From a virus (taxonomy: Duplodnaviria > Caudoviricetes), in IMG/VR virus record IMGVR_UViG_3300034062_005626: a DNA stretch of 64,000 nt. One strand, 5' to 3'. Position numbers and translations under genes: made by a program. Each line of letters begins with the position of its first letter. Position 1 is the stretch's first letter. Shown piece after piece: positions 1 to 64,000 of the stretch. The notes under the pieces are model-generated. The model had not been told where the DNA came from and ran no database searches. It saw only the letters and a program-made list of their open reading frames with translations.

Positions 1-8991: not shown

Positions 8992-10069
8992 TCTTAGTGT
9001 ATGAAAGTCTTCTATTTGTTATTGTTTGAGTTTCTTCTGTATTATTACTAATAATTTCTTCAGGTGTTTCTTCTACTACTGGTTCAGTAATGTCTAATAA
9101 ATTATCAGGGACATTGACTTCCTCTTCAACTTGGTGGGGAAGTTCATGGGGAAGTTCGTGGGTAACTTGGGGGGTGACTTGAGGGGCGACTTGAGGGGTA
9201 ACTTGGGGGGTGACTTGAGGGGTAACTTGGGGGGTGACTTTCTGTTTTAGGGAATCATCTTCCTCATCTTTTCTATTATTTTTGAATGCTTGGTTTGTTG
9301 CAATAACTAATGTAATGGCTAAAGGGTCAAACACAAAAATTAAAATTAATATGAATATGTTTGCGGTTTTTTTAACACTCCACCCGGTAAGTTCACTGAT
9401 ATATTTTATGGTCCCAAGTTCATTACCTGAAATCTCTTTTGATTCTAATTCAAGTACTTTTATATCTAATGCGGTAATACTGTCATTAAGAGCGTCCACT
9501 TTACCTGACATTTTGTCACGATTTTCAATCGCCAATCCTAATTGTAATTCAAATGATTTACGATTCGCATTATTTGCTCTTGTTACAACCTGGCCTGTTT
9601 GTCTATCTACGCTTTGAGTTGTAGTGTTAGTCGATAAGGCGTTTCTTAATTTTGAGATGTCTTTATCTAATATTTGTTTTTCTTTTTGATACTCGTTTTT
9701 AATTTCCTCAAATCTTTGTTTTTTTACTTCAATGTTTTTTACTTCCTTCTGACCAATTTCAAGTTTTGCAATGTTAGTTGAAAACCCTGTACTTAAAAGT
9801 CCATATATCCCCAATGACGTAATAAGAGATAAAGTCACAAGAGCAACAGTCATATATAATTTTAATACTCCGTAAGTTTCTTTCCACTTGTCGTGGAGAT
9901 ATGTTGCGATGGCAATTTTTGATAATTCTAAAAACCCACCCATTATTATTACAGGTAAAGCGACTCCAACAAACACAACGGATAAACCAACAACACTATA
10001 ATACGCAGCAGTCCCTGATAATCCGAGAGCACAAAACAACAAAAACCAAGGTAGTAATTTTTCTTTCAT
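8957..10069 (-). CDS. Membrane protein: three N-terminal TM helices, coiled coil, fourth TM, VTPQ-repeat tail
   Basis: Hydrophobicity pattern and repeats in the translation. Confidence 0.75.
   Translation of the reverse strand: MKEKLLPWFLLFCALGLSGTAAYYSVVGLSVVFVGVALPVIIMGGFLELSKIAIATYLHDKWKETYGVLKLYMTVALVTLSLITSLGIYGLLSTGFSTNIAKLEIGQKEVKNIEVKKQRFEEIKNEYQKEKQILDKDISKLRNALSTNTTTQSVDRQTGQVVTRANNANRKSFELQLGLAIENRDKMSGKVDALNDSITALDIKVLELESKEISGNELGTIKYISELTGWSVKKTANIFILILIFVFDPLAITLVIATNQAFKNNRKDEEDDSLKQKVTPQVTPQVTPQVTPQVAPQVTPQVTHELPHELPHQVEEEVNVPDNLLDITEPVVEETPEEIISNNTEETQTITNRRLSYTKNDTGNFKINRI
9129..9240 (-). repeat. 12-bp coding tandem repeat (VTPQ x7, degenerating to HELP)
   Basis: gggggtgacttg / ggggtaacttg units. 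Confidence 0.9.
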
Positions 10070-10109
10070 ATTAATAACTATAACAGATAAATATTAAAGA
10101 TAAATAAAA

Positions 10110-10131
10110 CCCTCACCGGCGCCGATGAGGG
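10110..10131 (-). terminator. Intrinsic terminator
   Basis: CCCTCATCGG-CG-CCGGTGAGGG followed by TTTTATTT. Confidence 0.8.
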
Positions 10132-10235
10132 AGTGTAGTTTCATTCTACCGTATAGATAGAATTGAGGATTCTCACCCAGGGTCCTTCGTGTCCCATTCC
10201 GCCGAGTTGTAAGGGTAATCTCGGTTCAACCCTAT
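10110..10235 (-). ncRNA. Candidate structured RNA (element 1), family unidentified
   Basis: GC-rich island with hairpins CCGAG/CTCGG, TGAG/CTCA and ATTCTATC/GGTAGAAT, then a terminator. Confidence 0.5.
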
Positions 10236-10771
10236 AAGTAAATAACTAATATGTTATTGTTTTTTATTCCTTCTATTGTAACTCTTTTTGATTTTTTTTC
10301 TTCAACATCAGTCTTTAAAAACTGACCATCATTTGAAAATGCAGATGTTATTATATTGAAAAAATTACCATCTTTATTTAGTAAAATTTCAACATAATTA
10401 AAATGCTTGTCGTCTTCATTATCCTTTCTTTTTTTAACAAAAATAATTTGATTATTTTCAGGTTTTTCAGTTTCGAATGAATTATAAATTTTTTCTAAAC
10501 TATTTTCAAACAATTTTTTTATCATGGAGTCAGGAACTGCTATTCTTGGTGGTTGTACGTATTTTGAGCGTCTAGTTGCAAGGTGGTCGTTATACATATC
10601 AACTAAACTATCATAACTTTCTTTACCAAACCTTTCTTTTCTTTGGTGGTAAGTTGATTTTAATTGTATCAATTTATTATCTATGATTTTAGAAAATAAA
10701 ACCGTACCTCTATCTTTTTCTTTTTTAGATTCAACTATGATGATATTTTTTAATACGGATAATAAATTCAT
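10232..10771 (-). CDS. Hypothetical protein with IIVE propeptide-like N-terminus; possible BECR-type RNase fold (start moved to MNLLSV at 10771)
   Basis: The track start at 10807 lies inside a terminator hairpin; STYHQRKER and NIITSAF motifs; TATTTATA at 10776-10783. Confidence 0.75.
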   Translation of the reverse strand: MNLLSVLKNIIIVESKKEKDRGTVLFSKIIDNKLIQLKSTYHQRKERFGKESYDSLVDMYNDHLATRRSKYVQPPRIAVPDSMIKKLFENSLEKIYNSFETEKPENNQIIFVKKRKDNEDDKHFNYVEILLNKDGNFFNIITSAFSNDGQFLKTDVEEKKSKRVTIEGIKNNNILVIYL

Positions 10772-10775
10772 ATCA

Positions 10776-10783
10776 TATAAATA
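10776..10783 (-). promoter_or_regulatory. Putative late-promoter motif TATTTATA
   Basis: 4 nt upstream of the ATG at 10771. Confidence 0.5.
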
Positions 10784-10784
10784 C

Positions 10785-10814
10785 AAAAAGGGTGAGAAAA
10801 ATCCCACCCTTTTT
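10785..10814 (-). terminator. Intrinsic terminator (could be bidirectional)
   Basis: AAAAAGGGTG...CACCCTTTTT inverted repeat. Confidence 0.8.
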
Positions 10815-10932
10815 AATTTTCCCGTACCGATTAGAGGATTTTAAACCCGACACACTAACCGCGGTGTCACGACGACTTACGACCCCAGGAGTAAGCTTCC
10901 CGACAAACACTGATACATGTCTCATTGTTTGT
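10785..10932 (-). ncRNA. Candidate stand-alone small RNA (element 2), about 150 nt, family unidentified
   Basis: Own promoter and terminator; hairpins ACAAACA/TGTTTGT, GCTTAC/GTAAGT, GACAC/GTGTC, GGGTT/AATCC; GC-rich. Confidence 0.6.
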
Positions 10933-10936
10933 TATA

Positions 10937-10967
10937 CAAAGATAAGTGTTTTTTTTAAACTGCCAAA
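10937..10967 (-). promoter_or_regulatory. Bacteroidetes-type promoter TTTG-N19-TATCTTTG (also TTGGCA-N16-TATCTTTG)
   Basis: Exact consensus match directly after the sigma factor stop codon. Confidence 0.75.
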
Positions 10968-10974
10968 ACTTTTA

Positions 10975-11790
10975 TCATAAATATTCAAATAAATCTGAAC
11001 ATTCGTTTCGTAGTTTACGAAGAGCCTTTTCTTTGATTTGACGAACTCTTTCTTTTGTAAGACCAAAATCTGTACCAATATCTTCCAAAGTACGAGGTGT
11101 GCCGGTAATACCGTAGTAATCCTCAATAATTACTTTTTCACGCTCATCCAATACTGACATAATTTCCATCATTTTAAGTTTGAGAGTGTCCTTTGTTGAA
11201 AACATTTCATCAGGTGAAACGATATTTTCATTTTTTATTACATCAATTAATGTGTCTCCGTCTTCATTGATGTGCATATCCAAATCAACAATTTTTGGAA
11301 GTTGTGCAAACTTTGCGGATAATTCCCCGTTAGTTTTTTCCAAAACCTTTTTTTCTTTTTGCATATCTTGAACAACATTAACCGGGAGTCTGATTGTTCT
11401 TGAATTATCATTTAGTGATTGAAGGATTGATTGTTTAATCCACCAAACAGCATAAGAAATAAAACGGTTGTTCTTGGTCCAATCAAAATTCTTAATGGCC
11501 TTTAACAGTCCATAATTTCCTTCAGCAATTAAGTCTGATAGGTCAATACCTTGATTTTGATATTGTTTTGCAACGGTAATAACAAAACGTAAGTTGCCCT
11601 CTAAAAGTTCTTTATAGATTAACTCTTTTTCTCTTTCAGTACAGTTTTCATCTGTAATCATTTTTGAAAGGATTTTTTCCCTTTCAGGTGTCATTACTTT
11701 TAACTTTCGAATGTCTTTTAAATAAAGTTGAATTTCGTCTTGGTTAATCGGGTTTGAAGATTTAATTTCCTCGGTTTTCTCTCTTTCCAT
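10975..11790 (-). CDS. rpoD: RNA polymerase sigma70 factor, Bacteroidetes-type (no region 1.1)
   Basis: YLKDI (1.2), NLRFVITVAKQYQNQG, RFISYAVWWIKQSI (2.3/2.4), RTIRLP, TLEDIG..FGLTKERVRQIKEKAL (4.2). Confidence 0.92.
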   Translation of the reverse strand: MEREKTEEIKSSNPINQDEIQLYLKDIRKLKVMTPEREKILSKMITDENCTEREKELIYKELLEGNLRFVITVAKQYQNQGIDLSDLIAEGNYGLLKAIKNFDWTKNNRFISYAVWWIKQSILQSLNDNSRTIRLPVNVVQDMQKEKKVLEKTNGELSAKFAQLPKIVDLDMHINEDGDTLIDVIKNENIVSPDEMFSTKDTLKLKMMEIMSVLDEREKVIIEDYYGITGTPRTLEDIGTDFGLTKERVRQIKEKALRKLRNECSDLFEYL

Positions 11791-12352
11791 AATTGTCTAA
11801 TATTTGTTTTTCTTCCTCTGTTAATGACTCTATACCTTTTTCTGAAATCTTATCCAAAATTTGGTCTACAGTCGGTTTCTCTTTTTTTTCTTCTTTTAAA
11901 AATGGATTTTTAATCATGTCTTCCGTTAGTGGAAATATGAACTCCATTATATTGTTCATTCTTTTCTTTTTTTCTTCTGATAATTCATCTTTATGTACTC
12001 CTTTTGTTTTTGTTTCTTTTTTTACTCCATCTATATTTAAAAAATCTCTCTTCAATTTTCGTTCCATTTTGATGTCCACGTTTTCTGTCGCCTCCATCAA
12101 AAAATACTGCTCAACTACTCCGTCCAAACACATATCAACGTATTCTTTTAGTTCCATAAAAGGTTCTTTGGTTCTAAAGTGTAAAACTACACCAAACTCA
12201 CCATAATTAAACTTTAGGTATTCACTAGAAACCACCGTTATTAGCTGATACGAAATGTCCTCAATAAACTTTTCCATTTCTGTGAAATCACCGAAAATAA
12301 AAAGCATATATCTTTTGTCTTGTGATTTCATTTCTGTTTTCTTCTTTCTCAT
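11762..12352 (-). CDS. Hypothetical protein with C-terminal DUF6576-like motif
   Basis: VDQILDKISEKGIESLTEEEKQIL resembles the C-terminal motif of Bacteroidetes rhomboid-family proteins. Confidence 0.7.
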   Translation of the reverse strand: MRKKKTEMKSQDKRYMLFIFGDFTEMEKFIEDISYQLITVVSSEYLKFNYGEFGVVLHFRTKEPFMELKEYVDMCLDGVVEQYFLMEATENVDIKMERKLKRDFLNIDGVKKETKTKGVHKDELSEEKKKRMNNIMEFIFPLTEDMIKNPFLKEEKKEKPTVDQILDKISEKGIESLTEEEKQILDNYGKRENRGN

Positions 12353-12361
12353 AAATATCTT

Positions 12362-12886
12362 TTAAACTCGTTTTGAATATGATACAATTTGGTAAAAATC
12401 CTTTTTTCCTTCACAATATTCTAACACTAAAGTTAATAATGTTTTGAACATGTAGGCGTCTTTTGTTTGTTTTTCGCAGATGGTAAATAACTCAATAAAA
12501 CTCACAAGGGTGTCCATCTTATAATACCCATGATTGTCTAAAACATCAAACTCATATAAATGTTTTTTGTAAAAATTAAGTTCGTAACTATTTCTTTCTT
12601 CTGTGTTGTTGAATGGTTCCGTTGTTTCATACAAAGATAATACTTTTTTTACAAACTTACCAACAATCACTTTATTATATTCACATTTTACTAAAAGGTC
12701 AGTAATCCAGTGCGTATGACTTGGTGTTCTTAAACGTTTGTTAGTTTCTTTGTATTTTACAATAAAGTCAAGTTCAGGATTTTCACCTCTATTTCCCTGA
12801 TAAATTGCAACCATAGTTCCGTCTACCATTGTATACGTAGAGAGGGGTGAAAAGGTTACCCCTTTTTTAGAATAAGTTAGGGTCAT
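12362..12886 (-). CDS. Hypothetical protein adjacent to a methyltransferase
   Basis: 174 aa; RLRTPSHTHW motif; 4 nt downstream of the MTase stop. Confidence 0.75.
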   Translation of the reverse strand: MTLTYSKKGVTFSPLSTYTMVDGTMVAIYQGNRGENPELDFIVKYKETNKRLRTPSHTHWITDLLVKCEYNKVIVGKFVKKVLSLYETTEPFNNTEERNSYELNFYKKHLYEFDVLDNHGYYKMDTLVSFIELFTICEKQTKDAYMFKTLLTLVLEYCEGKKDFYQIVSYSKRV

Positions 12887-12890
12887 AATT

Positions 12891-13835
12891 TTATTTTTTT
12901 AAAATTGAGTCTTCAAATATTTTTTTTCCTTTACTATTAATATCTAACATTATGTAATTTCTATTAGTATTAATACACGCCCTACCTGTTGTTCCAGAAC
13001 CCGCAAACGGGTCAAGTACTAAATCTCCCTTGTTAGAAAACATATTTACTATTCTTTCTAATAGTTTTACAGGTTTTTGTGTTGCATAATCAAGTTTTTC
13101 GCTTCCTTGTATTTGGTTAATGTCAATCCACAAATCCCTTACCGGAATACCATCCATTTCGTGTAAGTATTTTTTTACTCTTGGGATTCCATTAGCATTG
13201 TATTCCAATCTTTTTTGGGAATCTAACTCTTTCATTTTTTCTATAGACCACCACCATTGTTTGAAATGTCCATTCCATTCGTATCTTAAATTAGGTCTCT
13301 GTACAACATTAGGTTGTGAGTTGTGAGCGGCGCTGGTGGTGTACTCACCAATATCATCTTTTTTTAGATTATTTTTTTTCTTGTAATCATCGTTATATGG
13401 TAAATACTGTGGATTATACGTATACTTTGTGGATTTTGAATACACGATAATGGTGTCGTGAAATCTCATCAGTTTTTTAGATGATTTTTTGTTGCCCCCA
13501 CTTTTCCAAACTACTTCATTTCTAAAATTTTTTTCACCAAACACTTCATCTAATACAATTCTAATATGGTGTGAAACTGAAGGTTCCACATGAACAATTA
13601 TAACACCAGAACTAACCAATAGATTATGCATGATTTCTAATCTTGGTTTTATAAAATCATTTCGGTATGATTCGTATGATTTATACTTATCGTCAAAGTC
13701 ATCAAAGTCTCTTCCAGTGTTATATGGGGGGTCAAAATAAATTAAATTAATTTTTTTTTTCTCTTCTCTTAGTTTAGTTAGTTCGATTAAATTATCCCCT
13801 ACAATATATTCGTTCATATTTTTACTTGTTAACAT
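12891..13835 (-). CDS. Beta-class N6A/N4C DNA methyltransferase
   Basis: YFDPPYNTG before the TRD; TQKPVKLLERIV and VLDPFAGSGTT near the C-terminus. Confidence 0.92.
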   Translation of the reverse strand: MLTSKNMNEYIVGDNLIELTKLREEKKKINLIYFDPPYNTGRDFDDFDDKYKSYESYRNDFIKPRLEIMHNLLVSSGVIIVHVEPSVSHHIRIVLDEVFGEKNFRNEVVWKSGGNKKSSKKLMRFHDTIIVYSKSTKYTYNPQYLPYNDDYKKKNNLKKDDIGEYTTSAAHNSQPNVVQRPNLRYEWNGHFKQWWWSIEKMKELDSQKRLEYNANGIPRVKKYLHEMDGIPVRDLWIDINQIQGSEKLDYATQKPVKLLERIVNMFSNKGDLVLDPFAGSGTTGRACINTNRNYIMLDINSKGKKIFEDSILKK

Positions 13836-13884
13836 ATTAATAAATACTTAAAAAAACCAATTAATAAACCACTAATCAATAATT

Positions 13885-14457
13885 TTAATCTCTGTTAACT
13901 TTTTTATTATATTCACTCTCAAGAACTTCTTTTGCTTTGTCCAAATAATTTAACCAAATTTTTTTAGGGACACTAGTTATTAAATAATTAGGATTTTTAG
14001 GGTCAATTAACTCACGTTCGGGAATTGCAATAAAAGACCATTTTTCAATATTACCATAATCTTCCGTATCCGGTCTAGAAAACAAATAAATGTCGGCCTC
14101 ACCAACAGAGTATGAAACGTGACCAGTAACAGATGAGTTTTTGTTTTTTTCAGATTTTCTACGTGTCTGTTCTAAGTGAAACTTATCGGACCTAATTTTA
14201 CCTTGGATAGTTATTAATCCATCCCAAGTAATTAAATCATAACCACTCCCATTCAAGTCATTATCGTCTCGTTTTTTAATTTTTAAAAAAGTATTTTCAT
14301 TTATCCAATCCATTTGGATGTATTCATTGGATTCTGCTAATATTTTTCCTAAATCTCTTAATTTTTTTAATTCAATTAGTTTAAAAAACGCAATAATAAG
14401 ATAGTATACCAACTTATTTTCTTTTTTTATCAGTTTTAGCGTGTTTTCTGAAATCAT
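13885..14457 (-). CDS. Putative PD-(D/E)xK restriction-endonuclease-like protein
   Basis: E...GYD-x8-IQGK arrangement; next to the MTase. Confidence 0.5.
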   Translation of the reverse strand: MISENTLKLIKKENKLVYYLIIAFFKLIELKKLRDLGKILAESNEYIQMDWINENTFLKIKKRDDNDLNGSGYDLITWDGLITIQGKIRSDKFHLEQTRRKSEKNKNSSVTGHVSYSVGEADIYLFSRPDTEDYGNIEKWSFIAIPERELIDPKNPNYLITSVPKKIWLNYLDKAKEVLESEYNKKVNRD

Positions 14458-14475
14458 TTTTTTTTATTTATACTA

Positions 14476-14505
14476 TAAAAATAATAAAAATATTTAGAAT
14501 TACAA
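14476..14505 (-). promoter_or_regulatory. Putative promoter TTGTAA-N16-TATTTTTA for the nuclease/MTase cassette
   Basis: Same spacing as the promoters at 10937, 21732 and 59704. Confidence 0.4.
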
Positions 14506-16872
14506 AACTTTTGACACATTATTTTCTTTTTTAATTTTAACAACACTGTCCGCCCATTGCGACACTAAATTCGTGTGTGTTATAACAAAGATTTTTTCAA
14601 AATAGTCTTTAATCTTAGTGAAGAACTCATAAACCATATCCAAGTTATCATTACTTATTTTTCCAAAGACCTCATCCCACACTATTATATTTGGTTTTGA
14701 AAGTGAACATACTTTTGACAGTACAGCTCTTAATGACATAGCTGCGATGGTTCTTTCATATCCTGAACCAGAAACCATCAGTTTTTCAATTCCAGTTGAG
14801 TTATCAATCATCACAAACTCCACCTCGTTTTTATCGTTAATTCTAATCTCCAATTTAAAGTATGAACTATCCTCCATCAATCTTTGAAGTTCTGAATTGA
14901 TTAGTGGCATCATAGTCTTCATAATCATTTTTGATATTCCATTCTTACCAAACAACTCCAAGTAGATTTTAAAGTTCTTTTCTTTTTCCTCTTCTTTTTT
15001 GATTTGTTCAATCAGTTTAAGGTTATTTTCAATTTTTTCTTGGTTGTTAGTATTACCCACCTCCAGTGTTGTAATTTCAGATTTCTTTGATGTTTTTTGT
15101 GTTTCAAGTTCATCAAGTCTCATATCCGCTTTAATCAACATTGTTTCAATTTGTTGATTGTCTTTAATCTTATCCTGTATCTCAAAATATCTTTTAAGTT
15201 TTGAATTAAAACTTTCAATTTTCAAATCACAACTTTCAACTGATAATTCGTATTTTTCCTTGATGAGTTTGTTTTTTTCATATTCATCAAACTCTTTTTT
15301 AAGTTGCACAAATGATTGTTCTTTGTTGGATAAATCCGTAATAAGTGTTGTTTTTGTGTTTTTTTGCACAATAAGTCCATCTAATTCTGCAATTTTTGAA
15401 TTGGTGATTGCTGCATTCATTAACTCAATCCCACAATGTTCACATTTAATTCCACCTTCGACTGAAGACTTCAATTTGTTAATTGAAGAAATTTCCGTGT
15501 CAATTTGAACAATCTCTTTATAAACACTATTATATTGTTCTTTAACTTCATCATGTTTATCTTCATGATAAAACTCACTTGGTTCGACAACTTTAAGTTC
15601 ATTTATTTTTGATATGAATGTGCTTTTTTCGTAGTTGATTGTGTTGATTTCTTCTTGTGTTTTTTCAGGATTCAACACAGAGATTTCTTGGTCAATATCA
15701 GAATGTTTTTTCTTTAACATTCCATCCCGATACTCTTTTCCTTTTTTAACTTTCTCCTCAATATCTTTCAACTCAATTTTAACTTCTTCAATTTTTTTCA
15801 AATTAGTAGAAATTGTATTTTTCAACTCTTCGTTGTTGTCTTTAAGTTGTTGTGAAGAATATACATTTGACATCTTTGATTTTGAAAAATCTCCATATAC
15901 TTCTTTTGCAATTTCTTCTTTTCTTTTCAAAAACTCCAACCCCATAAATCTTGATAACACCTGACCACGAGCAGTTGGTTTTGCTTCCAACAATTCTTCA
16001 AGATTTGATGCTGTTGTAAGAATGGTCATTAAAAAGTCTTCTTTTGTTCCAATAGAAGTTTTAATAAATGCTTCAGTTTCACGTCTTTGTTCGCCAGTAA
16101 AGTTTTGTAAACTACCATCAGATAATTTTTTAAAGAAGTCCAATTCTGTTTTTACATTCCATTCATTTTTCTTGGACAACTTTCTTTCAATGTTTCTTAC
16201 GATAATGTAATCTTCACCATCGATTGATACTTCACCTTTTACATAAACTTTATCTTTATTTGTAAATCGGTTGAATATTTCTTCAGCCTTTGTTGTTTTG
16301 GTTGTTTCATTAAAAAACAAGAACATCAAAAGGTCTACCGATAAAACCGTCTTACCACCAAAGTTTGGTGGGTCCGATTCAATAACAACAATACCGTTAA
16401 GTTTTTCAAAATCTAATTTTTGATTTTCGCCATAAGATAGAAAGTTTGAGAACTCAATGTTTTTAATATACCACTTTTTAAATTGTGTGGTTTCTTCGTG
16501 TTTTTCTAAAATCTTGTTTTCAACTATTTTATTAATTGAAAGGATTTCATCGGTATGACCTGTAAGACCTTTACCTTCCAAATATTGTCTCATTAAACCC
16601 AACTGGTAGTTCGCATCAGTTATATTAACTGACACATCTATCGTTTGAACCTCGTCAGTATTTGTGATTTTAGCCTTTGTTAAAACATTGACGTTGGTAG
16701 TGTTATACTTTTTGGAAAAGTAATGTTTAACACTTTTAATTTTGTCTTGTGTAAAATTTTCAGGCAAATCTTCCCAAACAACTTGTATGGTCGGGTTTAT
16801 AAACTTTGAAAAATCAAGGTCTTTAATCATAATATTGTAATTAAATTTTTTTGGTGGATTAAATAAATCCAT
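14500..16872 (-). CDS. sbcC: SbcC/Rad50/gp46-like SMC ATPase
   Basis: IKNIEFSNFLSYG, Walker A variant PPNFGGKT, long coiled coil, CEHCG zinc hook, SGSGYE signature, WDEVFG Walker B, VITH. Confidence 0.9.
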   Translation of the reverse strand: MDLFNPPKKFNYNIMIKDLDFSKFINPTIQVVWEDLPENFTQDKIKSVKHYFSKKYNTTNVNVLTKAKITNTDEVQTIDVSVNITDANYQLGLMRQYLEGKGLTGHTDEILSINKIVENKILEKHEETTQFKKWYIKNIEFSNFLSYGENQKLDFEKLNGIVVIESDPPNFGGKTVLSVDLLMFLFFNETTKTTKAEEIFNRFTNKDKVYVKGEVSIDGEDYIIVRNIERKLSKKNEWNVKTELDFFKKLSDGSLQNFTGEQRRETEAFIKTSIGTKEDFLMTILTTASNLEELLEAKPTARGQVLSRFMGLEFLKRKEEIAKEVYGDFSKSKMSNVYSSQQLKDNNEELKNTISTNLKKIEEVKIELKDIEEKVKKGKEYRDGMLKKKHSDIDQEISVLNPEKTQEEINTINYEKSTFISKINELKVVEPSEFYHEDKHDEVKEQYNSVYKEIVQIDTEISSINKLKSSVEGGIKCEHCGIELMNAAITNSKIAELDGLIVQKNTKTTLITDLSNKEQSFVQLKKEFDEYEKNKLIKEKYELSVESCDLKIESFNSKLKRYFEIQDKIKDNQQIETMLIKADMRLDELETQKTSKKSEITTLEVGNTNNQEKIENNLKLIEQIKKEEEKEKNFKIYLELFGKNGISKMIMKTMMPLINSELQRLMEDSSYFKLEIRINDKNEVEFVMIDNSTGIEKLMVSGSGYERTIAAMSLRAVLSKVCSLSKPNIIVWDEVFGKISNDNLDMVYEFFTKIKDYFEKIFVITHTNLVSQWADSVVKIKKENNVSKVL

Positions 16873-16877
16873 ATTGA

Positions 16878-17165
16878 TTAATCGTTTTCACCAACGTTGT
16901 GGAAACCTGATATTTGCACTTTTGTTCCGTCTTCTAATATTGTGTCATAATTGGGTGTTTCCGTAGTATCATTATCTGTTCCTTCAGAAACAACATCTTC
17001 AATATTTTCGGTGTCTCCTGACATTTGTGCGAACTTTTCTTTCAATTCTTCCATTTGTTTTTGAAACGCCTCATTCCATTTCTTTCTAAGAGTATATTCT
17101 TCTTGTTTAACTTTTTTGTTTCTCTTTTGAACTTTTGCTCTATGTGCTTTTGCCGCTTTACCCAT
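16878..17165 (-). CDS. Hypothetical protein (basic N-terminus, acidic C-terminus)
   Basis: 95 aa ORF. Confidence 0.7.
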   Translation of the reverse strand: MGKAAKAHRAKVQKRNKKVKQEEYTLRKKWNEAFQKQMEELKEKFAQMSGDTENIEDVVSEGTDNDTTETPNYDTILEDGTKVQISGFHNVGEND

Positions 17166-17176
17166 TTTTATTTAAT

Positions 17177-25566: not shown

Positions 25567-27159
25567 TTAAGATAAACCTATTTTTTGTAAAGGCATATAC
25601 TTTGGTGACCCGTTTACACTTATACCGTTACATGTTGATGGGGTTATAGTTACATTTGTTATTGTTACTGTATCTAAAATATAACCTTCAAGTTGACAAC
25701 CGTTAAATTCTATACTTGGAGTATTAATAAACTGAGTAATAGTACCGTTTATAATTCCTCCTGATGAAATACTTGCAGTGTATGTATTTGTAAATGAACT
25801 ATAATTTATATTAGATAAATTACAAGAAGGTCTAGTTTGTGAACTAGTAGTAACCACAGAGTTTGTTGGAGTACTTAAAGTTGCATTACCTGATGTTGTT
25901 GCAGTTATAGAATTTGTAATAACAGGTACGTTTGTTACGAAAGTTTTTCCTGTAAATCCAACGGCAGTATTAATTGTAAAGTTTACTGTTTTTCCTGCCG
26001 GTAATGTTGGTGTAACGTTTATTTGATAATACCAAGTTTTGGTAGTTGTAGTACCAACATTAGTTTGATTTGCCAACGGAGTTAAACTTAAATTAAGTGT
26101 ATAGTTTGTATAAGAATTTTGTGGTGTAAGTGTTACTGACTGAGTTGTTACTGTGTTATTAGTATCTTTTATATAAATTGTATAATTACCAGCAGCCAAA
26201 CCTAAAAATGTATTTGACATTTGATAATTAACTCCATTGATAGAATACGTGTAAGATGGAACTCCTCCATAACCCGTGACATTAATCACACCGTTAGATG
26301 TGTTAGAACAAGTTGGTTGTGTTGTTGAAACTGATAAAGTTAATGGCGGTGTTGTACAAACTCCTGTTGATACAAATACAGTACCTTGATATGTTCCAAG
26401 TAAAGACCAATTACCTGTAGGTGGCGTTGTTGGTTGTAATAAAGCGGGAACGCCAGGATTAGTCCATCCGCTAACTTCCCATCTTGTATTTCCTGTACTA
26501 TAGAATACCGTATAAGTTGAACTTGTCCAAGACGGGTAACCATTGATTGTTGAACCGCTGGTTAAAGTAGTTAAATACGTTGTATTAAAAGAAGGTGTAT
26601 ATTCAAAACATAAGTTTTGTGGGTATACAGGTGCTGGTGTCGGTGGAGGTAAACAATCTGAACAAGTGTCAAATGGCCCTGTAGATATTACTGCAAAATT
26701 ATTAATATAACTTTGTCCTGTATATAATGTTTGACCACTATGAGTCCAACAACCAACTTGACTTGTTAAACTGTACACTTTACCATCAACGAATTTTGAA
26801 GGTAAATCTGCAACATAATAAACAAAAGTTCCTGAATTTTCACAGTCTTCAAACTGTTCTAAATAGAAACTATCATAATCAACTGAACAAGTTGTTTGAC
26901 CTGTAAAATCACCATAATAATCTATAACTGTTGCAGTATAATTACCAGGTAGTAAATTAGTAAGTAAAGAACCTTGAGCCCCGTTACTCCAATTTATAGT
27001 ATAAGGTGGAGTTCCTCCTGTTACGTATAAGGTTATTAGACCATTAGTTGAATCAGGTGTTGACGCATTAATACTATCACAATCTAAACCTAATGGTAGA
27101 AGTGTTATTATATTACAACTATTTCCACTTAATAAACCCATCTTACCAAGTTGCCCCAC
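25567..27159 (-). CDS. Tail-associated protein with SprB-type repeats (start may be 27141)
   Basis: NGLITLYVTGGTPPYTINWSNG and QPTCSNTSNGVINVTGYGGVPSYTYSING modules; Cys-rich. Confidence 0.65.
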   Translation of the reverse strand: MGQLGKMGLLSGNSCNIITLLPLGLDCDSINASTPDSTNGLITLYVTGGTPPYTINWSNGAQGSLLTNLLPGNYTATVIDYYGDFTGQTTCSVDYDSFYLEQFEDCENSGTFVYYVADLPSKFVDGKVYSLTSQVGCWTHSGQTLYTGQSYINNFAVISTGPFDTCSDCLPPPTPAPVYPQNLCFEYTPSFNTTYLTTLTSGSTINGYPSWTSSTYTVFYSTGNTRWEVSGWTNPGVPALLQPTTPPTGNWSLLGTYQGTVFVSTGVCTTPPLTLSVSTTQPTCSNTSNGVINVTGYGGVPSYTYSINGVNYQMSNTFLGLAAGNYTIYIKDTNNTVTTQSVTLTPQNSYTNYTLNLSLTPLANQTNVGTTTTKTWYYQINVTPTLPAGKTVNFTINTAVGFTGKTFVTNVPVITNSITATTSGNATLSTPTNSVVTTSSQTRPSCNLSNINYSSFTNTYTASISSGGIINGTITQFINTPSIEFNGCQLEGYILDTVTITNVTITPSTCNGISVNGSPKYMPLQKIGLS

Positions 27160-28723
27160 TTAATCTTTTCCAACCTGACGTATCTCTATAATACAAATAG
27201 GATGAATCATACGTTATTTGTCCGACTTCACCTGTTGGGTCCGTTGTTCCTGTTGGTGTGATAGAATTACCTTTAACAACAAAATTTGGAACGTACACAG
27301 TTTCAGCCTGAGTTCCTGAAATTGAAATACCTCCTAAAATTACTGAATGGTCAGCCATTAATGTTGAATTTTCACTACCAACTATTGCTGAATTAAAATA
27401 TTTAACAACGTTTCCTAAACCGCCTAATATAGATGAATTATAACATGGGTCAGATGGTGTTGCCGCTGATATAACGTTAAGTTCTCCACCTAATATTGTA
27501 CAGTTTGCGGAAGTACCCGATTGGATAGTATTCGTACTTCCCCCTAAAATAGCGCTAATTTCACCATTTATAGTGTGTTGTTCACCAAATCCAAAACTCG
27601 CATATCCGTTTGAAGTATTGTCGGCGCCACCAAGAAAACTTATATCTCCGTATATTTCATTACCATCACCTATAGAAAACCCGATACTCGCTTCTATTTT
27701 ATTACTATCTCCGAATGACGATGAACTAGTTCCATAAACTTTATTGTTAGACCCAAATGCTGAAGACGCATTTCCAAAAACTTTATTACTTTTATTAGTG
27801 GAAAATGTGCTACGACCAAAAGAATAATTTCCTTGTCCACCAGCGAACGAATAGGTCCCAATTGCTCCAGACTCGAAACCTTTTACAGATGCACTTTTAC
27901 CTCCTGCGGTTTGATTACCACCCCAAGATGATGGGTCATTTGTATCGCCCACATATAAATTACCTGTAGTAGAAAGTCCAGTGTCATAAAGGTATATAAT
28001 AGTCCTACCACCACTAAATGTTGTTCCTGAGACTTTTTGAAAATCGTCAGATAAAGTTGCCGCGAAGACAGAATTATCAATCCAAATAAATTCATTATTT
28101 GTATAATTCGCTGTGACGTTTCCATAAACACTACTTAAATAAAGTACTCCTGAAGTAAGTCCTGTTGCCAAATACGCAGTATTTGTTCCTGCTCTTGTAC
28201 TAGTTCCTTCAGAGTGTGAATTGGAACCAAATGCCTTTGTGTTAGACCCTTCAGCGTGTGATGTAGTTCCCGAAGCAATTGTATCCACACCTTCAGCATG
28301 ACTGTAATTACTTAATGCTTGTACATTATCTCCAAACGCAAAACTCAATGTATTTTGAGCGTCAGACCCTGTTGATTGGACCCTGTTATGTACTGTTATT
28401 TCGTTTGTACAGGCGTGGATATTATTTGTATAAAAACTTGTAATACAATTACCTGAACCACCTGTAAATGGTGTTGTTAGTCCTGATACGGTAAAGGTTC
28501 CTCCTGTTGTGTTAGTAAAAGTTATAGTCCCTCCTGAAGATACTGCAGTTCCTCCTGTTAAATAAACATCAGGTGAACCTCCGAATAAAGGTACTAATTG
28601 TGATAATCTTGCCTTATATGATGAGCCAGTTGGGCTTTGTGATGTGTCACCAGTTATTACAATATGTATGAGGTCATTAAGTGTTGCTCCTGTAGCTAAT
28701 GTCCTTGATGTTAAAGTTGCCAT
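27143..28723 (-). CDS. Tail fibre/adhesin with YadA-head-like SHAEG repeats
   Basis: SHAEG/SHSEG 14-residue repeats, S..FG.SN repeats, ILGG..N repeats, C-terminal GQITYDSSYLYYRDTSGWKR. Confidence 0.7.
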   Translation of the reverse strand: MATLTSRTLATGATLNDLIHIVITGDTSQSPTGSSYKARLSQLVPLFGGSPDVYLTGGTAVSSGGTITFTNTTGGTFTVSGLTTPFTGGSGNCITSFYTNNIHACTNEITVHNRVQSTGSDAQNTLSFAFGDNVQALSNYSHAEGVDTIASGTTSHAEGSNTKAFGSNSHSEGTSTRAGTNTAYLATGLTSGVLYLSSVYGNVTANYTNNEFIWIDNSVFAATLSDDFQKVSGTTFSGGRTIIYLYDTGLSTTGNLYVGDTNDPSSWGGNQTAGGKSASVKGFESGAIGTYSFAGGQGNYSFGRSTFSTNKSNKVFGNASSAFGSNNKVYGTSSSSFGDSNKIEASIGFSIGDGNEIYGDISFLGGADNTSNGYASFGFGEQHTINGEISAILGGSTNTIQSGTSANCTILGGELNVISAATPSDPCYNSSILGGLGNVVKYFNSAIVGSENSTLMADHSVILGGISISGTQAETVYVPNFVVKGNSITPTGTTDPTGEVGQITYDSSYLYYRDTSGWKRLSGATW

Positions 28724-28747
28724 TTTTTATTTTATATATATCAAAGT

Positions 28748-29038
28748 TTATTGAAAGTTATATGGTATTCCATCTTGAAATTCAAAACATATTAGGTCTT
28801 GAAACTGTTTATAGTTACATAAACTATCAGAACAGAACTCACAACCATTGCTGTCTATTATTTTAACAACATAACTATCCATCGATTCAAAGGAAACAGG
28901 TAATGTAAATGAATATGGAACTGAAGAAATTGTTGCAATATATTGACAAGTTCCGTATATCCCACATTCGTCACAAACCCAAATATCGTATGGACTTGTT
29001 CCTGAAGTTATTGTATTTAGTGTTACTATTGTTGCCAT
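28748..29038 (-). CDS. Single-module SprB/Ig-like protein with C-terminal FQD repeats
   Basis: SGTSPYDIWVCD...VKIIDSNGC; paralogue of 33584 and 33875. Confidence 0.65.
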   Translation of the reverse strand: MATIVTLNTITSGTSPYDIWVCDECGIYGTCQYIATISSVPYSFTLPVSFESMDSYVVKIIDSNGCEFCSDSLCNYKQFQDLICFEFQDGIPYNFQ

Positions 29039-29042
29039 TTTT

Positions 29043-30650
29043 TTAACATACTCCGTTTACTGTGCAAAACTCGGTGATTACACCACTGTTGTCGACACTA
29101 TAAATTTTATTTCCGTATCTAATATAATCAATCGTTAATGGATATAATAACGATGAATTACTATATACTGTTACTCCTGTTTGTATTTGATTAACTGATG
29201 GATGAGTGTAGAATATTGTTTGTAATCCAAAATTAGTTAATTGACATCCAGGGCAATTAACCGAATATGCTCCATTACCAATCCATTCGTTAAATGTTCC
29301 AACAAGTGGTTCAACTTGTAGACACTCTGCACAATCAACATAAGTTGTGGCAGTAGTCGCTGTAAATCTATTTTCATTTACCACAATATAACCTGAAGGT
29401 GGAACATAATTTATGAAGTATCCTACATAACTATAACAATTTCCAGAATAATCTCTAATTACTTCTCCCGGGTCTAAATTAGTTGGTGGGGTTGCTGTTT
29501 GTGTAATCATCGATGTTGTCGTACAAGATGTAAACACAAAGTAAGTACCAGGTGCGTAAGTAGGTGTTGGGGTTGGTGTTGGTGTAGGTGTCGGAGTCGG
29601 TGTAGGTGTCGGAGTCGGTGTAGGTGTAGGTGTTGGGCAAATCGTACAAGCGGTATATGCTGAAACCACTAACTTAACTGTTGCATTAGGACTTGCTGTT
29701 GTATCTTGTATATATGTTGCACATTTTAATTGGTCATTAATAACCCCTAAGAATGTTTGTCCTGTTGATATTGGTGTGCCTGATAATTCCAAAGGACCTG
29801 AAACGTAATAAGAAACGTTTTCGTTACAATCTCTTAATTCCTTAACTCTAAAACATATAAAGTTTCCATCGTCTATTGTAAATGTTACAGTTTCACCAGT
29901 CAAATTGATTGTTGGTGTAGGAGTGGGTGTTGGGGTTGGTGTTGGTGTTGGTGTTGGTGTTGATGCACTAACACTAATGTTTACTGTAAAAGCACTACAT
30001 ATATTTGGAGTTGGTGTTGGTGTAGGAGTCGGGGTTGGTGTTGGTGTAGGAGTCGGGGTTGGTGTTGGTGTCGGCGCATCACAATCAACATCATATGAAA
30101 AATCAAAAGTATCACATACAGGAGTTGGTGTTGGTGTTGGGGGAACACAATCACCAGGATAAAATAAGTCGGTAAAAAGATTTGGACAAACAGAAGTCGT
30201 TGGGTTTTGTCCGTAGAAGAAACAATTTGTACCAGGTGCTGTACCTAAACACCATTTTGTAGCACTTTTATAGATATACCCTGGTTGTGTTCCTCCTGTG
30301 AAAAAGGGGAATCCGTTATATCCTCCCGCAACAACATATGTTCCGGTGTATGCAGAATATTCATCTTTATTTATTACAACACAATATTTATTAGAACAAC
30401 ATTCTCCTGTTGCACAACTTGAGGCGGTACATCCTGTTTGTAGTCCATATGTTCCATTAGGTACATAACTTGTTGCGGTAAACCCTGACGTAAACGCAGA
30501 AACAATTGAATAACATCCACTTACAACAGATGCATCATAAGTAATATAATAAACAGAAGTTACAGCCGAAGTCCCAGCGGTCCAATTAGTTTGGTTTGTA
30601 AAATATTGTAAACCGGGGTAACAACAACTCTGTAAAAGTATATTTGCCAT
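29043..30650 (-). CDS. Cys-rich fibre-like protein with four Pro-Thr repeat tracts
   Basis: (PT)n linkers between Cys-containing modules. Confidence 0.7.
29560..30144 (-). repeat. Coding (Pro-Thr)n tracts at about 29560-29637, 29911-29961, 30006-30077 and 30121-30144
   Basis: ggtgtt/ggtgta/ggagtc hexamer runs. Confidence 0.9.
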
Positions 30651-30665
30651 TAAATTTTCTTTTTA

Positions 30666-30673
30666 TATAAATA
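30666..30673 (-). promoter_or_regulatory. Putative late-promoter motif TATTTATA
   Basis: Upstream of the PT-repeat gene. Confidence 0.5.
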
Positions 30674-30694
30674 ACCCAAAGTTTTTTTTTGCAT

Positions 30695-31492
30695 TTAAAA
30701 CTCCAAATTTATTTCTTCAGGTTTATAACAGTAAAAATGTTTGTATGCATGAATAAATGCAACATCTTTTTGTTCTTCCATAGGTACTGACCATCCTGTT
30801 TTATCCCACCAATTTCCTATATTTTTGTCTTCGTATTGTGACCAATCATCCCATGGTCCCCAAGTAAATCCAAAAAATTGAAATAAAAATGAAAGAGTTG
30901 CATCACACCACTCCACAGGCCTTGAGTCTAATTTATATATTTCGTCCCAAGGTACTTCACCTAATCTATTATATATTTCTATAAACTTTTCTCTATTGAA
31001 AATTGCACCACCACAAGCCCCATAATTTTCTAAAGACCCTAATTCACTCCAAACGTGTCTTGAGTTGTCTTTAATATTAAATTTATTTTTTAGATATTCA
31101 TACAATTCTTTTGTGTAATATGGTCCATAAGCTCCTGATATATCAAACTTTGGTGGTATTGTTATTTCACATTTACACCAAACATCATCTTCATAATGAA
31201 TAATCCATTCAACGTCTTTAAGTGTTGTTAGACAAGCCTCATATATTCTTGTCAACCACCGATATAATCCATCTTTATCAACAAAAACTTTACCTGAATG
31301 TAGGTTATTAACTCCTTGTTGTTTAATCCAAGTGTAGTCACAATTAAATTTTTTTGCCACAGGCTCTAATAACTCCGAACCATCTTCAAATAAAGAAATT
31401 GGTGCGTTTGGATAAAATTTTCTAAACTGTTCAATTGCTTTATAACAAGCAACTAATTTATGACCTGATTGGTAAAAAACCCCTATATTCAT
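30695..31492 (-). CDS. Putative GT-A fold glycosyltransferase
   Basis: FRKFYPNAPISLFEDG, WIIHYEDDVW (DxD-like), GACGGAIF. Confidence 0.6.
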   Translation of the reverse strand: MNIGVFYQSGHKLVACYKAIEQFRKFYPNAPISLFEDGSELLEPVAKKFNCDYTWIKQQGVNNLHSGKVFVDKDGLYRWLTRIYEACLTTLKDVEWIIHYEDDVWCKCEITIPPKFDISGAYGPYYTKELYEYLKNKFNIKDNSRHVWSELGSLENYGACGGAIFNREKFIEIYNRLGEVPWDEIYKLDSRPVEWCDATLSFLFQFFGFTWGPWDDWSQYEDKNIGNWWDKTGWSVPMEEQKDVAFIHAYKHFYCYKPEEINLEF

Positions 31493-32730
31493 ATTTCACC
31501 TGTAATTTGTTTAACCCAACCACTTTGTCTATGGTGTATCCAAATTGACCAACTTTTTGTTGTTCTATCCACCAAGAATGTTCTTTTTATATTTACGTAA
31601 TCACTTTTTACTTCATACAATTCTTTGATTTCATTACTATTGGCATCTTGTCTATAAATTTCATTTCCTAAATCGTCCAAAAATGAAATTGCCCAAAAAT
31701 CATAATCATCTTCAGGGGCTTCTAATCTTGGAACAATTATATTGTATGTAAACATAAAACTTTCTTTTTTATGCCAATCAGTTTCATCATTAATGGGTGG
31801 ATTTTCACCTTTCAATGTCTTTGGATGTAATTTTCTATCTAAAAAATTAATACCCGCATACAATTCATAATCACGATGAGTTCTTACATTACCTAATCCA
31901 TATTCCCCCAAGTCAATACCATGGTCTTCTTCTTGTAACATGTGTCTAAGTCTTATTTTGGACTTAGTATCCATTTCCCACCATGGTTCTTCAACTACCC
32001 CACTTTGTTTGTTTTCCTCATTAAAATCCGTCCAATGTTTTGTTCTACCTTCTCTTGTGTATTCATGCCAAACAACTGTTTTATGTGGGTGAAATAAATC
32101 ATAACCTAATGTATATGACCTAATAGATAAACTGATTTCATCACCAGCAAAGTAAATGTTGGGGTCATACTTATATTCTTCACAATGTTTTCCAATCGTA
32201 AAGAAAAAGTGACCACTAACAAATCTTGCAGGTATTGGTTTATCTAACTCTTTCCAATTTGGAATTTCGTGAGGTCTAAACATAATTGTTCCTCCCGGTG
32301 TGAAGTTAGATGCAACCATTTTGTATGGCTCAACATTTAATAATTTATTAGTTTTGGGTTCATACATGCCTGCATATGCAGTAATGATTGGTTTTTTTGA
32401 ACCTGTCATTTTCATCATTTCAATCAACTCAATATCCCAATCCTGTAAGAATCTATGGTGTGAATCTAATTGTAATGTGTATTCTTCTCCGTTCCATAAT
32501 TTTTGAATTTCTGAACGAGCCCAACACAGTCCTTTACTTTTTGACCAATGATAATCTAATATTTTGAATCTTTCGTCATTTGCAAATTCTCCCATAGATT
32601 CATTTTCATCTCGTTGCCAACAAATACCAAAGGTTAAATTCTCAGGGTTTTTTGCCTTTGAAATGCAGTCTCTGATTGTCGGTAAAAGTTCGGGGTCTCT
32701 ATAAGACGCAATTTGGACAAATATTTTCAT
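31489..32730 (-). CDS. Polypeptide GlcNAc-transferase-like protein (Gnt1/GT60 family)
   Basis: IFVQIASYRDPEL..TI, SKGLCWAR, EEYTLQLDSHHRF, FVSGHFFF, YFAGDEISLSIRSYTLGYDLFHP, VWHEY. Confidence 0.85.
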   Translation of the reverse strand: MKIFVQIASYRDPELLPTIRDCISKAKNPENLTFGICWQRDENESMGEFANDERFKILDYHWSKSKGLCWARSEIQKLWNGEEYTLQLDSHHRFLQDWDIELIEMMKMTGSKKPIITAYAGMYEPKTNKLLNVEPYKMVASNFTPGGTIMFRPHEIPNWKELDKPIPARFVSGHFFFTIGKHCEEYKYDPNIYFAGDEISLSIRSYTLGYDLFHPHKTVVWHEYTREGRTKHWTDFNEENKQSGVVEEPWWEMDTKSKIRLRHMLQEEDHGIDLGEYGLGNVRTHRDYELYAGINFLDRKLHPKTLKGENPPINDETDWHKKESFMFTYNIIVPRLEAPEDDYDFWAISFLDDLGNEIYRQDANSNEIKELYEVKSDYVNIKRTFLVDRTTKSWSIWIHHRQSGWVKQITGEI

Positions 32731-32744
32731 ATTATCATTTTAAA

Positions 32745-32752
32745 CAAAAATA
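32745..32752 (-). promoter_or_regulatory. TATTTTTG (TAnnTTTG) element upstream of the glycosyltransferases
   Basis: Matches the -7 box only; no matching upstream TTTG seen. Confidence 0.3.
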
Positions 32753-32777
32753 ATACCTCAAGACTAAAAATAAATAA

Positions 32778-33560
32778 TTAAACTTGTGTGATTGTAACAA
32801 TCAAAGATGGAATGGCCGGTCTAGTGGGTGATGTAAAAGGTCCTGCATCATATTGTAAACCTAATCTTGTGTCATCTACTCTAAATTTTAATTCTAAAAA
32901 TTCATTGGCTGAAAGGTCTATTACAAAATTCCAAGCAGCTACAGTTCTACCATTATTAGAATTTACGACAACTTGTGTATTTGAGTTAGTAACATTACTA
33001 CCATTTTTAGCTAACCATATATCCATAGTTTGTGCTGAACCACCACCTGTTGATTCTAATTGAGCGGAAAATTGTAAATTATAAACACCGGCACTTGCAA
33101 CAACAAATTTTGTATTTGCCGATAATGTTACACCATTAGAACCAGTATTGGTGTCCGCACTCATAGAAAACGCACTAGAGGTACTTGAAACATATTGGTC
33201 CGTTGTGGACAAAAAAGACCCCCATGCTCTACCACTACCATCGACGCCACTGGTTCCGTTAGTTCCGCTAGTACCATTTGTACCACTGGTTCCGTTAGTT
33301 CCGCTTGTGCCGTTAGTTCCGCTAGTTCCACTTGTACCGTTAGTTCCCGAGGACCCGCTAGTTCCATTTGTACCACTGGTTCCTGAAGACCCATTAGTTC
33401 CATTTGTGCCTGAAGTTCCGGCAATTGATGCAGTTATAGCACTAAATGGTACTGCTTCTGTTCTACCTGATATTATTGGATTGTAATTTACAATTACCAA
33501 TAATGAATTAGAGTAACCTGTCGATGCTGCAGGTAAGGATGATATTGGTAAATCCGGCAT
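32778..33560 (-). CDS. Collagen-like fibre protein with beta-rich (BclA/C1q-like) C-terminal domain
   Basis: MPDLPISSLP N-terminus; about 20 G-(T/S)-(S/N) triplets; AGVYNLQFSAQL C-terminal domain. Confidence 0.7.
   Translation of the reverse strand: MPDLPISSLPAASTGYSNSLLVIVNYNPIISGRTEAVPFSAITASIAGTSGTNGTNGSSGTSGTNGTSGSSGTNGTSGTSGTNGTSGTNGTSGTNGTSGTNGTSGVDGSGRAWGSFLSTTDQYVSSTSSAFSMSADTNTGSNGVTLSANTKFVVASAGVYNLQFSAQLESTGGGSAQTMDIWLAKNGSNVTNSNTQVVVNSNNGRTVAAWNFVIDLSANEFLELKFRVDDTRLGLQYDAGPFTSPTRPAIPSLIVTITQV
33243..33423 (-). repeat. Coding Gly-X-Y repeat (GTS/GTN/GSS)
   Basis: 9-bp periodicity. Confidence 0.9.
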
Positions 33561-33583
33561 AGTCTTTTATAGATAAATATTAT

Positions 33584-33871
33584 TTAAGTTATTTTGATTC
33601 TAAAACCATCTTCCTGTAATATATAAAAACCAGTTTCTTGTAATAAATAACTTCCACAATCCACTTCTATTTCCATGATACAACCATTAGCATCTATAAT
33701 TTTTATATATATAACATCTTCATTTGGAAAAAAAGATTCTGAATTAATAACTACATTTGGTGGTATTGAAGTAACTCCTGACACATAAAAACAATAGGTA
33801 TTTGATGGGTCACAAATGAAAACATCATAAGGACTTAATCCGCTAGTTACTCCTGTTATTTGTATATTCAT
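33584..33871 (-). CDS. Single-module SprB/Ig-like protein with C-terminal LLQETG/ILQEDG repeats
   Basis: SGLSPYDVFICD...IKIIDANGC. Confidence 0.65.
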   Translation of the reverse strand: MNIQITGVTSGLSPYDVFICDPSNTYCFYVSGVTSIPPNVVINSESFFPNEDVIYIKIIDANGCIMEIEVDCGSYLLQETGFYILQEDGFRIKIT

Positions 33872-33874
33872 ATA

Positions 33875-34084
33875 TTAACAATTTATTTCATAAAAAGTTT
33901 CACAACCATTACCATCAATCGCTTTTATTATTAAGGTATTTGCTGCAGAATAAAATGCAGATAAAACATAAACGGTAAGTGTTGTACCAAGTAATGAACA
34001 ATTATTTCCGTTTTCATCACAAACGTAATAACTAACGGGTGGTGTTCCTCCTGTCAATCCTGTTATGTCAACTGAGTACGGCAT
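33875..34084 (-). CDS. Single-module SprB/Ig-like protein
   Basis: ITGLTGGTPPVSYYVCD...IKAIDGNGC. Confidence 0.65.
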   Translation of the reverse strand: MPYSVDITGLTGGTPPVSYYVCDENGNNCSLLGTTLTVYVLSAFYSAANTLIIKAIDGNGCETFYEINC

Positions 34085-36388
34085 CTATGTATAACAAGTT
34101 ACATCGTAGTCTATTGTTAATTCTAAAGTGAAGTTAGCATCAGCCAATGGGTCGGTGTCTCCCTCACAATTTGATTCAATGTGAATTGTATTATCTGTCA
34201 AACTTATAGTATAACTACTAATATCAGTAACACCACTTAATATCCCTTCTATTGTTGATTGCCAAACAGTGTCTTGTGGAACATCATTCAATGTTGTTGC
34301 GGTATAGAATGTTTGAGTAAATGCACTTCCGTTAATATTCATTTCAAGTATAAATTCTGCAGTATTTAAACTACATCCCGTATATCCACTTGTAACATCA
34401 ATATACCCCTCATTTAACATTTCTAAAAATCCACGTTTAGCCCCAACTGTTGTTGCAAATTCATTTTGACACAATTCAACAACAGAGTATGTTGTTACAT
34501 TATTTCCTGAACATGTGATTGTAAAATTGTGAGTTTGTGAACATCCGCGACTGTCTGTAACTTCAACAGAATACGTACCGGCGGTTAAACCGGATATAGT
34601 TGAACCCGTTTGTCCTGACGGAACATTATCTGACCAATCATAACTAAATGTTGGTTCTCCGTCGTATATTAATACTTGCGCAGTTCCATTTTGACCACCA
34701 TAACATTGTGTTGTTGATATTGCACTAATTAAACTACCTCCCGTTGATATTGTTACTTGTTCATCAATTTGACATCCATCTGCATCAACAACTGTAAGAG
34801 TATAACTACCAGCCACTAAATTATTAAAGGTATATGAAGATAATGATGTATCTAATACTGATTGACCGTCACTTAATATATAGTCCAAAGGTGATGTGTA
34901 ACCAGTCCCAACTTGAACTTGTAAAACACCATCATTTTGTGAACATGTTGAACCAGTTGTTGTTGCACTTATTTCAAACTTATCAGTAGATGCCAACGTA
35001 ACAGTTGTTGTGTATTCACAGTTTGTTCCTGTTGCAGATATAATTAAGTCATACGTATCATTTGTTAAACCTGAAAACGTACTAGTTAAACTTTGTGTTG
35101 TATTGGTATATACTAAACCGTTCGTTTGTCCCGATAATATATAACTATAAAAATTATTTGAACCTTGTAATGAAACAGTTAATGAACCAAGTTGTTGACT
35201 ACAATTAGAATTAGTTACTACCGTATCAACTATAAAAAATGAATTTTCAGCATTAATAAATGCACTTATTATTTGTTTACAAAAGTTCGCATCTGTAATT
35301 TCTAAATTGTAATTTCCACTTGATAAACCTGATAAGGTTAATGTATCGCTTAATGTATACCCTACTTGTGATGTGCTGGCGGAATAATAATAAGGGACAC
35401 TACCCCCTGTAATTGTAAATGTAATACTACCGTCTGATGAAAAACAAGAAGGATTTACAGAAGTAACAATACCAACTCCAAGTGGGTCGGCTTCACCTAT
35501 AGTATCACTTTTAGTCACCACACAACCATTACCATCAGTTACAGTACAACTATAAGTTCCAATTGTTAAACCTGTTATTGTTTGACCCGTCTCACCGTTA
35601 TTCCAAAGATATGTGTAAGGTGATGTTCCTGTAAGTCCTGTGATTGAAAGTTTACCTTCATTAATCACACAAGTAGACGTATTTACTTTCCAAAAACCAA
35701 AATCAAAATTTGAAGAGGATGAAACAATTGCGTTAGATGTTGTTGCAGTTGACAACCCATAATCCACAACTTGAACAAAATATGTGTCCGCAGATAGATT
35801 TGTGAATGTATAAGGGAACAAAGTTGTTACTTGTGATTCAACAGTACCTCCTGATGTGGATAATATTAAAGTATAAGGCGACATTTGAGAGTCGGCACTT
35901 ACAGTTAGTGTTCCATTATTTTCTCCACATGTGGTTGGTGTTACGTCAATAATGTCAGTATAAAAACAACCTGTTATAATAACGTTTATATATAATTCGT
36001 TATTTTCAAACCCTTCAGAATCATTTAACCTAAACACATAGGTGTCGGCGGTTAATCCTGAAAATGTTATTGGACTTGATGACGTTTGAGCACTTATTCC
36101 ACCAGGTTGTATATTATCTATTGTGTATGGAGGTATTCCACCATATGGTGAAAATGTTACAGAACCCGTTGGGGATGAGCATGTACCTGTGATTGTAAAT
36201 GTTAGTCCTAATGGTTGGTCATCGCAAGTTGGTGTACAAGCGGACATTGTGTTATAAACACCAAATGTTGATGCTGAGTACGCACTATCAAAACAAATAG
36301 TTTCCCCTAAAGAAACTCCAACTACAAAGTTACCACAACAATCATAGTACCTATATACCCCATCCGTTAAACCCGAAAAACAAGCCAT
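34085..36388 (-). CDS. Tail-associated protein with tandem SprB-type repeats
   Basis: Repeated TC...DG.I....TGG..PY.Y....G...L..G.Y...VTD.NGC modules. Confidence 0.75.
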   Translation of the reverse strand: MACFSGLTDGVYRYYDCCGNFVVGVSLGETICFDSAYSASTFGVYNTMSACTPTCDDQPLGLTFTITGTCSSPTGSVTFSPYGGIPPYTIDNIQPGGISAQTSSSPITFSGLTADTYVFRLNDSEGFENNELYINVIITGCFYTDIIDVTPTTCGENNGTLTVSADSQMSPYTLILSTSGGTVESQVTTLFPYTFTNLSADTYFVQVVDYGLSTATTSNAIVSSSSNFDFGFWKVNTSTCVINEGKLSITGLTGTSPYTYLWNNGETGQTITGLTIGTYSCTVTDGNGCVVTKSDTIGEADPLGVGIVTSVNPSCFSSDGSITFTITGGSVPYYYSASTSQVGYTLSDTLTLSGLSSGNYNLEITDANFCKQIISAFINAENSFFIVDTVVTNSNCSQQLGSLTVSLQGSNNFYSYILSGQTNGLVYTNTTQSLTSTFSGLTNDTYDLIISATGTNCEYTTTVTLASTDKFEISATTTGSTCSQNDGVLQVQVGTGYTSPLDYILSDGQSVLDTSLSSYTFNNLVAGSYTLTVVDADGCQIDEQVTISTGGSLISAISTTQCYGGQNGTAQVLIYDGEPTFSYDWSDNVPSGQTGSTISGLTAGTYSVEVTDSRGCSQTHNFTITCSGNNVTTYSVVELCQNEFATTVGAKRGFLEMLNEGYIDVTSGYTGCSLNTAEFILEMNINGSAFTQTFYTATTLNDVPQDTVWQSTIEGILSGVTDISSYTISLTDNTIHIESNCEGDTDPLADANFTLELTIDYDVTCYT

Positions 36389-39336
36389 TAATTACAATTT
36401 ATACTAGCGTTTATACCTATATTTAAGTACAGTTTTTTATTTGTGAAGTCATCATAACAAGTTGAATTACTTATTACTAAAGTTTTACCCGCAAAATAAT
36501 AGTTTAGTCCATGATTATATAATTCTTGTAATTTGTCATCAATTGCCGCTGTTATTTGAGCAACCGTTGGCACATCATAAAAACCATATCCTGTGTAGAA
36601 TTGCTCTTGAACTAAAATCGTACTGTCTAATCTACAATCCACAAACCACTCCGATACTATACTTGTTAAATCACAATTGGCTTGAGTGTACCCACTCTGT
36701 TTTACAACCGCACTTAAAACTTGTGTTAGATAAGTTTGTGGACTGTCAAAGTTTAATTCACATCTTAAAGTTTGGTCTATACAATCATATCCAAATAACT
36801 GACCGTCAAATGTACAAGGTACACATTCAACTTGTATAAATTGACATCCTCTTTGTCTTCTCCATATGAATTTTTGTCTATGGAAAATTGAGTTTTCCAT
36901 TTTTTGGCCCGTGAGCCAAAGTGTTGTTGCAGGAACCAACTGTTCCAATAATCTTTGCCAATAATCACCAATACCTAATGTATAGTCTATCATTTTTTGA
37001 TAGGTAAATTGATTGGAAGGTATTCCTACTGTTTGTTGTGATTGAAGGTATTTCCAATATATTGATTGAAGTGTAGGGTAACCACCTGTCTTACCGTCGA
37101 AAATTGTTTGTCTATTTCTAACATTAATCATGTTGGTAAAGAACGATTGAGCAAATTCAAAAAATGTTTTTTGTTTTGGTTGTGGGTTTACAAAAGTCCA
37201 ATCTATCGCTCCTGGATATGGATAAGGTGACGTTAAACCGGTATTTGGAATTGGGTAATCGTATTTAACACACATATCCCACACATCATAAACTAACCCT
37301 TGACCCATATTAATATTTAATTCAATATTTTTTGAGTTTATAAGTTGTTTGTCGTTTGTAATGGTGTAATCAACCCCATTAAAGTTTGAATTATTTTTTC
37401 TGTTTCCTATGTCGTCAACGGACCAAGACTTTTGGTTGTCGTAAATTTTTGTTATTGTATACCCTTCATTCAAAAATGGAAACTTAGTAAACCTGTCTAA
37501 GTATTCTTGACCATATGAAAAAGGTTGTAGTTGTGTTACAACACTTGGTACGTTTTGGTCAAGTTGTGAATTTTCTAAATCGACAACTTGTGGTGACCTG
37601 TGTTTTGGGCTAGATTCAAACCAACCTGAACCTTTTTGGAAAAAGTAATCATCTGTCTGTGTTGGTGACTTAGGGTAACCATCGTCAGAAATACCATAAT
37701 CATTTCTTGACGTTGTTACAGTTTGCACTTCTCCGTTTGTTGTAAATCCGGTATATGTTACTCCTTGAATAGAAAATGTATTTGTTGGGTCTAATGCAGG
37801 TTTTTCAACATAAACCGTACCTCCACTTATTTTAGCATAATTTTCTTTAAATTGGTCCACATTAATTTTTGAATCGACCAAATACACAACTTCATTAAAT
37901 TCTGTTATTGCTTCAGGTGCACCAATCAATCTCATTATGTATTCCAAAGATGTTCTTGTTCCTTTGGATTTAAACATATATGCTGAGTTTAGAATTACAT
38001 TTCTAAAATATTGATAGTTTAATTCTGATGGTGTTTTTTCTTCTGCTTGACCTGAATAAATTTGGTCGGTTGTTGTACTAAACACCGCATCTAATAATTG
38101 GTCGTTATTAATTGGCGATATATTTGTATTTACCCCCAAGGTTTGTGCTAAATTAGTTAGTAACTGTGATGGTATATCATTTCCCACAACATAGTTCACT
38201 GAGTTCATATTCGCCAAGGCATCAATAAACTTTTTAACCTCATCAAAACTTCTACCATATATTTGTAGAATTTTTTCCATCTTTTGGTCCTGAGTGTCAA
38301 AGTCCTTGAATGCCCCTGTTGTTAGAAATCTTGAAATCAAATTGGTTTTGTAATCGTCAAGATTAAGTGCGATTTCACTTAAAGTTGTTAAATACGTGTC
38401 AAAATTAGATGTCACAATATCTAAATTCCATAAACCGTCCAATACCCATGTTACACTTTGTACTTTTAATGTAAAAATCCCATCTGAATCGTAGTATGGG
38501 TACTCAAAAATCGCAGTATACTTTGGTTGGCTATTTCTATTTAATATAAAATCCTCAACCTCATCAAAATCATCTTGGAATATTTCAGCAGTTTTTTGTG
38601 TATTTGGTTTTACTATAAATGTTTCTGTTGAAATTGTTTGTCCTGAAAAAGGGTCACCTTCAACTGTGAATGTAATTGTTCCTGCTGTTAATGTCGCTGA
38701 AGGTATAAAATCAACTACAGGGTATTCTGTTGTAAGAGCAGAAAAATATAAACTAAAGTTTTCGTAGTTATTTGTTAAATCACGGTATTTTGAAACTTTT
38801 ATAGGTCTAACTTGAATGTTTCTTGCTGCGTTTACAGAGAAGTCAATGTCAAAAGGATTAACTATCCACGGAACATCAACATCAAACGTTGTTAAATTTT
38901 CAATAGGGTCAAAAGCAATATTTGTAGCGGTGTATCCTGTTGTAAATGACAGAGTCGTTCCTCTTACTTCTAAGGCCGCCGGAAAATAACTTATTATTTT
39001 TGTTACGGACGCTGATAATCTTTTTTGAAGTGAACCATACAACGTAAAACTCGTTACTTGTGATATATCAAAATTTGGATATACTGAAAAGTTTTTTTGT
39101 ATGATTTTTTTTGTTTGTTCAACATCTTCAATATTTAAATTTTCTAAATTATAAAGTTGTGAGAAAACACCTAAATCAAAATTACGATTTACCTTTTCAT
39201 AAATGGCAGTTGTAAACTGAAAGTTTCCTTGTGTTAATCCACCTCCTGTCACCAACTGTAATCCAACTATGTTGTCAAACGCAGTTAAAGTTCCTACAGG
39301 TGGAGCAGGTGGATATCTAAATATTTGTTTTGCCAT
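36388..39336 (-). CDS. Baseplate wedge-type protein (gp7/gpI-like region)
   Basis: LLTNLAQTLG...AYMFKSKGTRTSLEYIMRLIG motif; position in the baseplate cluster. Confidence 0.55.
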   Translation of the reverse strand: MAKQIFRYPPAPPVGTLTAFDNIVGLQLVTGGGLTQGNFQFTTAIYEKVNRNFDLGVFSQLYNLENLNIEDVEQTKKIIQKNFSVYPNFDISQVTSFTLYGSLQKRLSASVTKIISYFPAALEVRGTTLSFTTGYTATNIAFDPIENLTTFDVDVPWIVNPFDIDFSVNAARNIQVRPIKVSKYRDLTNNYENFSLYFSALTTEYPVVDFIPSATLTAGTITFTVEGDPFSGQTISTETFIVKPNTQKTAEIFQDDFDEVEDFILNRNSQPKYTAIFEYPYYDSDGIFTLKVQSVTWVLDGLWNLDIVTSNFDTYLTTLSEIALNLDDYKTNLISRFLTTGAFKDFDTQDQKMEKILQIYGRSFDEVKKFIDALANMNSVNYVVGNDIPSQLLTNLAQTLGVNTNISPINNDQLLDAVFSTTTDQIYSGQAEEKTPSELNYQYFRNVILNSAYMFKSKGTRTSLEYIMRLIGAPEAITEFNEVVYLVDSKINVDQFKENYAKISGGTVYVEKPALDPTNTFSIQGVTYTGFTTNGEVQTVTTSRNDYGISDDGYPKSPTQTDDYFFQKGSGWFESSPKHRSPQVVDLENSQLDQNVPSVVTQLQPFSYGQEYLDRFTKFPFLNEGYTITKIYDNQKSWSVDDIGNRKNNSNFNGVDYTITNDKQLINSKNIELNINMGQGLVYDVWDMCVKYDYPIPNTGLTSPYPYPGAIDWTFVNPQPKQKTFFEFAQSFFTNMINVRNRQTIFDGKTGGYPTLQSIYWKYLQSQQTVGIPSNQFTYQKMIDYTLGIGDYWQRLLEQLVPATTLWLTGQKMENSIFHRQKFIWRRQRGCQFIQVECVPCTFDGQLFGYDCIDQTLRCELNFDSPQTYLTQVLSAVVKQSGYTQANCDLTSIVSEWFVDCRLDSTILVQEQFYTGYGFYDVPTVAQITAAIDDKLQELYNHGLNYYFAGKTLVISNSTCYDDFTNKKLYLNIGINASINCN

Positions 39337-40244
39337 TATTCAATAATATTGGTAAAGTTTTTACTGTAATCAATGTTATTATTTCTATCTTGTCTAACTT
39401 CAAATAGAAGTTCACTAAAGTTGTTTCTAATTTCAAATAGGTTGTATTGTTTGTAAATGTTTCCTGCCGTATCGTAAAGAGTGTAAATACCATCCTCAAT
39501 ACTTTTGGTTTGATTACCATAAAGAGCAATTGCTAAAGTGTCAATGTCGTATTCCGCCATTTGAACATCAATAGTAATAGGATTAAAGAAAGTATTTGTT
39601 ATTATAATATTTTGGTTTGGTTGACCTATAAAAGGAATTGCACTTGGTTTATTAGATGGAGATGAAGAAGGTGAAAGTGTACAGAAAATTAAATCTGTTG
39701 GGTTGTCTACATATCTATATCTAATAGACTTTTGTGTTGTGTTAACCTGTTCTGTAATTACAGGTTCACAATAAAATGATGACGTAACAAGTCTATAAAA
39801 GTTTGGTATTTTTGTTCCGTTATTATTTAAGTATTCAACTCTAAAACCAACAAGTCCTTGATTAACAAATTTATTTCTATACTGTGAAGGAACATTATTA
39901 ATATCAATAATAATACCTTTTACGTTTGGTAGTGCCGATAAAACTCCACAGTCATTTATTGTTGTTCTAATTTCAGCAGGTCTAATCATTAAAGTATAAA
40001 TCCCCAACTTACTAAACTCGGTTGCGGGCAATCTTAAATTATATAAACCACCTAAAATTTCCACGTTATTATTACCACCAGTATCTGAATTATGAAAATA
40101 TGGTGTTAATATATTTGCGGCATTTAATTTTTTTAATGTGAAATTATTTGTAACATCCCTTGAAGGTGTATAGTGTAAGATGATTTCAACATCATCAGGT
40201 GATACATCAGCGGGTCTTGTTATTCCATATGTGCCAAGTGCCAT
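39336..40244 (-). CDS. Putative structural protein
   Basis: 302 aa in the baseplate operon; TATTTATA upstream. Confidence 0.6.
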   Translation of the reverse strand: MALGTYGITRPADVSPDDVEIILHYTPSRDVTNNFTLKKLNAANILTPYFHNSDTGGNNNVEILGGLYNLRLPATEFSKLGIYTLMIRPAEIRTTINDCGVLSALPNVKGIIIDINNVPSQYRNKFVNQGLVGFRVEYLNNNGTKIPNFYRLVTSSFYCEPVITEQVNTTQKSIRYRYVDNPTDLIFCTLSPSSSPSNKPSAIPFIGQPNQNIIITNTFFNPITIDVQMAEYDIDTLAIALYGNQTKSIEDGIYTLYDTAGNIYKQYNLFEIRNNFSELLFEVRQDRNNNIDYSKNFTNIIE

Positions 40245-40254
40245 TTTTTTATTT

Positions 40255-40262
40255 TATAAATA
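40255..40262 (-). promoter_or_regulatory. Putative late-promoter motif TATTTATA
   Basis: 10 nt upstream of the ATG at 40244. Confidence 0.5.
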
Positions 40263-40276
40263 GTTTATGTCTTTTT

Positions 40277-41365
40277 TTATGTTGTATTAATTTTATAATA
40301 TCCGTAACCATATCTTACCATATCACCAATATTATCAACTTCACCTAATCTTTGTAATGGTTCAAACGCGCTATATTTACCTCTTTCGATATAAACATCG
40401 CTTTGAACTTCAGGGTCCATAACAAAATCTAACAAATATTCATTTTTTGTAATCGCTGAAAACAATAAATCATTTTGGGTAAATCCTGAACTTTGTAATA
40501 AGTACAGAGTTTGTCCGTTTGGAAAGTCGTAATAAGTGATGTCATTTATTGTGTATGAAGTATACCCTGACGTTATAGAATTTATTTGTCCGTATGGTAC
40601 TCCATTTTTTATAAAAGTATAACCAACTGTATACGGGTTAGGTCCCCATCTTTTTACATCCGTAAGTTTAGATTTGGTATAACCTGAAACAGGAAAAGGA
40701 ATTGTCGTGTATGAACTTGATATTTGTGATGATACATTATTTTGTGAATCACCTGTTGCTATAAAATCGTAACTTACAGGTATACCTGACCAATAACCAC
40801 CTTGTGGTGTGAAAGTAAAATTACCTTGTAAATTTGTTATTGTTGCCCCCGTTAAAGGAAGTACAATCGGTTTTTCAATTATATTCAACCCCCAACTATT
40901 TTGACCAGAAAAAGTTATGGTATACGCACTTGGTGTGGTGGGGTATGTATGTGTCAATGGTTGGGTTCCAACCTGTTGAGTTGGGCTCCCATCACCCCAA
41001 TCAACAAAGAAACTTGATAGTTTTAAAAATGATATTTCTATGTCACCCGATGTATTATAAAAATTAACATCGTAAGGTGTTAATGTATCAGCAGAAAATA
41101 AAAAATTAGACAACACATCTTTTTGTAACATAAGACCATCAAACTCACTATAAAAACCAATATCGTTCATAGTTTGAGTGAACATAATTGGTATTGTTAA
41201 ACCTGTTAAAAGTGATGTACCTCCCGTTCCTCCACTCAATATGTAAGACATACCTGAATACACACCAAAGGTTTGTGACCCACTGTCACCACTATAAGTT
41301 TCACCAAAAATATCTGTAGAAATATTTTCAGGGGATACTATTAAAGAATATTTTTCAGCTTCCAT
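40277..41365 (-). CDS. Putative structural protein with a PKD-like segment
   Basis: VDWGDGSP...THTY motif. Confidence 0.6.
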   Translation of the reverse strand: MEAEKYSLIVSPENISTDIFGETYSGDSGSQTFGVYSGMSYILSGGTGGTSLLTGLTIPIMFTQTMNDIGFYSEFDGLMLQKDVLSNFLFSADTLTPYDVNFYNTSGDIEISFLKLSSFFVDWGDGSPTQQVGTQPLTHTYPTTPSAYTITFSGQNSWGLNIIEKPIVLPLTGATITNLQGNFTFTPQGGYWSGIPVSYDFIATGDSQNNVSSQISSSYTTIPFPVSGYTKSKLTDVKRWGPNPYTVGYTFIKNGVPYGQINSITSGYTSYTINDITYYDFPNGQTLYLLQSSGFTQNDLLFSAITKNEYLLDFVMDPEVQSDVYIERGKYSAFEPLQRLGEVDNIGDMVRYGYGYYKINTT

Positions 41366-42207
41366 TATGGGTTTCCGTATTCATACCATTTTATAACATT
41401 AACCGAATCACCAACTCTTTGAAGAACAGGTGCTTGGTTTTGTTGTGGGATTTCTTTGTAAACTTGATATTCAAAGTTTGCAAAATCTAACTCAACTTTA
41501 TAATAAAAATATTGTGATTTATTAAAATTAAATTTGTTATTTGCAGAAAAAGTAGATTGTGGTTCATTCATAAACCTTACAAATTGACCTGTCTTCGCAT
41601 TAAAAAACTTAGCGGTCATATAAAACTCTGTAATATTTATAAAATCAGTTTCTTTTAACCAATATATAAAAAATCCTTCTTTGTCGGAACCTGTATAATC
41701 AAGTTTAAATTTTGGTTTTTTAACATTCACTTGTGTTTGATTGTTTAATGGACCTAAAAAACCAACTCTTGTTTGTCCTTGTTGTGTTGGTAATATTACA
41801 CTAAAATATGCCTTTTGGTTTTCATTTGTTTTTGTGTCATAAAAATCCAATTTGAAAAAACTACCTTTGAATGAATTTGCAAAATAATATAATTCAGGGT
41901 CAGTAAATGTTGCATTATCATAGTCAACTGCCCAATCATTAGATGTTGCGGCAGTAACAGAAACGGTAGAATCTAAAAAATAAAATTCATAATTTATGTC
42001 TGTAACATTTGGTGTTTGCGAGTATTCTTTATTTGCGAATCTTGTAGTTTCAAAATCATCAATACCATTTATTAAATCTTGTAAAATATCAGTTTCAAAT
42101 TGAACGATTCCATCGTTTCTACCACCCATGTCAAAAGTTATTTCAACCGGTATGTTAAAAGCCGTATCTTCTGAAGTTACACTAAACCTATAATAATTAT
42201 TATTCAC
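41365..42207 (-). CDS. Putative structural protein
   Basis: 280 aa, translationally coupled in the baseplate operon. Confidence 0.6.
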   Translation of the reverse strand: MNNNYYRFSVTSEDTAFNIPVEITFDMGGRNDGIVQFETDILQDLINGIDDFETTRFANKEYSQTPNVTDINYEFYFLDSTVSVTAATSNDWAVDYDNATFTDPELYYFANSFKGSFFKLDFYDTKTNENQKAYFSVILPTQQGQTRVGFLGPLNNQTQVNVKKPKFKLDYTGSDKEGFFIYWLKETDFINITEFYMTAKFFNAKTGQFVRFMNEPQSTFSANNKFNFNKSQYFYYKVELDFANFEYQVYKEIPQQNQAPVLQRVGDSVNVIKWYEYGNP

Positions 42208-43915
42208 AATCGTCGTTAGTTATTTGTTGATATTCGTTTGAGAATACATTGTTATTTCTTCGAATAGGATATTGTAAAAATATACAATTTAAAAACGGAT
42301 AATGAGCTCCGTTGATGAATGGGTTATTTACCCCAATCCCATCACTATCTATATATCCATAAGTATATAAATCTCTCCAATACCATTTGTTATTATATTC
42401 ACTAAACCAAGAATACCCAGGTATATTGTCTACAGTGTCTTTTGTTCCATTTTCAATATAATCACTAAAAGCTCTAATGGGTATTGAATGGTGTGGGTTG
42501 TACAAATAACCATCAGGATAGTTTTGATTTCCCGTTGTTTGAAACAACAAATCGTTAAATGAATATTTGTGAATGGCTTTAGATAAAACATACTCTCTTT
42601 GTTCCATGTAGTTATATTCACAAAAATCTCCTAAAATTACATCACCTTGATTTAATATTTCATTATAATAAAATGTTTGTCCATTTAACGAATATGAATT
42701 TGTTGGTATATTATCTTTATTTAAACTATTGTTATGGTTCCACCATGTGTCCACTGAATTTTCTAAAAAATTAAAATTCCAACCTACGTCAATTCCGGTT
42801 TGTAGGCCATTTTGATTAACAAATGGTTTATTAAACCACCCCATATATCCTCTGTTTATAATTGTTAAAAACAACTCAGTTAATGGTTTTCCGTTGTTGT
42901 CTATGTAACCCCCTATTCTTACGTCTTTATCAAACGTGAAAGAAAATGTCTGAGCGTTATTTTTTACAGAAACTCTTTGTACTTGATTTGGTGTTAGTGC
43001 CGAATACTCTAATTTTTTATCTATTGCAAATGGGTTATTTTCAAATCCTGCTTTACTAATATTACATTGTTCACTGTTTTTGATAATCTTGTGTAATCTA
43101 ACATAGTATATGGATTTTGTTTCTGCAGAATTAGCAGGTTCAGTTATTCTTTTAAGATTTCCAAAAACACCCGTTTGTATATCTAATGTTGGATATTTTA
43201 AATCATAAATTGTAAAAACTTTATTTTCTGAATCGATTGTTCCATCACCCAAAGAATAAACTTGAAATATAGTTTTATTATTAATTGGTGTCGATAATTC
43301 AACATATTGTCCAATTTGTAAATTGTGATTTGTACCACAATAAAAATAAACTAAAGATTTTCCATTAAATTTACCTGTCGTTAAAACATAAGGTATTCCG
43401 TCACCAGCAACAAACCCCCCATTGGTTACTCCAAACTTTTCATCAGTATATGACATTGTTTGTGCGGTTGTACTTGAAAACGCATAACTAACATAAAAAG
43501 ACCAATTATACGTTGAAGCACTTTTAGGGACAAATGGTACATGTCCTGTAATACCGCTAAATCTTTGAATTGAGAACTCGTCAAACTGAGGGTTTCCTTC
43601 CCAAAAGTTTGAGTTGTTGGACGCATTACTTATTGCGTTTGTGTAATATAAATTATTTTTAAACGGTGTGTAAGATGTTTTACCGGTTAATGTATTATCA
43701 AATACATTTGTAATCTTACCAGCAAGTCTAAATTTATCACTCTCCTGTCTTTCTGTTTCAAAGAGCGTTTGTTGATTTACTAAGATACTTCTATCCCCTT
43801 CAATTAACTCTCTTCTATCACCAATTAATGGTGGTTGGAGCCAAACATCTTTATCTGTATTCCCAGCATACCTTTTGGACCCAATAACAATTCTTATTTC
43901 ATTTTCGTTACTCAT
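42200..43915 (-). CDS. Putative structural protein
   Basis: 571 aa in the baseplate operon. Confidence 0.6.
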   Translation of the reverse strand: MSNENEIRIVIGSKRYAGNTDKDVWLQPPLIGDRRELIEGDRSILVNQQTLFETERQESDKFRLAGKITNVFDNTLTGKTSYTPFKNNLYYTNAISNASNNSNFWEGNPQFDEFSIQRFSGITGHVPFVPKSASTYNWSFYVSYAFSSTTAQTMSYTDEKFGVTNGGFVAGDGIPYVLTTGKFNGKSLVYFYCGTNHNLQIGQYVELSTPINNKTIFQVYSLGDGTIDSENKVFTIYDLKYPTLDIQTGVFGNLKRITEPANSAETKSIYYVRLHKIIKNSEQCNISKAGFENNPFAIDKKLEYSALTPNQVQRVSVKNNAQTFSFTFDKDVRIGGYIDNNGKPLTELFLTIINRGYMGWFNKPFVNQNGLQTGIDVGWNFNFLENSVDTWWNHNNSLNKDNIPTNSYSLNGQTFYYNEILNQGDVILGDFCEYNYMEQREYVLSKAIHKYSFNDLLFQTTGNQNYPDGYLYNPHHSIPIRAFSDYIENGTKDTVDNIPGYSWFSEYNNKWYWRDLYTYGYIDSDGIGVNNPFINGAHYPFLNCIFLQYPIRRNNNVFSNEYQQITNDDCE

Positions 43916-46900
43916 CTTGGTTCAATATATATGCTTTGATGTATCTGTTGATTGCACTTTTACCTTTGTTTAATCCAAAATAAAAATGATTAGGTCCTCC
44001 CACAATAAATGATTGTTGAGTACCTGCCGGCCAATTTGGATTTGATAAACCTTGTGGTGTTTGATTAAATATGTAACCTCTTCCTCCTGTTGTTGATGGG
44101 TTAAAGTATGGTGTAGTTGGAGGGTTAAAACTAAAGTTTTGGTATTTTTGATAATAAAAACTACCATTAGCCAAAACATCAGTAACCCAATCATTTGTGT
44201 CAGAACCAAAAATAGTTGAAGTTGTTGAAGATGACCACTGATATGTTGGGACTACTTGTGTGTTAGGGTAACCAAAATAATTTGTAAGGTTTGGTGCGAA
44301 TGTTTGAATACCCGGACTTAGTGTTAATCTATTAATTGTATTTGAACTAAAGAAGATTCCCATTAAAGCGTCTCCCGTACCAATATACAACTCATTATCA
44401 GTGTAATTATCTTCATCAAACTCTTCAATTCCATACTCAGAGTTTATTGAAAACATTTGAGCTACATCACCATCTATTCTGTCTTCACTTCTTGAAAACA
44501 TTCTGTTTATTGATGAATCACCCAAACCTAAAACTTGACCCCAAAAATTAGAGTTAATAAGTCTTGAAATAATAAACAACTGTAAAATTTCAGAAGTATC
44601 ATTGTATGAAGTACTTTTGATTGTTTCAATCAAGTACCCTTCAAAATTAGGGTTAGTACATATTTCTTTTGTAAACTCATCTCTTGGTCCTAAGTCCATA
44701 ATGGTGGTCGGGAAAAACAAATTTCTAACATTCATCCCTTTGAAGTTCGCGTCTTCAAATGTTGAACTTGTGATATTTAATTTTCTTGGTTTTTGTCCAA
44801 TAAATTTACTTCCGTCATAAATAGCACCTCTATAAAACAATGAATTTGTGGTTCCTCTTGTATAAAATATAGGTCCTTGATATGGTCTTAATGTACTATC
44901 AGGACTACCACAAAACTTATATTTTTTTGGTTGTCCCGCAATGTTAAAAATTGTTTGTTTTTTCAATGAGAACATATATAAAGAACCATTGACCCAATTG
45001 TTTTGAAACACATGTGAAAATATTCCTCTACATGCAGCAAACACCATTCTAAATCTTGTTTTCCATTCAAAGAAATATGTAACATCTTTTGGTATTGAAA
45101 CAAGTAATGGACTATCAACAAATTTGTAACATCCCCCTGACATTCTTTTTCCATTCGGATTTTCACTACATGGATTTTGAACTGAAAAAGATGTCCCACC
45201 GCCTTGGTAACATTTTAATACTGTCATGTTTTCACAGGAAAGTGATGCCAAAACTGTACTTGATATTTGACTCGGAGTGTCTCCTGTTATATCTTGAGCA
45301 TTATTTGTAGTGTCATTAGGACCATTTGTTGATGGTGCCAATGAAGTACCACCATCTTCGTCTACTGTGTAGACCGCAAAGTTGTCGTTTAAAAATAAAC
45401 TAAACGAGTTATTACCACTTAATTCTGTCGCACTTGATGTAGGTAGTCTATCAGACCTAAATACAATGTTAGAAGAGTTTGAAATGGAAATGTTCGATAC
45501 TACCGAAGTGTGGTATGCTGGTGAATAAACTCTTGTGGTTGTTGTTGCAATGTTTATACTTGTTCCCGGAGTTGCGTTTGAAGCAATTAAAGTTCCACCT
45601 TCAATATTACCTTGAGCACTTAACACACCATTTGTCCATTGGAACGCCAATTTATTATTACCAACACTTGGTTGTATATTTGAATATACACCAGGTGTGG
45701 AAGTAAAATATGATAAAGTCACAGCGTCTGATGAATAAGCTTTAAATGTTTGTTGTGACTTATCTGTTGAGTTATAAAAGTAAGGTGAGTTGTTTGTAAA
45801 TGCACTAAACAATGTACTATCAGGAGTAAAACCAAAAGGTGGGTGATATAATGACGCATTTGTATTATTTGAAACTAAATGTGATTCAGGCGTTTTATAA
45901 TCATTAAACCAAGCTCCACTTCCTGAGTTTTGTTGTATTGGTACATTAAGATAATAACTACCTTCAATAACAGGACCCGAACCTAAGTTAAATCCAAATA
46001 ATTTCGATAGGTCATATCTTATATTTTGTTTGTCGGTGTATGGGTCCGTACCTCTTGTTAAAAATATAATTTCATAGTTTGCAAAATTATCAATAAATTT
46101 GATTGGGAATACGTAGTCACATTGTTGTACTGGTGTACCATAACAGAATCTTTGTGTCTTTTTAAACAAATATTTGTTAAGTAATCCTCCCGTTGTGTTT
46201 GTTAATCCTGAAAACTGTGATACAGTACCTCCTGTGATAACTTGAAAATATTCAACCCCCGCAGGATATTTGTAATCTTTTCCATCTTCAGATATATTTA
46301 ATTTCAAGTTTACAGTTTGTTGTAAACCTGCTTGATTAATGTAATTAACAGGAACTGTCACTAAACTTGTTGCGTTATATGGTGTAGTTCCCGTAATACT
46401 ATTAGTATTAAACTGATTGGAATTAGTTATACCCGTTAAGTTGGGGTCATTTATTAAGTTGATGTCTTGGAATGTTAAAAGTTGTCCAGGTTGTAAACCG
46501 TTGAAAGTTCCACTATCAACAAATAACATCATAACACTATCGGTAAACGGTTGTGACGCATCTAATGTTGTTGTATTTGGAATGTTGTTTCTAACAGTTG
46601 TTTGAATTAAATTATCACCTTCAAAATATCTTTGTCTAATATTTGCTAAATTCAAAGATTGTGATAGTGTAACGTCATTCGCTAATACTTTTATTCCCCC
46701 TTGTGCCGGATATTCGGCAATTGGAGTTTTAACTAACTTATCATTATCATTTCCAAGATTTTGGAATTGGTAACCCGCCATCGCTTGGACAACTCCATTG
46801 TTAAAAGCGTCAGGGTCATTTGCCGAAGATGCTTGCGATGAGTTGTAAACACTATAAGAAGTTGTGGAATTTGTATTCGCTAAAGGACTATTATTTTCTG

Positions 46901-48761
46901 ATGAAATTGCAACATTTGCACTTTGAGCGAATGAACTTTGACTACTATCTTCAGGAAGTGTTTCATCAGTACATGGGCAGGCCTCACAATCAGGATAAGA
47001 CAACATGGGTAAAGAAATTCTTTTAAATATATTTTCTTTTCCTAATGGTTTAATTGATTGGGTTTTACAACCACCTTTAGGTCTTGCTCCAAATGTGATT
47101 GCACTTATCGCTAAACAAATACCATATATAACAACATTTATTACCCATATTAAAAGATTTATCAATATTCTTAATATTGGGTATATAAATGCAACAAAGT
47201 GTAAAATGATTATTAAAGTTATGAACGTAGGTGTAAGTAGTATTAAAAGTAGACTTAGTAAAAAGAACAAAAAGTCAAAATTTCTTACACCATCATTAAC
47301 CGGAAATCTGTTTGTGGTGGTAGTACATCGTCTATCTGTAATTTCTTTTATACCTAAATGTCTACTTCTATTGAATCCCCACTTCCATCTATCTATAAAA
47401 TTTGCAACTGTATAAACTTTATTGAAATTAAATTGATAAAACTTATCATTACAGTTTACAGCCTCTTGAATCATTTGTTGACCTATTGTCGTATTCACAT
47501 CCCCATAATCATCCCAATCTAAACTAAATGCGTATGATTTTAATTGTGCGGTTACGTCTGTAGGCGCATTGATGTTAGATGTGGTCCATCCCCATTCTTT
47601 AACATTTGGAACCAAATAATCTGCTCTTAATACACTTGATTCCATTCCATCTTCATTCTGATATTGGATTCTAAATCTATATTTTCCTTTTGTTGGTATA
47701 CCGACATTTGGGTCTGTTGATAGTACTTGTTCACCAAACTCGTTTGTTGTTACGTAGTCCAAATTCATTGGGACGTTTACTAACCAAGTACCGTTGTCAT
47801 CAATTATTTTACCTCCTTCGGGTAGTGAATATTGTTCTAATGCCGGTCTACCGTTTACATCATAATTTATTGTTTGTCTAATTGCTAATATTCTTCCTTG
47901 CCCTGTGACTAAATCACATAAATTACCGGAGTCTTTTTTAGGTTTACAATTTGATTTTAAAAAGTCTTCTTCACTTGTTGAAAACAATGAACCCATAAAA
48001 ACGGCTTGAGGTGTAATTTCAATCCCTAAATCTCTTAAATCAAAATCAACTCTTGTTATTCCAACATTACAAATGTTTTCTTCACCCCAGAAAGATGCAA
48101 CGTCTATATCTTTTTTTTGATTTACTATTTGAGGTAGTGAGTCTAAATCTGTCGATGATTTAAATTGGTCCCCATCAAATTGTTCTGTAGTTCCCCGACC
48201 TAATCTTATTAAGTCTGAAGGTCTAAGTGAAAAACAACCGATGTTTGATAAGTCTAAATCTAGTATTGCGGTTTGAATACCTAACGGTACACCAATAATC
48301 ATAAAGTCACCACTTTCATTAGTTTTTACAGTGTACTTATAATACTTTTCATAAACTTCTAAAACTTCATTTCTTGTTAAAACATCCTCCACATCAGGAA
48401 ATGTACCAGTCGGACTATGACCACCATACTCTTTAACATATGGTAATAAGTTATATCTATAACCATCTTCGTTTTTTTGGTCAGGTCTTTTATAAGGGTA
48501 TAATGTGGATATAATTGGGTCGTTTTCGTCAATAGCATCCAATGGAACAAAAATAGATACATTTGCGTTTGGAACACCGTACCCACCATTAACAACAACT
48601 CTACCTGCAACAACACCGTAGTCGGCACAAAATCTTGTATATACATCTTCTTGTCTTAACTTTAAAGATAGTATCTCTAAAAAGTCAAAATCCTGTGTTA
48701 CGTTAATTCTTAGATTTTGGTCTTTTGTTGGTTGAGCCTTTAGTCTATATGTTTTGGTCAT
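43908..48761 (-). CDS. Large baseplate/tail-associated protein with internal hydrophobic segment
   Basis: 1617 aa; N-terminal GVVAGRVV...GVPNANVSIF (prealbumin-like fold); about 60 hydrophobic residues at 47086-47283. Confidence 0.65.
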   Translation of the reverse strand: MTKTYRLKAQPTKDQNLRINVTQDFDFLEILSLKLRQEDVYTRFCADYGVVAGRVVVNGGYGVPNANVSIFVPLDAIDENDPIISTLYPYKRPDQKNEDGYRYNLLPYVKEYGGHSPTGTFPDVEDVLTRNEVLEVYEKYYKYTVKTNESGDFMIIGVPLGIQTAILDLDLSNIGCFSLRPSDLIRLGRGTTEQFDGDQFKSSTDLDSLPQIVNQKKDIDVASFWGEENICNVGITRVDFDLRDLGIEITPQAVFMGSLFSTSEEDFLKSNCKPKKDSGNLCDLVTGQGRILAIRQTINYDVNGRPALEQYSLPEGGKIIDDNGTWLVNVPMNLDYVTTNEFGEQVLSTDPNVGIPTKGKYRFRIQYQNEDGMESSVLRADYLVPNVKEWGWTTSNINAPTDVTAQLKSYAFSLDWDDYGDVNTTIGQQMIQEAVNCNDKFYQFNFNKVYTVANFIDRWKWGFNRSRHLGIKEITDRRCTTTTNRFPVNDGVRNFDFLFFLLSLLLILLTPTFITLIIILHFVAFIYPILRILINLLIWVINVVIYGICLAISAITFGARPKGGCKTQSIKPLGKENIFKRISLPMLSYPDCEACPCTDETLPEDSSQSSFAQSANVAISSENNSPLANTNSTTSYSVYNSSQASSANDPDAFNNGVVQAMAGYQFQNLGNDNDKLVKTPIAEYPAQGGIKVLANDVTLSQSLNLANIRQRYFEGDNLIQTTVRNNIPNTTTLDASQPFTDSVMMLFVDSGTFNGLQPGQLLTFQDINLINDPNLTGITNSNQFNTNSITGTTPYNATSLVTVPVNYINQAGLQQTVNLKLNISEDGKDYKYPAGVEYFQVITGGTVSQFSGLTNTTGGLLNKYLFKKTQRFCYGTPVQQCDYVFPIKFIDNFANYEIIFLTRGTDPYTDKQNIRYDLSKLFGFNLGSGPVIEGSYYLNVPIQQNSGSGAWFNDYKTPESHLVSNNTNASLYHPPFGFTPDSTLFSAFTNNSPYFYNSTDKSQQTFKAYSSDAVTLSYFTSTPGVYSNIQPSVGNNKLAFQWTNGVLSAQGNIEGGTLIASNATPGTSINIATTTTRVYSPAYHTSVVSNISISNSSNIVFRSDRLPTSSATELSGNNSFSLFLNDNFAVYTVDEDGGTSLAPSTNGPNDTTNNAQDITGDTPSQISSTVLASLSCENMTVLKCYQGGGTSFSVQNPCSENPNGKRMSGGCYKFVDSPLLVSIPKDVTYFFEWKTRFRMVFAACRGIFSHVFQNNWVNGSLYMFSLKKQTIFNIAGQPKKYKFCGSPDSTLRPYQGPIFYTRGTTNSLFYRGAIYDGSKFIGQKPRKLNITSSTFEDANFKGMNVRNLFFPTTIMDLGPRDEFTKEICTNPNFEGYLIETIKSTSYNDTSEILQLFIISRLINSNFWGQVLGLGDSSINRMFSRSEDRIDGDVAQMFSINSEYGIEEFDEDNYTDNELYIGTGDALMGIFFSSNTINRLTLSPGIQTFAPNLTNYFGYPNTQVVPTYQWSSSTTSTIFGSDTNDWVTDVLANGSFYYQKYQNFSFNPPTTPYFNPSTTGGRGYIFNQTPQGLSNPNWPAGTQQSFIVGGPNHFYFGLNKGKSAINRYIKAYILNQDE

Positions 48762-48835
48762 TTACTGTTTTAAAATAAATAGATAATTTAGGTTTTTTAT
48801 TTAAAACTAATAACCTTAAAAATAAAATAAATGAT

Positions 48836-50674
48836 TTAGTAGAAGTCTACGGTTCTTAGTTGTTTTACCCTTACATTAATATCTCTAGAATCAAATCTGA
48901 TTTGATATATTTGGTCTGGTTCGGCAAATAAGGTGTCGTCAATTAATAAAATTTCTTTGGTTTCCGCATCGGCGTACCTTTGAGATGTTTCAGATGACGA
49001 ATATTGACCCCCTGTTCTGTTATATATTTTCAAATCTGTTAATGTATTAACACCTGCAACGTCTTGTATTAATCTTCTAATATCAGAAACGTTTACATTT
49101 TGACCTAAATCTCTGTTTTGCGGATTCATGTAAGTTGATACTTGGTCAATAATTTGAGTAATTATTTGACTTTGAGCGGTATTATTTTCGATTACAACAG
49201 ATATTTCAAACTCTAAATCTATTACCTTTGCGACATCAATTGATATGTAGTCATTTATCATTCTATACTTAGACAAATAGGTTGCCAAGTTTGTTTTAAT
49301 TGCGTTTGGAACTGTTTGTGTTAGATTCCCGTCTGAATCATATGATAAAATTTGTACAGTAACTTTGTTATTATTTTCTGTAATCGCGACTTTGGCAGGT
49401 GCCCCAAATTTACCTGGCATTGTATCGATTAAAGATTTATAGTCATTAACTGTCACCGCTCTTTTTTGTGCCGCAAAGTTAAAACTAACCATGTTTCTTG
49501 CCTCTTCAATTGTTGGTTGGTTTGCTCCTCCAACCGCACTTGTTACATTATTAATTTTTAATGATTGTACAACACTTTGATTGATTTGTGATGATGGTCC
49601 GTTTACCGCTAAATTAACTAATCCAACTTGGTTGATTGAACCAACACCAACATTTGATGCAGTTCCTCCACCTACTCGGTACTGAACAAATAGTGTTGTG
49701 TTAGGTGTTACTGTAAGTCCCAATCCGATATTATTTTGATAATTTTGTATTTTTAATGGGGTTCCAAGATTTGCAAATTGTTGAAGTTGTTGATTTGGTG
49801 TTGTCGTTGCTGCCCCAAATTGTACCTTCATATAACTTTCGGGTGTGTATTCTGTTATAAATCTGTTGTCAGTTTTTATATATTGACCAACTTTAACGCC
49901 AGCATTGTCTATTGGTTTTGTGGGGTCCTCAATAAAAACTGTGTCTTCCGCCAATGCGTCAACTTCATACCATTTGTTCTGTGATGTTATAAATTCAGCA
50001 TTTGTTGGGGTTGATTGGTATTGTGTTCCGTCTTTTTGTATGATTGTTGTAACAGACAAAACATTCTTTTCAGGTAAAAAGAAACTATAGAAAGGAACTA
50101 CGTCTGCAGCATTTACAACTTGTTTATATATTTTAGTAACACCATTAACAACAACTTCTCTTTTAGTTATTATATAACTTGTTATTTTATTATTGTTGTC
50201 AAAAACAGGGGTTTTGGTTCTATTATTTACCCCTTCGTTGTTATATTGTGTAGAAAAATCAACATCATAGACTGTTTCAAATGTTTGCCCTCCACCATTA
50301 AACTGAGCCCCCGCTCTTAAAATACCTAAGTATCTTGAATCTTCATTGTCACCAAATGCCGGAACTTGTATTGATATTTCCACAAGAGCAACTGAAGGTC
50401 TAAATCCCGGTATTTTCAAACCATAGGTTCTTGCAATATTAAAAATAGAAGACCTTTGTTGTGCATATTGTAAGACAGTTTCTTGAATACTTCTATCGAT
50501 ATGAAAATGTAAATTATCTCCAATCGCAGCATTTAAATCCATCAAAACTGAAAAGATTGAAGCGTCATTAAAATTTTGAATTATTTCAGGATAATACTGT
50601 TGGGTATAGTTGATTAAGTCCTTTCTTAGACTTTCAAAATCCCTACTTGTATAATTAATTTTTTGAGTTGCCAT
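48836..50674 (-). CDS. Baseplate wedge subunit (T4 gp6 / baseplate J-like)
   Basis: INYTSRDFESLRKDL, NFNDAS, AQKRAVTVNDY. Confidence 0.85.
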   Translation of the reverse strand: MATQKINYTSRDFESLRKDLINYTQQYYPEIIQNFNDASIFSVLMDLNAAIGDNLHFHIDRSIQETVLQYAQQRSSIFNIARTYGLKIPGFRPSVALVEISIQVPAFGDNEDSRYLGILRAGAQFNGGGQTFETVYDVDFSTQYNNEGVNNRTKTPVFDNNNKITSYIITKREVVVNGVTKIYKQVVNAADVVPFYSFFLPEKNVLSVTTIIQKDGTQYQSTPTNAEFITSQNKWYEVDALAEDTVFIEDPTKPIDNAGVKVGQYIKTDNRFITEYTPESYMKVQFGAATTTPNQQLQQFANLGTPLKIQNYQNNIGLGLTVTPNTTLFVQYRVGGGTASNVGVGSINQVGLVNLAVNGPSSQINQSVVQSLKINNVTSAVGGANQPTIEEARNMVSFNFAAQKRAVTVNDYKSLIDTMPGKFGAPAKVAITENNNKVTVQILSYDSDGNLTQTVPNAIKTNLATYLSKYRMINDYISIDVAKVIDLEFEISVVIENNTAQSQIITQIIDQVSTYMNPQNRDLGQNVNVSDIRRLIQDVAGVNTLTDLKIYNRTGGQYSSSETSQRYADAETKEILLIDDTLFAEPDQIYQIRFDSRDINVRVKQLRTVDFY

Positions 50675-50676
50675 AA

Positions 50677-51141
50677 TTATATGTTAATTATTATAAATTC
50701 TCTTGAACCAAACGAGTTGTTGTCGTCCGTATAATCTATTGTAAGTTTAGCTGTGTATTCTTGAGTTGCTCTACCAGGTATTCTATATATATCACTTGTT
50801 CCTAATAACTCTTGGTTAATGTCACCTGGAGCCTCATCTGATTGTAAATATGGAACCACTTTAATTTCATTTATAGTTAAATTTGGTATGTACTTGTCAA
50901 CCTGTTGTTGTATTTCAGATTTGATTCCGTCAAACGTTTCACCATCCAAAGGGTCAAAAATAAATTCATATATACGTGTTCCAAAATCAGGATTATAATA
51001 TCTACTACCTCTTGCGGTTAATATCAAATGTAAAAGGTCTGCCCGTATCTCATCACCAGCATTTTCGGTTAAATCAAAATAATAAGATTTTGGACTATCC
51101 CTAAAGGGAAAATTAACACCATAAGTTCTTCCATCTGCCAT
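50677..51141 (-). CDS. Baseplate wedge subunit (T4 gp25 / GPW-like)
   Basis: LLHLILTARGSRYYNPDFGTRIYEFIFDP. Confidence 0.88.
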   Translation of the reverse strand: MADGRTYGVNFPFRDSPKSYYFDLTENAGDEIRADLLHLILTARGSRYYNPDFGTRIYEFIFDPLDGETFDGIKSEIQQQVDKYIPNLTINEIKVVPYLQSDEAPGDINQELLGTSDIYRIPGRATQEYTAKLTIDYTDDNNSFGSREFIIINI

Positions 51142-51192
51142 ATTACATAAATATAATATCCAACATTTTTAGTTAAATAGATATAAATAAAA

Positions 51193-51213
51193 AATCCGAG
51201 TATAACTCGGATT
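51193..51213 (-). terminator. Intrinsic terminator after nrdA
   Basis: AATCCGAGT-loop-ACTCGGATT with T-rich flank. Confidence 0.7.
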
Positions 51214-51218
51214 AATTT

Positions 51219-53642
51219 TTAAGAAGAACAACCAAAACAATCAAAGTCTGAATTAGTTGGTTTTGGTGGAAGATTCATATATGAATAATCTACTTTTGGT
51301 TCAACCGGTGAAACTTTTGGTTTTTCCTTTTTTGTAACATCTAAAGCCAAGTGTTTTGCTCCTGTTGAAATGGCCTTTGTTCTTACATAATAACAAAGAG
51401 TCTTTAGACCTTTTTCCCATCCATAAAAATGTGAAGATGTTATTTTAGAAAGTGTTGGGTTAGACATGTAAATATTCATAGATTGTGATTGGTCAATAAA
51501 CGGAGCTCTTTCGGCAGCCATGTCAATCAATTCTCTTTGTGAAATTTCCCAAATTGTTTTGTATTTTGGAATCAAATGTTCAATTCTTTTAACCTTTCTA
51601 TTATAACCTTTTTCTTCAGTATCTAAGTAATTGTTGAAATTAATATTTTGAATTGAACCTTCATTCATAATAATTTCATTTTTTAAATCCTCGGACCAAA
51701 TTCCAATTTTTTCAAAGTCGTTGATTAGGTATTTGTTTACAATCATAATTTCACCTCCAACAACACGTCTATTAAATAAAGCCGAATGTGCGGGTTCTGT
51801 CATTTCGAATGAACCTGTAATTTTGGCGGAAGATGCTACAGGCATTTGAGCGGTGAATAATGAATTACACACCCCATAAGTCATCACGTCTTCTTTCAAG
51901 GTTTTCCAATCCATAAACAAATCTTCTTCAGAGAGTCCCCACATATCAAATTGAAAAATCCCTTGTGACATAGGTGAACCTTTGAAAAACTCATATGGGG
52001 TTCTCAAACCTTTTTTACACAAGTCATTACTTTCAAGAATAGCCGCGTAATAGATTGTTTCAAAAATGTTTTTATTTAATTTTTTAGCCTCAGGTGAGGT
52101 AAATATGTAATCCATTAAATAAAATACATCAGCCAATCCTTGTGTTCCAATTGCAATTGCTCTTTGTTCTAAACCACCTCTATGACCTTTTTCAGTAGAA
52201 TAGTTATTTTTATCAATAACATTATTTAATGCTCTAACAACTTTTCTAACTTCACTTATTAATAAAGAATAATCAAACTGTCCGTCTTTGATATAATTTT
52301 TTAACACTATTGAAGACAAAGTACAAATTGCTGTGGTCTTTTCATCTGTATATTGGTAAATCTCATTACATAGGTTAGACTGTTTAATTACTCCAATATT
52401 TTGGTGGTTAGTTTTTTTGTTTGCACTATCTTTAGAACATAAATAAGGAACTCCCGTTTCTACTTGAGACTCAATAATTTTAGTCCAAATGTCTTGTGCT
52501 TTAACTTTTTTACCAAGACCCATACTAACTGCCGTGTTATACACTTCTTCGTATTCATCTCCAAAACATTCTTGTAATGCCTTTAGTCCTGCCTTTTTAA
52601 TATCATTAGGACAGAATAAATACCAATCGGCGTTGTTCTTAACCGCATTCATAAAGTTGTCAGGAATCCAAAGTGCTGTAAATAAATCACGAGCTCTTAG
52701 TTCTTCGGCTCCTGTGTTCTTTTTAATATCTAATAAATCAAATATGTCTTTGTGCCAAGGTTCAAGATATATTGCCGCACTACCCGGTCTTCTACCTTGT
52801 TGATTAAAAAATCTTAAAGACTCATTAACGATTTTTAAATATTTTAACAATCCCCCTGCGTAACCACCTGAACTTGAAATTCTACTTTCTTTACTTCTTA
52901 TGTTAGACATTGAAAGTCCAATCCCGGCAGCATCCGATGAATAAGTTGAAATATCATTCATTGTATTTAACAATCCTTCTCTTGAGTCTGAATCGTTGTA
53001 GTGTAAAACACAAGACGCAAGTTGTGGTGTTTTGGTGCCAGAGTTAATCATAATTGGTGTTGCTGGTGAAATAAGTTGAGTCGATAAAGAGTTATAATAC
53101 TCTAACGCATCTTCTAATGTATTAGTAACCCATATCGCAACTCTCATATACATATGTTGTGGTCGTTCAACAACTTTACCATTTGGTCTTTTTAACAAAT
53201 ACATTTCTTGTAATGACCTCCAAGCAAAATAATCAAAGTTATAATCGTTGTCATGTTTAATTGCAACGTCGACAGTATCTTCACCGTAATATTCAATTCG
53301 TTTAATTAATTCTTCATTAACAACTCCATCCTCGTAAAGTAATCTCATAGTCTTTGAAAAACTTTCATCAGTTTCTTTATGATATGAAGATATTGCAACC
53401 GACGAAGCCATTCTTGAATAGTCGTGATGACTTCCTGTATAGGCTGCCGCAATCTCATAAATTAACTTATCAAGTTCTTTAGTTGTTACTTCCCCCTCAG
53501 TCGGAACCGATGTGATTACTTTAATAAAAATTTCATCTGAGTTTACGTTCAAACCTTTTGCTGAACGTTTTACTCTGTTATAAATTTTTTGTGGATTGAA
53601 CGCCACGTTCTCTCCATTTCTTTTTGTTATTTTTAATGACAT
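51219..53642 (-). CDS. nrdA: Class Ia ribonucleotide reductase alpha subunit with ATP cone
   Basis: N-terminal ITKRNG ATP cone, ATPIMIN, LASC, SNLCNEI, MPVASS, TLCYYVR, C-terminal CFGCSS. Confidence 0.97.
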   Translation of the reverse strand: MSLKITKRNGENVAFNPQKIYNRVKRSAKGLNVNSDEIFIKVITSVPTEGEVTTKELDKLIYEIAAAYTGSHHDYSRMASSVAISSYHKETDESFSKTMRLLYEDGVVNEELIKRIEYYGEDTVDVAIKHDNDYNFDYFAWRSLQEMYLLKRPNGKVVERPQHMYMRVAIWVTNTLEDALEYYNSLSTQLISPATPIMINSGTKTPQLASCVLHYNDSDSREGLLNTMNDISTYSSDAAGIGLSMSNIRSKESRISSSGGYAGGLLKYLKIVNESLRFFNQQGRRPGSAAIYLEPWHKDIFDLLDIKKNTGAEELRARDLFTALWIPDNFMNAVKNNADWYLFCPNDIKKAGLKALQECFGDEYEEVYNTAVSMGLGKKVKAQDIWTKIIESQVETGVPYLCSKDSANKKTNHQNIGVIKQSNLCNEIYQYTDEKTTAICTLSSIVLKNYIKDGQFDYSLLISEVRKVVRALNNVIDKNNYSTEKGHRGGLEQRAIAIGTQGLADVFYLMDYIFTSPEAKKLNKNIFETIYYAAILESNDLCKKGLRTPYEFFKGSPMSQGIFQFDMWGLSEEDLFMDWKTLKEDVMTYGVCNSLFTAQMPVASSAKITGSFEMTEPAHSALFNRRVVGGEIMIVNKYLINDFEKIGIWSEDLKNEIIMNEGSIQNINFNNYLDTEEKGYNRKVKRIEHLIPKYKTIWEISQRELIDMAAERAPFIDQSQSMNIYMSNPTLSKITSSHFYGWEKGLKTLCYYVRTKAISTGAKHLALDVTKKEKPKVSPVEPKVDYSYMNLPPKPTNSDFDCFGCSS

Positions 53643-53652
53643 ATTAATAAAT

Positions 53653-54600
53653 TTAAAAATCTTCTGTGAATGTTATAGTTTCGTTTAACTTTGCTTTTTG
53701 GTATTCCATTGTTCTTGATTCAAAGAAATTACCTTTTGTTTCAACCGCAATTTGTTCCATGAATTTAAATGGTTGTTCAACATTAAATTCTTTACTACAA
53801 CCCATCTTAACCAATAAACCATCAACAACAAACTCTAAGTATTGTTTCATTAGATTAGAGTTCATACCGATTAAAGATACTGGAAGTGATTCAGTGATAA
53901 ATTCTTTTTCAATTTCTAATGCTGAAAGTAGAATTTCTTTGATTCTTTTTTCTGATGGTCTTTCTTCTAAGTGGTTATTTAATAAGTGAATTGCAAAATC
54001 ACAATGTAAATTTTCATCTTTAAAGATAAGTGAATTAGCATTACATAATCCTTGCATAATACCTCTTGATTTCATCCAAAAAATAGAACAAAAAGAACCT
54101 GAAAAGAAAATACCTTCAACGGCAGCAAACGCAACTAACCTTTCGGCAAATGACGCCTTTTCAATCCATTCTAATGCCCATTTAGCTTTCTTTTGAACAG
54201 CCGGTAATCTATCAATCGCATTGAAACATTCGTCCTTTTCTTTAGCGTTTGAGATATACGTATCAATCAATAATGAATACATTAATGAGTGAATGTTTTC
54301 CATAGCCAATTGAAACCCGTAGAAAAATTTAGCTTCAGGATATTGAACTTCACGATAAAAGTTTTCAGCCAAGTTTTCATTCACAATACCATCTGACGCC
54401 GCAAAAAATGACAGTACATTCTTAATGAAGAATTTTTCATTTTCTGTCAAATTTTCCCAATCTCTGATGTCATTTGTTAAATCGACTTCTTCTGCTGTCC
54501 AAAATGCAGCTTGGTGTTGTTTGTAAAATTCCCATATATCATTGTGTTCAATTGGGAAGATGACGAACCGACCAGGATTTTCTGTTAATATTTTTTCCAT
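53653..54600 (-). CDS. nrdB: Class Ia ribonucleotide reductase beta subunit
   Basis: [36 protein letters not shown] metal ligands and radical Tyr. Confidence 0.97.
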
Positions 54601-54614
54601 AATTTTTAATTAAT

Positions 54615-55994
54615 TTAAGATTGTTGTTCTTTTTGCTTTTTCTTTTCTAAAAGCTCTTTGATTCTATTTTTGTTTCTTTCTTCTTTTTGTTCTTCCAAAC
54701 CTAAGAAAGTCATACTTTGTTCTGTGTCTATTTCTAACATTCCGTTGTCAAATTTACAGTTTTCAAAAACAACACCGTCTTTACCAATTCTTGATTTGGT
54801 AATGGCGATTGTTGCCAAATTCATTTCTTTCTGTTGTAGACTCTTGGCCACTGTAATGATTACGTGACCTACCTGAGCCTTTTTAATTGACCCACCCATT
54901 TGGTCTGTTGTAACCACTTCTGACGAAATCGAATTACGATTTCCTTGTGTTGCGGTCCAACCTGCGATGTCCAACTCATGACACATAGCCTCAAACCCTC
55001 TCATTACTGAACCTTCACTTTTCCATTCATCACCCAACATTTTGTCAGGAACAACACAGTCAATGTAATCTAAAATAATCATATCGACTCTAGTTCCTTC
55101 AGCCATCATCTTTCTAACCTGATTTTTGATTTGATTCATAGTCACAGTATCGGAAGGTAGTTTTTTAATAATTAACTTATTTTTCATAGTTTCCTTAATG
55201 TGTTTTACCTTCGCCATAACTTCATCTCTATATTCAGACATGTCATCAGGATGAATCCCGGTCCAAAGCGTAAAGTGTTTTCTTTGGATAATTTTTGGGT
55301 TGTCTTCAAAAAATATTTGAAGAACGTTGTATCCCAAGTTGAATGCGTGGTTTGCAATTTTTGTAGTGAAAGTTGACTTACCAACACCCGTTGGTGCCAA
55401 AATAACACCAATCTCTCCCTTAGCTAAACCACCTTTCAATAGGTTGTCAATACCCGCAACCCCAATTGGAATTGGGTGTCTGTAATCGTCGTTTAGAACC
55501 TCTTCAAGGTTGAAGAAAACGTCGGTTGTTCCTTTATCGACCTCACCAACTTGTAATGCTCCTCTTACCATTTCTTCTAAGTGGTCATAACTTTCAAAAT
55601 CACCCTTATCGATAATTGATTGTGCTTTAGTCATAACCTTCTGTAATTCTTGTTGTTTACAGAATTTTAATGACTTTTCTTGAACAAATAATGAACCGTC
55701 ATCAGACACATCTTTTACTTGTTGTAATGTATCCAAAACGCTCTTTTGAGCCATCGGAGAAGATATTTCTGACTTTGTAAGTTGTTCTAATGTATCAAAT
55801 GTTGGAGTATGTTCATACTTTGAATAGAACTCCTTAATCATTTGACAAATAATACGAAAATATTGGTTGTCAAAATAGTGTGGGTCAATAACTTCAAGAA
55901 TGGAATTTGAGAAATCTTTATATAAAATAATATTGTTTAATAATTGAATTTGAAAAGTATTTCCTAAGTATCCGAAGTTTTTTTTGTCTGACAT
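54615..55994 (-). CDS. dnaB: Replicative DNA helicase (DnaB/gp41-like)
   Basis: APTGVGKST Walker A, ILDYID Walker B, TATQGNR, KSRIG. Confidence 0.9.
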   Translation of the reverse strand: MSDKKNFGYLGNTFQIQLLNNIILYKDFSNSILEVIDPHYFDNQYFRIICQMIKEFYSKYEHTPTFDTLEQLTKSEISSPMAQKSVLDTLQQVKDVSDDGSLFVQEKSLKFCKQQELQKVMTKAQSIIDKGDFESYDHLEEMVRGALQVGEVDKGTTDVFFNLEEVLNDDYRHPIPIGVAGIDNLLKGGLAKGEIGVILAPTGVGKSTFTTKIANHAFNLGYNVLQIFFEDNPKIIQRKHFTLWTGIHPDDMSEYRDEVMAKVKHIKETMKNKLIIKKLPSDTVTMNQIKNQVRKMMAEGTRVDMIILDYIDCVVPDKMLGDEWKSEGSVMRGFEAMCHELDIAGWTATQGNRNSISSEVVTTDQMGGSIKKAQVGHVIITVAKSLQQKEMNLATIAITKSRIGKDGVVFENCKFDNGMLEIDTEQSMTFLGLEEQKEERNKNRIKELLEKKKQKEQQS

Positions 55995-56032
55995 ATTCTG
56001 TATTTTTTTTTCTTTGTATATGATAAATATGA

Positions 56033-56485
56033 CTAAGCCAACGAATAATTAAGGTAATTATAAGATAAATTTTTATCTGAAAAAATGTCAGTTAAGTCTT
56101 TTAATATCGTTTTTATCGTTGGTCGTATATCCAGGGTATATCTAGCCTTTGGTGGGTATACTTTAGCGTCGATGATGGTATGACAAATTGTCTCATTTCC
56201 AATTCGAATAATCAAATTAAAAACTTCCGGACCATCAGTATTTGATGTGTCTAAGATAGATGGGTCTTCTTCAATTTGGAACCGATTTTCCAACATATAG
56301 AAAACTGATTTGTTTCTTAGTTTTGTTTTTAACTCTTCTGACAATGATTTCATGTAGTTCAATAACTCAATACTATTTTTAGCCTTTTGGTTAATGTTTC
56401 TTACATTGAAAAAACGTTGTACAACGAAGTTGTCATTTAATGTAATTAGAAATTCAACTTTAGTAATGTCCTGATTTTCTTTCAT
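56033..56485 (-). CDS. Hypothetical protein
   Basis: 150 aa in the replication operon. Confidence 0.8.
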   Translation of the reverse strand: MKENQDITKVEFLITLNDNFVVQRFFNVRNINQKAKNSIELLNYMKSLSEELKTKLRNKSVFYMLENRFQIEEDPSILDTSNTDGPEVFNLIIRIGNETICHTIIDAKVYPPKARYTLDIRPTIKTILKDLTDIFSDKNLSYNYLNYSLA

Positions 56486-56489
56486 AATT

Positions 56490-57497
56490 TTAGTTTTTTG
56501 TTTTAAATTTTGTTTTTTCTTTTCTTGTTAACTTTAAAAATGGTTTTAAAAAATAAATCCAATTATCATCTGTTTTTGGTAGGTACTTAAATAACCCGTC
56601 TTCCATCATCATACGTATTAGGTTTTTGTATCCCCTACCGTCAGGGTCCAATGATTCTGAATAATATGCCCTAACCAAATCTTTACCTTCTTGATTTATT
56701 AGTGGTTTATCTAAATCAATTAGTTTTTTATTAATCACATAATATTCATCACCAAATATACCTTCTTTTGTTTTACCAGACAAAAGATTTTGTAATGATT
56801 TGTTGTCTTTATTTTCTTTAAGGAGTTCCTCCCCTTTCGATAAAATATCGGATAATTCCACTTCTTTTTCAAGTAGCTCAGGAAAAAACTTAATTAAAGT
56901 CTTTTCACCTAAATAAAAAATACCGTCGATATTATCAGATGAATCGCCTGTAAGGATTTTAATTGTTTTGACATTATAATGGGGAACTTCAAAATCACTC
57001 ATTTTGATAGTATCCCCCATCTTATAATATCTTTTTGTGGATGGTGAATAGATAGAAACCTTTTCAGATATAAGTTGTGTAAGGTCTCTATCACTTGAGA
57101 AAATTGTTTTATTCTCGTCTTCAGAAATTTGACAGTAATACGCAATTAAATCATCCGCTTCTGAATTTTCAACTTCAAGTTGTCTAACAAACATCTCTTC
57201 AAGATATTGTTTAACTCGTTGTTTTTGTTCTTCATAAGAATCTTGTTTAATCTCATTAGAATCGTTTCTACGGTTTAATTTATACTTGGGGTATATCAAC
57301 CTTCTCTGTGATGAGTTCGTGTCACTATCCCAAAATACTACAACTTTATTATAGTTGTTCTCCTCTAAAAACTTTCTTAAAGTATTCAAAAAGTGCCAAA
57401 TGGCCCCAATATGTTTTCCTTTGTGGAAATAATCTTTCACTCCATGAAAACCAATTTTCATCAAATTGTTTCCATCAACCAATAAGGTTTTTGTCAC
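56490..57497 (-). CDS. 5'-3' exonuclease / flap endonuclease (PolA N-terminal or T4 RNase H-like)
   Basis: LLVDGNNL, YKLNR, EADDLIA, SSDRDLTQL, GDSSDNIDG. Confidence 0.92.
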   Translation of the reverse strand: MTKTLLVDGNNLMKIGFHGVKDYFHKGKHIGAIWHFLNTLRKFLEENNYNKVVVFWDSDTNSSQRRLIYPKYKLNRRNDSNEIKQDSYEEQKQRVKQYLEEMFVRQLEVENSEADDLIAYYCQISEDENKTIFSSDRDLTQLISEKVSIYSPSTKRYYKMGDTIKMSDFEVPHYNVKTIKILTGDSSDNIDGIFYLGEKTLIKFFPELLEKEVELSDILSKGEELLKENKDNKSLQNLLSGKTKEGIFGDEYYVINKKLIDLDKPLINQEGKDLVRAYYSESLDPDGRGYKNLIRMMMEDGLFKYLPKTDDNWIYFLKPFLKLTRKEKTKFKTKN

Positions 57498-57518
57498 TTT
57501 TTTTGTTTTTAATTGTTA

Positions 57519-58526
57519 CTACTCTACTTCTTCTTTTTCTGCTTTCAAATCAAAGTCACCATCAACTCCGATTATTTCCTTCCAATACTCGGCATATTCT
57601 TTTTTGTATTGTTCGATTGATGCCTTTTCTTCGGAAGCTTCTTTTCCTGGTAAGAACCCGTGTGGTGTTACGATAATCTTCCCATCTTCAAAACCAAGTC
57701 CGTTGATGTGATTTTTCATAACAGACACCTTAGTTCTTGATGCAAACTTCACAGTTCTCTTATCTTTAGTTGCTGTAATTTTTGTTGTACCAGCTCCTTT
57801 TTGATTTCCAAATAAGAATACTAATGAAGAGTTCAACCAAATCGCCTCACCACCTTTTGCCTTAATTTTAGGCTGTCCAAATGGATTGTCAGGTAATTCA
57901 ACCCAAGGTTGATTAACAATTATTAGGGTGTTTTCGTATTTAGAGTCTGCTTTACGTGAACCTGAAATACGTTGGTTAATACCCATACCAATCTTGTCGG
58001 CCAAAACACTTGCATTGTGTTGTTTACCTCCTTTACCTTCGTAAGTCATTTTACAAGGAACAGAACCTACTGAGTCCCACATAATACACAATGAATAATC
58101 TAAATCACCCTTTTCTTGTGCGTCTAATAAATCATTGATGTAATCTGTGATTTGTTCAATATAATCAAAGTTATTATTGAATATATAAAACCCGTCCCAC
58201 TCTAATTCTCCAGTTTCTGTATCAACAACTTCCTCACATTCAAACCCCATTAACTTAGCGTGGTCAAACGACCATTTTTGTTCGGTGATGATAAATACAG
58301 GTAAAATACCTTTCTTCTGAGCATCAACCGCAGTTTTAACTAGTGCCGTTGTCTTACCTGTGTCTGAATGTCCTAAGAACATATTGATGTGTCCCATAGC
58401 AGGACCAGGTAGACCAACAGCATCCAAAAACGGAGCACCAAGGTCAAAGAATCTTTGTGGTTTATATTTTGCAGATGTGGAAAACTTTTTTTTCAAAGAC
58501 CCAAAGTCATTCTTCTTAATAGCCAT
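57519..58526 (-). CDS. recA: RecA/UvsX-like recombinase
   Basis: GHSDTGKT Walker A, ITEQK, WDSVG, IVNQ, KAKGG. Confidence 0.88.
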   Translation of the reverse strand: MAIKKNDFGSLKKKFSTSAKYKPQRFFDLGAPFLDAVGLPGPAMGHINMFLGHSDTGKTTALVKTAVDAQKKGILPVFIITEQKWSFDHAKLMGFECEEVVDTETGELEWDGFYIFNNNFDYIEQITDYINDLLDAQEKGDLDYSLCIMWDSVGSVPCKMTYEGKGGKQHNASVLADKIGMGINQRISGSRKADSKYENTLIIVNQPWVELPDNPFGQPKIKAKGGEAIWLNSSLVFLFGNQKGAGTTKITATKDKRTVKFASRTKVSVMKNHINGLGFEDGKIIVTPHGFLPGKEASEEKASIEQYKKEYAEYWKEIIGVDGDFDLKAEKEEVE

Positions 58527-58747
58527 TACAGTTCGTAAATTTTAAAGTTTTTAATAGTTTCCAACTTGTCGTTTGCGTTAGTTAGTTGTTCAACCAAATT
58601 ATCCATTTCTTCGGTGTGTTGTGGGTGCTCACCAATTCCTACAGGGTTTGTAAAATATACATATAATCTTGCCTCAGCATCTGCAATTTCAGACTCGTAT
58701 TTTTTCACAAGAGCATCTTTTAATTTTTCTGCTAAAAATGTGTTCAT
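58526..58747 (-). CDS. Hypothetical protein
   Basis: 73 aa; NPVGIGEHP motif. Confidence 0.75.
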   Translation of the reverse strand: MNTFLAEKLKDALVKKYESEIADAEARLYVYFTNPVGIGEHPQHTEEMDNLVEQLTNANDKLETIKNFKIYEL

Positions 58748-58772
58748 TTTTTAATTTTTTAAAGTTAATAAA

Positions 58773-58799
58773 AATCGGGCTTAGGTGTAAAGCCCGATT
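58773..58799 (-). terminator. Intrinsic terminator after the SSB gene
   Basis: AATCGGGCT...AGCCCGATT stem. Confidence 0.7.
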
Positions 58800-58813
58800 A
58801 TGTTTTTTTTGAT

Positions 58814-59668
58814 TTAGAATGGTAAATCTTCTGATGGTTCTTCGTTTGCTTGTGGGTCAACAACAGGTGTTGTTTCTTGTTTTGAACCTCCAAGTGAAAT
58901 TTCAGCAGCTTCACCGTAAACATATTTTTTAAGTTCAGATGACCACATTGGTGTTTCACCAACTGCAACTGCCTCTAAATATTCTACAGGTTTTTTAGAA
59001 TATACATCATTCCATGTTAATTCATCTTGAATCCATCCTTCCATGATTGCCTTATCCTCATGTAGTGGTTGTGGGTCATCATACATAATAGTTTGGATTA
59101 CTGTGTACTCTTTTCCTTGTGGTGTTTTTGCCTTTGTAAGTTCAATAATTAAATCACGACCTTTTTCGGCATTAGTTACATCACCTTTAGCTTTCCAAAT
59201 AGGTAGGATTTTATCTAAAACACCTTCTTGTTTGTAGTTGTGTTTGAATCTCCAAAACTTAACACCATCTTGTTCATTGTCTCGGTCAATAACTTTTACA
59301 ATGTAAAATAAACGTGAACGGTATTGTGATGCCAATTCTTTGTCTTCTTTTTTACCTGTCGAAATTAATTCGTTATAAACTTCAGTTAATGGTGAACGGT
59401 CGTTGTCGTTTTTCTCGGGGTCATACAACTTAACCCACTGTCCGTTTACTTGGATTTCATGGTACCAAACTTCAACAAATGGTGATGAACCATCTTTTGT
59501 AGGTAAGATACGGATTCTTCGTGATGCGGATTTTTCATTCTTTTGAAGAATTGCGGAAAAATATTTCTTCAATCTGTCTTCTTGAGAAATGTTTGTTTTT
59601 GTGCTGTTGCTCGATGTTGAATTTTTTTCGTACTGAGCAAGTACTGAATCTAATACTGAATTTGCCAT
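58814..59668 (-). CDS. Single-stranded DNA-binding protein (gp32-like)
   Basis: RIRILP...PF...WYH, KFWRF, GRDLII, acidic C-terminus ending EDLPF. Confidence 0.75.
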   Translation of the reverse strand: MANSVLDSVLAQYEKNSTSSNSTKTNISQEDRLKKYFSAILQKNEKSASRRIRILPTKDGSSPFVEVWYHEIQVNGQWVKLYDPEKNDNDRSPLTEVYNELISTGKKEDKELASQYRSRLFYIVKVIDRDNEQDGVKFWRFKHNYKQEGVLDKILPIWKAKGDVTNAEKGRDLIIELTKAKTPQGKEYTVIQTIMYDDPQPLHEDKAIMEGWIQDELTWNDVYSKKPVEYLEAVAVGETPMWSSELKKYVYGEAAEISLGGSKQETTPVVDPQANEEPSEDLPF

Positions 59669-59703
59669 AAATAAATTTTTAATTATTACTCTTTTATCTA
59701 TGA

Positions 59704-59733
59704 AAAATATAAGTGAACTTTCGTTTTTGTCAA
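59704..59733 (-). promoter_or_regulatory. Putative promoter TTGACA-N16-TATATTTT for the replication operon
   Basis: Same spacing as the primase promoter. Confidence 0.55.
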
Positions 59734-59740
59734 ATAAAAA

Positions 59741-59760
59741 AGGGAAGATAATTCTTCCCT
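59741..59760 (-). terminator. Intrinsic terminator
   Basis: AGGGAAGA-loop-TCTTCCCT followed by T5 on the minus strand. Confidence 0.75.
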
Positions 59761-59784
59761 CAAAAATATAATTATGAAAAATAA

Positions 59785-60465
59785 TTAGTAAGTATTTTCA
59801 TCATCATCTTGGTCAAAAATACCAAATGTTTTTTTAACTTCATTAGGTGAATAGTTTTCAACCTCATCTGAAGTTAAGATATATTCTTCTTTCCCTTGTT
59901 TTTCAAAGTCTTCTTTTTTGTCTTCAAAATAATCTGTCAATTTTTGATTATAAGGATAAGAATCAAGTGAACGTAACATCAATTTTTCTTCAGGTGACTT
60001 AGGTCTACTTTTTTCTACTTTACTTTCGATTGAATCAATTTTTGACATTATTTGGTCCATCTGATTTAATTTTGTTTCTAAATCATTCAATTTAGAAAAC
60101 ATACTATCCATGAACTCTTCTTGTTTTGTTTTAATTTCTTCTTGTGTTGTTACTAAATCTGTAATATCTATTTCTTCAGTTCCTTCTTCTTCATCTTTTT
60201 TTGTATCAACTTCTTCAACATCAGGGTCTGACTCAACATCTACAGGTTCGGGTATTGCGTCGGCGCCTCCTGCATCAGGTGTGGGTGCTCCTGCGTCAGG
60301 TGCTGGTGGTGTTGCTCCTGCATCAGGCGCGGGTGCTCCTGCGTCAGGTGCGGGTGGAGCTCCTGCTGCGTCAGGTGCTGGTGGTGCAACTTCTTGTTCA
60401 TTAATATATCCTGTAATTTGGTTAAAACGTTTTAACTCTTCTAAAATTTGTCTTTCTATACTCAT
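59785..60465 (-). CDS. Putative head-associated protein with APDAGA repeats and coiled coil
   Basis: QILEELKRF...YINEQ N-terminus; Pro/Ala repeat; acidic region. Confidence 0.6.
   Translation of the reverse strand: MSIERQILEELKRFNQITGYINEQEVAPPAPDAAGAPPAPDAGAPAPDAGATPPAPDAGAPTPDAGGADAIPEPVDVESDPDVEEVDTKKDEEEGTEEIDITDLVTTQEEIKTKQEEFMDSMFSKLNDLETKLNQMDQIMSKIDSIESKVEKSRPKSPEEKLMLRSLDSYPYNQKLTDYFEDKKEDFEKQGKEEYILTSDEVENYSPNEVKKTFGIFDQDDDENTY
60265..60385 (-). repeat. Coding 21-27 bp repeats (APDAGA)
   Basis: gctcctgc(a/g)tcagg units x5. Confidence 0.85.
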
Positions 60466-60467
60466 TT

Positions 60468-60692
60468 TTACCCATTTAATAATGTTTTAACCCCTTGTGG
60501 AGTTTCGACTTTTAATGTTCTATTTGTTTTCATAGTATTGTCAACTCTTTCAATTAGACCATCTTTCATTCTAATTGTATAACAATCACCAGTTTCCAAA
60601 TCACAAACTTCTTGATACCCATTACCCTTATCTCTTTGTGTAATTTTTGTATCTTTTCTTAGATAATTATCTAATAACATTTTTATTTCCAT
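60468..60692 (-). CDS. Hypothetical protein
   Basis: 74 aa; TATTTATA at 60704-60711. Confidence 0.7.
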   Translation of the reverse strand: MEIKMLLDNYLRKDTKITQRDKGNGYQEVCDLETGDCYTIRMKDGLIERVDNTMKTNRTLKVETPQGVKTLLNG

Positions 60693-60716
60693 AGTTTTTT
60701 TTATATAAATATTATG

Positions 60717-63700
60717 TTATGGGAAAAATATACCATAACTATTTTTAAATTGGACAAAATATCTATTATAAATATCTTGTATGTCGGGGAACGACGAATT
60801 TACTTTGTCATTTTTTCTAGTTATAAAATCATTGGTTGTACTTGGTAAATTAACGTAGGCACCTACTCCACCTCCAGGACTAACAAATCTTCCTTCAAAC
60901 CAAAATAAAGTAAATAACGTATAGGCTTCTGCATATTTTTCAACATCTGTGGTATTTGTACTGAAAGTTTTTAGTTGTTCTATAATAGGTAAAAAACTTT
61001 GAACTTGAGCATGTATAAATTGTGTTGGTACTACAAAGTCTGAGAACGATGCATAAGGTCTAGATGATGTATCATTTTCTAATGCCGTTGTTAAACACAC
61101 TTGTTGGGATATAAGAGCATTTAAATCTGCAGTATAGTTGTTTGAAGTTGATATTTCATATAGATTATAATTTGGTGGATTACAAACAACTTGGTCAATT
61201 TTATTATTTATTCTAGTAAATGCAATACCAAAATAAAGAGGTCGTAATTTTTCTTGGGCCGCTGGAATATTTGTCGTTAATAAAGTTTTTAAATCTTCAA
61301 CCGTTATTGGTGTTATATTAATTCCAACAAATGGTGTAGTTGTAAACGTCGTCGCAGAAAGACAAATATTTTCAGGACTTTGTAACGCGCCAGGTTGTAC
61401 CGTACCTTGTTGTGTGTTTACATTTGTAATTGGTTCAGTTGTCTTAACTTCTTTTAATATCAATTCTTTGTATGCGTTTATATAATTTTGATTGACTGTG
61501 TCTAATAGACTATTTGGTTGTGGTAAACTATATCTTGATATTCTTGGACCTGAAAAAGTTGTGGAAAAACTAGTTTGAGTAATTCTATGTGATAGTGATA
61601 AAACCATGTAAGGTCCATAGAATAATGGTACATGTCTTAAGTTGAAGTACATAGTCGGTTGAATCATGGCATTACCCATCATTTCTATTTCAACATTATA
61701 ACTTCTACTTTTATATATACTATAAAGTGAAACGGATTGTTGAGCCACTTTGTCTCCTGAAACAGATGCTCCTAATTGTGCAAACATTTTATTTGATTCT
61801 GCAGTGTTTTTCTTTTCAGACATATCTACTTTAACACTTTTAAAAATACTTTGGTTTTGAGTTCCGTAATCAACGCTAAAACCTACTACTCTATTTTTTT
61901 TAGAGTAGTCTTCCTCGGGGTTAGATGGTACTCTTAATGGGTTGTCTGAAGATTTTCTTATATCAAATGTATCACTTGCAAACTTTGAAAATGAAGAATT
62001 ACTTGCAACAAACTCTGACGGTTTACCTGTATAAAGTAATAAAAATTTTGGAGATGCCTTTAAATAATCAACATCCAAAAAAGTTCCAAACAATGTTTCA
62101 GTTGCATCCACAGGTAATGGTGTACTTTTCGCCACCGCCTGCTGTATACCGTAAAAATTAACGTATGCTGGTAAAGCAAAGAAAACCATGTTGTTTTGCG
62201 AACATATTTGAGATATTAATGATAAATAATTTTGGTTGTCGTTTGATTTTAAATAACCTTTGATTTTTTCTAAGTCAATTGTAAACTCATCACCAATATC
62301 TCTACCAGCCTTGTCTTGAAATAAAAAATCTTCAAATATTGTTTTATTTAAAAAATCAGTACCAGAAATCCATTTATCATTCATTGTTTTTAAAATGGAA
62401 TATGTATCTAACTTATTAACATTACCTGAAGTTGTATTTTTGATTGTTGTTGTGTTAGTTGTTGTTGTAGGTAAATCAGTATTCAATCTATTGAAAGTCT
62501 GTGTTAAATTTTCAGCATTAAAATTTTGTTGTTGTAATAAAAAATTATTAATTGCTTGTTGGAATTTTAATTTATTTAAAGTTGCATCTTCAGATTTTTG
62601 TTTTGCAAATAATCTAATTAGTGGGAATAATGCTTCAACGTTTGCCTCTGTAAACTCAATATCCATTCCATTATTTGCCGTAAAAAAATCTGTAATTACA
62701 CTCCCCGTATCTGTATATTGGAATGGTGTTTGGTTAAAAACTCCCACATATTTTCTAAGAGAGTTCCACGCATCTCTGTTGTTTGCAATACTTGTTGCTA
62801 ATGTAGGTGAACCGACTGTTCCGTCACCAGGTAAGGAACCAGGTATATATGGATTAAGAGTTAAAGGGTTTAAAGGTTGGAATGTAGGATTGTTACTTAT
62901 ATAATTAAAAACTCTTCGTTTAAAATTACCGGGGTTACCCATTTTAAGAACACATTCAAAATTTAAAAAATCTACAACTTTTGGAAAAAAGTTAGATATT
63001 TGTTTTTCCGCCAAAAGTAAACCATCTTGTGATTCATCGTTTAGTAATGTCACGCTATTTTTTGGCACCATAAATAAGGATTCCATTTGATTGAAAAGTC
63101 GTTTTTCTGTCACATTTCTAACTGAACCAGGATTAGTATAGTTAGAGTTTGTTTGTTCTTCATTTAAAATTAAATCAGATACTGCCGGTGTTGGGTTACA
63201 AAAGTTTAAGAATAAATTTTCAAACTTATCTAAAATTTCTGGTTCAAATACCGCAAATATTTCTTCTATATTAGAATATGTTGATTGTGCATTTTTTAAT
63301 TCGAAACTTAAATTTTTACTGTTGTTCGTGTAAACAACTTTTAAATATTCATTAAATGCTGGTTTTTTAATTAAAGAATTTTTAAAATAACCAAACTGTG
63401 ATACACCCCAAAGTGGTCTAACACTTCCATTATAAACTGCCTTGTTATTAAAAACTTCTTCTTTAATTTTATTTGTCGCATCAAAACATTCAAAATTCAT
63501 TTGGTTTATATTGATTCCCCCTGTTGATGGGATTAACAAAAACTTTTGATTGCTTTCGGGATTATCAAAATAGGCGTAGTAATTTTTGTTCACAAACGCT
63601 CTGTTTGGATTTTGTAAATCAAATCCAAAGTTGTAGAATTTTCCTGAAGTTGAGTTTGTACCTATTTTTAAACCTACTGTATTATACGCATCTAAAAAAG

Positions 63701-64000: not shown

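Follow-up and report, generated by a model that had tools for sequence, protein, structure and literature searches.

A candidate phage-encoded protein O-glycosylation cassette, probably serving Pro-Thr linkers, in the tail-fibre operon of a freshwater jumbo phage

Repetitive Thr-bearing tracts with O-glycans are found in the Bacillus BclA and C. difficile BclA3/SgtA fibres and in the Pro-Thr linkers of bacterial cellulases, where the sugars provide stiffening or protection against proteases; the transferase families and cellular compartments involved differ from those of the phage cassette described here. In animals, mucin-type O-glycosylation is initiated in the Golgi by the ppGalNAc-transferases (GT27), which use a GalNAc donor, prefer Thr or Ser near Pro, bear a DxH metal motif and have a C-terminal ricin-type lectin domain. 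Enzymes of family GT60, on the other hand, put alpha-GlcNAc on Thr of Pro-flanked, Thr-rich peptides, require Mn2+ and, in all characterised members, have polypeptide acceptors (PMC3769586; PMC8724618). In T. cruzi TcOGNT-2 and Dictyostelium Gnt2, both eukaryotic Golgi membrane proteins, the accepting Thr residues lie in mucin-like stretches of this kind, and the GT60 enzyme takes the first glycan step, which others extend (PMC3769586; PMC8724618). Dictyostelium Gnt1 (Q8T1C6) is a soluble cytoplasmic GT60 that modifies a single hydroxyproline on a single protein, Skp1, and therefore needs a prolyl hydroxylase; here, too, extending transferases act afterwards. Among phages, the mycobacteriophages Che8, Corndog and Myrna modify their own structural proteins with phage-encoded transferases, and this has been demonstrated experimentally (Freeman et al. 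2023, as cited in PMC12363180). Capsid and tail-tube subunits serve as the substrates there, the transferases belong to other families and the hosts are Actinobacteria, whereas the cassette presented here is known from genes and models.

The window, a 64,000-nt stretch of DNA, comes from an uncultured freshwater jumbo phage. Inside its baseplate/tail-fibre module, which includes a gp6-like wedge gene at 48836-50674 and has replication genes on both flanks, lies a block of four genes that an earlier note had read as a glycosylation system for mucin-like and collagen-like fibres. The reading frames, Gly-X-Y triplets, four (PT)n tracts and eight NG(S/T) motifs it described are all in place:

29043..30650, minus strand: PT protein, 535 aa, 28 Cys, globular modules linked by four (PT)n tracts; proposed main substrate
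29559..29636, minus strand: PT tract 4, aa 339-364
29913..29960, minus strand: PT tract 3, aa 231-246
30006..30074, minus strand: PT tract 2, aa 193-215
30120..30140, minus strand: PT tract 1, aa 171-177
30695..31492, minus strand: GTx, predicted GT-A-fold glycosyltransferase (fold model), 265 aa; probable glycan extender
31184..31192, minus strand: codons of E101-D102-D103, candidate DxD motif of GTx, invariant in 35 homologues
31489..32730, minus strand: GT60, predicted polypeptide O-HexNAc (probably alpha-GlcNAc) transferase (Pfam, PHROG, fold model), 413 aa, soluble
32458..32466, minus strand: codons of D89-S90-H91, DxH metal-binding motif of GT60, invariant in 23 orthologues
32778..33560, minus strand: collagen-like tail-fibre protein, 260 aa; possible second substrate, variable cassette
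33231..33419, minus strand: proline-free G-(T/S)-(S/N) tract, aa 48-110, 21 triplets

The start of GTx overlaps the stop of GT60 by 4 nt, a gap of 47 nt separates the collagen-like gene from GT60, and a scan of the cassette region between 28 and 35 kb found no terminator-like site. The cassette lies in a late tail-fibre operon.

The product of 31489-32730 belongs to GT60, the polypeptide alpha-GlcNAc transferase family. It matches Pfam PF11397 'GlcNAc' with an E value of 2.8e-67 and a score of 228 bits, where the cut-off is 21, and phrog_24687 covers the whole reading frame (E 2e-105). Its structure model (pLDDT 81) comprises a GT-A catalytic core (aa 1 to about 306), followed by a beta-domain at the C-terminus (aa ~325-412). 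In a fold search of Swiss-Prot, the top match was Dictyostelium Gnt1 (E 1.9e-21, TM 0.64, 25% identity over aa 2-306) and the next 29 were ppGalNAc-transferases; Gnt1 is, however, the sole GT60 in Swiss-Prot, and the fold match cannot tell Thr-directed from Hyp-directed subfamilies. The nearest solved structures are likewise animal enzymes, the top 35 matches in the PDB all being ppGalNAc-transferases, with ppGalNAc-T4 and -T2 the best (Foldseek E 5e-11 and below, although identity is only 11-16%). In the model, D89-S90-H91 occupies the place where GT-A enzymes usually have DxD, with strand 84-88 before it and strand 92-94 after it, and the GDEIS motif and H222 are also invariant in the 23 orthologues. 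The phage enzyme shares PF11397, the GT-A core and the DxH motif with TcOGNT-2 and Gnt2 (PMC3769586; PMC8724618), but differs from them in a beta-domain of about 90 aa added at the C-terminus, in its putative action in the bacterial cytoplasm on virion proteins and in having no membrane segment; the sequence scan found no hydrophobic or membrane segment in GTx either. In contrast to the single site of Gnt1, its suspected acceptors are repetitive Thr sites.

GTx had no match in Pfam and PHROG searches, and its 128 homologues are metagenomic and unnamed. Its AlphaFold model nevertheless has a confident GT-A fold (pLDDT 89.8, pTM 0.90), with Foldseek E values of ~1e-7 to GT6 and GT24, further matches to GT8/GT24/GT6 clusters, and VIA-align Z scores of 10.5-13.6 against many GT-A enzymes. 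The EDD motif directly follows strand 96-100 in the model; H248 and E36 are invariant in the same 35 homologues, and D37 is kept in at least 90%. The confident fold and invariant EDD, together with the lack of Pfam and PHROG matches, indicate that GTx represents a family of GT-A glycosyltransferases that has been neither annotated nor described. Its homologues, even the distant ones, are always the downstream neighbour of GT60, and in relatives the slot after GT60 holds a member of the GTx family, an HtrL_YibB, GT2 or GT32-like enzyme, or nothing. The earlier note had proposed a Gnt1/GT60-type enzyme and a second GT-A-like enzyme at these positions; the first is borne out by the PF11397 match and the fold, the second by the fold, and the constant GT60 with an interchangeable next gene fits the proposed layout of an initiator and an extender.

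Which of the flanking genes is linked to GT60? Among 63 unique loci picked via an unrelated anchor gene, GT60 is found nearby (within 10 kb) in 41, and every one of these has ORFs with (PT)>=4, as against 15 of the 22 loci without a nearby GT60, the other seven having none (Fisher p = 3e-4, uncorrected, with same-clade loci non-independent and kinship ignored). In each of the 41, a tract-bearing orthologue of the PT protein comes after GT60. The tracts are beyond chance, since the reversed pattern of (PT)4 gave 0 matches in every genome searched. Just 9 of the 41 loci, on the other hand, have the collagen-like gene immediately upstream of GT60; in the rest it is absent, swapped for other fibres or shifted downstream. 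The conserved link is therefore with Pro-Thr tracts and not with the collagen-like gene, and the suggestion that both flanking fibre genes are linked to GT60 stands for the PT protein but is not supported for its collagen-like counterpart, a point that limits the parallel with BclA and BclA3/SgtA. In a GT60-based set of 45 loci, the order GT60, optional second transferase, PT protein recurs in about 36, although most loci supporting the adjacency belong to one syntenic clade. GT60 also adjoins PT-rich ORFs in about eight non-syntenic contexts (L030, L036 and L045 with two ORFs each, L038, L138, L139, L147), and with the tracts masked these ORFs share no homology with one another; a PT neighbour was not found in three others (L031, L039/L049, L140). 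In one near-complete genome (G001; 292 kb, 99% complete) all (PT)4 sites are within about 2 kb of GT60, and in another (G005; 295 kb, 98% complete) there are only two, one of them 0.8 kb from a relocated GT60; in G007 neither GT60 nor (PT)4 was found. Where the slot has no GT60, the PT protein is adjoined instead by GT29, GT34, FkbM methyltransferases or a hexapeptide acyltransferase, and four of five large contigs tested encode GT60 at another place.

What, then, would the cassette do? We put at roughly 60% the probability that it is a two-enzyme, phage-encoded system for mucin-type protein O-glycosylation, probably of PT linkers, a reading in which we infer donor sugar, linkage and acceptor alike. 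Late in infection, in the host cytoplasm, GT60 would attach HexNAc to Thr hydroxyls in the (PT)n linkers, most likely as GlcNAc taken from the plentiful UDP-GlcNAc of the cell. It would thereby modify the Cys-rich PT protein encoded next to it, which is assigned to the virion by gene position only and whose globular parts resemble viral hypotheticals only, and other PT-bearing virion proteins. A second sugar would then be attached by GTx. In relatives, the extender would be swapped for other transferases or for whole GT/methyltransferase operons, so that the glycan would vary between strains. An experimental hint comes from the cultured Xanthomonas jumbo phage XacN1. Its ORF334 is a full-length orthologue of the GT60 enzyme (38.9% identity), although not placed beside fibre genes; (PT)4 tracts occur in large ORFs of its genome, among them one immediately after the baseplate wedge genes; and its virions have at least two PAS-positive protein bands, glycoproteins given without identity and not tied by the authors to GT60 or PT tracts (PMC5852040).

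The collagen-like fibre is a weaker candidate for a second substrate. It matches Pfam Collagen PF01391 (E 9.5e-9, 35.3 bits, cut-off 27.2) and tail-fibre PHROGs (e.g. phrog_5073, E 1e-11), and its 21 consecutive G-X-Y triplets (9 GTS, 8 GTN, 2 GSS, 1 GVD, 1 GSG) contain no Pro. The eight NG[S/T] motifs in this tract, which had been read as sequons, are an automatic product of the GTN-GT(S/N) repeats, and no N-glycosyltransferase was found in the cassette. In the earlier note's full model, which is compatible with a PT-linker cassette, both flanking proteins are coated, and a main purpose is glycosylation of the collagen tract, stabilising a proline-free triple helix. BclA-type collagen-like fibres do carry O-glycans, and the Hyp-poor collagen of Riftia is stabilised by glycosylated Thr. 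The close spacing to GT60 in the window agrees with this model, as do the collagen-like tracts of the clade, which are Pro-free, run to 10-100 triplets in relatives and all have Thr/Ser at X and Ser/Asn at Y. Such tracts occur in 12 of 41 GT60-positive loci and in 0 of the 22 loci without a nearby GT60 (p = 0.005, uncorrected), but the GT60-positive loci are the closest relatives, and the split may reflect phylogeny alone. As a variable cassette, moreover, the collagen-like gene has a linkage that is no mark of substrate status; the non-syntenic GT60 contexts have no collagen-like neighbour, and characterised GT60 acceptors are Pro-flanked Thr residues (PMC3769586), which a tract without Pro does not offer. 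We consider the full model doubtful.

It is also conceivable that the acceptor is not a protein, and that the enzymes modify phage DNA or host envelope glycans, the latter to mask receptors or exclude superinfecting phages, their place in the fibre block being incidental. Many phage glycosyltransferases act on DNA or host polysaccharides. Jumbo-phage GT clusters have been interpreted as capsule modification (PMC7824862), and in the cultured phages XacN1 and Xoo-sp13 and in RAS14 the GT60 orthologue has DNA polymerase, RNase H, NUDIX and carbamoyltransferase genes in its neighbourhood; in the first two it adjoins the polymerase, RNase H and carbamoyltransferase and not fibre genes. Against a non-protein acceptor stand the polypeptide acceptors of all characterised GT60 enzymes (PMC3769586; PMC8724618), the peptide-binding ppGalNAc-transferases as closest solved folds, the lack of membrane segments in both enzymes, the recurrence of GT60 beside PT tracts on unrelated scaffolds, and the position of the genes within a late structural operon without a terminator-like site, which together make it improbable.

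Just as improbable, in our estimate, is that the PT tracts are plain unglycosylated linkers, their adjacency to GT60 reflecting inherited synteny and the enrichment of PT in fibre genes, and that the transferases modify another virion protein, such as the capsid or tail-tube subunits that are the substrates in mycobacteriophages (PMC12363180). The dominance of one syntenic clade would agree with this, and PT tracts are also borne by other fibre-block proteins, by a second PT protein of this phage ~60 kb from the cassette, and in the 15 loci without nearby GT60, so that they could be enzyme-independent. However, in contexts without synteny GT60 pairs with about eight PT partners that are not homologous, the tracts are nearly confined to its neighbourhood in two near-complete genomes of ~290 kb, and where another gene has taken the place of GT60, the PT protein still has glyco-enzymes beside it. 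Very improbable is a Gnt1-like route, in which hydroxylation of the prolines (50% of the PT tracts) precedes the transfer of GlcNAc by GT60 to the resulting hydroxyproline, as in Dictyostelium Skp1 or the plant extensin type: the best characterised structural match is indeed the Hyp-specific, soluble, cytoplasmic Gnt1, and relative G005 encodes two PF13640 oxygenases, but that match does not separate the subfamilies, and a PF13640 prolyl-hydroxylase-type gene was not found in the phage's own contig or in G001, which has the same cassette.

If O-glycosylation of the PT linkers is indeed the function of the cassette, the likely benefit would be stiff, protease-resistant and hydrated linkers, and the tail apparatus may in addition gain a glycan surface that varies. 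With GT60 beside long Pro-Thr repeats in dozens of related phages, it is probable that the phage sugar-coats its own tail proteins.

The four genes of the cassette lie, like all genes of the region, on the minus strand and are transcribed in the order collagen-like gene, GT60, GTx, PT protein. The earlier note had proposed that they form a phage glycosylation system coating both the Pro-Thr (PT) and the collagen-like tail fibres, and our recount of the open reading frames, triplets, PT tracts and NG(S/T) motifs agrees with it. As we read it from the sequence, with a probability of about 0.6, the cassette would encode a cytoplasmic mucin-type O-glycosylation pathway: GT60 would initiate on Thr of (PT)n linkers in the cytoplasm, and a variable second transferase would extend the glycan that it began. 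The surrounding structural block runs down to about position 23323 and is flanked by genes for NrdAB, DnaB, primase and exonuclease.

Features of the region (window coordinates, except for the last line)
48836-50674, minus: gp6-like baseplate wedge (phrog_219, E 2e-21), start of the structural block
34085-36388, minus: large fibre-block protein with SprB repeats (PF13573)
33875-34084, minus: small ORF between fibre-type genes (69-96 aa, as for the next two)
33584-33871, minus: small ORF
28748-29038, minus: small ORF
32778-33560, minus: collagen-like protein, 260 aa
31489-32730, minus: GT60, 413 aa
30695-31492, minus: GTx, second glycosyltransferase, 265 aa
29043-30650, minus: PT protein, 535 aa
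25567-27159, minus: large fibre-block protein with SprB repeats (PF13573)
29905-30162, plus: repeat-overlapping ORF, rejected as a gene
33148-33486, plus: repeat-overlapping ORF, rejected as a gene
33195-33386, plus: repeat-overlapping ORF, rejected as a gene
33161-33424, minus, other frame: repeat-overlapping ORF, rejected as a gene
93552-95867 of the whole contig (G000), minus: further Cys-rich PT protein, about 28 kb past the window end, open at the contig end

The window belongs to a 95.9-kb IMG/VR viral contig that is 32% complete by CheckV, and a jumbo phage with some 300 kb of DNA is therefore the probable source. GC content is about 31%. Near-identical DNA for the 4.5-kb cassette is carried by 20 lake or freshwater metagenome runs from 2016-2024; megablast of the cassette against 50,697 phage records, a set that may leave out the window's own entry, gave no match. 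The order of the small ORFs is kept in nearly all related loci. The four rejected ORFs are shadows of the PT and collagen repeats (GVGV..., PLVPLV... on the opposite strand), and a sigma-70-type promoter scan was uninformative (28 sites against 31.8 expected). SprB-type repeats occur in several proteins of the structural block. Such repeats are associated with gliding adhesins of Bacteroidota, and their presence in the two large fibre-block proteins may be a clue to the host or a sign that the phage mimics adhesins.

Both enzyme calls of the earlier note were right, the first by its Pfam match and fold and the second, as a GT-A enzyme, by its model. The product of ORF 31489-32730 is a member of CAZy family GT60 (PF11397), as judged by family match, GT-A fold, DxH motif and downstream His. 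It scores 228.1 bits against PF11397 (cut-off 21, E 2.8e-67; 186.5 bits on the genome) and aligns over its full length with a phage glycosyltransferase PHROG. An alignment of 23 orthologues (48-97% identity) shows, among other invariant residues, D12, D89-S90-H91, G196 and E198 (in GDEIS), D211, H214 and H222. An AlphaFold model (pLDDT 81, pTM 0.79) has a GT-A core, in which two strands flank the DSH in the manner of GT-A enzymes, and a C-terminal beta-domain (about aa 325-412). The best fold match among Swiss-Prot models is Dictyostelium Gnt1 (E 1.9e-21, TM 0.64, 25% identity, aa 2-306); matches 2-30 are all ppGalNAc-transferases, as are the best 35 matches in a PDB fold search. By sequence, the PDB gave no significant match, the C-terminal domain reaching 7aeb_Y only at E 0.18.

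GT60 is considered a family of protist initiators of mucin-type glycans. Its enzymes start mucin-type O-glycans with alpha-GlcNAc in protists (PMC8724618), and the T. cruzi enzyme, which requires Mn2+, glycosylates Thr in KPPTTTTTTTTKPP (PMC3769586). The phage protein begins directly at the first catalytic strand and lacks a type II membrane anchor, unlike the Golgi-type pp-alpha-GlcNAcT subfamily (TcOGNT-2, DdGnt2). Its highest 19-residue Kyte-Doolittle mean is 0.49, and since it has no hydrophobic segment it appears closer to the cytoplasmic Gnt1 than to the Golgi enzymes. The C-terminal beta-domain (31489-31758, aa ~325-413) comes in at least two unrelated-looking versions in A2, the alignment of GT60 orthologues. 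In L044 and L048 the window's version sits on catalytic domains only about 50% identical to the window's, which suggests domain swapping. By analogy with the ricin domain of ppGalNAc-transferases, this domain might target substrates. (When aa 1-320 of GT60 were co-folded with residues 186-250 of the PT protein, the score was 0.01, which counts neither for nor against.)

What does the enzyme act on? A polypeptide acceptor is suggested by the gene neighbourhood, in particular by the constancy of (PT)n proteins beside GT60 and by the diversity of their scaffolds. A GT60-based search of IMG/VR gave 45 loci, in about 36 of which GT60 is followed by an optional second gene and then by an orthologue of the PT protein with 15-36 PT dipeptides. 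An unbiased survey anchored on a conserved 737-aa neighbour gave 63 unique loci, in which GT60 was scored within 10 kb. ORFs with (PT)≥4 were found in all 41 loci with GT60 within this distance; of the 22 without GT60 nearby, 15 had PT tracts and 7 had none (Fisher p = 3e-4, kinship ignored). Non-syntenic GT60 genes still abut PT-rich ORFs, in L030 (974 aa), L036 (674 and 333 aa), L038 (1001 and 747 aa), L045 (1703 and 269 aa) and L138 (1314 aa), as well as L139 (1754 aa, short tracts) and L147 (547 aa, 41% S/T/P). About eight of the PT scaffolds beside GT60 are unrelated: with the tracts masked, none of them resembles another or the PT protein of the window, one paralogue pair excepted. A PT neighbour of GT60 was not found in L031, L039/L049 and L140.

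At the level of whole genomes, (PT)4-encoding DNA is rare, and a reversed-pattern control gave zero matches in all genomes searched. In G001 (292 kb, 99% complete), every (PT)4 match lies within about 2 kb of GT60, and in G002 and G003 the matches, with one exception, fall in the fibre block close to GT60. G004 has two matches, one in the fibre block near GT60 and the other about 40 kb off, and G007 has neither GT60 nor (PT)4. G005 (295 kb, 98% complete) has two (PT)4 sites, one 0.8 kb from GT60 and the other in the fibre block. Its GT60 has been relocated 170 kb away, where it heads a GT10/GT11/GT25/GT61 operon (L138, G005 70000-89000) behind the 1314-aa PT-tract protein; this run has the look of a full operon for a fucose-containing glycan. 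Of five large relatives without GT60 in the fibre block, four encode it elsewhere.

The acceptor could also be hydroxyproline, as in the Gnt1/Skp1-type pathway, where an accompanying prolyl 4-hydroxylase makes the acceptor, and G005 does encode two PF13640-type oxygenases. They occur only there, however, and the absence of such an enzyme from our own contig and from the 99% complete G001 makes hydroxyproline the less likely acceptor, and Thr the likelier one, in this clade, by a comparison that covers the phage genomes; a host enzyme might take the place of a phage-encoded one.

The PT protein itself has tracts at aa 171-177, 193-215, 231-246 and 339-364 and contains 28 Cys; in the ESM Atlas, its N- and C-terminal globular parts matched viral hypothetical clusters only, with scores below 0.9. 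The Cys-rich protein at the end of the contig is more than 771 aa long, contains a PT tract of 26 residues as well as shorter P/T/A runs, and adjoins an ORF of 942 aa. This protein, too, would be a candidate for glycosylation.

If GT60 initiates on the Thr of (PT)n, the gene that follows it would encode the extender. Among the 45 loci this second slot holds GTx in 21, always overlapping the end of GT60, an HtrL_YibB gene in L044 and L048, and a GT2 accompanied by a weak GT8-like gene in L031 and L038; L045 has a GT32-type DXD enzyme there, and in about 14 loci the slot is empty. More distant GTx homologues (41-42% identity) also lie in operons that GT60 heads, along with methyltransferase, GT25-like and GT11 genes. 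The GT60 slot ahead of the PT protein can likewise be filled by other glyco-enzymes: by GT34 in L072, by a methyltransferase-GT34 fusion in L119, by FkbM methyltransferases in L114 and L124 (L114 also having a hexapeptide acyltransferase and DUF6625), and by GT29 in L061 and L067 and, judging from a near-identical N-terminus, probably in L063. GT29, a sialyltransferase family, is mainly eukaryotic and unusual in phages.

GT29 genes in related loci (195-200 aa)
L061, 5200-5787 (PF00777, E 1.6e-22)
L063, 5222-5824
L067, 5227-5817 (opposite strand)

GTx has no Pfam match at E ≤ 0.1 and no PHROG match. All of its 128 metagenomic homologues are unnamed, a Pfam domain is present in none of the 120 listed, and by these searches no curated library (Pfam, PHROG) covers the family. 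Invariant residues in 35 homologues include E36, E101-D102-D103, C160-G-G, H248 and K251, and D37 is kept in at least 90%. In the model (pLDDT 89.8, pTM 0.90), E101-D102-D103 lies just past strand 96-100, as the predicted DxD metal/nucleotide-sugar motif. At E ~1e-7, Foldseek matches the model to GT6 (ABO transferases, BoGT6a) and GT24, and in AFDB it finds clusters of GT8/GT24/GT6, with probability 1.00. VIA-align superposes 160-230 residues on many GT-A enzymes with Z 10.5-13.6; inverting enzymes (C1GalT1, B3GalT5, Fringe, SpsA) are among them, as are retaining ones (LgtC, glycogenin). On these matches the modelled fold is GT-A. As to stereochemistry, Foldseek favours the retaining GT6/GT8/GT24, whereas VIA-align puts inverting GT31/GT2 equally high.

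Is the collagen-like fibre modified as well? It has 21 uninterrupted G-X-Y triplets (9 GTS, 8 GTN, 2 GSS, GVD and GSG) and matches PF01391 with 35.3 bits (cut-off 27.2). The collagen triple-helix family has helix-stabilising, Pro/Hyp-rich X and Y positions, whereas here X is Thr/Ser, Y is Ser/Asn and none of the 63 residues is Pro; in the related loci, too, all tracts are Pro-free G-(T/S/I/L)-(S/N), with 10-100 triplets. Collagen-like tracts occur in 12 of the 41 GT60-positive and none of the 22 GT60-negative loci (p = 0.005, uncorrected and confounded by relatedness), a confinement that is suggestive. Adjacency is not conserved: of the linkages implied by the earlier note, that of GT60 with a PT protein is kept, but the collagen-like gene immediately precedes GT60 in just 9 of the 41 loci, and it comes and goes across the 45 GT60-found loci. 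The fibre as an extra substrate is possible but rather unlikely. N-glycosylation of the eight NG(S/T) motifs, which the earlier note had called sequons, is set aside, since these arise automatically from the GTN-GT(S/N) repeats and the cassette has no N-glycosyltransferase-like gene.

To our knowledge, experimental virion self-glycosylation in phages is limited to a few mycobacteriophages. Glycosylation of the mycobacteriophage capsid and tail tube is established, according to PMC12363180. Our literature search linked GT60 to phages nowhere except in a CAZy listing within a single virome preprint, and it found nothing on phage PT-repeat glycosylation. The only isolated phages with a GT60 orthologue are XacN1, Xoo-sp13, CM1 and RAS14 (34-40% identity), in which it adjoins genes for DNA polymerase, RNase H and carbamoyltransferase. 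In Xoo-sp13 (L003) and XacN1 (L004), the gene after the orthologue is always that of a carbamoyltransferase of 765 aa, and two small ORFs that lack annotation come next; in Xoo-sp13 these two show no similarity to GTx. This arrangement suggests a carbamoylated glycan in the two phages. Xoo-sp13 has four (PT)4 sites and XacN1 six, the latter in ORF325, ORF384, ORF232, ORF236 and ORF237. ORF325 (3313 aa) comes directly after the baseplate wedge genes, 9 kb from ORF334, the GT60 orthologue. XacN1 virions have at least two PAS-positive bands, ascribed to the phage's transferases, the bands not being matched to proteins (PMC5852040). XacN1 or Xoo-sp13 would be a tractable test system.

If the cassette works as proposed, a whole clade of abundant freshwater jumbo phages would decorate the Pro-Thr linkers of tail proteins via GT60, with strain-specific extenders, and the same would hold for the cultured jumbo phages of Xanthomonas and Stenotrophomonas. 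This would explain a common, ignored feature of phage fibre genes and would provide a simple sequence rule for phage glycoproteins, PF11397 plus (PT)n. Adsorption, stability and immune recognition might then vary in a further way that present genome annotation overlooks. The work also brings to notice an uncharacterised GT-A family, GTx, with more than 100 members. A broader and more tentative reading, held to be less likely than not, is that large phages of Gram-negative hosts possess a eukaryote-like cytoplasmic mucin-type pathway, in which (PT)n tracts would be portable tags that GT60 reads on unrelated virion proteins, while the same machinery would stabilise the Pro-free collagen-like fibres. 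Rapid exchange of extenders, a set that might comprise the new GT-A family, HtrL, GT2, GT10/11, GT25, GT29, GT34, and methyl- and acyltransferases, would then give each strain its own coat. Were this so, glycan variation in the tail apparatus would form a hidden layer of host-range or defence-evasion variation.
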